Shown: positions 1 to 64,000 of the stretch, in pieces
Numbering within the stretch: the first letter of the stretch is position 1
Layout of the letters: the number at the start of each line of letters is the position of its first letter
Position numbers and translations under genes: made by a program
Notes under the pieces: model-generated
Databases searched by the model: none
The model's input: the letters and a program-made list of their open reading frames with translations, nothing else
What the model was told of the DNA's origin: nothing
DNA from: Limnothrix sp. BL-A-16
Lineage (GTDB): Bacteria; Cyanobacteriota; Cyanobacteriia; CACIAM-69d
DNA: 64,000 nt
Direction: 5' to 3'
Assembly (NCBI GenBank): GCA_041937175.2
Contig: CP166615.1
Coordinates: 3,296,001 to 3,360,000 of the forward strand

Positions 1-903
1 CAAAATCTTGATTGTGCAATCACGGTTTTCTCGCACAAATTCCCAATTATCGCGCCAAATCCAATAGGCTAAATAGCGCAGGGCCAAAAAAGCACGGTTG
101 CGGTGAATTCCCCCATCCATCGCCTTATACAACAAGAATTTATAGCGATTATTCAGGGTCATTTGCACCAGCTTGCCAAAGCGCTTGCGATCGGCTGGAT
201 TTTGACTGAGCCGTTGGTGCTCTCGGTTAATAATTGCCAAGCTCACCTGCTCCATCTTGATCGCATTGGTGGAGGCGGAACCCCTCACCTGGCGATAATG
301 CACCTGTAATTTCGGCACACAAATAAATTCATAGGATTCCGCCAAGCGCAACCAAAAATCCCAATCTTCCGCCGGGTGCAGCGATCCTTCATAGCCCCCC
401 AATTCAAAATAGGCATCGCGCCGGATCATCGTGTTCGATCCTGATTGCACAATGTCAATCAATAAAATCTGTAAGTAGGTGTTATATTCCGTGTCAATAA
501 AGCCCCCGTCACGAATATAATTTCCCTCTTCATCAACCCAATCAATCCAACTGTAAACGGCTCCGGCTTCTGGGTTGGCTTCAAGGGCATTCACCTGATC
601 TTCAACCTTGTCCGATGTCCACAGATCATCCGCGTCAATAAAGGTGAGATATCGCCCTCGGGACACCATGGCCCCATGATTACGAGCAGCGGCCACACCG
701 GCATTTTCCTGTTCAATCAGCTTCAGGCGGGGATCTGTGAATTGCCGCACCACGTTGGAGGTGTTGTCGGTGGAACCATCGTTGACAACGATCACTTCGA
801 TGTCCCGCAAAGTCTGATTCAGGACGGATTCGATCGTTTCAGCAATGGTTTTTGCCCCGTTATAGGCGGGAATAATAATCGATGCAGTGGGGACGGCGTT
901 CAT
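1..903 (-). CDS. Glycosyltransferase family 2 (GT-A), 3' end runs off the window
   Basis: Manual translation from ATG at 903: MNAVPTASIIIPAYNGAKTIAETIESVLNQT..EVIVVNDGSTD..ARNHG..FIDADDLW..AEDWDFWLRL. Frame stays open to the window edge, so it is absent from the ORF track. Confidence 0.9.
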   Translation of the reverse strand, partial: MNAVPTASIIIPAYNGAKTIAETIESVLNQTLRDIEVIVVNDGSTDNTSNVVRQFTDPRLKLIEQENAGVAAARNHGAMVSRGRYLTFIDADDLWTSDKVEDQVNALEANPEAGAVYSWIDWVDEEGNYIRDGGFIDTEYNTYLQILLIDIVQSGSNTMIRRDAYFELGGYEGSLHPAEDWDFWLRLAESYEFICVPKLQVHYRQVRGSASTNAIKMEQVSLAIINREHQRLSQNPADRKRFGKLVQMTLNNRYKFLLYKAMDGGIHRNRAFLALRYLAYWIWRDNWEFVRENRDCTIKIL

Positions 904-1200
904 GGGTGGGGCCATCAGAAATCAACAAAACCAGGAAGAAATCGTGCCTTGAGCATAGCCTCCGGCTTGGGGCTGCTGGTAGCTTTCATTGGCTTCCCCA
1001 TTTCTGAAATTCGCGCAGAATTGGCCCCATCCGCCTAAAACGCAATTCTTGATTGTTTTCGATCGGGTTTTCGATGGGCCCCGATCGGGGCATGGCGGAA
1101 GCCGCAAAAACCGCAACGGGCTGGGTCAAGCACTGAATAAGCTCGGGATGCGCTGAACTCGTTGAATGGGCTGAATTTGTTGAATGGGCTGAGGTAACCC

Positions 1201-2694
1201 CTAGGAACCACAGCGGGCCCGATCAGCTGCGAGGCGCTCCTTCAGCTTCGGGGTGATGCCGGTGGTGGCGTTGCTCCAGAGGCGATCGAACTCCCGCTGA
1301 AACAGGGTCGCCACGATCGGGTGCTTGACCACCAACAGGGTTTCATCATTGAGGCGATCGGCTGCCGCAGACCAGTTGTGAGAACCGGTCAGCACCGTTT
1401 GCCCATCCACCAAGCCAAATTTGTGGTGCAGCAGGTCACCCATGGGCAACTCCGGGGAACCCACGGTGGTGATCGGTGGGTTCCAAGGTCGCTGATTGGG
1501 TTCCAGTTCGCAGGTTCTGCGGCGCAGGGTCACCCCCAGCAGATCCAGGGCTTCGCTATAGTCCCGGGCCAGGAAGCTCGGATCCACCAGCACACGCACT
1601 TTAGCTCCTCGGCGGTGGGCGGTTTCCATGGCATCCGCGATCGCCTGTTCTGAAAAAACAAACAGGGCCAGATCGATCGAGCGGGTGGCCTGGCCCACAT
1701 TGGCCGCAATCACCCCATTGGTGCGTTCAGGAAAAGGAACGGCGGTTTTCATGGGCGAAAACTGAATGCCAATGGTGGCATCACCCACTTGGGTCGATCG
1801 CAGGGGGCGCAGGGGCTTGTTCGTGCCAAAGCGGCTGTCGGGCTGACCGCCGGGCCCATCGCCCCACATCAGCGCAAATTCCTCCAGCAACCAACCGGCC
1901 ACGACGGGGCTATCAATTTCTAACAGGTTATTGGGATTGCCGCGACTGGCGGGCCGGCCCATGTCGCCATGGACATCGCTGAGGGTGAAGTTCGCGGAGG
2001 TGATGATCGATCGATTGCCGTCCACCACGATGAACTTGTGGTGCATCAAGCCCGATCCCTTGGATCCATCGGCGGTGTCGTCTAGGGTGGGCACGCCGCC
2101 CTGAGCCAACATCACCATGGCATCGGTTGCCAGCACCTCTGCTTCACTGACGGTTCCGTCGCCGTTGCGATCGCCCAGTCGGAAATAATCTTCAATGCGC
2201 GATCGCTCCCGATCGCTCAGTTGCGCCAACTCCTCCGGGCTGTAGCTGCTCCAGGGACGGCTGGCGCTGTTTTCCAAAATCACCCGTACTTGCAGGCCGG
2301 CTCGATGGCGATCGACCAAGGCTTGGGCCAACCGAGGCAAGCGCAATTCCTGCACGGCCACCACCACGGTCGATCGGGCGCTTTCGACCAACTGCACCAT
2401 GCGCCCTTCGAGGTCATCGCCCGATCGCTCAATGCCCCGGTAGGGATCGCGATATTGACTAGCAAGATTGTGATTAAAAAATGCCCGCACGGGGCCCGGT
2501 TGGGCGATCGGGGAAGGACGACTTTCGGCGGAACCACCTGAGTTGTTGAATTCAGCGGCCGGCGGCAAGGATCCACCCTGGAACTGGGGGCCCGCAGACC
2601 CGCAACCCCAGAGGGCGATCGCACCCAAAAGGCTAAACGTCCAAAGACCCCCCCAGGATTTCAACCGCCCGATCGCCCATCCGTTCGTTTCCAT
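1201..2694 (-). CDS. Phospholipase D-superfamily nuclease/lipoprotein (cyanobacterial competence ComA-like)
   Basis: Two HKD motifs (MHHKFIVVDG, LHHKFGLVDG), lipobox-like LWGCG and EF-hand-like DRNGDGTVSEAE. Start chosen at METNGW. Confidence 0.8.
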   Translation of the reverse strand: METNGWAIGRLKSWGGLWTFSLLGAIALWGCGSAGPQFQGGSLPPAAEFNNSGGSAESRPSPIAQPGPVRAFFNHNLASQYRDPYRGIERSGDDLEGRMVQLVESARSTVVVAVQELRLPRLAQALVDRHRAGLQVRVILENSASRPWSSYSPEELAQLSDRERSRIEDYFRLGDRNGDGTVSEAEVLATDAMVMLAQGGVPTLDDTADGSKGSGLMHHKFIVVDGNRSIITSANFTLSDVHGDMGRPASRGNPNNLLEIDSPVVAGWLLEEFALMWGDGPGGQPDSRFGTNKPLRPLRSTQVGDATIGIQFSPMKTAVPFPERTNGVIAANVGQATRSIDLALFVFSEQAIADAMETAHRRGAKVRVLVDPSFLARDYSEALDLLGVTLRRRTCELEPNQRPWNPPITTVGSPELPMGDLLHHKFGLVDGQTVLTGSHNWSAAADRLNDETLLVVKHPIVATLFQREFDRLWSNATTGITPKLKERLAADRARCGS

Positions 2695-2844
2695 CACCCC
2701 GATCGCCCGTTGAATGGCAACTAGTCCACAGCAACTGTTGAGCTGTTGAGCAACCCGTTCAGCCCAAGTTGAGCCGCACGAGTTGAGCCAAATGCAGCCC
2801 ACTTGAATTCAGCCCACTTGAATTAGGCCAGGTTAACTGCGCAA

Positions 2845-3354
2845 TTACTGGTAAGCGGCCACACACTTTTCAACCAGCGCCGCCACCTTGTCTGCCTCCT
2901 GCCAACCGAGGATTTCCGTCACCTTCTTTTCCAGATTCTTGTAGGTGCGGAAGAACTCAGCAATTTCTTCCAAGCGGTGGGGGTGAATGTCCTTCAGGGA
3001 GTTCACACCGGCATAGCGGGGATCCGCAGCGGGAACGCAAAGGATCTTTTCGTCCCGATCGCCCCCATCCACCATTTCCAAGAAGCCGATCGGGCGTGCG
3101 GCAATCACGCAACCGGGGAAGGTCGGCTCATCCATAATCACCATCCCATCGAGGGGATCGCCATCATCCGCCAAGGTGTTGGGAATAAAACCATAGTCAA
3201 ACGGATAGCGCACCGAGGCATACAACACCCGATCGAGGGCGAAGGCTTGCATATCCTTATCGAACTCGTATTTGTTCTTGCTGCCACCGGGAATTTCCAC
3301 CAGCACGTTCACAATTCCGGGCTTCGGTTGGGCAGGAATGCGCGACAGATCCAT
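2845..3354 (-). CDS. ppa: Inorganic pyrophosphatase
   Basis: [43 protein letters not shown], a family I PPase signature. Confidence 0.97.
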
Positions 3355-3697
3355 GGTCTCGATCCTAAAAGCTTGCTTGAATACTTGCTTGCGCCAGAGC
3401 AAACTCCAATCGATCGCGCCCGATCGTCCATCATCATTGACTCCCTGCAATGGCTGGATGGGAACCCAGCTTCTTAACCCCCAGGCGATCGAGGGTTGGG
3501 CATCGATCCTGACAGACACCGGGCGCGATCGGAGCGCCCCTTTTGGCCCTCCAATAATTGCATGGAGCGCGACCCCAGGGGTAGCAACCAGCGATCGGGC
3601 TGGGGAATTGGTCGCTCAGAACGATCGGCACTCAGGATCCTGAGCACTGCGAATCTATTTGGTGAATCTATCCAAGGCTCAAAACTAGCTTGAGCGC

Positions 3698-4060
3698 TTA
3701 GGGCATCGGCTGTTCCGCACGGAAGACCGCTGGCGTTGGCAGGGCAGTGGAGGGCATCGCATCCCAATTGGAATAAACCACCGCCATCCAAGGCAAGGTC
3801 AGGGTTAACAGGGCGATCGTCGTTCCCAAACAGCGGGCCCAAACCGCCGAGGGGGGTTCCGTCAACATCGCCGGACGCGACAACAGAACGGGGGACGGAG
3901 GATCGTTAGATTTTGAGGCCGATTTTAGGACAGAGGCTGAGGCCAAACTTTGGGGCGATTTTAGGGCGGGCGATTTTAGGGCGCGATTGGATGGGGAGCG
4001 GAGGGGAAAGGCAGAATGCAAAAGCGGTTCGAGCGGACGACTACTACCGTCACTATCCAT
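3698..4060 (-). CDS. Small hypothetical protein with one C-terminal hydrophobic helix
   Basis: Hydrophobic segment LGTTIALLTLTLPWMAVVY, co-oriented with its neighbours. Start uncertain. Confidence 0.5.
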   Translation of the reverse strand: MDSDGSSRPLEPLLHSAFPLRSPSNRALKSPALKSPQSLASASVLKSASKSNDPPSPVLLSRPAMLTEPPSAVWARCLGTTIALLTLTLPWMAVVYSNWDAMPSTALPTPAVFRAEQPMP

Positions 4061-4296
4061 AGGGAAGTCTGAAATCAGCAATCGGATCTCCGCTGAATAA
4101 ACCAGCGATCGGGGGCTGGGGTTGGCCGTGGCTGCGGGTCGATCGGGCAGGAAACCCACCCCTCTCAACCCAGCTCGGGCCGCCACCAGCTCGATGGGCG
4201 ATCGATTCATCCAGTCAAATCGGGCCGCCGGGAGATGCCGTGCCGATCATCGTAGCAAGTCCCCGGGCTGGGTTGGTGTTGGGAACTTGACCAAAC

Positions 4297-4770
4297 CTAC
4301 AATCCAGCAATCTGGGTCAGGGAAATTTCGCCCCGCAAAATTCCCACCACCAACACCAACGCCAAACAGCCCACAAAGGACAGGCCCAGCGTAAACAGGG
4401 CAAACAGTTCCCCGCCGGACAGGGGGCGATCGGTCGGATCCAAGTACAAATTGGAAGACTCGAAGGAACTGGGGGGCTGCAAATTTTGCCAGGGCTGCAC
4501 CACCGTCCAGCGGGAATAGCCGATCGAGAGGTCATATTGCTCCCGGCGATCGGGATTGCTCAACACCGCATAGGCCTGGTTCAACTCTTGAAATTTGACC
4601 GTGGCGATCGGAAGCGGCAACTCAGTTGTGTCCGGGTGATAGGCCTTGCTCAGTTCGCGATATTGCCGCCGAATTTCAATCACATCCGCCGAGGGATGCA
4701 GCCCCAAAAGGTCGTAGTAGGTCATTTTGGGATCAAGAGAGCCAGACTGTGCCGTTCGATCGCCTGCCAT
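4297..4770 (-). CDS. DnaJ (J-domain) protein with C-terminal membrane anchor
   Basis: TYYDLLGL..YRELSKAYHPD..FQELNQAYAVLSNP plus a C-terminal TM helix. Confidence 0.9.
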   Translation of the reverse strand: MAGDRTAQSGSLDPKMTYYDLLGLHPSADVIEIRRQYRELSKAYHPDTTELPLPIATVKFQELNQAYAVLSNPDRREQYDLSIGYSRWTVVQPWQNLQPPSSFESSNLYLDPTDRPLSGGELFALFTLGLSFVGCLALVLVVGILRGEISLTQIAGL

Positions 4771-4904
4771 AGTTGATGAACCCAATGCTGAATCAGGGTC
4801 AATAACCGCTAACCAAGATTCCGGTTTGACCGGTTTCCTGATTGTACTGTGATGGCCTCTCCGCCTTTGCTGCGGTGGCGCTGCGGTGGTGCTGTGTTTA
4901 GCGG

Positions 4905-6200
4905 TTAACGGGTTGCCGCTCCCAGCACCGTTTTGCCGCCCAGGTAGGGTTGCAGGGCTTCCGGCACGGCGATCGCCCCATCCGGTTGTTGATAATTTTC
5001 CAAAATTGCCGCCATCGTTCGGCCCACAGCCAGCCCGGAACCATTGAGGGTATGCAGGAATTGGGTTCCCTTCTTGCCCGCTTCCTTAAACCGCAAATTT
5101 CCCCGACGGGCTTGGAAATCGCCACAGTTCGAGCAACTGGAAATTTCTCGATATTTGTTTTGGGAGGGCAGCCAAACTTCCAAGTCGTAGCACTTTTGGG
5201 CCGAGAACCCCATGTCTCCCGTGCAAAGTTGCAACACCCGATAGGGCAGCTTCAGGGCCTGCAACACGCCCTCTGCATCCTGGAGCAATTGTTGGTGTTC
5301 TGCCTCCGAAGTTTCCGGCGACACAAACTTAAACAACTCCACTTTGTTGAACTGGTGCAACCGAATGAGTCCGCGCGTGTCGCGCCCATAGCTGCCGGCC
5401 TCGCGCCGGAAACAGGGCGTGTAGGCGCAGTGGTAAATCGGCAACTGATCATCGGTCAAGATTTCATCGCGGTACAGGCTGGTGACCGGTACTTCAGCGG
5501 TGGGCGCGAGCCACAGATCGTCGCGATCGCACTTGAAACTTTCTTCGGCAAACTTGGGCAACTGGCCCGAGGCGGTTAACGAGGCGGAGTTAATCAGAAT
5601 GGGGGGCAACACTTCCTGATATCCGGCGGCAATGTGGCGATCGAGCATGAAGCTAATCAACGCTCGCTCCAGGGCGGCCCCTTCGCCAATCAGCGCCACA
5701 AACCGGCTTTGGGCAATGCGGGTGGCCCGTTCAAAGTTCAACCAACCCAGCTTTTCGCCGATTTCGTAGTGGGGCAAAATGTCCGATCGCGTGGGGATCA
5801 AAGCCTCGCCCCACCGCCGAATTTCCACGTTGTCGTCCTCATCCTTCCCGATCGGGGTGGTGGGGTCGGGCAAGTTGGGAATGGTCATCAGGGCGCTTTC
5901 AATTTGCGCTTTCAAGTCCCGCTCTTGGGGTTCCAGCGCTGCCAATTGGGCCTTTAGTTGGTTGCCTTCTTCCTTCAGGGCCAAAACTTCCGCCCCCTGG
6001 GGATCGGCCCCTTGCTTCATCTTTTGGCCCACCAGTTTGCCAATTTCGTTGCTGCGGGCCTGGAGATCATTGCGCCGCTGTTCCAAGTCACGCACTGCCC
6101 GATCGAGTTCCAAAATCGGAGCAATATCGTATTGGCCACGGTGGTTCAGGCGTGCTTGTACATCATCAGGATTCGCACGCAGTAGCTTCAGGTCTAGCAC
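4905..6200 (-). CDS. serS: Serine--tRNA ligase
   Basis: N-terminal coiled coil, [50 protein letters not shown]. Confidence 0.98.
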
Positions 6201-6362
6201 GATCGATGGGGGCTGTTTTCAGTAATATCTTGAGGTGCAACCATTCTATCGGCTGGTTTACCCTTGCTCGATCGCCCCGGCCCATTTCTCGTTGCCTGGG
6301 GTTAGTTCACCGTTGGCCCTGTTGGCGTGAACGCTGTCCGTTGATTCAACCTAACCCTGTCT

Positions 6363-6704
6363 ATGGATTACGAAACCGCCCGCGCCTTTTTGATTGGCCA
6401 AGGCAACGCGAGTTCTGAAAATGCCGATGCATTTTTGAATCGGCTGAAGGCAGGCAAACCCCCAATTCCCGGACAGGTTACCTCCATTCTGTTGGCCTTG
6501 AAGATGGTCTACAACGCTTTGGAAGGAACCCCCAGCCTCAGCCGGGAACTGGCCGGGCCGCTCTATCGGATTGCGGTCGAAAGTCGCGAGGCCTACGAAC
6601 AGGGCGATCGACAGGGGGTGAGCTGGCCGCCGCTGTTGGATGAAGACTTGGGGCGGATCGCGCGGGCCGCAGGCAGCATCTTTGCCGGAAGCTGGCAAGA
6701 TTAG
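6363..6704 (+). CDS. Conserved cyanobacterial hypothetical protein
   Basis: 113-aa ORF (MDYETARAFLIGQG..PPIPGQVTSILLALK) immediately upstream of tsaB. Confidence 0.75.
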   Translation: MDYETARAFLIGQGNASSENADAFLNRLKAGKPPIPGQVTSILLALKMVYNALEGTPSLSRELAGPLYRIAVESREAYEQGDRQGVSWPPLLDEDLGRIARAAGSIFAGSWQD

Positions 6705-6751
6705 AACTTCATCAGCATTTCAACAGCATTTCAACAGCACCAGATCGCAGC

Positions 6752-7384
6752 ATGACTGAGGGGAACCGTTGGGGCATCGCCATCCACACCGCCAGCACCC
6801 AGTTGGGGTTGGCCAAGGGAGACTCGCCCCGTGACATCGTGGGGCGGGTTTGGGAACTGGGCACAAAACTCTCCAGCGATTTCCACGATCGACTGTCGGA
6901 GTTTGTGTATCCCTTGCCTTGGTCGGCGGTGCGGCTCTTGGCGGTGGCGATCGGCCCCGGCGGTTTCACCAGCACCCGCATTGGCGTGGTGGCAGCCCGC
7001 ACCCTTGCGCAACAGTTGGATCTCCCGCTGTTTGGCTATTCCACCCTGGCGGCGGCGGCCTGGCGACAGCGCCAACGGGCCCAACCGGGCGAATGGTTGG
7101 CGGTGCAAATGCCGGCCCGCCGGGGAGAATGGCATGGGGGCATCTATGAGGTTACGGCGGCGGGCTTGGTGACCCATGTGAGCGATCGGGTCTTGGCTCC
7201 GGAGCAGTGGGAAACCACAATCGCCCAGCAACCGGCCCCCTGTGTGATCGTGACGGCGGAGGCAGATTTGGGCCAAGACGCGATCGCCCTCTTGCAACTG
7301 GCCCAACAGGATTGGGCAAAGGACGTTCGGCCCCATTGGTCCACGGTCTTGCCGCACTATGGCCAACATCCGGTCGATCGATAG
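6752..7384 (+). CDS. tsaB: tRNA threonylcarbamoyladenosine biosynthesis protein TsaB
   Basis: IAIHTAS..AVAIGPGGFTSTRIGVVAARTLAQQL..PARRGE motifs. Confidence 0.92.
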   Translation: MTEGNRWGIAIHTASTQLGLAKGDSPRDIVGRVWELGTKLSSDFHDRLSEFVYPLPWSAVRLLAVAIGPGGFTSTRIGVVAARTLAQQLDLPLFGYSTLAAAAWRQRQRAQPGEWLAVQMPARRGEWHGGIYEVTAAGLVTHVSDRVLAPEQWETTIAQQPAPCVIVTAEADLGQDAIALLQLAQQDWAKDVRPHWSTVLPHYGQHPVDR

Positions 7385-7442
7385 GGTGATCGCCAGGGCC
7401 CATCAGCAGCTTCAGCCCATCAGCACAACCGTAGACAGACCC

Positions 7443-7934
7443 ATGGCCAATCGATCGAGCCAGTTTTCGCGCCTCCCTTGGGGCGATCGCCTCCGTCAAG
7501 TTGGGCGATCGGTGGGCAAAATTCTCCTTTCGATCGGGTTAATCGGCTGCTTAATCAGCGGGCTTTGGGGCAGCACCTTGATTCCCGCCTGGGCCGCCAC
7601 GGAACCGATCCCACTAGCCGCACCCTTGGAAGCCGCCCCAATTTCACCCGATGCCAGCGCCGTGCCGGCCGAAAAGGTGACCCAATTCGTGCGGGCCTAT
7701 TTGCAAGTGCTGGCCCTGTTGGAGCGGCGGGAAGGAGAGCTGCGCCAAGCGGAAACCGAACCGGAAGCCAACCGCTTGGAACAGGAAATTGAGCTGGAGG
7801 CGTTCGAGGCGATCGAGCAGGCGGGATTGAAACCCCAGGAATATGTGCAACTCCTGAGCTTGGCAAACAACGATCCCGATTTTGGAGAACGAATTGCAGC
7901 CAGACTTCAGGAATTGGAAGCCGAACCCCGTTGA
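7443..7934 (+). CDS. DUF4168-like secreted helical protein
   Basis: Signal-like N-terminus, then EKVTQFVRAYLQV..AIEQAGLKPQEYVQL. Confidence 0.7.
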   Translation: MANRSSQFSRLPWGDRLRQVGRSVGKILLSIGLIGCLISGLWGSTLIPAWAATEPIPLAAPLEAAPISPDASAVPAEKVTQFVRAYLQVLALLERREGELRQAETEPEANRLEQEIELEAFEAIEQAGLKPQEYVQLLSLANNDPDFGERIAARLQELEAEPR

Positions 7935-8024
7935 AATTAGTGATCTAAGTGATCTATCTGTTGCATCAGTCTTGATGGAGTGATCAAGCCAACGACCGAT
8001 CGAGCGGGCGATTCGAGCGGGCGA

Positions 8025-8471
8025 TTAAGCCGCCGCTTCCACACAGTTCAACAGCGCAGCCAAGGACTGTTCCGCCACTGCCAAATCGTAGGGAAAGGGT
8101 GGTTTCATGGGTCGATAGTCAAGGCGATGGGCGGCTCCGTGACGCACCACAGCATTCACCACCAAACAGGGATCTTGACTGAAGTTCAAAGCACCATGGG
8201 GTACACCGGGCGGAATGGTTAAAACCACCGGCACACGATCGCTCAAAGGAATGTATTGATAGCGACGGTTTTGCAACACCACCATCACAAAATTGCCCCG
8301 CACCACCAACAATTGATCGGTCTGAAACCGATGCACAAATAAATCATCCCGCGCCATGGCCGGCACTTGCACCAACATTGTTTCGTGGCAGGATTGGGGC
8401 GTGTAAAACTCTGCCATTCCCGACTTCATGGAGTCGAGCCGCTTCACTTGGATTGTTTGAGAAAGTCCCAT
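8025..8471 (-). CDS. Cupin-fold protein (dTDP-4-dehydrorhamnose 3,5-epimerase-like)
   Basis: Cupin motifs HRFQTDQL and LTIPPGVPHG. Confidence 0.75.
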   Translation of the reverse strand: MGLSQTIQVKRLDSMKSGMAEFYTPQSCHETMLVQVPAMARDDLFVHRFQTDQLLVVRGNFVMVVLQNRRYQYIPLSDRVPVVLTIPPGVPHGALNFSQDPCLVVNAVVRHGAAHRLDYRPMKPPFPYDLAVAEQSLAALLNCVEAAA

Positions 8472-8960
8472 GATCTATACCTCAAGAGCATTTGAGCGAT
8501 CGATCACAATGGCGCTGGCGGTTAGTCTAACGCATTTTTTAAAAAGCCGTGGGAGCTAGTTTTTTCTGGCTAATTTTTAGTTTTTTGATCTTTTTGATAC
8601 AAAATTTCCATTAACCCAAGATTTTTCAGCAAAATTACCAAGCAAAACTTTCCAGTTAAATTCCAACACAGGCTCTGGGTCAAAGCTCAAGATTCGCTCA
8701 CCCCAAAAGGTCAGCAAAGGCATGACATAAGCCACGCAATGGTAAACATCGGGGAGCAATTGATTGCGATTGATTCTGAAGGTTTTCTGAAAAGTCTGCT
8801 GAAGATTCTGGGGTGTTTTTGGGAGCGGTCGATGGCAAACCCCAAGCCTATCTGTCAGTATTGGAAGGTTTCCAATCCGGTGCAATTGATACAGTCTCCG
8901 AGAACGGGTTATCGTACAACTTAATCGCGCCGCCGCCGTTGAGGCTGCCCCCTAAAAACC

Positions 8961-10730
8961 GTGTTTGCGAAATCTCGTCAGTCGCCCTTTCGATCACCCC
9001 GTGACACCGATCGCCCCAACGCCGAGGCCACCGACTCCCCGGCCCCGCCCGATCCCCTCCATCGCCTTTGTCGTCCCTTGGCAACCTATGCCTTGCGCGG
9101 TCTGGCGACTCATCAGGATCAGGTGCTGGCCTTGGATGCAGCTCGGGGCCATCTGCTGTTGGTGGACTTGGCAACCGACTGCACTGAAGTTCTGAATGCT
9201 TACCAGGTTGGGGATTTTTTGGATGCGATCGGGCTGGCCATTGGGCCGCCGTTGGCCGGGGCTGATGTGCCCTCGGTGTGGTTCACGCGCGATCGGGAAG
9301 TGCTTGCCTGTAGTTGGGGCCAGTGGGAACCCAAACCCATGTACACCCTGCCCGAGTGGGTGGAAGGGGTGGCGATTTATCGATCGACCCTGTATGTGTC
9401 GTCCCAACGAGCGGGCTGCATCTATGTGCTGGATTTGAACAAGGGGCGCGAAATTACCCGGTTTTATGCCCCCGGAATTGGGGTAGAGAATCTTGTGGCA
9501 CAGGGCGAAGAACTTTGGGTGTGCGATCGCCTGGAGCAAACGGTTTATTGTCTCGATCGGGCAACGGGGCTGGTGAATTTCAGCGTTCTCACCCCCTACG
9601 AATCGCCCACGGCTTTGGCTTTTGATCAGGCGGGAACCCTTTGGGTGGCCTATTCGGGCGAAGAACCCTACATCCGCGACAACCCCAACGATCCGGAACC
9701 CCTGCAAGTGGCGTTCCGCGATCGGGTAACGATCGGCTCCCTAGACTATGGGTTCTATCCCGATCGGGGCTACGCCCTTTCCAACGGCTACAGAATTGAG
9801 ATGTTCTATGTGGAAGAACTGTCCCCCTTGGAAGGGGTGGATTTCAGCCTGCTGAAGGATGTGGAATGGCGCATTTCCCTACCGTCCAACACCGATCGGC
9901 AAACGGTGCAGAGTGTGGAACCCGTGGGGATGCCCTTTGAAGTTGAAGCGTTGCCCGACGGTCAGCAGGTGGCAGTTTTCAAATTTGGCTCGATCGAGCG
10001 AGGGGAAGGGCGGCTGTTTGGCTGGAAAGCCATCATTGATGTGCGGGGCATTCGCTACCAACTCACACCGCCGGACGTGGAACGGTTGCCCTCCCTCGCG
10101 GACTGTGAATTGTCCGCAGACTACACCGAAAAATATTTGGTCGATAACGACAACCTGGCGATGGATCAGCCCTCGGTGCGGGCGGCGGCCCGCGAGGCGA
10201 TCGGCACGGAAACCAATTTGCTGCGGCAAATGTTGGCTATTCGGAACTATGTGTACGATCGCCTGGGTTATCGGATTCGCCGCAGCATTGAGCCGCCCGA
10301 TGCGGTGCTCGATCGCGGCTATGGCTGTTGCGGCGAATATGTGGGCGTGTTGCTGGCCCTGTCTCGGCTCAACGGCATCGCCACCCGCACCGTGGGCCGC
10401 TACAAGTGCCCACAACCGGCCGATCGCACCCAAGTGGCGCTCTATCCCGACTACAACCACGTTTGGCTAGAGTTCTTCATTCCCGGTTTCGGTTGGGTGC
10501 CCATGGAGTCCAACCCCGACGATATCCAAGAGGGCGGCCCCTATCCCACTCGCTATTTCATGGCCTTGCCTTGGAACCATGTGGAAATTGCCAAGGGATC
10601 GCGATTCCAAGGAATCCAGGTGGGTGGGCGACCCTTGGCGGAGTTGTCGGAGCTGAAGGTGGGCGATTTGGCGCTCAACCATGTGCGATTCCGAATTTTG
10701 GAGGAGCTGGATCCACTCGATCACCTCTAG
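8961..10730 (+). CDS. Transglutaminase-like domain protein with N-terminal beta-propeller
   Basis: GCCGEY (Cys), YNHVWLEFFIPGFGWVPME (His), and repeated beta-rich N-terminal blades. Confidence 0.85.
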   Translation: MFAKSRQSPFRSPRDTDRPNAEATDSPAPPDPLHRLCRPLATYALRGLATHQDQVLALDAARGHLLLVDLATDCTEVLNAYQVGDFLDAIGLAIGPPLAGADVPSVWFTRDREVLACSWGQWEPKPMYTLPEWVEGVAIYRSTLYVSSQRAGCIYVLDLNKGREITRFYAPGIGVENLVAQGEELWVCDRLEQTVYCLDRATGLVNFSVLTPYESPTALAFDQAGTLWVAYSGEEPYIRDNPNDPEPLQVAFRDRVTIGSLDYGFYPDRGYALSNGYRIEMFYVEELSPLEGVDFSLLKDVEWRISLPSNTDRQTVQSVEPVGMPFEVEALPDGQQVAVFKFGSIERGEGRLFGWKAIIDVRGIRYQLTPPDVERLPSLADCELSADYTEKYLVDNDNLAMDQPSVRAAAREAIGTETNLLRQMLAIRNYVYDRLGYRIRRSIEPPDAVLDRGYGCCGEYVGVLLALSRLNGIATRTVGRYKCPQPADRTQVALYPDYNHVWLEFFIPGFGWVPMESNPDDIQEGGPYPTRYFMALPWNHVEIAKGSRFQGIQVGGRPLAELSELKVGDLALNHVRFRILEELDPLDHL

Positions 10731-10854
10731 GATTCAGGGGATCCATGCGCTTCATGTCTTGCGCCCATACTTGCAAGTGATTGGCAAGAAGCAAGCGAAC
10801 GTCATAGGATGACCTGTGGCTGACCTTGCCCTTTGCCTTGTGGATTGCCCGACC

Positions 10855-11940
10855 ATGACCGACTCTGCCGCCATTTTGGATTTGGCCATTTTGCATTTGG
10901 ACTGTGTGACCCGTCGCTATCAAACCGGGCCGGCGGCGGTTGATCGGGTAACGCTGACCCTAATGCAGGGCGAACTTTTGGCATTGTTGGGCCCCTCCGG
11001 CTGCGGCAAAACCACCCTGCTGCGACTGATTGCCGGGTTGGAAGTGCCGAACGAAGGAGCGATCGTGCTGTCGGGGCGACCCGTGGCCGGGCCGGGCGGC
11101 TGGGTTCCACCGGAGCGCCGCCAACTGGGCATGGTTTTTCAAGATTACGCCCTGTTTCCCCACCTGACCGTGGCTCAAAATGTGGGCTTTGGGCTGGATC
11201 GGTTGCGGAAACAGGCCCCCCAGCAAATGCGCGATCGGGTGGCCGAGGCGATCGCCCTGGTGGGCTTAGAAGGCCTGGAAAAACGCTATCCCCACGAACT
11301 GTCGGGCGGTCAACAGCAACGGGTGGCCCTGGCCCGATCGATCGCCCCGCAACCGTCCCTGATTTTGCTGGATGAACCGCTGAGTAATTTGGATGCCCGG
11401 GTGCGCCAACGGTTGCGCCAGGAAGTGCGGGCCATTTTGAAGCGGGCCGGAGCCGCCGCCGTTTTTGTCACCCACGATCGGGAAGAGGCCATGGCGATCG
11501 CCGATCGAGTAGCCGTGATGCGTCGGGGCCAAATTGAGCAAATCGACAGCCCTGAAGGTCTTTATTGGGAGCCGGATTCTCGGTTTGTGGCCGGGTTTGT
11601 GGCAGAAACCAACTTTTTGATCGCCACTCGATCGGCCCAAGGCTGGCAAACGGAATTGGGGCTAATTTTGCCGGAACAACTGGGCAACGATCCCCCGGGC
11701 GATCGGGTGGAGCTGGCCATTCGCCAAACGGATGTGACCCTGGAAGCCGATCCCCAAGGCCACGGCCAATTGCTGGAGCGACAATTCCTCGGGCGGGAGT
11801 ATGTTTACCTGGTGCAATTGCCCAGCGGCGAGCGGTTGCAAATTGTCACGGACTGGCGGTGCAAGCTGGAACCGGGCGATCGGGTGCATCTCAAGATCAC
11901 TAGCCCCCGATTGCGGGCCTTCCCGATCGGCCCAGACTAA
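10855..11940 (+). CDS. ABC transporter ATP-binding protein, Fe3+/polyamine type (FutC-like)
   Basis: Walker A GPSGCGKT, LSGGQQQR, LLDEP, and a C-terminal TOBE-like domain. Confidence 0.9.
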   Translation: MTDSAAILDLAILHLDCVTRRYQTGPAAVDRVTLTLMQGELLALLGPSGCGKTTLLRLIAGLEVPNEGAIVLSGRPVAGPGGWVPPERRQLGMVFQDYALFPHLTVAQNVGFGLDRLRKQAPQQMRDRVAEAIALVGLEGLEKRYPHELSGGQQQRVALARSIAPQPSLILLDEPLSNLDARVRQRLRQEVRAILKRAGAAAVFVTHDREEAMAIADRVAVMRRGQIEQIDSPEGLYWEPDSRFVAGFVAETNFLIATRSAQGWQTELGLILPEQLGNDPPGDRVELAIRQTDVTLEADPQGHGQLLERQFLGREYVYLVQLPSGERLQIVTDWRCKLEPGDRVHLKITSPRLRAFPIGPD

Positions 11941-11961
11941 TCACGGCGATCGACCCGCTTC

Positions 11962-12172
11962 GAGCCTGTCGTCATTTCCTGGGATCAAGTGAAAATGGTT
12001 GATCTTCCATACCCTAACCACCCTAGACAAGGGGCTTAAGCCCCTTGCCTCCCACGATCTGACAAGGCGAAATCAGGGTTTCAGACGATTTGACAACAAT
12101 CCCTAAGCCCCTTGTCCCTCACGATCCGCTAACGGTGGAATCAGGGTTTCAGACGATTGAAACGATAGGTCT
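11962..12172. mobile_element. MITE family B copy (11962-12103) followed by the right half of a second copy
   Basis: Begins gagcctgtcgtcatt and is colinear with 35424-35566. Internal palindrome at 12028-12047. Followed by taagccccttg..cacgatccgctaacgg..agggtttcagacgatt, a repeat of the right half. Confidence 0.7.
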
Positions 12173-12894
12173 TAGGCCGCTTGGGAGGGTTGATCGATCG
12201 GGGAGGCTTTGTGTTGGTCGATCGCGGCCTTGCATTGGTCAATCGAACCCCGATCGCGCAGTTGGGCCACCAAAGCACCATAGGCTCGCTCATTCTGTTG
12301 CAGCAGCGTCTTGGCTCGCAAAATCGACAAATTCATTTGGGCGGTGGCATTGGGGCGGTTGCCTTGGCCCTGGGTGCTGAGTTGGGCCCAAAGGCTCAGG
12401 AGCTTTTGGCGATCATCGCCGCCGCCTTCTGCGTTGCCATACACCAACTGTTCAGCAGCAATGCCCGCCATCCAAACGGTGGCGTAGTGACTGAGAATGC
12501 GGGCCGGCACTTCACCGCGATCGAGCCATTGGGCCAGCTCCTGATCGGCAAATTGCACCCCACCGGAACCGGGATAGCCCTGCTGGAACGCTTCCCAGGC
12601 ATTGAGGGCATAGCCAGAAACGGGAATTTCCAACAAGTGGGCCACCAAAAAATGGCCCGCCTCGTGGTGCAAAATCCGATCGCGGTGGGTAGTTGATCGG
12701 TTGGCAAACCAGTCCACCAGCAAGGTGCCGCCCCGACCTTGCCACCCAAAGCGATCGACCGCCGCCAATCCCAAAAAACCAGCGGTGAACAGGGCTGGCA
12801 CTTCCGCCGGGAGCGCAATCAAGGGGCCAAACAGGCTAGACAAGGTGACCACAAACACCCCGATCGCAACCAGATTGAGCGTGATGTTTCCCAT
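12172..12894 (-). CDS. Peptidase M41-like zinc protease (ATP-dependent Zn protease family)
   Basis: Two N-terminal TM helices, HHEAGHFL zinc motif, MAGIAAE..GGGDD. Confidence 0.85.
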   Translation of the reverse strand: MGNITLNLVAIGVFVVTLSSLFGPLIALPAEVPALFTAGFLGLAAVDRFGWQGRGGTLLVDWFANRSTTHRDRILHHEAGHFLVAHLLEIPVSGYALNAWEAFQQGYPGSGGVQFADQELAQWLDRGEVPARILSHYATVWMAGIAAEQLVYGNAEGGGDDRQKLLSLWAQLSTQGQGNRPNATAQMNLSILRAKTLLQQNERAYGALVAQLRDRGSIDQCKAAIDQHKASPIDQPSQAA

Positions 12895-12974
12895 AGCGGC
12901 GGTGGCAAAGCGGCCAAAAACGGTATAAAGAACAGTATTTGTAGCTTAATAGTTTTTTCATAGAAACCCCTATC

Positions 12975-13730
12975 ATGAGCGGAATTCCCCAGGATTTAGC
13001 CGAGGCGATCGCCCAAGCCCGCACCGCCACCCTTGCCGCTTTGGATGAGGGACTAACGCTCATTCAGGTGGAATTGGTTTTGCCGGAGCTGAAAGTGATG
13101 CCCGTGGCGGAAAGTTTCCTCGCGGCCTTGGAACCCTGGGGCGATCGGCTCAAAATCTTCTTCCCCGACGCGGGGGCAGCCGCCTTGGCCCGACGAGATT
13201 GGGGCGATCGCCCCTTTCGGATCACCGACGTGGGATCGGGGCGCACTCCCATGACCGGCAAGGTGCAACCGGAGGATGGCATCTTTCTGTTCATTGAACC
13301 GTCGGCCGTGGAAGTGACTCAGGTGGAGCAACTGTGCCAAGCGGCGGGCGATCGACCCGTGATTTTCCTAAATCCTCGGATGGAAGACCTGGCGATCATT
13401 GGCATTGGCTACGCGGGCCGGCAACTGCGCGATCGATTCTTAAACCGAATTGTCACGGCCTATTATTTGCGCCCGATCGAAGGAGCAGCCGTGCGGCGGG
13501 CTTTCCCGGGCCAGTGGGAAGTGTGGTTGGAACCCACGGACGACGATGCTGATTATCAATTGGTGGCCACCCGTCCCCAACGGCCCGCTGGCGAGGCCCT
13601 GGATGAGATCTTGCTGCAAGCCACTGGCGGCCAGGACACCAACAGCCCCAACGCGGCCGTGAACGCGGCGGCCCAGCGCCAAGGCTTCCTGGGGCAATTG
13701 CAAAACTTCCTGAAGGCCCTCAGCAACTAG
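12975..13730 (+). CDS. DUF1995 family protein
   Basis: QVELVLPEL..FFPDAGAAALARRDWG..LNPRMED..GIGYAGRQLRDRFL. Confidence 0.85.
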   Translation: MSGIPQDLAEAIAQARTATLAALDEGLTLIQVELVLPELKVMPVAESFLAALEPWGDRLKIFFPDAGAAALARRDWGDRPFRITDVGSGRTPMTGKVQPEDGIFLFIEPSAVEVTQVEQLCQAAGDRPVIFLNPRMEDLAIIGIGYAGRQLRDRFLNRIVTAYYLRPIEGAAVRRAFPGQWEVWLEPTDDDADYQLVATRPQRPAGEALDEILLQATGGQDTNSPNAAVNAAAQRQGFLGQLQNFLKALSN

Positions 13731-13820
13731 ACCTTCCGCAGTTAGGGCTTCCGCCATTGGGTTAATCAACGGACTGAAGACAAGGGGAAGCGGGAAGCGG
13801 GTTTGAACACAAGCCATCGG

Positions 13821-14048
13821 GTCGATCGAGTCCGGCTGCGATGGCTAATTGTTCTAACCCCAACCCACCCAGACAAGGGGTTTAAACCCCTTGCCCCTGC
13901 GATCGAACAACGGCAGCGCGATCGGCTGGATCGGGTCGATCGAGTCCGGCTGCGATGGCTAATTGTTCTAACCCCAACCCATCCAAACAAGGGGTTTAAA
14001 CCCCTTGTCCCCACGATCGAACAACGGCAGCGCGATCGGCTGGATCGG
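13821..14048. repeat. Two near-identical 114-bp tandem units, each containing the palindrome caaggggtttaaaccccttg
   Basis: Units start at 13821 and 13935; palindromes at 13874-13893 and 13988-14007. Confidence 0.92.
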
Positions 14049-14238
14049 CTCGATCGGCTACAGTCGTCACCGTAACTTGTGACGATTCTCACGGGCGATC
14101 GTGGATCAGGTATTAAGCGGTCAAAACCCGATGGCGCTAAGCTGTAAGTCGAATTAACGGCGGTCTGCGAGGAACCCCCCCATCAGATCGCGATCGTGAA
14201 CTGGCATGTTGGGGCGATCGCACGTCAAGATAATAGGT

Positions 14239-14997
14239 ATGGATGCGACTTCAGCGACTCGAAAAATTGTCATTGGTGATGTCCACGGACAATACGATGG
14301 CTTAATGCACTTGTTGGGCTTGATTGCACCTGGCCAGGATGATCAGCTCTGCTTTGTGGGTGATTTAATCGATCGCGGCCCCAAAAGTGCCCAGGTGGTG
14401 GATTTCGTGATGCATAGCCCCTACCAATGCTTGCTGGGGAATCACGAACGCATGTTGCTGGACATTTTGCACGAGGGTCAAGTGCTGCAACAGCCGCTGC
14501 AAGCCTGGCTCTTCAGCGGCGGACAAATGACCCTGGTGAGCTACCAAGATTTTTATGGCGAGCCGGGAATTCCCCACGCGCACTTTGACTGGATGCGATC
14601 GCTCCCCCTTTACGTTGATTGGGGTGACTATTGGATCGTCCATGCGGGGGTGGATCCCACTTTGCCCTTAGATGTGCAAGGCATTCAGCAGTTTTGTTGG
14701 ATCCGTGACTCGTTCCACAGCTTCCCTCAGCCCTACTTCAACGACAAAACGATCGTGACGGGCCACACCATCACCTTCACACTCCCGGGGATTGAGCCGG
14801 GGCAATTGGCTCGGGGGCCCGGCTGGCTGGACATTGACACCGGAGCCTATCACCCCCGCAGTGGTTGGTTGACGGGCGTTGACCTCACTCAGCAAATGGT
14901 CTATCAGGTCAATATCTATCGCAGTGAAACCCGAATTCGACCCCTGGCGGAAGCGACGATTTCGATCATGCCAGAGGCCGTGGTGGGTCGATTCTAG
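14239..14997 (+). CDS. Metallophosphoesterase (PPP-family Ser/Thr phosphatase)
   Basis: GDVHG, GDLIDRG, GNHE, VHAG, GHT and DTGA motifs. Confidence 0.92.
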   Translation: MDATSATRKIVIGDVHGQYDGLMHLLGLIAPGQDDQLCFVGDLIDRGPKSAQVVDFVMHSPYQCLLGNHERMLLDILHEGQVLQQPLQAWLFSGGQMTLVSYQDFYGEPGIPHAHFDWMRSLPLYVDWGDYWIVHAGVDPTLPLDVQGIQQFCWIRDSFHSFPQPYFNDKTIVTGHTITFTLPGIEPGQLARGPGWLDIDTGAYHPRSGWLTGVDLTQQMVYQVNIYRSETRIRPLAEATISIMPEAVVGRF

Positions 14998-15040
14998 GGG
15001 CGATCGCCCTTGTTCAGTGCCCTTGTTCAGTGCCTTGCCG

Positions 15041-15874
15041 CTAGCGCAGGGCTGATCGCACAAATCCTTGATATTCCGCATTGTCCAGCCCCATGCCATT
15101 GCTGCCGTTGGGGCCAATCAGTTGCAGCAATCGCGCCACCCGTTCATCGCTGTTGGGGTGGGTGCTGAGGATGGCAGGCGGCTCCCGCCGACTACGAAGT
15201 TTTTGTAAAAAGCTGGGCAACCCGATCGGGGCATATTGGGCCCGTTGCAGCAGGGTCACCCCCACCTGATCCGACTCGAACTCCGCTTGGCGACTGCGGG
15301 GCAAATTTAACGCCAACTCCACACCCAGACTGGTGGCCCGGCGGCGATCGAGACCCGTGGCGCTCAAAATTCCATCCGACAGGGCCCGGCTGCGCAGGTT
15401 TTTAACCACATGGCGCTCGGTGATGTGGCCAATTTCGTGGGCCATTACGCCAGCGAGTTCCGCTTCGTTTTCGGCCGCAACCATCAGCCCCAAATTGACA
15501 TATACAAAACCGCCCATGGTGGCAAAGGCGTTGATATCGCGGCTGTTGACCACCCGAAAGGTGTAGGGAATGTTGGGGCGGCTGCTGACGGCGGCGAGGC
15601 GCTGCCCGATCGAGTCCACCAGCCGATTGAGGGGACTGTTATTCACGAATCGCAATTGGCGGCTCAGTTCCCGATCGATCTGTCGCCCTAAATCCACTTC
15701 TTGGGCATCGGAAAGGTTCGAGAGTTGATACACTTCAAAGCCGCGTCGGAGCAGGTCTAACCAATCGACCGCTTGGACACTCGGTGGTGTGCTGAGGGTG
15801 GTGATCACGGCCGCACAAAGGGCCAGCAAACCGTAAATCCAGCGGTGCGATCGCCCGGAGGTGAGGAAAGTCAT
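15041..15874 (-). CDS. M48 family metallopeptidase
   Basis: INAFATMGG, ELAGVMAHEIGH, SRQAEFESD, STHP, plus a signal peptide. Confidence 0.92.
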   Translation of the reverse strand: MTFLTSGRSHRWIYGLLALCAAVITTLSTPPSVQAVDWLDLLRRGFEVYQLSNLSDAQEVDLGRQIDRELSRQLRFVNNSPLNRLVDSIGQRLAAVSSRPNIPYTFRVVNSRDINAFATMGGFVYVNLGLMVAAENEAELAGVMAHEIGHITERHVVKNLRSRALSDGILSATGLDRRRATSLGVELALNLPRSRQAEFESDQVGVTLLQRAQYAPIGLPSFLQKLRSRREPPAILSTHPNSDERVARLLQLIGPNGSNGMGLDNAEYQGFVRSALR

Positions 15875-16229
15875 AGCTTCAGTTCCTTTGCCGATCCCTT
15901 TTCCCATCTATCATTGACCGGGATGCCTAAAAACTGCGGGATTCGATCGGCCACTGACGCGATCGACCAATCCCTAATGAGGCTTTCCTGAATGACGGAA
16001 TTTCCCATTCTCAAGATCCAACGACGCTGTACTTTGGAGATAGCAATCAGCAGGGGTTCATTAGCGGTCGAAATTGCCCAAATTCAACCATTCCCATCGC
16101 CAACATTTCCCACCTTCAGCATTTCCAACATTCTTCAGCATTGAAAACTCCCAGGATTCAGCATTTCCAGGATTTAGTATTTCCAACACAAGGGTTAACC
16201 AACAGCTAGGCAAGGATTGAGGTATTGGC

Positions 16230-16652
16230 GTGGAAACAGCGGAGCAAGCAAATCAGCAGGTGAACCCAATCCAAATCACCTATCCTGAGAAAACGGTGCA
16301 TCGAGCCGCGCGTGCTGTCCGCTGTGCGCCGTTTGGGGTGAAGTTCTACGAGTCCATGCGCAGTCGCAGTGTGGCGATCGCGGAGTTGGTGGGTGTGGCG
16401 GCGGTGAAACAATCCATGACCCGATCGCCCTTGAGCGAATTGACCGCAGAAAACGAACTGATGTGGCTAATTCAGGTGGGGATGTTACGACGGGAGGTTG
16501 ATGGTCAAGGTTTGACCGATCGATTCCGGCTCACACCCCTGGGGTTTTTGTTGCTCGATCGGTGGCAAACGAACCCCGCCGCCTGGACTCAGGGCCGATG
16601 GGGCGATCGCCTGCGGAATAGTCTGTGGCGCTGGGGACGATGGCCCCTCTAA
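16230..16652 (+). CDS. Npun_F0494-like conserved cyanobacterial protein
   Basis: ELMWLIQVGMLRREVDGQGLTDRFRLTPLG motif. Confidence 0.8.
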   Translation: METAEQANQQVNPIQITYPEKTVHRAARAVRCAPFGVKFYESMRSRSVAIAELVGVAAVKQSMTRSPLSELTAENELMWLIQVGMLRREVDGQGLTDRFRLTPLGFLLLDRWQTNPAAWTQGRWGDRLRNSLWRWGRWPL

Positions 16653-16840
16653 GCTTCGGCTTCTCGTGATCATTGCTCAGTTTCAGCTTCCAGTTCTGTC
16701 GCCCGGCTTCGGCCCGGATTTCGACGCGAACTTCGGCACGAATCCTTCCCCGCCGTGGTGAAGGCTCTTGCCCCTTAAAACATTTCAGTAATCGCAGTAT
16801 TGGGATAACCGATCGTTTATCGGTTCCGAAGTTGAAGTTT

Positions 16841-18259
16841 ATGGACACACAGGCTCTCAAAGCAATTTTGCTGATCGGCACAGGTAACGCGGCCGGGAAG
16901 TCGCTGTTGGCTTCGGCGCTCGGTCGGCTGCTGTATCGACGGGGTCTGAAGGTGGCTCCCTTCCAAGCCCAAAGCACCTCCTCGATGCTCTACACCACCA
17001 ACCAAGGGGAACAAATCGCCTATTTTCAGGCGGTGCAAGCCTGGGCGGCCCGCACGGAACCCCAAGCGGATTTCAATCCCCGTTGTCCCGGTGATCAGTC
17101 TCCGGAACGGGTCTGGGCGGTGCTCAAACAATCCCTTGAGCGGTTAACTCAGTCCTTTGATGTGTTGGTGGCCGATGGGGTGGGCAGCCCGGCCGATGCG
17201 TATTTGACGGGGCAGGATGTTTGTAACTTGCACTTGGCGCAAACCCTGAATGCGCCTGTGGTGTTGGTGGTGGATGCCGATCGGGGGGGCTGGTTGGCCA
17301 GCGCGATCGGGACGTTGGAGCTGATGGATCCAACCGAAAAAGCACTGGTACGGGCGATCATCATCAACAAATATCGGGGCAATCCCGATCGGCTCAAACC
17401 CGGCCGCGATTGGTTGGAGCAGCGCACCGGAATTCCCGTGGTGGGAGTCATGCCTTGGCTCCAGAACCTCTTCCCCTCGCCCGAGTCGATCGACCTGTTT
17501 GCTCGCCGTCGTCGTCAATCGGATATTGAAACCACGATCGCCGCCGTCCGCTTGCCCCACATCGCCAGCTTCAGCGATCTGGATCCGCTGTCGGCCGAGC
17601 CAACGGTTTCCCTTCGCTACATTGATTTGGGTCAAGAATTGGGCTATCCCGACGCGGTGGTTTTGCCGCGATCGAACAACCTAGCCGAAGATCTCCAGGC
17701 CCTGCACCAATCCGGCTTTGCGGAAGATCTCCAGCAATACGCGATCGCGGGCGGCACTATTTTGGGCATTGGCGAAGGATTCCAGATGCTGGGTCGCCAA
17801 GTGGTGCAACTGCAAGGGCTAGACACCGCTTCCCAAGAACTGATGGGGCTGGATCTGTTGCCCATCTCCAGCATCACCACGGGCGACTGGATCGATCGGG
17901 AACGCCAGGCCACCTCCAACTATCCCCAAGCGGGCTTACCGGTCACCAGCCGTGAATTTCGCCAAAGCTACACCCAAATTTTGGACAACCAAAGCGTGCA
18001 ATCTCTCTTTGACGATTCCAAGCTGGGCGTAGTGTCCAGCAGCCAACTGGTTTGGGGAACCTATCTGACGGACATTTTTGATAGCAGTCCCTGGCGACGG
18101 GCTTGGCTCAATCGTTTGCGCCACCAACGGGGTCTGTCTTCCTTACCCACGGGAATTCCCGACTACCGGGAACACCGGGATATGTTGCTGGATTCACTGG
18201 CCGACGATGTGGCGGTCAACATCAATCTCGATCGACTCTGGGCCGCCATCGGCCTTTAG
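16841..18259 (+). CDS. Cobyric acid synthase CobQ-like protein with degenerate catalytic motifs
   Basis: Colinear with cyanobacterial CobQ (AQAVQAWAA-like, DADRGG, INKYRG, RLPHIASFSDLDPL, PWRRAWLNRLR), but GICGG reads GIGEG and YLHG reads YLTD. Confidence 0.88.
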   Translation: MDTQALKAILLIGTGNAAGKSLLASALGRLLYRRGLKVAPFQAQSTSSMLYTTNQGEQIAYFQAVQAWAARTEPQADFNPRCPGDQSPERVWAVLKQSLERLTQSFDVLVADGVGSPADAYLTGQDVCNLHLAQTLNAPVVLVVDADRGGWLASAIGTLELMDPTEKALVRAIIINKYRGNPDRLKPGRDWLEQRTGIPVVGVMPWLQNLFPSPESIDLFARRRRQSDIETTIAAVRLPHIASFSDLDPLSAEPTVSLRYIDLGQELGYPDAVVLPRSNNLAEDLQALHQSGFAEDLQQYAIAGGTILGIGEGFQMLGRQVVQLQGLDTASQELMGLDLLPISSITTGDWIDRERQATSNYPQAGLPVTSREFRQSYTQILDNQSVQSLFDDSKLGVVSSSQLVWGTYLTDIFDSSPWRRAWLNRLRHQRGLSSLPTGIPDYREHRDMLLDSLADDVAVNINLDRLWAAIGL

Positions 18260-18319
18260 TTTAAATAACGCAACAGAATGAGCGATTCAAGACGCGACTC
18301 AGGATGTTGCTCCAGAAAA

Positions 18320-18391
18320 TGGGTGACCTGGGATTCGAACCCAGAACCAGCGGATTAAGAGTCCGATGCGCTGCCGTTGCGCCAGTCACCC
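18320..18391 (-). tRNA. tRNA-Lys(CTT)
   Basis: Cloverleaf GGGTGAC/GTCACCC acceptor stem, GCGC D-stem, anticodon loop CTCTTAA, T-loop TTCGAAT. CCA not encoded. Confidence 0.93.
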
Positions 18392-18825
18392 TGGTTGCTT
18401 GTGGGTCAAGCTTGTTTATATTGCCAAAGATGCTGAAAAAGTTCAAGCACCTTTGCCAGAATTCACCCAGAATGGGAATGGAAAACACGATCGCCCCCGC
18501 CCAGGATCGCGATCAGTCAGCAAATTAGCCCCTCAGCGGCGAGACTCTCAGGTGCTAGACTCTCAAGCGCTAGATTCTCAGCCAGAGCACGACCAGGTTA
18601 GTTTGCCGTTTCCAAGCTTGGCATTTCCCGATCGGCTCATCTCCAGCATCCGCCAACCCCCGCGCACCCCGCCCAATCCGCTGCCCGATCGTGCCTTGGC
18701 AGCCGCTGGCGGCGATGCCCAGTGGCGAAAAGCGGCCAGTTCCGCGATTGGGGCCCCGCAACTCGGGATGAGTGATACCTTGGCTAGAGTTGGCATTCAC
18801 GGCGGCGAGTTGGGAGAGCAAGGTT

Positions 18826-19953
18826 ATGAGCGATCGCGATGGGTCCGGCATCTTGGCCAGTCCCGAGGTTTCCAGACTCAATGCTGAAATCGATCGCCTC
18901 AATGCCCACAACGCTGCCCTTCGTCTTCAGCAGGAACTGTTGGGCAGTTGGATCGTGACAGCCCGAATGACCACCGCCACCGGTTTGGTGTTGCGGGCCC
19001 TGACTCAACAGATCTTGGAAGCCCTACAATCCCTATGCCAGGCAGAACAGGGCAGTATTTTTCTTCTCGATGAGCACCTGCAAGCCACGGAATGTTTGTT
19101 GGCGCGAGGATCCACCATTCGGGAGCAAAAGCGAGAAATCGTTAACCAAATTCTGAAAGAAGGGCTGGCGGCCTGGACGATTCAGCACCGACAAATCGCG
19201 ATCGTGATGGACACCATGACCGATGAGCGGTGGTTGCAACTGCCCAACCAACCCTACACGGTGCGATCGGCCCTTTGCATCCCCATCCAGCGTGGAAAAC
19301 GGCTGTTGGCGCTGGCCACCCTCATGCATAGCCAACCGCACCACTTCACCCCCTTGCGTGTGGAGCAGGCCCAATTTGCCGCCGACGCGATCGCCCTCAA
19401 CTTGGAAAACGCCTTGCTCTATGACCAGCTCACCAGCACCCTAAACGAGGCCAAAGACGATCCCCTCAGTCACGAAGCGCCGTCCTTTGGGGGCGAGTCC
19501 AACGCCTTGCCCTCCTTGGCTAATCCCTTTGAAGACTCGATCGCCAGTTCCAACATTCTCCCCAGCAGCATCCAAAGCGCCGTCAACGCCAGCGAAGCCC
19601 GCGGCCTCGAAGAAACCGGCCTTTACATCACCACCGCCGAAGGGCGATTGCGTTACGTCAACCGCTGCTTTGCCCAAATTTTTGGCTATCGGCGGCGCGA
19701 ATTGGCCCGGGTTGAATCCATCCTGGACTTAATTCCCGTGGACTATCAAGCCATGCTGGTTCACAAGCTGGAAGACTGCATTCGCGACAACCAACGGCCC
19801 TTAAGTTGCCTGTTGCCGGGCCTGCATCGATCGGGGCGGTTGATTGGCCTCGACTTGTACGGCGAGCGGATTCACTTTTCCGGCGAACCGGGCGTGATCG
19901 GCATGGTGCGCCGGGTCGATTCGTCACCCTATCGCACAGGTAACACGGTTTAA
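18826..19953 (+). CDS. GAF + PAS sensor protein without an output domain
   Basis: GAF (GSIFLLD..DERWLQLPNQPYTVRSALCIPI..LENALLY) and a C-terminal PAS (YVNRCFAQIFGY). Confidence 0.82.
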   Translation: MSDRDGSGILASPEVSRLNAEIDRLNAHNAALRLQQELLGSWIVTARMTTATGLVLRALTQQILEALQSLCQAEQGSIFLLDEHLQATECLLARGSTIREQKREIVNQILKEGLAAWTIQHRQIAIVMDTMTDERWLQLPNQPYTVRSALCIPIQRGKRLLALATLMHSQPHHFTPLRVEQAQFAADAIALNLENALLYDQLTSTLNEAKDDPLSHEAPSFGGESNALPSLANPFEDSIASSNILPSSIQSAVNASEARGLEETGLYITTAEGRLRYVNRCFAQIFGYRRRELARVESILDLIPVDYQAMLVHKLEDCIRDNQRPLSCLLPGLHRSGRLIGLDLYGERIHFSGEPGVIGMVRRVDSSPYRTGNTV

Positions 19954-20069
19954 ACCGTTTAAACAGAGTTCGCCCGTAGCTTGCTTACTAGTGAGGTGGG
20001 CAATGCCCTACAGGTACTGGCTCTATTCTTGTTGCGCTCCTGCCCGATCGCGCCCCGGAGTTGTGGTGG

Positions 20070-21788
20070 TTAGTAGTGGTTGCCTACTTTGCGATGGTGG
20101 ACGGCCGTGAGGGCATCTTCTTTTGAGACCCGACCGTTATCCACGGTGCTGTAGACCAGCCAGTGATCCCCGCAATCCATCCGGCTACTGACCTGGCATT
20201 CCAGATAGGCCAGCGCGTCGCTGAGGATGGGGGAGCCGTTGGTGGCCTGCTGGGTTTCCACACCGGCAAAACGGTCTTCACCGGGGCCAAACCGCTTCAG
20301 GAAATGCCGCATCAGATGGCCATAGTTGCCCTCTTCCAAAATGTTCAGCACGAAGCGATCGCCCACTTGCATTAGCGACTCGATCGCCCGATCTTTAGCC
20401 ACCGCGATCGTGATTCCCAGGGGCTGGAAGCTGGCCTGCACCACCCAAGAGGCCAACATGGCGCTGGCTACATCGCCCTTCTTAGCGGTGATGATGTAAA
20501 GCCCACCGCTCAAGCGGCCCAAGGCCTTATCCAAATCGGAATCCAGGGACTTCATTTGCTTGACGGTTTCTTTGACCATCAACGCCTGGCCCAAGTCCGT
20601 GCCCGCTTCTTCGCAGAGTTGATAGGTGAAAGCTTGGGGCTTGGTGCTAATCCGAATTACATCGAAGGCCGGCTTCAGACCCAAATCCCGGAAGCGGTTA
20701 AACAGGGGATAGCTCGGCTCGTCTTGGCCGCCGCCGGACTCAAACACACCAATCCGCTGCTTGTTGTTGGCCACGGTCAGGATTGTGCCGATCGCCGCTT
20801 CGCATTCTCCTTGGGGCGGCGCGGCCAAAACCAGCGCCACCGATCGCTCCACCAATTCCCGCAACTCCTGGGGATCGGCCGCCTTCAGATCCATCATTTC
20901 CACAGCCACGCCGGTTTTGGTGATCCCCTTGGCGATCGACTGGGACAACCGATCGCTGTAGCCATAGTCAGACACATAGAACACGGCGGCGGTGGTTTCC
21001 GCTTCGGCCTTGGTTTGGCTCCAGTGGCGATAGCGACCGGTGAGTTCAACCACGTTGTGGCGCAACAGGGGGCCGTGACCCGTGGCGATTGTGTGGTAGC
21101 CGGGGAGGGCATCCATCCGCTTCATGGCTCCCAAGACCGATCGAGCATTGGGGGCCATCAGGCATTCGTAATAGAACCGAAAATCCGGTTCGATCGCCCC
21201 CAAATCCGCATCAAACAGGTCATCGCTGCAATAGTGCATCCCAAAGGCATCGCAGGTGTAGAGGGTCTGCGTCCCGTGGTCATAGGTAAAGATCGTGTCT
21301 GGCCAATGGAGATTGGGTGCATTCAAAAACTCCAGCACATGCCCTTGGCCCAAATCCAGGCTCTCACCACTTTTCACCAGCAGTTTGCTGAAGGGCTGGT
21401 GAATCAGATTTTCCAGAAACTGAATCGCCACCTTGGAAGCCACCACGGTGATCTGAGGATTCAGGGCCAGCAAATCCGCCACTAGGCCGCTGTGATCCGG
21501 TTCCGTGTGGCTCACCACCAAGTAATCAATCTGGGTCGGGTCGATCGCGCCCTTCAGGGTATCCAGATAGAGTTGGCGAAATTTGGCGTGGGAGGTGTCC
21601 ACCAGGGCCACTTTGTCCCCACGAATCAGGAAGGAGTTATAGGTTGTGCCGTTTTGCAGGCCAAATTCAATATCAAAGCGATCGCGATCCCAGTCCAGCG
21701 ATCGAATCGTCAGGGTTTGGGCGGCAATCTCGGCGGTTTGAATCGTCAACCGCTTCTCGGTTTGCGGACGTTCTGTGGCGACAACCAT
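20070..21788 (-). CDS. flv3: Flavodiiron protein, Flv3 type
   Basis: NGTTYNSFL, canonical SHTEPDHSG, PNLHWPD, CDAFGMH, flavodoxin domain and C-terminal flavin reductase ending HHRKVGNHY. Confidence 0.88.
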   Translation of the reverse strand: MVVATERPQTEKRLTIQTAEIAAQTLTIRSLDWDRDRFDIEFGLQNGTTYNSFLIRGDKVALVDTSHAKFRQLYLDTLKGAIDPTQIDYLVVSHTEPDHSGLVADLLALNPQITVVASKVAIQFLENLIHQPFSKLLVKSGESLDLGQGHVLEFLNAPNLHWPDTIFTYDHGTQTLYTCDAFGMHYCSDDLFDADLGAIEPDFRFYYECLMAPNARSVLGAMKRMDALPGYHTIATGHGPLLRHNVVELTGRYRHWSQTKAEAETTAAVFYVSDYGYSDRLSQSIAKGITKTGVAVEMMDLKAADPQELRELVERSVALVLAAPPQGECEAAIGTILTVANNKQRIGVFESGGGQDEPSYPLFNRFRDLGLKPAFDVIRISTKPQAFTYQLCEEAGTDLGQALMVKETVKQMKSLDSDLDKALGRLSGGLYIITAKKGDVASAMLASWVVQASFQPLGITIAVAKDRAIESLMQVGDRFVLNILEEGNYGHLMRHFLKRFGPGEDRFAGVETQQATNGSPILSDALAYLECQVSSRMDCGDHWLVYSTVDNGRVSKEDALTAVHHRKVGNHY

Positions 21789-21925
21789 GCTCGCACCTCC
21801 TGGGCTTGACCGATCTGGATGGGGGATTTGTTAAGTTGTTTTACCTATCTTGACACAAGGGATACAGAAATACTGGGCGATCGGGCGGGGCGATCGTTTG
21901 CAGTCGTGATGCTGAAAATCGGCAC

Positions 21926-21969
21926 GACTTATCAGTAAACCTGAAGCGCTTCAAGTTTACTGATAGGTC
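21926..21969. terminator. 44-bp near-perfect inverted repeat downstream of the M23 gene
   Basis: gacttatcagtaaacctgaagc / gcttcaagtttactgataggtc. Confidence 0.55.
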
Positions 21970-22039
21970 ACATTGCTGTGCGAGCTGTCTGAATGGAGCT
22001 GGGCTGCTTGATCTGCCACTCGATCGCTCGATCGCCAGG

Positions 22040-23296
22040 CTATTGCACTTGAGCAGCGGCCTTGGTTTCGTCGATCACGGCGTATTGGACTTTATAGGAA
22101 GACTTCACCGCCTCGATCGTGGCGGCCATCAGCGCTTCAAAGGGATCTTTGGGTTTGTCAGCAGCGGCGATCGGGCTGCTTGCGCCCGCCAAGAACTTCG
22201 CCGGATCCGTCACCACCCAACCTTGGGCCGTGAGCTGACGAACTTCAAAGTGCAAGTGTGGCCCCGTGGACATGCCCGTGCTGCCCACACGCCCAATCAC
22301 TTCCCCTTGCTTAACCATGGCTCCCGGCTTCACAAAAATTTCCGAGAGGTGACCGTAAAGGGTCTTTTGCGTGTCGCCATGATCCAACACCACCGTTAGC
22401 CCATAGCCCCCCAAAAAGCCCCCGATCGAGACCTTGCCGTCCAACACCGCTACCACGGGCGTACCCAAGGGAGCCGAAAGGTCAGTGCCCGCATGAAACC
22501 GGCTGTAGCCCAAGATCGGATGCACCCGCCAGCCAAAGGAGGAGGAAATCGGAGCCAGGCTGGTGAGCGGGAACAGCATTTTCAGGTTGCCATTACCCAA
22601 CAGACCCTTGGGGCGACTGCTGCGGAAATAGTAGCTGTTGGCATCGAAGTTCACGCCGTTTAAGCCCACGGTTAGGGGGCCGATTTTGACGGAAATGGGC
22701 GATTGGGCCGGCAGGGCGCTGCCCACGGAACCAAGGCGCATGGGGCTGCCCATTTGCAGGTGGGAACCCCGATCGCCCGTGGGAATGGCCACAATTCCGG
22801 GGTGGCCAGCTTGGCCGGGTTGCCCAGGCGATCGGGTCACGGTGCAACCGGCGCTGAGGCGGCCGCCCACACTGGCACAACCGGTGGAGCGCTCTGTGAA
22901 CTGAATTTCGCTGGGCGGGGCCTGGCGTTGGGTGGCTCCCAAATTGAAATCGTTGGACTGGTCGATCGGGCCGCGGCTGGTGGGGCGTTCTGCCGGGGAA
23001 GGGGCCAAGCGAGGCACGTTCGGCAGTTCCCGTTGGGGGGTACGCTCCACGGCCGGCGCGGGCCGTTCGATTCGGGCTGGGCGATCGGGGTTGGCGGCGG
23101 GCTTCGGTTCCGGAGGTGCAGCGGGTGCTTCCGGGGCCAAGTCTGCGGAACTACCGCCGGGGGCCGCGTCGATCGCCTGGATCGGGGTTGCCAGTCCGCC
23201 GAGCAAGCTGGTCATTGCGCCAACCCACCCGAGACCTTGCAAAATGCGACGGCGACGGCGTTGGAGACGAGTGGGGAAGTTGGGGCGGTGATTCAT
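22040..23296 (-). CDS. M23 family metallopeptidase
   Basis: SSFGWRVHP..HAGTDL..YGHLS..STGPHLHFE, with a Pro-rich N-terminus. Start uncertain. Confidence 0.92.
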   Translation of the reverse strand: MNHRPNFPTRLQRRRRRILQGLGWVGAMTSLLGGLATPIQAIDAAPGGSSADLAPEAPAAPPEPKPAANPDRPARIERPAPAVERTPQRELPNVPRLAPSPAERPTSRGPIDQSNDFNLGATQRQAPPSEIQFTERSTGCASVGGRLSAGCTVTRSPGQPGQAGHPGIVAIPTGDRGSHLQMGSPMRLGSVGSALPAQSPISVKIGPLTVGLNGVNFDANSYYFRSSRPKGLLGNGNLKMLFPLTSLAPISSSFGWRVHPILGYSRFHAGTDLSAPLGTPVVAVLDGKVSIGGFLGGYGLTVVLDHGDTQKTLYGHLSEIFVKPGAMVKQGEVIGRVGSTGMSTGPHLHFEVRQLTAQGWVVTDPAKFLAGASSPIAAADKPKDPFEALMAATIEAVKSSYKVQYAVIDETKAAAQVQ

Positions 23297-23697
23297 GGCG
23301 CGGTTGGGAGCGCAATGCATGGCGTAATGGGACGGGGACAGCACAAACAGCGTTAAAAACCGGGTTCCAGGGGAAGCGTAGTTGGCTTCGGGCAGCGAAC
23401 CGCTAGGGAAAGTGTTACCAAGCCTTAGACGGCGCGATCGCCCAAAATGTTCAGAAAATGTTTAGCCACGGCCTTCAATCACAGCCAGAAACGGCGGTTG
23501 CACCCTTTGACCGGGGCTTAGAAGCCAGGAGAGTCAGACAGGATGGTTGCCAAAACCTCGGGACGCTACTGCTCTTTTCAGGCATGACAACCTTGAGTCA
23601 GGTTTGGGTCAGGGGGGTTTGGCTCAGTCCTCAGTCATGATAGCAAGGGAAAAAGCAAAAGCGCTTAACACAACCCTGCGGAAATCGAAAAGACTAT

Positions 23698-24846
23698 TCA
23701 AGGATTCTTTAAACAATCCGTAACCTCGCCACCGTCTGGGCCGGGGGGTTCAGGCGTTTGGGGCGATCGCGCATAGCCTAACCGCACCGCGCCGGGGGGA
23801 AGATGCAATTCCGCAGCAAGTTGATCGGAAAATTTGACCCGAAGTTCTCCGCGTGAGGTAATGCCCACGGCGATCCCGGTGCGATCGCCCACTTGCACCG
23901 ATCGCCCGCAGGTTTCCAGCAATTCCAAATAATCCGCCAAAAAACTTTCGAGGCCGCCCGTTTGGAGTTGTCGATCGCCCCGGTCTAAACCCGCGATCGC
24001 CAGGGCTGCCAACTCCGCGAGTGATCGAATCGGTGGCCCACCCTCCAAGGGGAAATCGGCAGACGGCAACAAAGGCGGGGCACTCAGTTGATTCGCCTTG
24101 TTCGCCAACGCACCGGCCCCATTCAGCGGATGAGAGCCATCAGCGACATTGGACGAGTCCGATGAACGATCAGCCCAATAACCCGAAAGATCTAAAGGAT
24201 CTAGGCGATCTACTAGTTGACGATCTACTAATTGATTTGATTGATCTGTTTGATCATGCAGACGATCTACTAATTGATTTGATTGATCTGTTTGATCATG
24301 CAATCGTTCCGGAAACGCCAGCTCTGGAAACAGCTCCGTGGCATTGATCCCCGTCTCAGGAACCGGATTAGCCCAATTCAACCCCAATCCCGTGACCGCG
24401 CCGGCAATTTTGCCACCCACCAGCCGGGTTTCCGTCAGCAACCCGCCCCACTTGCGTCCCCGAACGACCAAATCGTTGGGCCACTTCAGCGCCACCGGCA
24501 CACCCCGATCGCGCAGGGTTTGCCCCAAACCCCAAGCGGCCGCCAAGGTCAGTTGGGCCCCATCCTCCGGTAACAACTGGGGGGCAAAATAGCGCGAGAG
24601 ATACAATCCCCCCAAGGGCGACAACCATTGGCGGCCCCACTGCCCCCGCCCGGCCGACTGTTGCAGCGCAATCACAATCGTCCCCGGCTGGGCCCCCGCT
24701 TGGGCCAGTTCCCAGGCCACCTGATTGGTGGAGCCAGTCTCCGCTAGCACCTGCAACCTGGGCAACCGAACACCGAGCCGCGCCGTTTCGCGCAACACGG
24801 CGGCACTGAACTCTGCGGGGTCGATCGGGGTGGTTTCCAGCACCAA
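23698..24846 (-). CDS. birA: Biotin--[acetyl-CoA-carboxylase] ligase with an internal repeat insertion
   Basis: STN, QSAGRGQWGRQW, LKWPNDL, KWGGLLTE, GLGLN. Confidence 0.9.
   Translation of the reverse strand: MVLETTPIDPAEFSAAVLRETARLGVRLPRLQVLAETGSTNQVAWELAQAGAQPGTIVIALQQSAGRGQWGRQWLSPLGGLYLSRYFAPQLLPEDGAQLTLAAAWGLGQTLRDRGVPVALKWPNDLVVRGRKWGGLLTETRLVGGKIAGAVTGLGLNWANPVPETGINATELFPELAFPERLHDQTDQSNQLVDRLHDQTDQSNQLVDRQLVDRLDPLDLSGYWADRSSDSSNVADGSHPLNGAGALANKANQLSAPPLLPSADFPLEGGPPIRSLAELAALAIAGLDRGDRQLQTGGLESFLADYLELLETCGRSVQVGDRTGIAVGITSRGELRVKFSDQLAAELHLPPGAVRLGYARSPQTPEPPGPDGGEVTDCLKNP
24219..24302. repeat. Perfect 42-bp tandem duplication inside birA
   Basis: gacgatctactaattgatttgattgatctgtttgatcatgca x2, encoding LHDQTDQSNQLVDR x2. 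Confidence 0.95.
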
Positions 24847-24942
24847 TAGTTTTCTAATTGCTTTCTAATTTTTGAGGTCGTGATTGCGGCGATCGACCCT
24901 TACCCTACCGCGATCGGGTCACCCAGCGGATCGCCCCCATTT

Positions 24943-25100
24943 CATCCTCTTGCACAAACCGAATTGGATGTGTTGCCTGGTCGTTGAGCAACCCAGCCAG
25001 CAGATGAAGCCTCAAGCCAAAACAGCGACGACGATTGCGATAGTGTTCTGAGCAGATCCGAAATTGCTTCAAGTGACGAATGGCACACTCAAAACGCCAT
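24943..25100 (-). pseudogene. 3' remnant of an IS5-family (ISL2-like) transposase with a degenerate right end
   Basis: ECAIRHLKQFRICSEHYRNRRRCFGLRLHLLAGLLN resembles the C-terminus of these transposases. It is followed by tttgtgcaagagg, similar to their terminal repeat. No N-terminal part is present. Confidence 0.7.
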
Positions 25101-25360
25101 TGACTAACGCCATTGCCCAATCGCTAGGCATCTGGCGATCGACTAATGGTTGCGATTGTATTTTTTGAGGGGCCGATCGCCCTTGGAAGGGGAAGGGGAA
25201 CGATAAAATGTGGTCTGGTTGTGGTCTGGTTACGGATAATGACGCAGCACTGAGGATCGCAACCGGAAATTAGGGGCCGATCGCTGGCTGCTAATGGGTT
25301 GCAAGGGGCTGCGGTTGTCCGTGCGGGCTGAAGGATGACGTTCAGGCGAGGGTCTGGTTT

Positions 25361-25585
25361 ATGGCTTTGACGGATTTGCCGATCGCGCTGATTTTGTATG
25401 TGGCGCTGGCGGGGGCTTACCTGGTGGTGTTGCCGCTGGGTCTCTATGTTTATCTACAAAAACGGTGGTATGTGGCTAGCTCGATCGAGCGGCTCTTGGC
25501 CTACTTTGCGGTGTTTTTGTTCTTCCCCGGGCTGCTGTTGTTGTCGCCGTTTTTGAATCTGCGTCCCCAGCGTCGGGCCATTTGA
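25361..25585 (+). CDS. ndhL: NAD(P)H-quinone oxidoreductase subunit L
   Basis: [35 protein letters not shown], in the conserved ndhL-DUF3007-trpA order. Confidence 0.95.
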
Positions 25586-25679
25586 TGCCTAGCTTGTCCC
25601 GCTTGGGCGATCGAACCAGGGTGAGGGGTTGGATGATGGTGAGCAATCGTGAGCAATTGACAGGGGCGATCGAGCAAAC

Positions 25680-26018
25680 ATGCGGCGAATTGACGCGATT
25701 CTGATCGGGTTAGGTGTCTTTTTGGGTGGGGGGCTGGTCTATGGTCTCCTGCAACTGGTGGGCATTGATGCCACCAATGCGGGCATCTGGACTCAGGCCG
25801 CGTTGGTAGTAGGATTGATGGGCTGGTTGCTGACCTATCTGGTGCGGGCCCTGACCCAAAAGATGACCTACTCCCAGCAGTTGCAAGACTACAAAGACGC
25901 AGTTTTGCAAAAGCAGTTGGAAGCGTTGTCACCAGAAGAGCTGGCCGCGTTGCAAGCTCGATTGGAAGCGGAAGCGGCGGAAACGGATCGATCGAACCCG
26001 ACCCATCCGTCACCCTAA
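25680..26018 (+). CDS. DUF3007 family protein
   Basis: MRRIDAILIG..AGIWTQA..MTYSQQLQDY..LSPEEL, and synteny. Confidence 0.9.
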   Translation: MRRIDAILIGLGVFLGGGLVYGLLQLVGIDATNAGIWTQAALVVGLMGWLLTYLVRALTQKMTYSQQLQDYKDAVLQKQLEALSPEELAALQARLEAEAAETDRSNPTHPSP

Positions 26019-26173
26019 TCCGCATTCTTCGCCACCAACGCGCCGCCCGTTCCCCCAATTCAAAGCCAGCATCCTCAGCCCCCAACGCGGGTTCGCCCTG
26101 AATCCAGCGCTTGGGCGAAGTTGCTGGCCGTTTTTGATGTCCTGACTATCGAGTTGATCGATCGCCTGCCACC

Positions 26174-26974
26174 ATGACCGTCTCTGTTTCTGAACGTTTT
26201 GCCACCCTGCGCCAAGCAGAACGCTGTGCCCTGATCCCTTTCCTCACCGCCGGGGATCCGAATTTGGCAACAACGGAGGCGGCCCTGCGGCGACTCGATC
26301 GGGCAGGGGCCGACCTAATTGAACTGGGCGTGCCCTACTCCGACCCCCTAGCGGACGGCCCCACCATTCAAGCGGCCGCCACTCGGGCCTTGGCCAACGG
26401 CACTCGCCTTGATGATGTGTTGGCACTGGTGCAGCGGGTTTCGCCGGAACTGTCCGCCCCGATCGTCCTGTTCACCTACTACAACCCAATTCTGAATCGA
26501 GGAATTGAGCAATTCATTCAAGATGTGAAAGCGGCCGGGGCGGCGGGCCTGGTTGTGCCAGACTTGCCCCTCGAAGAAGCAGACGGCCTGCTGAAGCCAG
26601 CGGCGGCGGCGGGTTTGGAAGTCACGCTGTTGGTGGCCCCGACGAGTTCCAAGGATCGGATTGAAGCCATTGCCCAGCAGTCCCAAGGGTTTATCTATCT
26701 AGTCAGTGTGACTGGGGTAACGGGGATGCGCAGCGAAATGCACGGGCGCGTTTCCGAAATTTTGGCCGCCATGCGCCAGGTTACCGATAAGCCGATCGGG
26801 GTGGGCTTTGGCATTTCCTCGCCGGAGCAAGCGGTGCAGGTGCGGACTTGGGGGGCTGATGCGGCGATCGTGGGCAGTGCCTTTGTGAAGCGACTGGCCG
26901 ACGGCACACCGGAAGAGGGCTTAGCCGCCGTTGAAGCGTTCTGCCGGGATTTACGAGCCGCCCTTGATCAATAA
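26174..26974 (+). CDS. trpA: Tryptophan synthase alpha chain
   Basis: [42 protein letters not shown]. Confidence 0.98.
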
Positions 26975-27097
26975 AAATCAACGAACTAGATCAACAACGA
27001 ACTAGATCAACAAACTAAAGATCAATAGCTCAATCAACTAGGCCAATTCGATTGAGGCAAGTTCCATTCCCTCAACAGAAATAGTCCAAGTCAAGCA

Positions 27098-27125
27098 GTA
27101 GGGGCGTACGGCCGTACGCCCTTAT
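27098..27125. repeat. GTAG-type REP-like palindrome
   Basis: gtag followed by gggcgtacggccgtacgccc (20-bp perfect palindrome) between convergent genes. Confidence 0.7.
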
Positions 27126-27206
27126 CAAGTTGACCGGTGGAACTGGTCAGTGGCAATTTTGAGCAATTATTTTGAACAATTCTTGAGCAATTGTAATGAA
27201 TTGCCC

Positions 27207-27401
27207 CTACACCCAGTCGGCCATGGATTCCCAACTGTGGCGCAATTGGCTGCTCAATAATCCATTTTCCGATCGCCGATTGCGGCGGCGGGATTTGGCA
27301 GCATTCGAGCGTTTCCGCGATCGCTTGTCAACCACAATTTTCCTCAGGTCGATCGCATCGTCCCAAGAATGAAACCGGTCAGGAAAAGTTCGCTGAGTCA
27401 T
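27207..27401 (-). CDS. Small basic hypothetical protein (64 aa)
   Basis: GGAGG Shine-Dalgarno 8 nt upstream of the ATG; Arg/Lys-rich DKRSRKRSNAAKSRRRNRR. Confidence 0.6.
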   Translation of the reverse strand: MTQRTFPDRFHSWDDAIDLRKIVVDKRSRKRSNAAKSRRRNRRSENGLLSSQLRHSWESMADWV

Positions 27402-27469
27402 GATTCTGACCTCCCAAAATTGACGTTGGGGGAATTGCCAGCCCAGTTGCTGGCTTCAGAGATGCAGCC

Positions 27470-27641
27470 CCGTCGTCGATGGAATGATCCCAGTGCAATC
27501 CAGCTTCATCGTCGAAGCGAGCTAGGGATATGGACGCAAATCTCTAGGGTATTGTTCTGCGAATTGGGAACCCAATCCGGTTAACTTCGCCAGAAGCCCC
27601 CGGTTCGATCGTACCGCTCTTTTTCAGGGGCGGCGACTCAT
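27470..27641 (+). mobile_element. Possible IS200/IS605-family right-end remnant
   Basis: gcgagctaggg..gacgcaaatctctaggg..gaagcccc..ctctttttcaggggcggcgactcat resembles cyanobacterial tnpB-element 3' ends as I remember them. No tnpB ORF is present. Confidence 0.35.
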
Positions 27642-27703
27642 AAATCTTGATTCCTCAGGAATGAAGTTTCCAGAATTGTCCAAGGAATTCCAGCCCAAAT
27701 TGC

Positions 27704-28351
27704 TTACTGAGCTAATTGATCGCGCACCAACTGGCGCAATGCTTGTTCAGCAGCAATTTCATCTTGCTGAGCCTCTGCCAAAAATTGATACAAATACGCT
27801 TTTTCTACCCAAGGAAAAATGGGGCTAAATTCCGATTCTTGATAATCCCCATTTTCCAAAATAAAAATGCGCCAATCACGGCCGTTATATCGCCACAGTT
27901 CTGGAACGCCCATCGCGGCATAGAGCCGGTTTTTATCAATATCCGTGTGGGTGATATCCACTTCAACCACCAGATCCGGCGGAGGATCAGTCGCAAAATC
28001 AACTCTTCGACCTGCAACCCGTGCCTGATTTTGAATGTAGTAAGCACAATCAGGTTCTGAGCTGCGATCAAGCTCTTCACGCTCAATCCGAGTAGATCCC
28101 ATTGTTTTAATTTTCAGACCCATCTCAAAGATCATGATGATGATAAAGCGCTCAATGAGACGAATCGAAAATTCATGATCTTCCAAGGGCATAGTGATTT
28201 CTAAAACTCCATGATCATAGGTCAAGCGAGCAGAACGACGGAACGGCAGGGCATGGAGAACCTGTTGGTAAGTTTGCCAAGTTAGGCCACACAGCGTCAC
28301 ACGTTTTTCGCCGATGAGTTGGGTGGGAGCCAGCGGGGCGATCGCAATCAT
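27704..28351 (-). CDS. Uma2 family endonuclease
   Basis: RLTYDHGVLEITMP, EPDCAYY, PPPDLVVEVD, YAAMGVPELWRY. Confidence 0.92.
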   Translation of the reverse strand: MIAIAPLAPTQLIGEKRVTLCGLTWQTYQQVLHALPFRRSARLTYDHGVLEITMPLEDHEFSIRLIERFIIIMIFEMGLKIKTMGSTRIEREELDRSSEPDCAYYIQNQARVAGRRVDFATDPPPDLVVEVDITHTDIDKNRLYAAMGVPELWRYNGRDWRIFILENGDYQESEFSPIFPWVEKAYLYQFLAEAQQDEIAAEQALRQLVRDQLAQ

Positions 28352-28485
28352 TGCTCACAACTCCTGAAACGGTTGATCAGTTCTATTATCGCCAATGGGG
28401 CCAAGCAGCGGGCCAGCCACCCGATCGCCCGGATCGGTGCGCAAAGGGACTGCTATGCTGAGGGCGAGCATTCTGCAATCGCCCC

Positions 28486-31431
28486 ATGACCGACTCCGCA
28501 AAGACCTTGCTTTTGGTAGATGGCCATTCCTTGGCTTTCCGAGCATTCTATGCCTTCGTAAATGGACGAGATGGCGGCCTGCGCACTTCCACCGGCATTC
28601 CCACCAGCATTTGCTACGGATTTATTAAGGCCCTATTGGACACGATCGCCCTTGAAAAACCCCAAGCGATCGCCCTAGCTTTTGATACTCGCCAGCCCAC
28701 TTTTCGCCACGAGGCCGATGCGACCTACAAGGATGGGCGGCCGGAAACTCCCGTGGAGTTTATTGAAGATATTCAGCACCTCGAAACCCTGTTGGCGGCG
28801 CTGAATTTAACCATTGTCAAAACGCCAGGTTTTGAAGCGGATGACGCGATCGGGACAATCACCCAACAGGGCATCGCGGCGGGCTATCGAGTCAAAATTT
28901 TGAGTGGCGATCGGGACTTATTTCAACTGATTAATGACCAGCAAGGTATCAGCGTTTTGCACCTGGGTGGGCGCGATGTGAAGTCTTCTCGCTACAGCGA
29001 ATATCGTGCGGCCCAAGTGGTGGAAAAATGGGGCGTACGTCCGGATCAGGTGGTGGATTTCAAAGCCCTTTGTGGTGATAAGTCCGATAATATTCCGGGG
29101 GTGAAAGGCATTGGCGAAAAAACCGCCGCCCAGCTTCTGCAAGAGCATGAGTCCTTGGATGGGATTTATCAGGCATTAGATTCCCTGAAAAAATCCGTTA
29201 AAAGCAAATTGGAAGCCGATCGAGAAGCTGCTTACCATTCTCAATTTTTGGCGCAAATTAAATGTGATGTGCCCTTGGATTTGGCCTTAGCAGACTGTGA
29301 ATTAAGTGGGTTCGATCGCGCCGCCCTCACCCCTCTGCTGGAAAAACTGGAACTGAATCAGTTTCTAAAGCAAATTGAGCGCTTGGAAGCTCGATTTGGC
29401 AATGGTCAGTTAACGCTGGGAGCAGAACCAGAGACAGGCAATGAAACGGGTTCTGCGGGCCGATCGCCCCAATTATCCAGGGGTTCACAAACTTCGACCT
29501 TGGAAGCGGAAGATACTTGGTTTTTCAGTGCCGAAGAGACCGATGCACTCAAGGAAAATCCACCGCTACCGGCCGAATTTACCCCAGAAATTATTACTAC
29601 ACCTGATCAATTAGAGGCGCTGGTTGCCGCCCTGTTACGCTGCCAAAACCGTGACTATCCCACCGCTTGGGACACAGAAACCACCGATCTTGATCCTCGC
29701 AAGGCCGCACTGGTAGGAATTGGGGTTTGCTATGGAAATGCGGAACAATTCACGGTGGCCTATATTCCCGTGGGACACAGTACGGGAAAACAGCTCGATC
29801 GATCACTGGTGTTGCAGGCACTGAAACCGATTTTGGAAAGCGAAAACCATCCCAAGGTGCTGCAAAGTGCCAAGTTCGATCGGGCAATTTTGCGCAGCCA
29901 AGGAATTCAACTGGCCGGGGTGATTTTTGACCCAATGCTTGCCAGTTATGTGCTGAATCCAGAAGCCAGCCATAACCTAACCGATTTGGGATTGCGCTAT
30001 TTAGGGATCAGCGCCACCAGCTATCAGGATCTTGTGCCGAAGGGCCAAACCATTGCAGCGGTGAGTATTACTGCCGTTGCCAACTATTGCGGCACGGATG
30101 TTTATAGTGCATTTCATTTAGTTAATATCCTGCGATCACAACTGTCTAGCGAGCAGGATTTGTTGCCACTTTTTGAGCAAGTGGAGCTGCCCCTTGAGCC
30201 GGTTTTAGCGGCCATGGAAGGGCGAGGCATTCGGATTGACACGGCCTATTTGGCGGAATTTTCTAAGCAATTAGAAACAGACCTATTGGCGATCGAACAG
30301 CGGGCCTACGCAGCGGCTGGGGAGACTTTTAATTTAGGTTCGCCCAAGCAGCTCAGTGAATTGTTATTTGGCAAATTGGGTCTTGATCCCAAAAAGTCTC
30401 GCAAAACCAAAACCGGCTATTCCACGGATGCCGCTACCTTGGAAAAGTTAAAGGATGATCATCCCGTGGTGGAAGCGATCGTGGAGCATCGCACCCTAGC
30501 CAAACTGAAGTCTACCTATGTGGACGCGCTGCCGCAGTTGGTTTCGCCCCAAACCGATCGCGTCCATACGGACTTTAATCAAACGGTGACGGCGACGGGT
30601 CGCCTCTCTTCATCCAATCCCAACTTGCAAAATATCCCGATTCGGACGGCCTTTAGTCGGCAAATTCGGCGGGCTTTTTTACCCAAAACGGGCTGGCTGT
30701 TGGCCGCAGCGGACTATTCCCAAATTGAGCTAAGAATTTTGGCCCATTTGAGTCAGGAACCGGTCTTGATTGAAGCCTATCAAACGGGGCGAGATGTCCA
30801 TGCTTTGACCGCACAATTATTGCTCGATCGCCCCGACATTACCCCCGAAGAACGGCGACTGGGAAAAATCATCAACTTTGGGGTGATTTATGGCATGGGG
30901 GCACAACGATTTGCGCGGGAAGCGGGCGTGTCGCGCATGGAAGCCAAGGAATTTATCGATCGCTTTAACCAGCGCTATCCCCAAGTCTTTGAGTATTTGC
31001 AACAAATGCAGCGCGAGGCGATCGCCCTGGGCTATGTGCATACGTTGCTGGGCCGACGGCGCTATTTTCAATTCATGAGTCCCTCGTTGAATCAATTGCG
31101 CGGCTCCGATCCCCAGGCGATCGACCTCGATCGGTTGCGGGTCAATGGTCAAAATGATGCCCAATTGCTGCGGGCGGCGGCCAACGCACCGATTCAGGGT
31201 TCCAGCGCCGACATCATCAAAATTGCCATGATTCAACTTCATCAACGGTTGCAATCTACCCAGGCGGCGTTACTGTTGCAGGTGCATGATGAATTGATCT
31301 TTGAAGTGCCTCCGGAAGAGTGGGACTTTGTGCGAGCAATCATTCAGGAAACCATGGAGTCAGCAGTCACCTTGAGTGTGCCCTTGGCGGTGGAAGTTCA
31401 TGCGGGTCAAAACTGGATGGAAGCGAAATAG
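28486..31431 (+). CDS. polA: DNA polymerase I
   Basis: 5'-3' exonuclease (LVDGHSLAFRAFYA), 3'-5' exonuclease (WDTETT), polymerase motifs ADYSQIELR, KIINFGVIYG, QVHDEL. Confidence 0.98.
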   Translation: MTDSAKTLLLVDGHSLAFRAFYAFVNGRDGGLRTSTGIPTSICYGFIKALLDTIALEKPQAIALAFDTRQPTFRHEADATYKDGRPETPVEFIEDIQHLETLLAALNLTIVKTPGFEADDAIGTITQQGIAAGYRVKILSGDRDLFQLINDQQGISVLHLGGRDVKSSRYSEYRAAQVVEKWGVRPDQVVDFKALCGDKSDNIPGVKGIGEKTAAQLLQEHESLDGIYQALDSLKKSVKSKLEADREAAYHSQFLAQIKCDVPLDLALADCELSGFDRAALTPLLEKLELNQFLKQIERLEARFGNGQLTLGAEPETGNETGSAGRSPQLSRGSQTSTLEAEDTWFFSAEETDALKENPPLPAEFTPEIITTPDQLEALVAALLRCQNRDYPTAWDTETTDLDPRKAALVGIGVCYGNAEQFTVAYIPVGHSTGKQLDRSLVLQALKPILESENHPKVLQSAKFDRAILRSQGIQLAGVIFDPMLASYVLNPEASHNLTDLGLRYLGISATSYQDLVPKGQTIAAVSITAVANYCGTDVYSAFHLVNILRSQLSSEQDLLPLFEQVELPLEPVLAAMEGRGIRIDTAYLAEFSKQLETDLLAIEQRAYAAAGETFNLGSPKQLSELLFGKLGLDPKKSRKTKTGYSTDAATLEKLKDDHPVVEAIVEHRTLAKLKSTYVDALPQLVSPQTDRVHTDFNQTVTATGRLSSSNPNLQNIPIRTAFSRQIRRAFLPKTGWLLAAADYSQIELRILAHLSQEPVLIEAYQTGRDVHALTAQLLLDRPDITPEERRLGKIINFGVIYGMGAQRFAREAGVSRMEAKEFIDRFNQRYPQVFEYLQQMQREAIALGYVHTLLGRRRYFQFMSPSLNQLRGSDPQAIDLDRLRVNGQNDAQLLRAAANAPIQGSSADIIKIAMIQLHQRLQSTQAALLLQVHDELIFEVPPEEWDFVRAIIQETMESAVTLSVPLAVEVHAGQNWMEAK

Positions 31432-31680
31432 CTGATCTGGAATGAGTGATGCAATTAGGGGTAATTTTAAACCTGCTTTACCTAATTTGCTTTCGTCACA
31501 TTCATCAAAAGCTCTCCTTTCATCTCACGAAATTATTGCAATGAGTTGTTAAAATCAGCCTCATTTCCAGCCAATCAAAATTGGCATAGACAGTTACAGA
31601 CTGGCACAAAATTGATGGAGTTCAGTTGAAAACCCCCATAGGATTGAGGCGATCGAGCGAATGCACCTGAAATAACCTGA

Positions 31681-31815
31681 GAGGATGTCTGACAAGCCGC
31701 AATGGCTACCTTGCTGGTGGGTTTCATCAACCGACGAAGACAAGATGCTCAAGCCCCTGACTCCCACAACTGTTGGTGCTTAACCATTGCCCCAAGTTAC
31801 TTCTCAGACATCCTC
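31681..31815. mobile_element. MITE family A (135 bp), IS5/IS1031-like ends
   Basis: TIRs gaggatgtctgacaag / cttctcagacatcctc (15 of 16 match), flanked by a direct TGA duplication (31678-80, 31816-18). Confidence 0.85.
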
Positions 31816-31883
31816 TGAGGTTTGTTAATTTCAGTTGATTCCAACCGATCGAGACAGCAAGCTGCGTCTTTTGTCCTCAACCA

Positions 31884-33038
31884 TTGCTGCGATCGCTTGT
31901 GTTGAATTTTGCGAGCTATTTTTTTGCCCCCGGTGGCTGGGGAACCCATGCCCGATCGCTCGCGGGAGCATTGCACCCGATCGAGCCGATCGCCCTTTGT
32001 GATTGGCAACCTCCCCAACCCCTAGCCGACTGGGAACGGGGCGTGCCGGAACTGTTGGCGGCTGGGCTGCAACCGGCGGCCGATGCGCCCACCTTGGTCA
32101 TTGTGTCTGGGTTGCCGATGCCGCCCTTTCCCGGTTGCTGCCAAATTGGGCTGTTTGTGTGGGAAACCACCCACATTCATCAAAAATTTCAGCAATTGCT
32201 CGATCGGTTCGATTACCTGTGGATGCCGTCCCTTTGGCAACGACAGGTGGCGATCGAGTCCGGGCTTGACCCCCATCGCCTGGCCGTTGTGCCGGAAGGG
32301 GTTGACCCCCAAGTCTTTCAGCCTCACCCCAACCGCCCCTCAGCTTTGAATCGCGACTTGCGACAGCGGCCTTTCCGGTTCCTCTGTGTGGGCAAATGGG
32401 AACGACGCAAGGGCATCGATCTGTTGATTCAAGCCTTTGCCAAGGCCTTTGAACCCCAAGACCCCGTAGAACTGGTGTTGCACGCCCACAACGGCTACAT
32501 TCCCCACTTTGACCTCAAGGGGTCGATCGACTATGCCGCAAAGCTGCTGGGGGCCGAGTCCCATCGCATTTTGCCCAGCTATCCGGCCGGGCGATCGGGC
32601 CTCGTGCAAGTCCTGCAAAAAGCCGATGCCTTTGTGTTGCCCACCCGGGGCGAGGCTTGGGGATTGCCCATTTTGGAAGCCATGGCCTGTGGACTGCCCT
32701 GCATCGTCACGGACTGGAGCGGACTGCGGGCCTATGCCCACCCAGGCAATGCTTATTTGATTCCGGTTAAAAACCTCGTTCCCGTCAATGATCCGCAGTT
32801 TTTTGACCCCAATTTAGACTGGGGCCATTGGGCCGAACCGGACTTGGATGCTCTGGTGGCCCTGATGCGACAGGTTTATCACGATCGGGAAGCGGCCCAA
32901 CGACGCGGGGCGATCGCCCGGGCCGAAGCCGCCAGCCTCTGGACTTGGGAGCAAGCCGCCCACACGGCCCAACAGCAATTGGCCGCCCTGGGATTCCGCC
33001 CCGATCGCTGGCCCCCTTCGGTATCCGCTGCCGCTTAG
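31884..33038 (+). CDS. Glycosyltransferase family 4 (GT-B)
   Basis: WETT, VPEGVD, GKWERRKG, DAFVLPTRGEAWGLPILEAMACG. Start uncertain. Confidence 0.9.
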   Translation: MLRSLVLNFASYFFAPGGWGTHARSLAGALHPIEPIALCDWQPPQPLADWERGVPELLAAGLQPAADAPTLVIVSGLPMPPFPGCCQIGLFVWETTHIHQKFQQLLDRFDYLWMPSLWQRQVAIESGLDPHRLAVVPEGVDPQVFQPHPNRPSALNRDLRQRPFRFLCVGKWERRKGIDLLIQAFAKAFEPQDPVELVLHAHNGYIPHFDLKGSIDYAAKLLGAESHRILPSYPAGRSGLVQVLQKADAFVLPTRGEAWGLPILEAMACGLPCIVTDWSGLRAYAHPGNAYLIPVKNLVPVNDPQFFDPNLDWGHWAEPDLDALVALMRQVYHDREAAQRRGAIARAEAASLWTWEQAAHTAQQQLAALGFRPDRWPPSVSAAA

Positions 33039-33689
33039 GTGGCACTTTTGTGCTCTGATTCAGCAGAAAAGCCAAAATTTCTCCAAAACAGCGGAATTTT
33101 GGTCAAAACTAGAAAGAAATCAAAATCTGCCATTTGTGGCTGAAACTCGCGTTCAGGATCAGCGCTATTTTGTCGTGTCTAGGTATCTAACGCTACTCAT
33201 GCGCTACCCGATCGGGGCGGATTTGCCATCAAACCCAGACCAGCTTTCACCAGATTTTCACCCCTGACCGCTATATCTAAACTCGTCGGTTTTCTCACTG
33301 GTGACTCTATTGAGCCATTGTTGAGCCATTGATGAAACCTCTGGCGAAACCATTGGTTAAGCTGCGGTTCATAACTCAGCTTTCGTTAAGACTCCAGCCC
33401 AGTTTTTAACCGAATCTTTAACCAAAGGTACCGCCAAATCTATCGTAGGGTGTGCCTTGCCTCTCGTGGGCAAACCAATCGCTAATTTTCTAGTTCAAAC
33501 CATCGCAGACAAGATTTGCAAGCTCTTTGCTTCCAAAATTGCTCCTCGATCGTCGTAACAATCGTCGCAACAAGGGTCTGAAGCTTCTTACTGCCGGACA
33601 ACTTGCTAACAGCAGTATCAGGGTTTCAGGTGCTTTGACGATCAACCCTAAACCTCTAAAACACCTAGTCAATATTAATTGTGATTACT

Positions 33690-35357
33690 ATGCAATCCTC
33701 TCCTCTGCAAGTGGCAGACCTATACCCAGTCAGTGACTCGGGACAAAATAAAACCATCCCCCTGATCTATCACCAAAATTTGGTTGCCCTGGCGGATGGT
33801 CAAAATCATATTTTGGAGCTGATCGCCCAAGGCCAACCCTTAGAAACCGTTCTGACAGAATTGGCTTTACTCATTGAAGCCCACACGTCCTGCCAAACTT
33901 TTTGCGCTTTTCTATTACTAGACGCGGAAACCCAGCGATTGCGCCACGGTGCTGCGCCTAGCCTGCCGCCCGACTATAACCAATGCATTGATGGCATCCC
34001 GATCGGGCCGGTGGTGGGATCCTGCGGCACGGCGGCCTATCACAAAGCTTCCGTGATTGTTGAAGATATTGCGACCGATCCGCTGTGGGCTGAATTTCGG
34101 GATTTGGCGATCGGCTTTGGGTTGCGGGCTTGCTGGTCAACGCCCATTTTGTCCTGTGAAGGTCGGGTGTTGGGAACCTTTGCGATGTATAACCCCTTTC
34201 CCCATCGCCCGCATCCCCACGATCGCAAGTTGCTGATTAAGGCAACCTATTTGGCCCGCGTGGCGATCGAACGACACCAAACCGAAAAAGCCCTGCAAGC
34301 GGCGAATGAAGACCTGGAACGACAGGTCACCAAACGCACTCAAGATCTGCAATTGGTTGTGACCCGTTTGCAGCGGGAAATGCAGGAACGGGAGCGCGCC
34401 GAAGAGCAATTGCGCCAACGGACGATCGAACTCGAAGCCACCTTGGATGAGCTAAAAAAAGCTCAACTTTGGATGGTGCAAAGCGAGAAAATGTCTTCTT
34501 TGGGCCAGTTGGTAGCCGGTATGGCCCATGAAATTAATAATCCGGTGAGTTTTATTCATGGCAACTTGAAGCATGTGCAAAGTCACGTGGAGTTGCTGTT
34601 AGGTTGGACAGAAAAACTCCGCGATTGGGCCCAATCTAGTTCTTGCTCCAACCATCCTGAATTGGTGCGGATGATTACTGATTTAGATGAAGAATCGGAT
34701 TTTGAGTTTATTCAGGAAGATTTGCCCAAAATCTTATCTTCTATGAATTTAGGAACCGAGCGAATTCGCCAAATTATTCTTTCCCTTCGCAATTTTTCGC
34801 GAATGGATGAAGCTTGTTATAAACCGGTCAATATTCACGAAGGCATTGACAGCACCTTGGCAATTTTGCAACATCGGATGAAGGCTGCACCCGACCACCC
34901 GGAAATTCAGGTGAAGTGTGATTATGGTGATTTGCCAGAGGTGGAATGCTATGCCAGCAATTTAAATCAGGTCTTTATGAATTTGATTGCCAATGCGATC
35001 GAGGCAATTACTGAAAAATATCAGGCTTGTCCGCTTGGGGCTACAAAAACTAACCCATTAGTTACGGATCAATTTAAGGGTTGCATTGAAATTCAAACGC
35101 GCCTTTTGCAGGGCGATCGGGTACAAATTCAAATTATCGATAATGGGGTGGGGATGCCGGACAGCATCCAATCACAGATTTTTAATCCCTTTTTCACGAC
35201 GAAGCCCGTTGGCAAGGGCACGGGCCTGGGCATGTCCATTAGCTATCAAATTGTGACGGAGCAACACCAGGGCCAGCTTCGGTTTAGCTCTGTGCCAGGC
35301 GAGGGATCAACATTTACGATCGTGATGCCTTTGAAGCAAGAAGGACAACCCACTTAG
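33690..35357 (+). CDS. GAF-domain sensor histidine kinase
   Basis: GAF (GSCGTAAY..RACWSTPI), H-box AHEINNP, N-box, DNGVG, FTTKPVGKGTGLG. Confidence 0.93.
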   Translation: MQSSPLQVADLYPVSDSGQNKTIPLIYHQNLVALADGQNHILELIAQGQPLETVLTELALLIEAHTSCQTFCAFLLLDAETQRLRHGAAPSLPPDYNQCIDGIPIGPVVGSCGTAAYHKASVIVEDIATDPLWAEFRDLAIGFGLRACWSTPILSCEGRVLGTFAMYNPFPHRPHPHDRKLLIKATYLARVAIERHQTEKALQAANEDLERQVTKRTQDLQLVVTRLQREMQERERAEEQLRQRTIELEATLDELKKAQLWMVQSEKMSSLGQLVAGMAHEINNPVSFIHGNLKHVQSHVELLLGWTEKLRDWAQSSSCSNHPELVRMITDLDEESDFEFIQEDLPKILSSMNLGTERIRQIILSLRNFSRMDEACYKPVNIHEGIDSTLAILQHRMKAAPDHPEIQVKCDYGDLPEVECYASNLNQVFMNLIANAIEAITEKYQACPLGATKTNPLVTDQFKGCIEIQTRLLQGDRVQIQIIDNGVGMPDSIQSQIFNPFFTTKPVGKGTGLGMSISYQIVTEQHQGQLRFSSVPGEGSTFTIVMPLKQEGQPT

Positions 35358-35632
35358 AGGATGTCTGAAAAGCCAAAATTGCTACTCTGTCCGCTTCAGT
35401 GATCGACGTAGACAAGGGGCTTAGGGCCTGTCGTCATTATTTCGAGGTGATGCTGAAACAGTTGATCTTCCATGCCCTAGTCGTCGCAACAAGGGGCTTA
35501 AGCCCCTTGTCCCCCACGATCCGCTAACGGCAGATCTAGGGTTTCGTGCTCAACGACGACAGGCCCTAAGCCCCTTACCCCTACAACTATTGGTGCTTGG
35601 CACGGGCCGAAAGATACTTTCCAAACATCCTC
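35357..35632. mobile_element. MITE family A copy interrupted by a family B MITE
   Basis: TIRs gaggatgtctgaaaag / ctttccaaacatcctc with a TTA duplication (35354-56, 35633-35). Length without the insert is about 131 bp, close to the 135-bp copy. Confidence 0.85.
35424..35566. mobile_element. MITE family B (143 bp), nested
   Basis: Perfect 12-bp TIR gggcctgtcgtc / gacgacaggccc with a TA duplication that splits ggggctTAagcccc. Confidence 0.85.
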
Positions 35633-35733
35633 TTAGTCATGGGGTTTGTTCGGGTCGCCAAGGCAGAGCACAGATCTTAGGTTTACAATAGGAGCCTCAC
35701 CCAAGATAGACTCGTTACCCAGTCCATTACGCT

Positions 35734-36162
35734 ATGCCCGAGCCAGCCTCTTCATTAATCGCTTTCATTCAGCGGTGGCAAGCATCAAGCGGCAATGAAC
35801 GGGGCAACTATCAGCTTTTTTTGAGCGAGTGGTGCGATCTGTTGGGGGTGGCGCGGCCCAATCCGAAGGGGGCGATCGCGGGGGATCCCTATTGTTTCGA
35901 TCGGGATGTGACGATCTATCACCCCAGCGGCAAAAAGAGCGCGGGATTTATTAATCTCTACAAAGAAAATTGCTTCATTTTGGAAGCGAAACAGGGCGGC
36001 GTGAGCGGCGGCAAAGTGGGCACGGCTAAGCGCGGCACGGAAACCTATCGCAAGGCAATGCGGGGAGCCTTTAACCAGGCCGTTTCCTATGCACGAACGT
36101 TCAAAAATCGCCCGCCGTTTCTGATCACTTGCAACATTGGCGAGGGCCGCCAAATATTTTAA
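35734..36162 (+). pseudogene. N-terminal fragment of an MmeI-like (Type IIL/IIG) restriction-modification enzyme
   Basis: FIQRWQASSGNERGNYQLFLSEWCDLLGV..GFINLYKENCFILEAKQG..QAVSYA..PPFLITC. It ends after 142 aa, before any methyltransferase domain. Confidence 0.82.
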
Positions 36163-36198
36163 GTAACTTATTCAATTATCTTGGGAACTTACTGAAAA

Positions 36199-36861
36199 AT
36201 GCTGACCCTAACTTTAGATGCCTTGAAGCTAGAAGCAAAGAACTTCGCAATTTTAGAAAGCCAACATTCTGATCAAGATTTGTATGGAGTTGATAATGGA
36301 AAGTCAGTAGGAACCTATATCGAGCACAAGTTTCAAGATTATCTAAAAAATAAAAGCTATAAATTCAACACAGGCAACTCTGCTCTCGGCATTGATTTAC
36401 CGGAGCTTGAGGTTGACATCAAGGTGACTAGCATTCGCCAACCCCAGTCATCCTGTCCTTTCAGATCAGCACGACAAAAAGTTTATGGGCTTGGCTATAG
36501 TATATTACTCTTTGTTTATCAAAAGTACGATGATCACCAGCTTCAGTCCAGCACTTTAAAGATTCATAGATCTCTCTTTATCAATTCAGAATATACGGCA
36601 GATTATCAATTGACTCGATCTCTGCGTTCTATTCTTGACAATGATGGCAATGTAGATGACATAATGGCTCATTTAATAGATCGACATTTGCCAGTAGATG
36701 AAATTGGAGCTTTATTACTTGCAGAAGAAATTTATCGAAATCCACCCAAACAAGGATTTTTGACTATTTCTAATGCGCTTCAATGGAGATTGCAATATGC
36801 TAGAGCTATTCAAATAGCAGAAGAGGAAACTGGATTAGAATGTCTGTACAAAAATGATTAA
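36199..36861 (+). CDS. Type II restriction endonuclease, NspV-like
   Basis: 220 aa: LYGVDNGKSVGTYIEHKF..GIDLPELEVDIKVTSIRQPQSSCPFRSARQK..LTISNALQWRLQY, matching my recollection of R.NspV. Contains a PD-(D/E)xK-type ID..DIK motif. Confidence 0.8.
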   Translation: MLTLTLDALKLEAKNFAILESQHSDQDLYGVDNGKSVGTYIEHKFQDYLKNKSYKFNTGNSALGIDLPELEVDIKVTSIRQPQSSCPFRSARQKVYGLGYSILLFVYQKYDDHQLQSSTLKIHRSLFINSEYTADYQLTRSLRSILDNDGNVDDIMAHLIDRHLPVDEIGALLLAEEIYRNPPKQGFLTISNALQWRLQYARAIQIAEEETGLECLYKND

Positions 36862-36891
36862 CTTCTCACTTAAAAACAGTAAAATCTTTTT

Positions 36892-38043
36892 ATGAAAAGC
36901 TGGAAAACTGTCGAACTTTTTTGTGGCATCGGAGGCTTTCGGATCGCTGCTGATGCGCTGAACATTGAAACAGTGTGGGCAAACGATATAAGCGACCTAG
37001 CCAAGAGTGTTTACATTGCCAACTTTGGAAAAGAACATTTTCATTACGGTGATATTCAAAATCTTATTCAGACCATTCCTCAGCATGATATTTTGACTGC
37101 TGGATTTCCATGTCAGCCATTTTCAAGTGCAGGAAAAAAAAAGGGAACCAGTGAACCTCGAGGAACACTATTTTCTGAAATCGTTAAAATTCTAAAGCTT
37201 AACAATCCAAGGTTTTTTGTATTGGAGAATGTCAAGCGATTGCTTTCAATGGATTCTGGAAAGCACTTTGCTACGATTCTCAGCGCACTAACCGAATGTG
37301 GATATTGTGTGGAATGGCGGGTTGTCAATGCACGCTGGTTTGGACTGCCACAACATCGTGAGCGTATAGTTATCATTGGATGGAAAGATCCAGTACTTCG
37401 GTCGTATTTTTACCACAACAGGGACAAAATTCAAGAAGAATCCATAGGATCAGTCAAAATTCGACAATCATTAATTCATAGGATTGCTGAACATCATTGG
37501 AAGTTTAGCTCTTGGGGATTGGCTTGGGAGGAATGGGCAATTGATCAAGAGCTAGACGATCCACTATGTTCGATCTTCTCCAATGCCAAATTGCATGATG
37601 TCTTGGAAAAAGATCCACTACCTGAATTTTTTTTCACAGAAGATACCTTGAAGAGAATTGAAGATAGTGATCCCGTCAATCGCTATTTCAATGGGGTTGA
37701 AATTTTGTATAACCAAAGGGGTGGCGCTCGCATGGGCTATTCAATTTTTGGAGTTAATGGTGTTGCTCCAACATTGACTAGTACAACAAGCCGCCATTAT
37801 GAAAGGTATAGAGTTGGCAATGAATATCGCCGCTTAACGAATATTGAGTATGCACGCTTGCAAGGATTTCCTGATCATCATTGTGATGCTGTTTCTCCGT
37901 ACCACCAATATGCTTTGTTCGGAAATGCTGTTCCACCTTGTCTAGTTCAGTGGGTCATGAGTCAGTTGATTAATAATTGCTATTTTCCCATTGAAATTAC
38001 TCAGGAATCTTTAGGAAAACAGATGGAATTATCCTTCTTCTAA
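36892..38043 (+). CDS. DNA (cytosine-5)-methyltransferase
   Basis: Motifs I ELFCGIGG, IV GFPCQPFS, VI LENV, VIII PQHRER, IX RRLT..ARLQGFP, X FGNAV. Confidence 0.96.
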   Translation: MKSWKTVELFCGIGGFRIAADALNIETVWANDISDLAKSVYIANFGKEHFHYGDIQNLIQTIPQHDILTAGFPCQPFSSAGKKKGTSEPRGTLFSEIVKILKLNNPRFFVLENVKRLLSMDSGKHFATILSALTECGYCVEWRVVNARWFGLPQHRERIVIIGWKDPVLRSYFYHNRDKIQEESIGSVKIRQSLIHRIAEHHWKFSSWGLAWEEWAIDQELDDPLCSIFSNAKLHDVLEKDPLPEFFFTEDTLKRIEDSDPVNRYFNGVEILYNQRGGARMGYSIFGVNGVAPTLTSTTSRHYERYRVGNEYRRLTNIEYARLQGFPDHHCDAVSPYHQYALFGNAVPPCLVQWVMSQLINNCYFPIEITQESLGKQMELSFF

Positions 38044-38045
38044 GG

Positions 38046-38098
38046 ATGGAACTGAACGCCGATCGCGCCGAAGAAGAACACAACGATCACGTTCGCTG
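38046..38098 (+). pseudogene. Short C-terminal remnant of the MmeI-like gene
   Basis: Translates as ELNADRAEEEHNDHVR, similar to the LNAERAEEERNG.IRW segment near the C-terminus of MmeI-like enzymes. GC content and CGATCG sites resume here. Confidence 0.6.
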
Positions 38099-38134
38099 TG
38101 ACTCAAGATCCTTCGCGCTGCGCGATCGACCATC

Positions 38135-40636
38135 CTAGGAGCGGGCCAACAGATTCAACGGGCGATCGCTCTCTTGCAAGTTAGATTCCAAATCCGCAAT
38201 CAGGCGAGGATCGTGCTGCTCCAGCAGTTGGGTGGCGGCGCTGGCCTGGAGCGGCTGGGCCAGCCAATAGCCCTGAATGTAGGTGCAACCCAGATTCGCC
38301 AGCCAGACCAGTTGTTCGGCGGTTTCCACCCCCTCCGCGATCGTGTCCATGCCCAACTGTTCCGCCAGGGTGATGATGGCGCGGACGATCGCTTGGGTGT
38401 TGTCGCGCCCACCCAGTTGGGAAATGAAGGATTGATCGATTTTGAGCACGTCCAACGGGAACCGATGCAGATAGCTGAGGGAGGAGTAGCCCGTGCCGAA
38501 GTCATCGAGACAAAGGACGATCTGGCGCGATCGCAGCTCATACATGGTGGCCGCTGCCAGATCGGAATTGTCGGCGATGGTGGTTTCCGTTAGCTCCAAC
38601 TTCAAGGTTCCGGGATTGATGCCGGTGCGGGTCAAGACCTGATCAATTTGCTCCATCAGATCAAGGCGGGAAAATTGCTTGGCAGAAAGATTGACGGCCA
38701 TTTGCAAATGGCCCAATTCTGGGAAAAGCTGTTGCCACTCCCGAAGCTGATAGCAGGCGCGATAGAGCGTCCACAGGCCAAGGGTGATGATCAGGCCCGT
38801 TTCTTCGGCGATCGCAATGAACCGATCGGGAGCAATGGGCCCCAACTCCGGGTGATGCCAACGCAACAGGGCTTCAAAACACTGAATTTCGCCCGTGCGG
38901 GCCTCGGCGATCGGTTGATAGCGCAAGCTAAAGGGCATGGGCACTTCGGGGTGACCAGCCCGATCGATGCCCATGTCTTCAATTTGGGCGATCGCCCGGC
39001 GCAGGTCATGCTCTAGGCGCAGGGTGGTGAGCACCTGTTGGTGAACGGCCCGATCGAACACCTCATGGCGCGATCGCATGGCCTTGGCCCGGCGCATGAA
39101 AATATCCGCATCCCGCAACAGCAGCTCTGCGCAGTCATATTCTCGAGATCCCAGAGCAATGCCAATGCTGACGCTGGTGAAAATCTCCTGGCTGCCCAAG
39201 GTCACCGGTCGCGCCAAGGAACGATGGATCGATTCGGCCACCTGTTCCGCTTGGGCCCGGGTGGTCACATCTTGCAGCAAAATCGCAAATTCATCGCCAT
39301 CCAACCGGGCGATCGAATCGGTGGGCCGCAAACAGCGCCGCAATCGGTGGGCGATCGCCACCAAGAGTTCATCCCCCGCTTGATGGCCCAGGCTGTCGTT
39401 AATTACCTTGAAGCGATCGATATCCACAAACAGGATCGCAAAGCCCCCCTGTTCGGTCACTTGCATCACGCGAATGGTTTTGGCCAACTCTTCCATCAAA
39501 AAGGTGCGGTTGGGCAACCCGGTGAGTCGATCGTGCAGGGCGTTGTAGCGCAATTGCGATTCGGCCCGCTCCCGCTCCTGAATTTCCTGTTGCAGTTGTT
39601 GCACCGCCGCCCGCAACTTCAGGGTGCGCTGTTCCACCAGGCTTTCAATTTGCATGTTGAAGCTGGCCAGCTTCACATCGCTTTGGTGGCGCAAGATGGT
39701 GCAGCCAATGCCCGCAGCCGCCAACCGCAGCAAGTTGCATTCCGCATCCGTCCAGAGCCGATCGGTTCGGCAGCGATCGAACCCCAAGAACCCCCAAAAT
39801 TCCCCTTGCAAAATCATGGGCAGCATCAAAACCCCATGAACCGTCTGCCCATGCCAAAAGCTGCGATAGGCATAGTTGGCGGGCAAATCTTGCAGCCGGA
39901 AATTCAACACCCGATCGGTGCTGAGGTATTCGTGCCAACTGGGGTCTAAATCTTTGTAGGCAATGTTTTGCAGCTCCAAATGCTCCATCTGCAACGTCAG
40001 CCCAGCGCGCGTCCATTCCCAACGCTGGCTAGTGAGCAGCTCGCCCGTCACGGGGTGGGGATGGTTCCGAAACACATAGGCCCGATCGGCCTGGGTCATG
40101 CTGCCCAACACTTGCAGGGTTTGGGTAATGGCTCGATCGCCATCGGGCAACAACATCAAACAGCGCATGGCTTCCCCCACCGCCAGCGCCGTCGCATCCC
40201 GCTGCTCCAAGTCCTGTTCCGCCAGGCGCAAGGCCTTGGCCAAGGTGGGTTCCAACCGTTCGTCTAGCCCCTCAATCAGCAGCAGGGGTTCCCCGTGATC
40301 CGGCAACGTCAACCGCGAACAAAGACAGGGCAGCGACACCAGCTCCCCTTGGCGATAAAACGTCCAATGTTCGGTCCAGGTCTGCCGCTTGCTGAGGGCT
40401 TGCTGAATTCGCTCTAGGCGCATCCGCACTTGCTCATGGCGGCCATGCTGGGCATGTTTCACCCAGGCCCGCAGGCTCGATCGGCTCCAAAGTTCGCTCC
40501 CCGATCGATTGGCCCAGTGGAGCCGCATAGCGGACAGATCAATCACCCAAATGGGCGAAGTCAGTTGATCCAGTAGTTGCAGGGGTGGCGGAGTCAAGAT
40601 TGAACTAGTGCGAAGGGGATTAAACGCTTCCGTCAT
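38135..40636 (-). CDS. GAF-GGDEF-EAL diguanylate cyclase/phosphodiesterase
   Basis: GAF, HDRLTGLPNR, DIDRFK, RLDGDEF (variant), EALLRW, DDFGTGYSS, AEGVE. Confidence 0.94.
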   Translation of the reverse strand: MTEAFNPLRTSSILTPPPLQLLDQLTSPIWVIDLSAMRLHWANRSGSELWSRSSLRAWVKHAQHGRHEQVRMRLERIQQALSKRQTWTEHWTFYRQGELVSLPCLCSRLTLPDHGEPLLLIEGLDERLEPTLAKALRLAEQDLEQRDATALAVGEAMRCLMLLPDGDRAITQTLQVLGSMTQADRAYVFRNHPHPVTGELLTSQRWEWTRAGLTLQMEHLELQNIAYKDLDPSWHEYLSTDRVLNFRLQDLPANYAYRSFWHGQTVHGVLMLPMILQGEFWGFLGFDRCRTDRLWTDAECNLLRLAAAGIGCTILRHQSDVKLASFNMQIESLVEQRTLKLRAAVQQLQQEIQERERAESQLRYNALHDRLTGLPNRTFLMEELAKTIRVMQVTEQGGFAILFVDIDRFKVINDSLGHQAGDELLVAIAHRLRRCLRPTDSIARLDGDEFAILLQDVTTRAQAEQVAESIHRSLARPVTLGSQEIFTSVSIGIALGSREYDCAELLLRDADIFMRRAKAMRSRHEVFDRAVHQQVLTTLRLEHDLRRAIAQIEDMGIDRAGHPEVPMPFSLRYQPIAEARTGEIQCFEALLRWHHPELGPIAPDRFIAIAEETGLIITLGLWTLYRACYQLREWQQLFPELGHLQMAVNLSAKQFSRLDLMEQIDQVLTRTGINPGTLKLELTETTIADNSDLAAATMYELRSRQIVLCLDDFGTGYSSLSYLHRFPLDVLKIDQSFISQLGGRDNTQAIVRAIITLAEQLGMDTIAEGVETAEQLVWLANLGCTYIQGYWLAQPLQASAATQLLEQHDPRLIADLESNLQESDRPLNLLARS

Positions 40637-41617
40637 GGATCCGCAAAGATAGTGAGCTAGGAGACGTAGACCAACCTAGAGACCCTGATCACCTTCAAGA
40701 CCGGTAGCGGGGCGATTGAGTCTAATCCCTATCCCCACACCAAACAGCAGGCTATCCGCCCTTTGTGGGTGGGCCGCAGATCCAGATTCCACAGCCAATT
40801 TTGGGTCAGGGGGTTTAGACCTGTCCAAATCCTAGCCAACCGATTCGACAAAGTACGGAAAAGTACGGAGATAACCCAAAAAATCTTGGGAAAACTGCCG
40901 AAATCAACAGCGATCAACCGCAAGGGCGCGTCCGAAACTTCACGGAGCGAGGCATTCCGATGGGATCCAAAGGAAATAGATACACCTTCAGCAAGAGTAG
41001 ATGGGCAACCGTAGAACAGGTTCGCGTTGCTGGCGACGGCTTCAGCCTTGGCGCAATGCTGTTTTATCTTTAGCCGATCGATCTGCCATTTGTCGATTGC
41101 TTTTGAGGATGAACGGGGGTTCCCCTCTATCCTGTCAAGGGAGTTTATACCGCTGTGTGATCGGCTGCCAAATTTCTTGTGATCTTTTTGAGCATGGGGG
41201 TTGATCTGAGGTAGGCCAATGCCTGAGCAGAAGCCAAAACTGTCTCCTTGGTCGGTTATGGCGATCGATTCCCTCGCCTACCCCGATCGATGCTAATTCG
41301 GTATTGATTGGGTGCGCTGGATTTGGCGAAAATTTTCAGGATTGCGGCAACAGAATTCGTCAGAATTGAGGGGAACGATTCTGAGATCGCGTTGAAATCT
41401 TGGAGAAACCGGATCGCGATCGCGCCAGGTTCAGTCCAAAAAATCAGCCACCCACCGTTAGCCCCCCAAAAGCGAGCCGCCAGTCAAGCCCAACGCTTAA
41501 CTCAAAACTCAGCCCAATCTTCAATCTCCAATTGGCCTCCCAATAAAGCCCCGAATTGAACTCAGCAATCAACTGGGTCATTAACCCAGCAATCGCACTG
41601 ATCAACCAACCTCACGA

Positions 41618-44416
41618 CTAACTCCCATTGCCAAAAATGTCTAATTGGGCAATGGGCGGCTCTGAGGGGCTGTTTAGCTCATTAGATGTTTTTGAGTGAG
41701 TCCGAGGGCCAGTTTGGGCGGTTTTGCGCAGACCTACGGCGATTTTCGAGTGTTTTTCAATTTGGGCCATGATTTCGCGGGCCCGGGCGATCGTGCTGGG
41801 GGGCAACCCGGCCAGGCGGGCCGCTTCGATGCCGTAGGAGCGATCGGCTCCGCCCGGTTGCACCTGATGCAAAAACACAATGCGATCGGGCAATTCCTTG
41901 ACGGCCACTTGGTAGTTAGCCACGTTGTCGAGGAGGGTGGCCAGTTCGTTTAGCTCGTGGTAGTGGGTGGCAAAGATCGATCGAGCGCGCAGTTCGCTGG
42001 CCAAATATTCCGCCACGGACCAGGCGATCGCCAGGCCATCAAAGGTGGCCGTTCCGCGGCCAATTTCATCGAGCAAGACCAGGGATCGATCGGTGGCGTG
42101 GTTGAGAATATTGGCCGTTTCGTTCATTTCCACCATGAAGGTCGATTGCCCGGTGGCCAAGTCATCCACCGCCCCCACCCGGGTAAAGATCCGATCGCAA
42201 ATTCCCAAATGGGCCGCCTGGGCTGGCACGTAGGATCCCACCTGGGCCATGAGCTGAATCAGGCCCACTTGCCGCAAATAGCAACTTTTGCCGCTGGCGT
42301 TGGGCCCCGTCAGCACCACTAAATCGGGCAAAGGAGGCGGCACTGAATCGGGCGATCGATGAGCGGGATTCGGTGGTTGATCCGGCGGTTCAGGCAATGT
42401 ATTAATTGATACCTCCAAGTTGGCGATTGCTGGCGCATCTTGCTCGCTCCTCGCCCGATCGCCCGATGGCTCATACCCCAATTGGGTCGAGTTGGGCACA
42501 AAGAACCCTTCCGGTAAGGATTGTTCAACCACCGGGTGGCGACCCTGCTGAATCTCGATCGTGCGGCCTTGATCAATCACGGGTCGGCAATAGCCCCGGG
42601 CGATCGCCAGTTCGGCAAAATTGGTCAACACATCGATCGCCGCCACCGCCAGGGCCACCTTGCGAATTTGATCCGCCAGTTCCCCCGTGGCCGATCGCAA
42701 CTCACAGAAAATCTCGTATTCCAATCGGTTCAAATCTTCACGGGCCGACAAAATTCGCGCTTCCCGTTCCTTCAGCTCTGGGGTGATGTAGCGCTCTTCG
42801 TTCACGAGGGTTTGCTTGCGGATATAGTCCTCGGGCACGAGATCCACCTTGGCCCGGGACACACCAATGAAGTAGCCAAAGGTTTTGTTGTAGCCCACCT
42901 TCAGGGTGTGGATGCCGGTGCGTTGCCGCTCGATCGCCTCCAGGTTGGCCAGCCAGTCCCGATCGCCCGCCGACTGTTGGCGCATGGTGTCCAAGGCATG
43001 GTTCACGCCATCCCGAACGAGGCCGCCTTCGGTGACGGACAGGGGCGGTTCATCAATCAAATGGCTGCGGAGGCGATCGCCCAGTTGCTCCAGGGCCGAC
43101 GGCACCTGTTGCAACACGCGGAAATAGGGCGATCGGCCCCCGCCCACCACCTGGGCCAGCTCCGGCAACCGGCCCAGGGAATCCGCCAAGGCCACCAAGT
43201 CCCGGGCGTTGGCCGTGCCCGCGCCGGCCCGCCCCGCCAACCGCTCCAGGTCATACATTTCCCGCAGCAGCCGTTGCAGATCCTGGCGCAAGTCGGGCTG
43301 GTCAATCAGTTCCCCGATCGCCCCTTGGCGGGCCCGAATCCCATCCAAATCCAGCAAGGGTTGCAGCAACCAACGACGCAAAGCCCGACCGCCCATGGCC
43401 GTTACGGTGCGATCGAGCGCCCACAGTAGGGATCCAGTCAGGGTGCCATCGCGCACGGTTTGGACAATTTCCAAATTCCGGCGGGTTTGGTAATCCAGAA
43501 TTAAATAGTCTGTAATTTCGTAAGTTTTGAGCAGTTGCAGCGGAATTTCCCGGGTTTGGTCTTCGGAGCTGGGATGGGTTTCCGTGAGGTAGGTCAACAG
43601 CCCGCCCGCCGCCCGAGCCGCCAAGGGCCGCCGATCGCAGCCCACCCCTTCCAGCGATCGCAGCCGGAAGCGATCGAGTAACCGTTGCCTTGCTTCCGCC
43701 AGCCCAAACCGCGATTGGGGCCGCAGGGCATAGCAAAACTGGCCAGGCAACCAATCGGGAAAATCCCGCCCCTTCAGGTGCGATCGACTCTCGCCCGGCC
43801 GCAACAGCCCCACCAGATCCGGCGCATTCACCGGCACCAACACTTCCGACGGACTCAGGCGCAACAGCTCTTGCACCAAGGGATCCGGCTCTTCCCCTTG
43901 GGTGGCCCAAAATTCCCCAGTGGAAATGTCCGCGTAGGCCAAGCCCCAATGGCGACGCTCCAGCACGATCGCCGCCAAAAAGTTATTTTTGCGGGCCGCC
44001 AACATGCCCTCTTCGAGCACCGTCCCCGGCGTGAGAATTCGGGTCACCTCCCGCCGCACCAACCCCTGAGCTTCGGCCGCATCCTGGGTTTGGTCGCACA
44101 GGGCCACCGCATAGCCCTTTTCCACCAGTTGGGCCGCATAGCGCTCGATCGCATGGTGCGGCACACCGGCCATGGGCACTCGTCCAATATCTTTGCCGCC
44201 CTCCTTGGAGGTGAGCACCAACTCCAGCACCTCCGCGATCGTGCAGGCATCCTGGAAAAAGGTCTCGAAAAAGTCGCCCACCCGATAGAGCAACAGGGCT
44301 TGGGGATGTTGTTCTTTGACCGAGACATAGTGCTGCATCATCGGCGTGAGCTGATCGCGGTTCAGCGGCCGATAGTCAGCATTGGGAATCTCGCGCGGCG
44401 TGGCAGAGGCACTCAT
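41618..44416 (-). CDS. mutS: DNA mismatch repair protein MutS
   Basis: [55 protein letters not shown]. Confidence 0.98.
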
Positions 44417-44688
44417 ATGGCCAAAGGAGTCTTTCGGAATCTTTCATAGTATCGGGCAACGGTTGGTCGTGGGGGCTTCAGCCCGCCCAGCGCACCGGTT
44501 GAAACCGGCCCTGCGAACCGATCGATCGCCTGAGCTAGCATGGCCAGGACAAGCTTGGCTCCGTTGAACCAGCTCTTGAACCAGCCCTTGGACTCAGCCT
44601 CCGGCATCAAGCAACGGTTCAAGATGACTGTTCAAGACCACGATTCAACGGCCAGCTCTCAACTATCAGCAAGCAGGAGGAAACCACC

Positions 44689-46206
44689 ATGGGCCGGGCG
44701 ATCGAGCGAAGTTGTGTGGCAACAGCGATCGGGGTTGTGGTCTTGGGGGGTGCGCCCGCTTGGGCCCTGTCGGCCAGCCAGCGATCGGGCGATGCGGGCC
44801 CCAGCGTGGTGCGCTTGCAACGACAACTGAAAACCCTGGGTAATTATGGCGGCCCCCTCAATGGCCAGTTTGATAACGCCACGGCCGCCGCCTTGGAAGC
44901 CTTCCAGCGATCGCGGGGTCTCTATACCAAGGGGGCAGTGGACATTGTGACGAAGCGATCGCTCCTGGAAGCCACGGGGGCTGATTTAACCTTGGTGGCG
45001 AATTTGCAACCGGGCGATCGGGGCCCCAGCACCACAGAACTGCAACGGCTCCTGAATCGGTTGGGCTTTTTGGCCGCCGAACCCACTGGGTATTTTGACA
45101 GCCCCACTCGCCAAGCCCTGGAACGGTTTCAGCAATCCCTGAACCTGTCAACCACGGGTCATGTGGACTTGGCCACCATGCAGGCCCTGCGCGATCGGGC
45201 AGGCACCGACAGTGGCCAAGGAACCCCGGCCCGGCCCAACCGCCCGACCACCAGCCAACCGGCCACGGCCAGCAATGGCCTGGGGCCCGGCCAGCGGAGC
45301 GCCGCCGTTCGGCAACTGCAAACTCGCTTGCGCCAGTTGGGCTTTTTCAAAACCACGCCCACGGGGTTCTATGGGCCAATCACTAGCCGGGCGGTGCGAG
45401 CATTCCAACAGGCGGCGGGGTTGACCGCCACGGGCCGGGCAACGCCGGAAACCCTACGGGCGATCGAAACCCGGCTGGCGGCCCAACCGGCAAATCCCCG
45501 ATCGACCAATGCCCGATCGACCAATGGGCAACCCGCCGATCGCCAAGCAGTCAGCCCGCGATCGACCCAGCCCACCCCAGCCCAACCGGCCACCCCGGTC
45601 AACCCGCCCGATCGGCCGCCCATGCGGCCCCTCAATCCCGATTACCAAGCCTTGAAGCCCGGTGACAGCGGCGATCGGGTCAAGGCCCTTCAAGATCAGT
45701 TGCGAGCCTTGGGATTCCTCAAAGCCCGCAGCACCGGATTCTACGGCGACATCACCCAAGCGGCCGTCACCGCCTTCCAGCGATCGCGCCAATTACCTGC
45801 CACGGGCCAAGCCAGCCCCGCCACCCTGCGGGCCCTGTTTGGGGTCTCCAACGGCAGCCAACCCAGCCCTAGCCCCAACTCGGCAACACCAGCCCGCGCC
45901 GTCCCTGCCTTCCAGTCCCCTCGGCCCACCGCTGCCCCGCGAGCCGTTCCCAACAGCAGCCCCCGGGCCCAGCGATCGCCCAGTGCCCGCAACGATGATC
46001 GGTGGCTGATGCCGGGCGATCGAGGGGTGCGGGTCACGGCCCTGCAACAGCGCCTGGCCGCCCTCGGTCTCCTGGGGTTCGATCGGGTGAATGGGGTCTA
46101 TGACAACCTCACCGCCCAGGCCGTCATCAACTTCCAACGATCGCGGCGACTCAGCCCCACCGGCATTGCCGACCTAACCACCCAACGGGCCATGGGCCTG
46201 CTTTGA
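44689..46206 (+). CDS. Secreted protein with multiple peptidoglycan-binding (PG_binding_1) domains
   Basis: AGGAGG RBS, signal peptide, five G..V..LQ..L..LG..G.F/Y..T..A...FQ repeats and Pro-rich linkers. Confidence 0.9.
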   Translation: MGRAIERSCVATAIGVVVLGGAPAWALSASQRSGDAGPSVVRLQRQLKTLGNYGGPLNGQFDNATAAALEAFQRSRGLYTKGAVDIVTKRSLLEATGADLTLVANLQPGDRGPSTTELQRLLNRLGFLAAEPTGYFDSPTRQALERFQQSLNLSTTGHVDLATMQALRDRAGTDSGQGTPARPNRPTTSQPATASNGLGPGQRSAAVRQLQTRLRQLGFFKTTPTGFYGPITSRAVRAFQQAAGLTATGRATPETLRAIETRLAAQPANPRSTNARSTNGQPADRQAVSPRSTQPTPAQPATPVNPPDRPPMRPLNPDYQALKPGDSGDRVKALQDQLRALGFLKARSTGFYGDITQAAVTAFQRSRQLPATGQASPATLRALFGVSNGSQPSPSPNSATPARAVPAFQSPRPTAAPRAVPNSSPRAQRSPSARNDDRWLMPGDRGVRVTALQQRLAALGLLGFDRVNGVYDNLTAQAVINFQRSRRLSPTGIADLTTQRAMGLL

Positions 46207-46270
46207 ATCAGCCTGCTTTGAAGTTGCCGCCTCACGCGATCGCCCCATCCTCCCCCTGGCTCCGTGCCCC

Positions 46271-46906
46271 ATGGAACTCCCTGAACCCCCGTCTCGGCCT
46301 CGCGCCCTCCCCCTCTGGCTGGAATGGACGATCGTTAGCAGCCTCGTGGCCGGAACCGTTGGCTTTGAACAACATCACCTGGCCTCCTGGCCCCAGTTTC
46401 CTTGGCTGCCCTGGTTGGGGCCCTTGCTGGGTGCGCCCTTTGTGGGGCTGGCCCAAGGTTTTGTGCTGCGATCGCACCTGCGCCGGGGCAAGGCTTGGGC
46501 CAAGGCCAGCGCGATCGGCCTCTGGGTGGGTCTGTCGGTGGGTGGCCTGATGATCTGGTTGGCGCAGCGGTCGCCATCGGGCAATTTCTCAATTCTGCTA
46601 GCGGCCTTCCCGATCGCCGCCGCCATCCAAGGAGCTTTCCAAGCGCCCGTCCTGCGATCGCGCGTCCAGCATCCCAACCGCTGGATTTTGATCTGTGCCC
46701 TGGCCTGGTTTGTGAACCTTTTCCCCATGTTGGTTTTTGGGGCCATGAGCCTGGACTGGCTGGAGGGCGCAATTGTCCCTGCGAGCTACACCCTGCTGAA
46801 TGGTCTCCTGAGCGGGGCGATCGTTGGGTTAATTCGGGGCGTTGGCCTCAGCCTGCTGCTCTATCCCCCATCCCCCCGGCAGCCGGCCCAATCGTCCGGA
46901 TCTTGA
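46271..46906 (+). CDS. Hypothetical integral membrane protein
   Basis: About six hydrophobic helices with two repeated Q..VLR..W motifs. Confidence 0.7.
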   Translation: MELPEPPSRPRALPLWLEWTIVSSLVAGTVGFEQHHLASWPQFPWLPWLGPLLGAPFVGLAQGFVLRSHLRRGKAWAKASAIGLWVGLSVGGLMIWLAQRSPSGNFSILLAAFPIAAAIQGAFQAPVLRSRVQHPNRWILICALAWFVNLFPMLVFGAMSLDWLEGAIVPASYTLLNGLLSGAIVGLIRGVGLSLLLYPPSPRQPAQSSGS

Positions 46907-47032
46907 CGGAGCGATCGCCCGAAGAAGGCAGCCCATAGCAACGCCCCCCAGAACAGCCCCAGACCCCAGAACAGCCCCAGAATCGTTTTGAACACTTTCT
47001 AGACAATTCCTAGAAAATTTTTTCTGAAACCC

Positions 47033-47061
47033 TTGACAAATCAAAAAACTCTTGGCATTCT
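47033..47061 (+). promoter_or_regulatory. Putative sigma70 promoter of tRNA-Gly
   Basis: TTGACA (47033-38), 17-bp spacer, TG-extended CATTCT (47056-61), about 20 bp upstream of the tRNA. Confidence 0.6.
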
Positions 47062-47080
47062 ACTAAAGCGTCAAACGCAA

Positions 47081-47152
47081 GCGGGTGTAGCTCAGTGGTA
47101 GAGCGTCACCTTGCCAAGGTGAATGTCGCGCGTTCGAATCGCGTCACCCGCT
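47081..47152 (+). tRNA. tRNA-Gly(GCC)
   Basis: GCGGGTG/CACCCGC acceptor stem, anticodon loop TTGCCAA, T-loop TTCGAAT. Confidence 0.96.
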
Positions 47153-47178
47153 TTTTTTAAGACCGAAAAAGCTTCGAG

Positions 47179-47214
47179 AGCGGCTGGTTAGTAACATCTA
47201 ATCAGCCGCTTTTG
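47179..47214 (+). terminator. Rho-independent terminator after tRNA-Gly
   Basis: agcggctggttag-taacat-ctaatcagccgct followed by tttg. Confidence 0.7.
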
Positions 47215-47232
47215 TTGATCGGGAGCCTTGCG

Positions 47233-47484
47233 ATGTTATTGCCCCAAGCGATTCGCGATTACGTCAAAGCCCAGTTCCCGATCGAGCAGCAAGAAACCGT
47301 GCTGGGGATTTTGGTGAACTATCCCCAAGACCCGGCCGCCACTGCCCACACGGAGCAAGTGTTGATGGCGGCGTTGACCCTGGCGGGTAGCAACTTGGGA
47401 CAGTTGAAGGCCTATGTGGAAGTGGCGATCGAGGATGAGGCGGAACTGTTGGGTTGGGCCGCAGCAGCAGGAATGCACCCCTAA
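47233..47484 (+). CDS. Small hypothetical protein (83 aa)
   Basis: GGGAG RBS upstream; helical sequence EQVLMAALTLAGSNLGQLKAYVEVA; stop overlaps the ribD stop. Confidence 0.55.
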   Translation: MLLPQAIRDYVKAQFPIEQQETVLGILVNYPQDPAATAHTEQVLMAALTLAGSNLGQLKAYVEVAIEDEAELLGWAAAAGMHP

Positions 47485-48629
47485 TCGGTTCTCTTGACAG
47501 GGCGTAAGTAGCCCTCGATCGCGAAGTCTTGGCCCACCGATCGCCAGGTGATCCGCTCCAGGGCGATCGCGTCGCCCATTTGCGTTAGCCCCAAATCGCC
47601 CACCGGGGACGGAGCCGCCACCCCGCCAACAATTTTGGGCGCGATAAATGCCAGGATTTTTTGCACCGATCCATCGGCGATCGCCTGGGCCGACAGGGCC
47701 CCGCCACATTCCCACAACACCGATAGAAATTGCCGCTGATTCAGCACCTCGATCGCCCGGGCCGGCGACAGATCCGGCACTTCTTGCACCTCAACACCCC
47801 GATCGCGCAACCAAGCCTGCATTTCCGGATTTGCGCCCGGCAAAGTCAGCACCAAAGTTGGCGCTTCCGACGGCTCCCACAGGTGCAAAATTCGACCATC
47901 GGCCGTAGTTTGGGGCAACTCCAGCCGCCGGGTCATCACCACCCGCAGCGGATCGTGACTGTCCAGGCCGTGGCTGGTGAGTTTGGGGTTATCGCGCCGC
48001 ACCGTGTTGCCCCCCACAATCACCGCATCGCAACCGGCCCGCAAACGATGCACCTCCGCCCGGGCCTGCTCATCGGTCACCCAAGCGCTGTGGCCGTGGG
48101 TGGTGGCGATTTTGCCATCGAGGGTCATGGCATATTTCAAAATGCCCAGGGGCCGACCCTGCTGAATGCGATAAAAAAACGGCTCATTCAGGCGATCGCA
48201 CGCGGCCCGTTCCACCCCCACCAGGGTTTCAATGCCCGCCGCATTCAACGTGGCGATGCCCTGGCCCGCCACCTGGGGGTTCGGATCCACCGTCCCAATC
48301 ACCACCTTAGCCACGCCCGCTTCCACCAGCGCCTTGGAACAGGGCGGCGTGCGGCCGTAGTGATTGCAGGGTTCAAGGCTGACATACACCGTGGCTCCCC
48401 GCGCCCGATCGCCCGCGGCCCGCAAGGCAAACACCTCCGCATGGGGCTGGCCCGCGCCGGGATGGAACCCTTCGCCCACCACTTCCGTACCCTGCACAAT
48501 CACGCTACCCACCATTGGGTTGGGGGCCGTGCGCCCCAGGGCCTGACGGGCCAACTCCAAACAACGGCGCATCATTGCCCGATCGAACTCGGTGGCAGCG
48601 GGGGCATCGACGGCGACAAACTCAAACAT
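47481..48629 (-). CDS. ribD: Riboflavin biosynthesis deaminase/reductase RibD
   Basis: PNPMVG, HAEVFAL, LEPCNHYGRTPPC, KYAMTLDGKIA, DAVIVGGNTVRRDNP. Confidence 0.96.
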   Translation of the reverse strand: MFEFVAVDAPAATEFDRAMMRRCLELARQALGRTAPNPMVGSVIVQGTEVVGEGFHPGAGQPHAEVFALRAAGDRARGATVYVSLEPCNHYGRTPPCSKALVEAGVAKVVIGTVDPNPQVAGQGIATLNAAGIETLVGVERAACDRLNEPFFYRIQQGRPLGILKYAMTLDGKIATTHGHSAWVTDEQARAEVHRLRAGCDAVIVGGNTVRRDNPKLTSHGLDSHDPLRVVMTRRLELPQTTADGRILHLWEPSEAPTLVLTLPGANPEMQAWLRDRGVEVQEVPDLSPARAIEVLNQRQFLSVLWECGGALSAQAIADGSVQKILAFIAPKIVGGVAAPSPVGDLGLTQMGDAIALERITWRSVGQDFAIEGYLRPVKRTD

Positions 48630-48743
48630 AGGACGAGACAGGAGCAAGGGCGATCGCGATCGAATCCGCGATTCTTTCAACCAAATGGTAAAGGCAGAGG
48701 CCCATCCACCCTCCAAAATTGCCCAATTCTGTTCTGAAGTGCC

Positions 48744-49499
48744 TTACCCGTCCGCTGGTCGATCGGGATCGATGCCCAGGGCGCGTAACTGTTCCGCGAG
48801 GCGATCGGCTCGTTGGCGTTCCTGTTCAGCCCGTTGGCGTTCCTGTTCAGCCCGTTGGCGTTCTTCCTCGGCCCGTTGGGTGGCGGCTTCGGCACGCGAT
48901 CGCTCGTTCACCAGTTGCTCGCCCAATTCCGCATAGGTCAAAAAGGGCTGACCGTTGGGCTGAAACAGATTCAGGCTGGTTTCGGTGAATTCAAAACGGA
49001 TGCCCAAGCGTGGACTCACCCAATTTTCCATGGACTCGATCGGGGTCAGCCAGGGTGTCGGCGCTTCCCCGCGCAAAAACCCACTGAGTTCATGGCGATC
49101 GGGGTCGTAAAGGTAATATTCCTCGACTCCATGGCGATCGTAAAACGTCTGTTTTTTCAGCATTTCTGCTAATCGATTGCCGGGCGACAAAATCTCGAAC
49201 ACCACCTGCGGGGCGATGTTTCCTTCGCGCCATTGCATATAGGAACCCCGATCGCCCTTGGCCACCCCAAACACCACCATCACATCGGGCGCTTGGCGGG
49301 TTTTGTTGTCGCCTTCCACGGGATACCAAAGCAAGTCGCCGGCCACAAACACCTGATCATTCTGGGCAAAAATCCAATCCAGATTGCCTTGAATGACGGA
49401 AATCCAGCGAAATTGTTGGGTGTTGTCTGCCATTGGTTGGCCGTCGCTGTCGGGATAGATCACCGCTGGGGACGCTTGCGGATCCAGTTGAGCAATCAT
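48744..49499 (-). CDS. Uma2 family endonuclease with C-terminal AEQERQR heptad repeats
   Basis: YPDSDGQPMADNT, APDVMVVFG, PQVVFEILSP, with 21-bp repeats near 48810-48880. Confidence 0.93.
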   Translation of the reverse strand: MIAQLDPQASPAVIYPDSDGQPMADNTQQFRWISVIQGNLDWIFAQNDQVFVAGDLLWYPVEGDNKTRQAPDVMVVFGVAKGDRGSYMQWREGNIAPQVVFEILSPGNRLAEMLKKQTFYDRHGVEEYYLYDPDRHELSGFLRGEAPTPWLTPIESMENWVSPRLGIRFEFTETSLNLFQPNGQPFLTYAELGEQLVNERSRAEAATQRAEEERQRAEQERQRAEQERQRADRLAEQLRALGIDPDRPADG

Positions 49500-49575
49500 C
49501 GGGTGGGCCTCGCGGGTGTTGCGGTTGCGGTTTGGGCCGTGGCTCCCATTGTGCCGATTCGGGTTGGGTGGAGCC

Positions 49576-52500
49576 TCAGGAAATTCGCGGTTGATGCACT
49601 GATTCGGCGGGCATTTGTTGCACGATTTCCATGGTTTTGATGCTAACGGTGCAAACGCGCTGGATCAAATCGATCGCCCGTTCTTTGTAGTCGGCAAAGC
49701 GATAGGTGTTGAACAATTCGCGAATGGTGGGATCTTTGGGCGTTTTTTCTTTGTGTTGATCCAAGACCCATTCGATCGCGCTGCGGTTGCCAAGTTTGTA
49801 GTCCCAGGCGATCGGGGGAATGCCGCTGAGGGTGGTGAGCCGATCGATTTGAATGGTTCCCTTTGCTTTGTCGGCTTTTAGTTTGGGTGGGTTGGCTTTG
49901 TCGTCGGGGGGCAGGTCGGTGCGATCGAGCGGGTAGGGTTCGATCGTTTCGTAGTTGATGTGCCAATCCATCAGGTCGCGGCCCCAGTTTGCCCATTGCC
50001 AAAAGTCTTCGTAAAGGGGCAGTCGGGGAAAGTCGCGTTTGAGGTTAATTTCGTATTTTTGCCGATAGGCGGGATGGTGCAAAACGGCGTAGGTGTAATG
50101 GAAAATATCAAGCCGTTGAATCTGGGAATCCTGATAGTTTTCGCGGAATTGTTGCAGCGCCCAATCGGTGATGTTTTCGCTGCGATTGCCGTCGCGATCG
50201 TAGGTATAAATTGGTAGGCACTGTGTACCACCTGACGCGGGACTAATACAGTTTAAATCGGGTATTAAATCAGTACAAATTACAGAAAATGGCTTGCCTT
50301 CCGGTTGTCCCATGAATCCAATTAGAAAATTTTTAGATTCTAGAGCTGGATAGAGAGAGAAAACTTGATAGGTCATGCCATTAAAATGCCTATCAAAATA
50401 TAAGTATTGAGCGCAGAAGTAACGATAAAGAGACTTTCTCACTGAAGATTCTGAGAAATTCTTTTGAACTTTATTTCCTAAATATTTTTCGGTTTCGCGA
50501 TCCCACTTGATATCAAGAGATTCGCGGCGTTTGCCAGTTTTTAGGCGCTCTTGATAGGCAGCGATCATGTATTTGACTTTCTGCTCAAGATGTTCACGCG
50601 AGAAATCATAAACCCACTCATCTCGCTGGGTTGCAACACCTCGTGAAAATAGACGAAAGATCGCTTGATCGCCCCGGCCTGCCTTCACTTCTTTATCCAC
50701 CAACGGCAACAACACATCAAAATCATTATCCGTCTGATTAATCCAGTTTTGTTTGGCATCAGGCTTGATCCGCACCATCTCGGACTTTGCCAGCAATTTC
50801 AGCGAACTTTCAGCCAAAAACCGCAGCTTTTCCTTAGCCGTCGCCATTTCCGGCTGATCGATATAGAAAATTCGGCAATTGCGTTTTTCGCCCGCTTCAA
50901 CCGGCAATTTCACACAAAAAGCGATCGCCACACCCGCTTGAATCCCAAAAACATTGTGCGTCGTGCCCGAAAGCTTCGGATTTTCGCGAACATCACCCCC
51001 CAAATCAATCAAATAAATATAGTCAAATTCTTCTGAACAACACTTCCGAAACCCATCAAAAGCACGGGAGTTAATAAACGATCGATTCGTAATAAATGCA
51101 ATAATTCCCTGACCACGCAGGCGATCCACTGCCCAGCGATAAAACCGCACATACATATCGTAAACAGCGATCTGATTTTGAGCTGTTCCTTTTTTGATGT
51201 AGGTTTCCTTAACCCGTTGATCAATTTCCTTGTAAGGACGATTCGGATTACGGAGATTAAAATTTTCCTGCCAAGCGTTGTAGGGCGGATTGCCAATAAT
51301 CACCGTCAAATCTTCCGCATTTTGCCGCCGAATCCGTTCCGTGTTTTCCACCGAAATCGAAAACAGATCCTTTTGCTCCTCCTTCAGTCCCGCATGATCC
51401 AACGTATCCAAAAAACAAATATTGTTAAATTCCTCGTAGTTTTTCGTTTTCTGCTGATAGCAATATTCAATATTCAAATTCGCAATGTAGTACGGCAAAA
51501 TCGCCACCTCATTGCAAAACAAATCCTCTCGATATTTTTGCTCTAGCGTTGGTGGCGATAAATATTCAATCAACTCCGTAATAAACGTCCCCGTCCCCGT
51601 CGCCGGATCGAGAATCTTCACCCCTAGCTCTGACAAATACCGATTGAAGTGTTTCTCTAGTAGGTGATCCGTTCCCTCAATCATGAACTTCACAATCTCC
51701 GACGGCGTGTAGACAATCCCCAGCCGATCGGCCGCCTTCGGGTTATAGGCCTTATAGAAATTCTCGTAAACCGACTTCAGAAACTCTTGCTTCTCGTGAT
51801 GATCCGAGATCGCCGCCGATCGCTGCCGAATAATTCCGTAATAGTGGTTGATCGACTTCAGCACATTTCGCCGCAACCCACCCGTAAAAAACGTGTCCAC
51901 CACCGATTGCACTTGCCGCGCAATGTTGTTATCCCGGTGAAATTGCGCGTCATTAAACACATTCAGGAAAATATCCTCAGACAAAATATGCTGAATCAAA
52001 ATTTCCTGAATATCAAACAATGTGATTTGCGGATTAATTGAGGTTTTGCAGGTTTCCCAAAACCGATCGCGCAACTCCAAAAACTGCTGATTGCTGGTTT
52101 CTTCTTGGGCGATCGTCTCCCGCAACACCTCCACAATTTGCGGCAAATCCTCCCGAAACTTCTCGATCGCCTGCCGGAATCCCTTCACCTCCGGCCGCTC
52201 ATAATCCAAAAACTGATTCAGGCAACGATCCAACGCCGCCGCATCCGCTAATTCAATCCGAAAGGCTTCCTCACCGCTTTGAATGAGAACCGCCTTTTCG
52301 GTATTTTCAAATAAAATATTGTCGTCGGGATAGCCCTTTTCAAATTTGGCGGCGATTTCCCGATCTAAATCGTCCTTGGTGTCCTTCGCTTCCCAGTAGC
52401 CCAAATCGAACCGCAGGGCATTTTTCACCACCCCATCAAACTTGATGATGTTGCCTCGGGCTGTGCGAGTCGCAATTTCTTCGACCAATCGATAGTTACG

Positions 52501-52626
52501 CGGCCGGCAATAACTATCCAGCAAATTGGCAAAGGATTTTCGCAAATTGCCTTCATTACTCTGCCCGCCATATTGCTTGCGCTCGGCCAAATCCGCATAG
52601 TAGCGATCGATGAGCAAGCGCGACAT
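49576..52626 (-). CDS. Fused restriction-modification enzyme (Type IIG / Type ISP-like, no helicase), N6-adenine methyltransferase
   Basis: N-terminal FDG..WEAKD nuclease motif, GIVYTP, LDPATGTGTF, IGNPPY, and a LlaBIII-like C-terminus (YTYAVLHHPAYR..DFPRLP..GNRSAIEWVLDQ). Confidence 0.9.
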   Translation of the reverse strand: MSRLLIDRYYADLAERKQYGGQSNEGNLRKSFANLLDSYCRPRNYRLVEEIATRTARGNIIKFDGVVKNALRFDLGYWEAKDTKDDLDREIAAKFEKGYPDDNILFENTEKAVLIQSGEEAFRIELADAAALDRCLNQFLDYERPEVKGFRQAIEKFREDLPQIVEVLRETIAQEETSNQQFLELRDRFWETCKTSINPQITLFDIQEILIQHILSEDIFLNVFNDAQFHRDNNIARQVQSVVDTFFTGGLRRNVLKSINHYYGIIRQRSAAISDHHEKQEFLKSVYENFYKAYNPKAADRLGIVYTPSEIVKFMIEGTDHLLEKHFNRYLSELGVKILDPATGTGTFITELIEYLSPPTLEQKYREDLFCNEVAILPYYIANLNIEYCYQQKTKNYEEFNNICFLDTLDHAGLKEEQKDLFSISVENTERIRRQNAEDLTVIIGNPPYNAWQENFNLRNPNRPYKEIDQRVKETYIKKGTAQNQIAVYDMYVRFYRWAVDRLRGQGIIAFITNRSFINSRAFDGFRKCCSEEFDYIYLIDLGGDVRENPKLSGTTHNVFGIQAGVAIAFCVKLPVEAGEKRNCRIFYIDQPEMATAKEKLRFLAESSLKLLAKSEMVRIKPDAKQNWINQTDNDFDVLLPLVDKEVKAGRGDQAIFRLFSRGVATQRDEWVYDFSREHLEQKVKYMIAAYQERLKTGKRRESLDIKWDRETEKYLGNKVQKNFSESSVRKSLYRYFCAQYLYFDRHFNGMTYQVFSLYPALESKNFLIGFMGQPEGKPFSVICTDLIPDLNCISPASGGTQCLPIYTYDRDGNRSENITDWALQQFRENYQDSQIQRLDIFHYTYAVLHHPAYRQKYEINLKRDFPRLPLYEDFWQWANWGRDLMDWHINYETIEPYPLDRTDLPPDDKANPPKLKADKAKGTIQIDRLTTLSGIPPIAWDYKLGNRSAIEWVLDQHKEKTPKDPTIRELFNTYRFADYKERAIDLIQRVCTVSIKTMEIVQQMPAESVHQPRIS

Positions 52627-52825
52627 ATCCCAATCTCCCAGCCAAAATGCGGACATCCCACCCGCAAAGATCCTGATTTTTTGTATCACATTTCAGGAAG
52701 CCGTAGTGCATGGGAGAAGGCTTGGCGCAAACCAACCCTTTTGCCTCATCTCCCCTGCACCGCAATCGATCGATCAAACCACCCCTTTCCCCAGGTCTGT
52801 TGAATCCAGAACCGTTGATTAACCC

Positions 52826-55279
52826 CTATCGATCGTTTGAGCGATCAGCGAGGGGCGATCGGGCACGGGTCATCACGCCCGTGGCTTGGCTGTTCATGCG
52901 CACGGCCCGGGCAGCGGCTTGGGACAGGGTGTTCACCTCGTGCAAAAGGCGCTCCGGGTCGAACTTTTCTCCCAGCACCACATCCACTGTCAGATTGGGA
53001 TGATCGACCAAAATCGGTGAGGCCTCGGCGCGATCGCCCAACAGCAGCACTTGCACTCGGGGCGCTTGGCGGCGCAATCCGGCCACCACTTCCCAACCAT
53101 CCATACCCGGCAGCCGCAAACTGACGATCACCACCTGGGGTTGCAACACATCCAATTGGGACAAGGCGATCGCCCCGTCTGGAGTCCAAACCACTTGGTA
53201 CCCAGCCGCCATCAGCAGCTCACAAACGGCGATCGCCCGCTCCTCCTGAGCATCAATGAGGATCACCGAGCCTGACGGCCGCCAATCTACCGGTTCTTCC
53301 ACATGGGGGACGGCGGGTTGCTCGATGGTGGGGGCTTGGGAGGGAATTCCCACCGTGAAAGTCGATCCCCGATCGGGCAAAGAATCCACCTCAATCCAAC
53401 CCTTGTGCAGATCCACTAACTGCTTGGTCAGGGCCAAGCCCAAGCCCAAGCCGTCGTAGACCCGCCCGTAGGACGGATCGAACTGGTGAAACATCTCAAA
53501 GAGTTGCGGAATCCAATCCTCAGGAATGCCGATGCCCGTGTCTTCCACTTGCAACATCAACAGGTCTTGTTCTCGCCAAACCCGCACGATCGCCTGGCCA
53601 CCCTCGGGTGTGAACTTGATCGCATTGCCCAACAGATTCCCAAGAATTTGCCGCACACGATGGCAATCGGCCGAAAAGCGATCATCCTTCGCCAAAATTT
53701 GCACTTCCAGCAGCAGTTCAACACCGCGCTCAATGGCATGGGGCCGCTCGCCATTCACCACCGAGTAAACCAATTGGGTAATTGAAAAATCGCTGACACT
53801 CAACACGGTGCGCCCGGCTTCCACCTGCGACATTTCCAGCAAGTCTTCAATTAGCTTCAGCAAATGCTCACCGCTGTCATGGATGGTTTGCAAATAGTCG
53901 CGCTGTTTTTGGTTCAGTTGCCCAAAAGACCAGCGCAACAGGGTAGCCGACAGGCCAATCACACAGGTTAGGGGGGTGCGCAGCTCGTGGCTGATGGTGG
54001 CTAAAAATTCACTCTTGGCCCGGGCGGCCGACTTGGCCGCCAGCAGGGCTTCCTGCAAAACCCGCGTTTGGGTGTTGATTTGCTGACCGAGGGTTTGTTG
54101 TTGCTGCTGCAAGGTGGCATCCAGATGGGCGGCCCGCACGGCCACAGCCAACCCCTGGGCGATTTGTTGGGCTAGGCTCACTTCTTCGGGAGTCCAAAGC
54201 CGGGCCCGATCGCACTGATGGAGCACCAAAAATCCCCATAACCCCACCGAGCCACGCATGGGAGCCAAAATCGGCACGGCCAGTTGGGCCCGCGCCGCCC
54301 GATCGCGCCCCCCATCGTTCACAATCCAGGTTTCCTGTTCCTGCGATCGCCATTGGGGTTCAAAGTCATCCACAAAGCAGCGATCGGCCCCCTCATAGAG
54401 CACCGAAGCCACCTGGTCGTCCAAACGCGCTTCATAGGTCACGCAATCGCGAGTCATTTGCCAGTTGGGATCCTCCCAAGGGGATGGCATCCCCGCCGCC
54501 TGATCCGCCTGTCGCCAGAGCCGAATGGACTGTAACCGCGCCTGAAATTGATAGATCAACGCTCGATCGACCCGTAAGCCCTGACAGAGGGTTTGCAAGG
54601 CGCGGTCAATCACCACGGGCAATTCCTGTTCCTGAACAATCCCCACCAGCAGATCAATCAGGTGGCGATCGCCCTCCCCAACCCGAGGCGCAGGGGCATT
54701 GGTTAACAAAGGAGCGGTTAGGGCCTGCGTCCAAGTGGCCAGCCATCGCACCAATACGGCCGACTGGAGCGACGCATTGGCCTTATGCCAGCCCTGGGGG
54801 ATTTTCAGCAATCCCCGTTCCTTCATCAGGGCTTGAATGGCCCGGCGATCGTCCGTCAGCCGCAGGTGATAGATCCCCGGATGGAGCGTGGTTTGATCTA
54901 AGCCCTGGCGTAGGGTTTGGTGAGTGGTGATTGCTGGATCCTCGATCGGTCCGCGGCCGCTGGCTTTGTGGCCGCGGCCCCGCCCCCGGCGCATCGATAA
55001 TTCCGGCGCTTCTGTTGCCATCCCGGTTGGATCCTCGCCCTCGCTCGATCGCTCCATGGTCAACAACCAAGCCAGTCCCGGCCCCGTCACCAGGGCAAAA
55101 GCGGGCTGTTGTCGCTTCCCGATCGTCGCGTCCCCTTCTGTAGCGATCGCCCCGGATTCCGGCAAATTGCCTAATTCCTGGAGACAATCCAACGTTGACT
55201 GCCAGAGCAGCGATCGCACCTGTTGACAGCCCTCCGCCGTCAAGGTCCATTGCAGTGATTGCGCAAACGAGCCACTCAT
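52826..55279 (-). CDS. cikA: Circadian input kinase CikA-like GAF histidine kinase with pseudo-receiver
   Basis: GAF (DRALIYQF..CVTYEAR..RCF), SHELRTPLTCVIGLSATLLRW, HATPase, and a C-terminal receiver lacking the phosphoacceptor Asp (VIVSLRLP). Confidence 0.85.
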   Translation of the reverse strand: MSGSFAQSLQWTLTAEGCQQVRSLLWQSTLDCLQELGNLPESGAIATEGDATIGKRQQPAFALVTGPGLAWLLTMERSSEGEDPTGMATEAPELSMRRGRGRGHKASGRGPIEDPAITTHQTLRQGLDQTTLHPGIYHLRLTDDRRAIQALMKERGLLKIPQGWHKANASLQSAVLVRWLATWTQALTAPLLTNAPAPRVGEGDRHLIDLLVGIVQEQELPVVIDRALQTLCQGLRVDRALIYQFQARLQSIRLWRQADQAAGMPSPWEDPNWQMTRDCVTYEARLDDQVASVLYEGADRCFVDDFEPQWRSQEQETWIVNDGGRDRAARAQLAVPILAPMRGSVGLWGFLVLHQCDRARLWTPEEVSLAQQIAQGLAVAVRAAHLDATLQQQQQTLGQQINTQTRVLQEALLAAKSAARAKSEFLATISHELRTPLTCVIGLSATLLRWSFGQLNQKQRDYLQTIHDSGEHLLKLIEDLLEMSQVEAGRTVLSVSDFSITQLVYSVVNGERPHAIERGVELLLEVQILAKDDRFSADCHRVRQILGNLLGNAIKFTPEGGQAIVRVWREQDLLMLQVEDTGIGIPEDWIPQLFEMFHQFDPSYGRVYDGLGLGLALTKQLVDLHKGWIEVDSLPDRGSTFTVGIPSQAPTIEQPAVPHVEEPVDWRPSGSVILIDAQEERAIAVCELLMAAGYQVVWTPDGAIALSQLDVLQPQVVIVSLRLPGMDGWEVVAGLRRQAPRVQVLLLGDRAEASPILVDHPNLTVDVVLGEKFDPERLLHEVNTLSQAAARAVRMNSQATGVMTRARSPLADRSNDR

Positions 55280-56253
55280 GATCGGTACGCTGGCAGACAG
55301 CGTTCTAGGGGATGGCAGAAACTCCCAAATTCAACGTAGATTTGCGTAAATTCAGGCAGCCTGTAACGGATAAACGGTTCAACCTCAATCACCAAATTCA
55401 GCCACACCATTCAGATTGTCATGACACATTTGACCGTTGTTTGAGGCGTTGACAACTGGGATCGTCCCGGCAGTGAAAGCTTAATGGCAGCCAACTGATC
55501 CAGAACTTGATTCCGGCAGATACGGGGTCAAAGTGAAACAGTGCGCTAACTCGTCCTAACTAGAGGTTTTCTCAATGGGGCTAGGGAATGAGAATTGTTT
55601 TGAAATCACTCACTCAACCCAAAGCCGCCGAAAAATACCTTTTTTCCTGGTAGCCAACACGAAATAGGGCCAAGGGCATTGACAAAAACATCAAAAGAGA
55701 ATCGCCAAACAGATGAGAAATGCCCTGTAGTCGCCTCTTTGACCAGTAGCAACGATCACGAAGCCCAATGGCGGATGGAGCCATCCCGAATCAATATTCT
55801 CTATTTGAGTAATTCTAAGATAGTCAATTTACGAGGAAATTAATCTAAAAAGTTTCTGGATTCTGATTCTGTCATTGAATCAGGCTCTTCCAAATTCAAT
55901 CCGGATCACTTAAGGAATGAAAGATTCTGAAATCATGACAAAAATTTTATTCAATAAATGGGCAATCAGTGTGACCTTTTTGAGGTTTTCCAACTAAATT
56001 TCAAGATTATTCTCAAGATCCACAAGGTTATTCATGTAGTTTTCAACAGAAGAAAGGTTCAAAACTTTTTGAAACGAAACAAAACATTACAATTAATCAC
56101 CGCAATCAATACCTGTGATCAATTTTTCAAGAAAATCTAACTCAGAAGCTCAATTAATTTCAGGTTAACGACATGATAATTGCAGATTTATTTCGTAGCA
56201 ATGGTGCATCAGAATCGGTAAATGATGCATTGATGGCGTATTAATTGCATATC

Positions 56254-56286
56254 AATTTCAGATTAATTTCAGATTAATTTCAGATC
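56254..56286. repeat. Three direct 11-bp repeats aatttcagat(t/c)
   Basis: Seen directly at 56254, 56265 and 56276. Confidence 0.85.
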
Positions 56287-56423
56287 AACGACGCAGCCCC
56301 AACAGGGTAGCAACGTGGTAATGGCGGAGGGATGGGGGAGAAGTTGTGGAGAAATTGTGGAGAAATACGTAATTAATGCGTAATTTAGGATGGCGTTGAG
56401 GTCTTTTTGAGTTGGGTTCTTTC

Positions 56424-57182
56424 ATGGAACCAGTGGATTTGTTGTGGCTGGGAGGATTGGCGTTGGGGACAGTGGGCCTCTGCGCCAGTCAGGGCTTGGG
56501 GCTAACGCAGGCTTGGGGCCGGGCGATCGGGCGGGCCCTGTTGCAACTCACGGCGGTGGGCAGTTTGTTGGCCTTGGTTTGGGCGGCTCCGTCTCCGGGC
56601 AGCCTGGCGATCGCCCTGGGGGGATTGTGGGGGCTGGCGGTGGTTTCCGCCCACCAACAGATGGGGCAACGATGGCCCCAACTCTTGCCCTGGCTGTTGG
56701 GCGGGCTGTTGGGGGCCGGACTGGTGGCCAGTGTGCCGGTGGTGCTGTTGGTGCTGCGGCCGGGTCAGTGGTTTGAGCCTCGGGTTTGGGTTCCCGTTTG
56801 GGCTGTGGTGTTGGGGGCGGCGGCCCATGGGGCGGCGATCGCGGGGGAACAGGTGATGATGGCAGCCCGATCGCACCGCAACGACATTGAACAGCGATTG
56901 AGCTTGGGAGCCACGACCCAACAGGCGATCGCCCCCCATCGTCGCGCGGCCCTGCGATCGGCCCTTGTGCCAACCTTGAACGGGTTCACCAGTGCGGGGC
57001 TATTCACGTTGCCTGGTTTGGTGAGTGGGGCCCTGCTGGGAGGCATGGATCCCTTGACGGCCGTGTCGGTGCAGCTATTGGTGATGGTGGCGGCGGCGCT
57101 GGCTGTCTCCGTTGGTGCGCTGGTGGTGGCCTGGGGGGCTGGTCGTTTGTGTTTTGACCCGATCGCCCAACGATTGCGCTAG
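56424..57182 (+). CDS. UPF0014/FetB-type ABC transporter permease
   Basis: RALLQL, IEQRLSLGAT, RSALVPTLN..GLFTLPGLVSGALLGG.DPLTAV. Confidence 0.85.
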   Translation: MEPVDLLWLGGLALGTVGLCASQGLGLTQAWGRAIGRALLQLTAVGSLLALVWAAPSPGSLAIALGGLWGLAVVSAHQQMGQRWPQLLPWLLGGLLGAGLVASVPVVLLVLRPGQWFEPRVWVPVWAVVLGAAAHGAAIAGEQVMMAARSHRNDIEQRLSLGATTQQAIAPHRRAALRSALVPTLNGFTSAGLFTLPGLVSGALLGGMDPLTAVSVQLLVMVAAALAVSVGALVVAWGAGRLCFDPIAQRLR

Positions 57183-57309
57183 AGCGATCGCGCTAGAACG
57201 ATCGCCCAACGATCGCGCTGGGCCGATGACGCTAGGGCGAATTGAGTCAACTTGCACCAACTTGTAACAAGGGGCGGACTACAAGGAACGGAGTTGCCCC
57301 GTGGCGTGG

Positions 57310-59739
57310 TTAACTCTTGGACGCTTCTTCCTCGGTGGCAGAAACTGCCGGAGCCGAAGCCAAATGGGGCGATCGATCATGACCATAACTCAAGCCCCGC
57401 TGAAGCTGATTAAATCGCAACTTCATCGCCAACTCCTCCTGGGGTTTGGTTTCGCGAATCTGCTTCAGGGGCAACAAAATAATAAATTCACTACCCTGAT
57501 CCGGCTCAGAGATGCAGCGGAGTTGTCCGCCATGCTGCGTAATAATTTGATGGCTAATGAATAACCCTAGCCCAGCGCCTTGACCAACGGGCTTGGTTGT
57601 GAAAAAGGGGTCAAATAATCGCGATTGAACTTGTTTGTCAATGCCTAAGCCATTGTCGGCAATGGAAATCAAAACCCAGCGGTTTAAATCCACTTTGGTG
57701 CGAATTGTGATGGTGGGTTGTAATGGAACCTTAGCGGCCTCAAAACCTGAGCCATTAGTGTCAAAGGTTTGTAATTTTGATCTCAGTTGCTCTGCAAAGG
57801 AAGCCCCTCGATTTCGCCTATTGTTGTTGGTGTTTTTGGCGTTGTTGGTATTATTACTAGTGCTAGCGGTTCCAGAACCCAGGTTGCCGACACCCGCATT
57901 CCCCAGGCTCGGTTGGCTCGTCGATTGACTGGAATTTCGGGGGGCTTTCGCAGGTGGGCCGGCGGAGGTTTTCAAGACCGGTGAACGATGGCTTTCCCCA
58001 TCCATGGGTTCTGAATTACTAAGGTCAATTTCGGTTCCCGGCTCTGCACCCAAAATGACAGGAGCAGTGGTTGAGGCGCTCGGGGCTGAGTCTGCCGGTT
58101 TGCCGTGAACTCGTTGATAGTGTTTTTTCATGGTCTCGTCGAGGGAGTCGATCGAGTTCATGAGTAAATGCATAAAAACTTGGTTGAGCTGGCGTGCATA
58201 ACACTCAACAAGGGGTAATTCGCCATAGACTCGCTCGATCGCAATCGCTGGTCGGAATGAGCGTTCTTCTAAGGCGTGGTCTAAGAGTTCGATCGTGCTG
58301 TCAATGCCCGCATGGAGATCCACCGATTTCAAATCCGATTCATCCAGGCGCGAAAAATTGCGCAGGGCATTCACAATTCGATAGATCCGATCGGCTCCAC
58401 GATCGATGGACTGAATCACCCGATCGCTATCTTCCAAAATGAATACTAAATCCATTTCTCGGCTGCGATCTAAAATTTCATCGTAGGCAACGGGATAGTA
58501 TTTTTGATATAGCCGTACTAGGTCGCAAAGATCCTGTTGATATTTTTTAAGGTGTCGCAAATTACCCTGAATAAAGCTCACGGGATTATTCACTTCATGG
58601 GCAATGCCTGCCACCATTTTGCCCAAGCTTTCCATCTTGGCGCTGTGAATCAACTGAGCCTGAGAAGCCCGCAAATCCTGAAGGATTAACTCCAGTTCCA
58701 TGATGCGAGCGCGATAGGTTTCCCGATCGAGATTTTGAGTGGCCGATTCAATTAAGGCGGCCTCCGCGCGATCGCGCTCATCCAAGTTTTGCAACGCCTG
58801 TTGCAGGGCCTGCCAAGCCAAGCTAATGAATCCCAAACTGAGCAGCACCAAAATGCCGCCAATGCTCAAGAGTCCATACAAACTATGTTGGTGCAGGGTG
58901 CGGGTGATGGTGACCCGGGCGATCGCGCTGGGCTTGCCATATACATCCACTAAGTAGCGATAACCCACCAAATTGCGCGATGAGTCAGTTACTTCGGTGC
59001 GCTGATTTCGTCTGATTTGGCCCGCAAAATCAAAGGCTCCATAGAGGGGCAAATTGTTGGAGTGGCGGCTGACCTTAATTTCCAAAGCCCCTGGCACCAG
59101 TTGGCTCAAATCTTGAAGCACGCGAGCATCCAGCCGCTGCCCCATCACAAACCAACCATCCACTTGATCCGGCTTTTGCGGATTGGGAATGCTGCAAATG
59201 GCAATGCTTAATAAGTCATTGTCAATGGCTACCACGCCCGCCAGCCGCTTTTGGTCTGGGTTTGATTGAAATCCTTTCGGCAAGGATTGCAAAAAATACG
59301 TCAGGGTTGTGGAGGGTTCATGATAGCGATCGTTGGCGGTGCTGCCGGACTGATTAGAAACTTGGCGCTCTCGGGCATAGCGAATTTTGCCATCGCGACC
59401 CACCACGGCCATGATGGTTAAATCAAAGCTTTGATAATTGGTTGGACTAAAATTATTGCGAATAAAGTCTTCATTGGGCTGCCCTAGAAACCGATGGGTT
59501 GCATCCCAATAGCCATAATCACAGGCCGATGGCAAAAGCTGGGCCGATCGCCGGTAAAGTAACCGAGTAAAGCGGTTGGTATGTTCTTCGATGGTTCTTT
59601 GTTCGAGGCTGGTGATGGTGTTCAGCAAGACACTCGCCACGCCCGTGTAAAGCAACCCTGATACCAACAAAATGGTCACCACGAGCTGCCGAAAGCCGCG
59701 TCGCACCTGCTCACCTTCAGACGAAGCTGATTTCAGCAC
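57310..59739 (-). CDS. CHASE4-domain membrane sensor histidine kinase
   Basis: TM-(DYGYWDAT..NF)-TM, AHEVNNP, N-box, DNGLG, FTTKPVGQGAGLG. Confidence 0.9.
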   Translation of the reverse strand: MLKSASSEGEQVRRGFRQLVVTILLVSGLLYTGVASVLLNTITSLEQRTIEEHTNRFTRLLYRRSAQLLPSACDYGYWDATHRFLGQPNEDFIRNNFSPTNYQSFDLTIMAVVGRDGKIRYARERQVSNQSGSTANDRYHEPSTTLTYFLQSLPKGFQSNPDQKRLAGVVAIDNDLLSIAICSIPNPQKPDQVDGWFVMGQRLDARVLQDLSQLVPGALEIKVSRHSNNLPLYGAFDFAGQIRRNQRTEVTDSSRNLVGYRYLVDVYGKPSAIARVTITRTLHQHSLYGLLSIGGILVLLSLGFISLAWQALQQALQNLDERDRAEAALIESATQNLDRETYRARIMELELILQDLRASQAQLIHSAKMESLGKMVAGIAHEVNNPVSFIQGNLRHLKKYQQDLCDLVRLYQKYYPVAYDEILDRSREMDLVFILEDSDRVIQSIDRGADRIYRIVNALRNFSRLDESDLKSVDLHAGIDSTIELLDHALEERSFRPAIAIERVYGELPLVECYARQLNQVFMHLLMNSIDSLDETMKKHYQRVHGKPADSAPSASTTAPVILGAEPGTEIDLSNSEPMDGESHRSPVLKTSAGPPAKAPRNSSQSTSQPSLGNAGVGNLGSGTASTSNNTNNAKNTNNNRRNRGASFAEQLRSKLQTFDTNGSGFEAAKVPLQPTITIRTKVDLNRWVLISIADNGLGIDKQVQSRLFDPFFTTKPVGQGAGLGLFISHQIITQHGGQLRCISEPDQGSEFIILLPLKQIRETKPQEELAMKLRFNQLQRGLSYGHDRSPHLASAPAVSATEEEASKS

Positions 59740-60207
59740 AGAACTGCCTCAAGATCCTTTTCCATCTTTCCTTCAGAGTTATCACAAATAGAGGGGTCGC
59801 AACTTCAATTATTGTTAAATTTTTTCCTCTGGGATCCAACTTAGATAACTTTCTTTCGGGTTAACTCATTTTTGAATTAATGATCAATATCTTTGGGAGC
59901 AAACTGCCAGGTAGATTGGCCAGCCGGTGGGTGGGCATTGGGGCGGCCACCACTCAGACCCAGCTGGCGGCCAGGGCGGAAAATTAGCCCCGATTCCGAT
60001 TGGCCCCATGCGGTCTCAGGGGTGCGCAAGTGCAAGAAAAGTCCGTAGGATCGCCGGAATCTGGGGCATTAAAGATCAGCAAAGGTTCATGGTTGAACCC
60101 TTGCTTTTGCGATCGGGAATTCTATTTCTTAGCCCTAAAATTCTGCTTCAAGAATGGCACTTTGGCGTAGCACCTCCGTGGCACAGGGTTGCCAAAGATG
60201 TGACTTT

Positions 60208-61884
60208 TTAGACCTCCAAAGGTAGGGGTAGGGGTTGCAAAGTCTGAATGCCGTGAAGAATCAGGCCATATTCGATCGCCTCCACAACCGCTTGATAGGA
60301 AGCTTCCAAAATGTTGCCGGAGACCCCCACGGTTGTCCAACGCTGGTGGCCGTCACTGGATTCCACCAGAACTCTGGTTTTGGCGGATGTGCCCGCGCCG
60401 CCATCCAAAATTCGCACCTTGTAATCGGTGAGGTGGAACTGAGCCACCACCGGATAAAACTGCACCAGCGCTCGCCGCAGGGCCGCATCCATGGCCGCCA
60501 CGGGGCCGTTACCTTCGGCCACTTCCAGCAGGGTGCGATCGCCCACGGTGACCTTGACGGTGGCCAAGGATTCCCGATCGCTCGGTTCACCAAAGTCGTA
60601 GTGAACGCGGCAATCTTTCAGGACAAAAAAGCTCGATCGCTGGCCGAGGGCCGTTCGCATCAACAGGTCAAAACTGGCTTCGGCGGCCTCGAACTGATAG
60701 CCCTGATTTTCCAAGGTTTTGAGGGTTTGCAAAATCTGCCGACAGGCGGGGTCCTGTTTGTCGAGATCTAAGCCAAAGGAGCGGGCTTTGGCCAACACAT
60801 TGCTCAAACCCGATTGATCGGAAATGACGATCCGGCGCTGGTTTCCCACCCGATCGGGCGAGATATGTTCATAGGTTTGAGGATTGCGTTCCACGGCGCT
60901 GACATGGATCCCGCCCTTGTGGGCAAAGGCGGACAGACCCACATAGGGTGCGCGATCGTCCGGAGCCAAGTTCGCCACTTCACTGACAAAGCGACTGGTG
61001 GCCGTCAACTCCGCCAACTGGGCGGCAGGAATGCAGTTCAGCCCCAGTTTCAACTGCAAATTAGGAATCAGGGTGCAAAGGTTGGCGTTGCCGCAGCGCT
61101 CACCATAGCCATTGATCGTGCCTTGCACCATCCTTGCGCCACTTTGGACTGCGGCGATCGCGTTGGCCACCGCCGTGCCGGAATCGTTGTGGGTGTGAAT
61201 TCCCAACTGGGCCGCAGGCAGCCATTCCCGCACCTCAGCCACAATCCGAGCCACCTCGTGGGGGAGTGTGCCGCCATTGGTGTCGCAGAGGGCCAACCAA
61301 TCGGCCCCGGCCTCATGGGCTGCTTTGAGGGTGGCGATCGCATAGTCAGGATTCGCCAAATAGCCATCAAACCAATGTTCCGCGTCGTAGATCACCTGTC
61401 GCCCTTGGCTGATCAAAAAGGCGATCGAGTCGCGGATCATGGCGATGTTTTCATCGAGGGTGGTTTTGAGGCCCTCGGTCACATGCAAGTCCCAAGATTT
61501 CCCAAAAAGGGCTACCCAACGTGTCCCAGCGGCCAAAATCGGCTTCAGGAGCGGATCTTCCTCGGCGCTCATGCCCGGCCGGCGGGTGGAGCAAAAGGCC
61601 ACCACCTCGGAAAATTCCAGCGGCTCTTCCTGCAGTTGCCAAAAAAACTGCACATCCTTGGGATTCGCCCCGGGCCAACCCCCTTCAATAAAAGGAATTC
61701 GCAGGCGATCGAGTTTGCGGGCAATCCGTAGCTTGTCCTCAATGGAAAATGAGAGACCTTCCGACTGGGCCCCATCCCGCAACGTGGTGTCATAGAGCCA
61801 CAGTTGAGGACTCGCCTGGTGAGAACTGGGCTGGGCGGGGCCGTTGCTGGGTGCAGCATCCGGCGCGGGGGCGGAGAAAACCAT
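60208..61884 (-). CDS. cimA: Citramalate synthase
   Basis: YDTTLRDGAQSEG, EGGWPGANPKD, DAEHWFDG, HTHNDSG, GERCGNAN, FAHKGGIH. Confidence 0.93.
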   Translation of the reverse strand: MVFSAPAPDAAPSNGPAQPSSHQASPQLWLYDTTLRDGAQSEGLSFSIEDKLRIARKLDRLRIPFIEGGWPGANPKDVQFFWQLQEEPLEFSEVVAFCSTRRPGMSAEEDPLLKPILAAGTRWVALFGKSWDLHVTEGLKTTLDENIAMIRDSIAFLISQGRQVIYDAEHWFDGYLANPDYAIATLKAAHEAGADWLALCDTNGGTLPHEVARIVAEVREWLPAAQLGIHTHNDSGTAVANAIAAVQSGARMVQGTINGYGERCGNANLCTLIPNLQLKLGLNCIPAAQLAELTATSRFVSEVANLAPDDRAPYVGLSAFAHKGGIHVSAVERNPQTYEHISPDRVGNQRRIVISDQSGLSNVLAKARSFGLDLDKQDPACRQILQTLKTLENQGYQFEAAEASFDLLMRTALGQRSSFFVLKDCRVHYDFGEPSDRESLATVKVTVGDRTLLEVAEGNGPVAAMDAALRRALVQFYPVVAQFHLTDYKVRILDGGAGTSAKTRVLVESSDGHQRWTTVGVSGNILEASYQAVVEAIEYGLILHGIQTLQPLPLPLEV

Positions 61885-62099
61885 GGTTGCAGTGCCTAAA
61901 CCGATCGCCTATCAAGGGCCTAGTAAATGGCCGATCAACTGAATCGCCTATTCCCGATCGCTAATCGCCCATTAACTCAATAGGAACGATGCGAAGAGGC
62001 ATGAAATAGCGCCAGTGGTGCTATTATCGCGCCTTTTCTGGGGCATTGCGAGGGAAGTTTTTAGAGGGTTCTAACCAAGGTTCTAACCCCGGCTTTCAT

Positions 62100-62249
62100 C
62101 AGGATGTCTGAGCAGCCAAAATTGCGATCTCGTAGGCCTCATTGATCAATGCCTGTGGGATTCATTGATCGATCACAACAAGGGGCTTAAGCCCCTTGCC
62201 CCGACGACTGGTGCTTTGCAAGTACCCTAAGTTACTGCTCAGAGATTTC
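62100..62249. mobile_element. Degenerate MITE family A copy
   Basis: aggatgtctgagcagccaaaattg..ctgctcagagatttc ends, internal palindrome at 62179-62198, abutting a TAA stop. No clean target duplication. Confidence 0.65.
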
Positions 62250-63380
62250 TTAGGCTAAAGATAGGGACTTTTCATAAATGCGATAGGTTTTGTAGATTTT
62301 GCCGCCGGCCGCTTCGATCAGGCGGCGCGATCGGGAATTGTCCTCGTAAACCCAACCTAACTCAGAGGTGCGATAGGGTTTTCCCTTTTGTTGACAGGCT
62401 CGCAATCCCAGATAAATCAAGGCCAAGGGAACCAATTTGCGTTGATATTCCGGCAAGGAACAAATGGCAACCACCCGCCCCCGATCGATTTGCCGCCGAT
62501 ACCAAAGAAACTTCAAGGTTCCCCACCAATTCAGCTTGCCTTTCACTTCCTTGAGCGGGATGTTGTAGTCTGGCAAGCCCATAAAAAATCCCACGGCCTT
62601 ACCGTCCACTTCTGCAATTAAAACCACATCGGGATCAACCAATGGTTGGAGCGATCGCGCCTCTTCTAAAAACTCTTCTTCGGTGCGTGGGGTGGAACTC
62701 CAATTTCCTGAAAAGGCCTCAGTGAATAGACGATATAAAATCCTGGCATCTCGCTCAAAGGCTTCACCCTTGGTTTCAATGGAGCGGAAGCTCACGCCGG
62801 ATTTGGTGGCAATTTTATAGGCTTTTTCAAATTCCGTGGGCAAGGGGCGATCGAGCGGATATTCATAGGCATAGGCATCTTTGGCCTTACTGAATCCTCC
62901 TTGCTCCACCAATTCGGGATAGTAGGAAGGGTTGTAGGGCATCATCACCATCGGTGGGGAATCAAACCCATCAATCAGCATCAGACAATTATTATGAGTC
63001 GATAGATCAATGGGGCCGCGAACTTTGGTCATGCCCTGTGCTTTTAACCAAGTTTCGGCAGCCGTAAATAACCCTTGAGCCACACTGAAATCATTGATGG
63101 TTTCAAAATAGCCAAACAGCCCGATCGCTTCCCCTTCCTTTTCCACCAAGCGTTGATTCACCGTGGCCACAATCCGCCCCACCGGTTCAGGATTCAAGGC
63201 CACAAACGCTTGCAATTGGCCATAGGTGCGGAATGAATTCTCCGCTGACAATTGCCGGGCGATGCTGCTGCGAAGGGGGGCAACCCAATAGGGATCCTGG
63301 TGATAGACCCGATCGGGCACATTCAAAAACTGTTCCAAATCAGCCGGCGTATTGACGGGGCGAATTTCCAAAGCACACAT
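62250..63380 (-). CDS. GNAT-fold conserved protein (YghO-like)
   Basis: PYWVAPL, VGRIVA, FGYFE, RGPIDLS, MMPYNPSYY, LPDYN, ELGWVYEDN, KTYRIYEK. Confidence 0.8.
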   Translation of the reverse strand: MCALEIRPVNTPADLEQFLNVPDRVYHQDPYWVAPLRSSIARQLSAENSFRTYGQLQAFVALNPEPVGRIVATVNQRLVEKEGEAIGLFGYFETINDFSVAQGLFTAAETWLKAQGMTKVRGPIDLSTHNNCLMLIDGFDSPPMVMMPYNPSYYPELVEQGGFSKAKDAYAYEYPLDRPLPTEFEKAYKIATKSGVSFRSIETKGEAFERDARILYRLFTEAFSGNWSSTPRTEEEFLEEARSLQPLVDPDVVLIAEVDGKAVGFFMGLPDYNIPLKEVKGKLNWWGTLKFLWYRRQIDRGRVVAICSLPEYQRKLVPLALIYLGLRACQQKGKPYRTSELGWVYEDNSRSRRLIEAAGGKIYKTYRIYEKSLSLA

Positions 63381-63422
63381 AGCAGCAAGACCAGACGATG
63401 GGAACGGGCGTGAACACCGGAT

Positions 63423-64000
63423 TTAGGGCCGGCTGATTAACTTCTGCATTGTAGGCCCTGGTTTCGGGTCGAATCGCCCAGGAGAATCTAGCAAATTGGG
63501 TGAGGAACCGAGAAAATCGCGCCAGTTTTGCACGAGCGATCGCATTGGATCGCTTAACCAGTCGTCAAAGGCGGGGTAAATCGGTAACCGGGGGCGCAGT
63601 TGCCCGCCCGCTGTGGCTACCCAATGGGTGAGTTGGGCCAAGCTCGGGTGGTCATAGGTGGGGTTCACCTCATCGATCGGGCAGATTCCCCCCAGGTCGC
63701 TTGCCCCTAGCTCGATCGCCCGTTGTAGCAATTCCGCTGTCTTCAACAAATTGGGTGGTACTTGAATTGCAATCTCCGGCGGCAACAGTTCCCGAGCGAT
63801 CGCCACCGTTTCCAGCAGCACGGCCGCCGAACAGGCCTCGCCTTCCCAGGCTTGATTCAAACCAGGGCTGTGGGGTTGCACGATCACTTCCTGAATGTGG
63901 CCGTACTGGCGATGAATCTGCCCGATCGCCCGCAAGCTGTCCAGGCGATCGGCCTCAGTTTCGCCAATCCCAATTAATAGACCCGTGGTGAAGGGAATTT
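63423..64000 (-). CDS. cofG: FO synthase subunit CofG, 5' end outside the window
   Basis: IPFTTGLLIGIGET..GHIQEVIVQP..IQVPPNL..DLGGICPIDEVNP..RLPIYP. Confidence 0.9.
   Translation of the reverse strand, partial: IPFTTGLLIGIGETEADRLDSLRAIGQIHRQYGHIQEVIVQPHSPGLNQAWEGEACSAAVLLETVAIARELLPPEIAIQVPPNLLKTAELLQRAIELGASDLGGICPIDEVNPTYDHPSLAQLTHWVATAGGQLRPRLPIYPAFDDWLSDPMRSLVQNWRDFLGSSPNLLDSPGRFDPKPGPTMQKLISRP

Follow-up and report, generated by a model that had tools for sequence, protein, structure and literature searches.

Cobyric acid synthases (CobQ/CbiP; TIGR00313, PRK00784; EC 6.3.5.10), which carry out four amidations of adenosylcobyrinic acid a,c-diamide, are two-domain proteins whose N-terminal fold recurs in BioD/MinD-fold regulators such as the anti-activator FleN, the partner of FleQ. 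Pseudoenzymes can derive from moonlighting enzymes after xenologous displacement. A Cys and a His form the glutaminase dyad of CobB and CobQ (PMC5871853). GatD of the MurT/GatD pair, in which a CobQ-type domain serves outside B12 synthesis, is an active glutaminase that keeps both residues as Cys94 and His189 (PMC5871853). A full-text literature search that covered few subscription journals turned up no description of a CobQ that is catalytically dead or moonlights, and no solved CobQ structure was found by sequence or fold search.

The DNA analyzed, referred to as the window, is a 64,000-nucleotide stretch of the genome of the cyanobacterium Limnothrix sp. BL-A-16. A preliminary description had drawn attention to a native cobQ within it that has lost its catalytic motifs yet is maintained, and had proposed a non-catalytic role. 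The features that bear on this proposal are the following, with positions given in the window unless a locus is named.

16230..16652, plus strand: Npun_F0494-family gene (153 bits, cut-off 65); marks the native locus; winged-helix fold predicted; no obligate partner of CobQ
16841..18259, plus strand: native cobQ, catalytically degenerate; 472 aa with a BioD-like N-terminal domain, a class I glutaminase-fold domain and a closing helix
16877..16903, plus strand: P-loop GTGNAAGKS, kept (GKS, residues 19-21); Lys20 present in 23 of 24 degenerate copies, lost in G424
16964..16978, plus strand: FKxQNM synthetase motif changed to QAQST, Lys42 to Gln (motif scoring)
17075..17104, plus strand: site of a genus-specific deletion of ~25 residues after NP79-80 (family comparison)
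17174..17197, plus strand: EGAGSPAE changed to DGVGSPAD (motif scoring)
17366..17368, plus strand: Asn176 of NK(Y/F)RG, invariant in 24 of 24 degenerate copies (motif scoring)
17771..17773, plus strand: glutaminase nucleophile Cys311 changed to Gly (codon GGC)
17918..17941, plus strand: NYPQAGLP hairpin tip, cyanobacteria-specific, kept (alignment and model)
18068..18070, plus strand: glutaminase His410 changed to Thr (codon ACG)
18092..18166, plus strand: WRRAWLNRLRHQRGLSSLPTGIPDY, helix and inter-domain linker; best-kept stretch across all degenerate copies and candidate partner-binding surface
L048:1149-1385, minus strand: 2Fe-2S ferredoxin-like gene, an example after native cobQ

The reading frame at 16841-18259 is open throughout, as first described. 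Its product, an ortholog of cyanobacterial CobQ as judged from its locus and its sequence (46-50% identity), scores above the cut-offs of both family profiles (TIGR00313, 374 bits against 309.9; PRK00784, 379 bits against 273) and contains the domain pair of the CobQ/CbiP family (Pfam PF13500/PF01656 and PF07685). All 14 scored catalytic-motif sites are altered. The substitutions reported earlier were all recovered: the losses of Cys311 (GICGG to GIGEG) and His410 (GTYLHG to GTYLTD), PFKxQNM to PFQAQST, PGSK to PRSN, GYEIH to SREFR with His374 replaced by Arg, EGAGSPAE to DGVGSPAD, and the NPILLKP..SQV segment, which is largely deleted. This deletion is found only in the window's genus and not in the other two genera of the family, one of which retains the Cys (GLCDG) yet has lost the His. 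An active cobyric acid synthase carries a Cys in GxCxG and a His in YLHG, where the window's protein has Gly311 and Thr410, and the synthetase motifs FKxQNM, NPxLLKP, EGAGSPxE and EDS are all altered; the P-loop GK[ST] and the cyanobacteria-type C-terminus are intact, as also reported earlier. The protein is, by its sequence, a member of the CobQ family that lacks the marks of an active cobyric acid synthase, and these losses argue strongly that it has no amidotransferase activity. Retention of ATP binding is moderately well supported by analogy to BioD, from which we take the P-loop Lys to act in ATP binding and Asn176 to be the adenine-binding position.

In an AlphaFold model of the protein (pLDDT 92), the N-terminal domain matches BioD (1a82, Z 19.4), the glutaminase-fold domain matches class I glutaminases (HisH, Z 20.0), and the last helix completes the BioD-like domain; catalytic residues lost from a fold that is predicted to be kept are characteristic of a pseudoenzyme. 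The protein resembles CobQ/CbiP in its orthology, its two-domain fold and its passing of both cut-offs. It differs in the missing dyad and synthetase motifs, in that the B12 step is covered by a cobQ of another clade in the same genome, and in that degenerate copies persist in genomes without the pathway. The closest solved relative of its C-terminal domain is GatD (6gs2, Z 19.1; profile E 6e-13). Unlike GatD, a stand-alone protein of ~240 aa, the window's protein has 472 aa, an N-terminal domain of its own and no dyad, and no GatD model is among its profile-search hits. With the FleQ-FleN complex (8p53, Z 15.3) it shares the N-terminal fold and a kept P-loop, but no family membership at the sequence level, and a regulatory role of CobQ is hypothetical. 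As in pseudoenzymes that arise after displacement, catalytic residues are gone and fold and interaction surface appear to be under selection; unlike that class, the CobQ case recurs at least six times from one ancestral enzyme in one phylum.

A record titled Limnothrix redekei contains a gene that matches the window's cobQ at 99% identity. Contig sets from four RNA libraries cover cobQ and intergenic DNA alike, and a promoter and terminator scan gave a chance-level result. A tRNA-Lys follows at 18320-18391 (minus strand), and an imperfect tandem repeat of ~19 nt, variable in copy number between strains with insertions at 16113, lies 5' of the F0494 gene (16105-16185). Elsewhere in the window, an intergenic-looking region (13766-14092) holds a long direct duplication seen in six-frame translation, and a biotin-ligase-like ORF is broken by a repeated, low-complexity insertion (23698-24846 and 24021-24347). 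An ARAGORN call of a tRNA-Pro (12338-12429) within a protein-coding ORF on the opposite strand is probably spurious.

The gene upstream of cobQ belongs to the Npun_F0494 family, and the statement in the preliminary description that cobQ follows this gene in many cyanobacteria is borne out: in 42 of 61 native loci, F0494 is the gene immediately before cobQ. Its presence here marks the window's cobQ as the ancestral copy, and locus and tree position agree that it is native, as had been proposed. The ancestral order places F0494 before native cobQ and a small ferredoxin gene after it, although degenerate cobQ is also kept with neither neighbor adjacent (f4, G317, G420). The F0494 protein, present in 199 of 221 cyanobacterial genomes, has an invariant RREVDGQG wing and a nearly invariant Cys32, is predicted to form a winged helix of the ArsR/MarR kind (pLDDT 88, with a middling best Z of 8.6), and yielded no paper in a literature search under the name Npun_F0494. 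The suggestion that the upstream protein is a partner of CobQ is weakened by its loose co-occurrence with native cobQ. F0494 remains where native cobQ is absent (17 of 17 g81 genomes, 5 of 5 f51 genomes), was not found in G420, which holds a degenerate cobQ, and was found in none of three g68 genomes, though the CobQ of one of them (G247) has the full C-terminal motif; it is also kept by reduced genomes despite erosion of that motif in their CobQ.

In 23 of 61 native loci, cobQ is followed in the same orientation by the short 79-aa 2Fe-2S ferredoxin-like gene. The ferredoxin-like product has an invariant C-terminal DPxW and was found in 184 of 221 genomes, with none in families f28 (0 of 15) and f30 (0 of 21); in Limnothrix the gene has moved to G000:C1:3822393-3822698 (minus strand) and carries a proline-rich insertion. 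The absence from f30 agrees with an obligate partnership with CobQ. This candidacy was nevertheless rejected: the gene is present in f51 and f57 genomes without cobQ, stands intact beside the cobQ pseudogene of G215, is retained in reduced genomes where the CobQ motif erodes, and was not found in G420. A complex prediction of the window's CobQ with the short ferredoxin and its cluster scored 0.02, against a mark of 0.32, a value that speaks neither for nor against the partnership. The short ferredoxin is possibly Synechocystis Fdx12 (ssr1041), a guess from locus numbering. Fdx12 is described as basic (bioRxiv 10.64898/2026.04.08.717189), whereas the short ferredoxins here look acidic.

A search of the Limnothrix genome for the cob pathway found cobB, cobN, cbiB, metE and metH, together with a second cobQ at G000:C1:3420443-3421954, ~60 kb past the window, which is 31% identical to the window's copy and has all catalytic motifs intact. 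The preliminary description had anticipated that the lineage might hold a second cobQ or lack B12 synthesis; the former applies to Limnothrix, and both occur in different lineages. Second-type copies constitute a separate clade on the CobQ tree (support 100), whose named members are scattered cyanobacteria, many of them Pseudanabaena, and an Opitutales bacterium at 61%. The second type was probably imported; a plasmid search for it gave a best match of 45%. Second-type cobQ adjoins cbiB in 15 of 34 loci (L069, L112, L113, L117, L124, L127 and L168 among others), which suggests that the two genes travel among cyanobacteria as a mobile module for late B12 synthesis.

Maintenance of the window's cobQ, as first proposed, is upheld by comparison with the sister species G402. 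Three nonsynonymous changes at 1044 sites and 44 synonymous changes at 357 sites (Fisher p 6e-24) give a dN/dS of 0.021 (Nei-Gojobori), far below 1 and indicative of the purifying selection expected of a pseudoenzyme. The intact second copy gives 0.081 for Limnothrix against G402 by the same method, other degenerate cobQ lineages give 0.03-0.18, and sole intact controls 0.07-0.25 (six pairs). Frameshifted orthologs, which would have pointed to simple decay, are absent from all seven family genomes in which the ortholog was found. Each of the family's three genera has the pair of degenerate and intact cobQ, which was seen in 7 of 8 genomes; the exception, G405 (a 730-contig draft, 93%), shows the second type only. 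Between genera, the degenerate copies are 50-57% identical and contain no stop, with synonymous sites saturated. Constraint is stronger on the C-terminal than on the N-terminal half in five degenerate pairs (for example, 0.011 versus 0.041 and 0.096 versus 0.230), a pattern that was not seen in the g34 and g5 pairs and that is reversed in the working second copy (C-terminal 0.141, N-terminal 0.013).

A cobQ match is present in 215 of 221 sampled cyanobacterial genomes. The second type occurs in 31, in 13 alongside a native copy and in 18 alone; the latter all belong to family f30, and their status was rechecked in seven of the 18. In nine genomes cbiB was not found, and native cobQ is present in four of these (one fragmented and omitted from the counts) and absent from five, while G559 (160 contigs) has cbiB and no cobQ match. 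Four further g34 genomes from another sample each carry one degenerate cobQ, with no cobB, cbiB or cobN found. The g34 protein group bears the name Picosynechococcus in its source records, a genus that includes B12 auxotrophs (PMC7205611, PMC8123684). For one auxotrophic strain, PMC7205611 interprets the retention of a 'CobQ' (QCS50783.1) as salvage. The degenerate ortholog of that strain is a different record, QCS50195.1, so this protein is not the one discussed in that paper; another Picosynechococcus ortholog is WP_012307263.1 (ACA99640.1). Among genomes outside Picosynechococcus, cbiB was not found in G439, G476, G485, G493, G545, G014, G447 and G424; neither cobB, looked for in five of them, nor cobN, looked for in six, was found, and metH is kept in seven of the eight. 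These are candidates for further B12 auxotrophs.

The degree of damage follows this distribution. Sole native copies in B12 makers have lost none of 14 sites (25 of 25), although the sites were drawn from consensus motifs and this control set is therefore partly intact by construction. Native copies that coexist with a second cobQ have lost 2-14 sites (17 of 17), and those in genomes that yielded no cobB, cbiB or cobN have lost 1-12 (7 of 7); the seven pathway-less genomes span four families, have no second cobQ and include three drafts of 200-490 contigs. None of the sites is lost in second-type copies (22 of 22) or in 33 of 40 other cobQ representatives. Groups g34 and g5 were first spotted through these scores, related genomes are not independent in the counts, and genomes with split or contig-end-cut cobQ (G414, G444, G467, G526, G335, G413) were omitted.

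Degeneration of native cobQ arose at least six times. On the CobQ tree, built with FastTree and LG+G4, three mildly damaged copies nest among intact relatives and ten strongly degenerate copies group together with support of 94, a grouping that is probably long-branch attraction; the rejection of a single clade for all 13 damaged copies is marginal (p-AU 0.037). The ChlH tree, an independent marker covering 28 genomes without G465 and G231, requires seven changes of the degenerate label, six of them forced by starred branches, and rejects a common origin of the ten strongly degenerate copies (p-AU 1.3e-7). G552 has two native-type copies: a damaged one at the F0494 locus, which has the C-terminal motif, and an intact one, which lacks it. 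Several unplaced metagenomic proteins (P0002, P0003, P0005, P0030, P0195-P0197) are deeply diverged degenerate CobQs with an intact C-terminal motif, and are possibly further independent origins.

Degenerate copies have no catalytic residue in common: Cys is kept in 13 of 24, His410 in 14 and Lys42 in 13. The C-terminal motif W418-G438 is present in 24 of 24, as are W68, N176, W418, W422, R430, L435, T437 and G438, and the Trp, Arg and Leu positions of this set are absent from all 22 second-type copies. The 18 Picosynechococcus-group proteins all carry the motif, as L[PA]TG. Two 20-residue blocks at ~405-444 are the best kept, with 0.76-0.78 identity to the intact consensus, compared with 0.48 and 0.10 in second-type copies. 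Overall, cyanobacteria-specific and family-core positions did not differ in retention (0.58 versus 0.66, p 0.23), and only the C-terminal block stands out. Since the motif is the linker to the helix that completes the N-terminal domain, its conservation may be partly structural.

The gene or its motif is dispensed with in certain lineages. Native cobQ was lost in f30, f51 and f57 upon replacement or loss of the pathway, and the intact copies examined in f30, f51 and f28 have no LPTG and fall outside the main group of the CobQ tree; these three lineages we take to be early-branching. In family f8, all seven reduced genomes (1.4-3.1 Mb) retain FKGQNM and GICGG, and YLHG was matched in five of them, but LPTG is in none; it is present in 4 of 5 larger f8 relatives, the exception being G167 with LPTS. 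In G215, cobQ is a pseudogene with nine stops, cbiB is also a pseudogene and no full ChlH match was found; in G209 the chelatase gene is broken. From their size and gene losses, the reduced genomes appear to be those of non-photosynthetic symbionts, and fast evolution across symbiont-type genomes is a competing cause of the loss of LPTG.

A CobQ that is damaged yet selected, also in organisms that do not make B12, suggests a second role. The starting points are observed: motif loss, a second gene, purifying selection, repeated origins and retention without the pathway. We lean slightly toward the reading that CobQ has two jobs in most cyanobacteria, one of them non-catalytic and adaptor-type. 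The first would be the established amidation of the B12 pathway, dependent on ATP and glutamine; it would have been handed to an imported cobQ, as in Limnothrix, or dropped with the pathway. Both active sites would then erode, while purifying selection would continue to preserve the fold, the core that binds nucleotide and a C-terminal surface specific to cyanobacteria (W68, 360-367, 418-442). Intact sole copies share the C-terminal motif, so the second job would coexist with the old active site. The weakest step is docking, through the 418-442 helix-linker, of a nucleotide-bound BioD/MinD-fold adaptor or regulator onto a part of photoautotrophic metabolism or its control; opinion is evenly balanced on whether degenerate CobQ works in this way. 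A photoautotrophic partner is proposed because the motif erodes in reduced symbiont-type genomes and is absent from early-branching lineages that lose the gene. Dispensability of the gene in some lineages (the 18 f30 genomes and five of nine cbiB-less genomes) speaks against two jobs, and all native-cobQ retainers tested keep metH, which leaves a B12-related role in contention. Synechocystis CobQ (Q55860) was detected by co-fractionation with eight predicted partners (scores 0.50-0.74), four of them named as slr1343, slr0489, sll1103 and sll2008 (PMC9880817); these offered no usable lead to a CobQ partner.

The main rival, which we regard as unlikely, makes dead CobQ a sensor or carrier of a corrinoid (cobyric acid, cobinamide or B12) that signals to a regulator such as F0494. 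The upstream position and winged-helix model of F0494, the B12-dependent metH of every retainer tested and the mostly retained Asp and Asn of RDLxN are consistent with it. The synthetase half, however, is the more eroded one and includes the 25-residue deletion of the window's copy, and metH is kept without a working cobQ in G215, G439, G476, G485 and G493. F0494, for its part, outlasts native cobQ in g81 and f51, was not found in g68 or G420 and persists in reduced genomes as the motif erodes. The corrinoid sensor, named among the possible roles in the preliminary description, is thus less favored because the N-terminal half is less constrained. That CobQ is still an enzyme with a new reaction, as an ATPase or ammonia-dependent ligase of a non-corrin substrate, appears improbable. 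Lineages share no replacement residue, Lys42 is lost in 11 of 24 degenerate copies and sole intact copies carry the same C-terminal motif, even though the P-loop GK[ST], an acidic residue 112 (Glu or Asp) and Asn176 are retained and the recruitment of a CobQ-type domain has a precedent in GatD (PMC5871853). The differences in substitutions between lineages point to relaxed sites rather than a new active site.

Two further explanations were weighed. In one, the dead copy serves the imported CobQ, or a complex for B12 synthesis, as an inactive subunit or a regulator. The reported dimeric state of CobQ (PMC8123684) fits this, and both types are kept in 13 of 31 second-type genomes; the explanation is nevertheless very improbable, with seven genomes in four families keeping a dead copy where neither a second cobQ nor pathway markers were found and 18 genomes having the second type alone. 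In the other, the redundant gene is slowly decaying and its frame stays open only because of its place in an operon. This would account for the long branches of degenerate copies and draws on the ancestral order between F0494 and the small ferredoxin. It is scarcely credible in light of the 3 versus 44 changes to G402, the frame that stays open across genera with saturated synonymous sites, the retention of the gene away from both neighbors (f4, G317, G420) and the different appearance of a truly decaying copy, that of G215 with its nine stops.

For the two-job reading, it is an even call whether a new C-terminal surface gave CobQ its non-catalytic function in the ancestor of most living cyanobacteria, and whether that function became so essential to photoautotrophy that the gene was kept as a pseudoenzyme at least six times, Picosynechococcus included, with relaxation only in reduced symbionts. 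A second job would be invisible by knock-out in B12 makers because B12 synthesis is also hit. Picosynechococcus is amenable to genetics and obtains its B12 from the medium (PMC7205611); it carries the dead copy alone, which makes the idea directly testable in a model genus. The window's dead copy scores above both cobQ cut-offs and is named 'cobyric acid synthase' in public records, by which genome-based calls of B12 synthesis or salvage can be misled. The repeated natural experiment would expose a hidden second function in a gene that nearly all sampled cyanobacteria have. If true, this would amount to an unrecognized conserved connection of photosynthetic metabolism to an ATP-binding enzyme of B12 synthesis, masked by the annotation 'cobyric acid synthase'.
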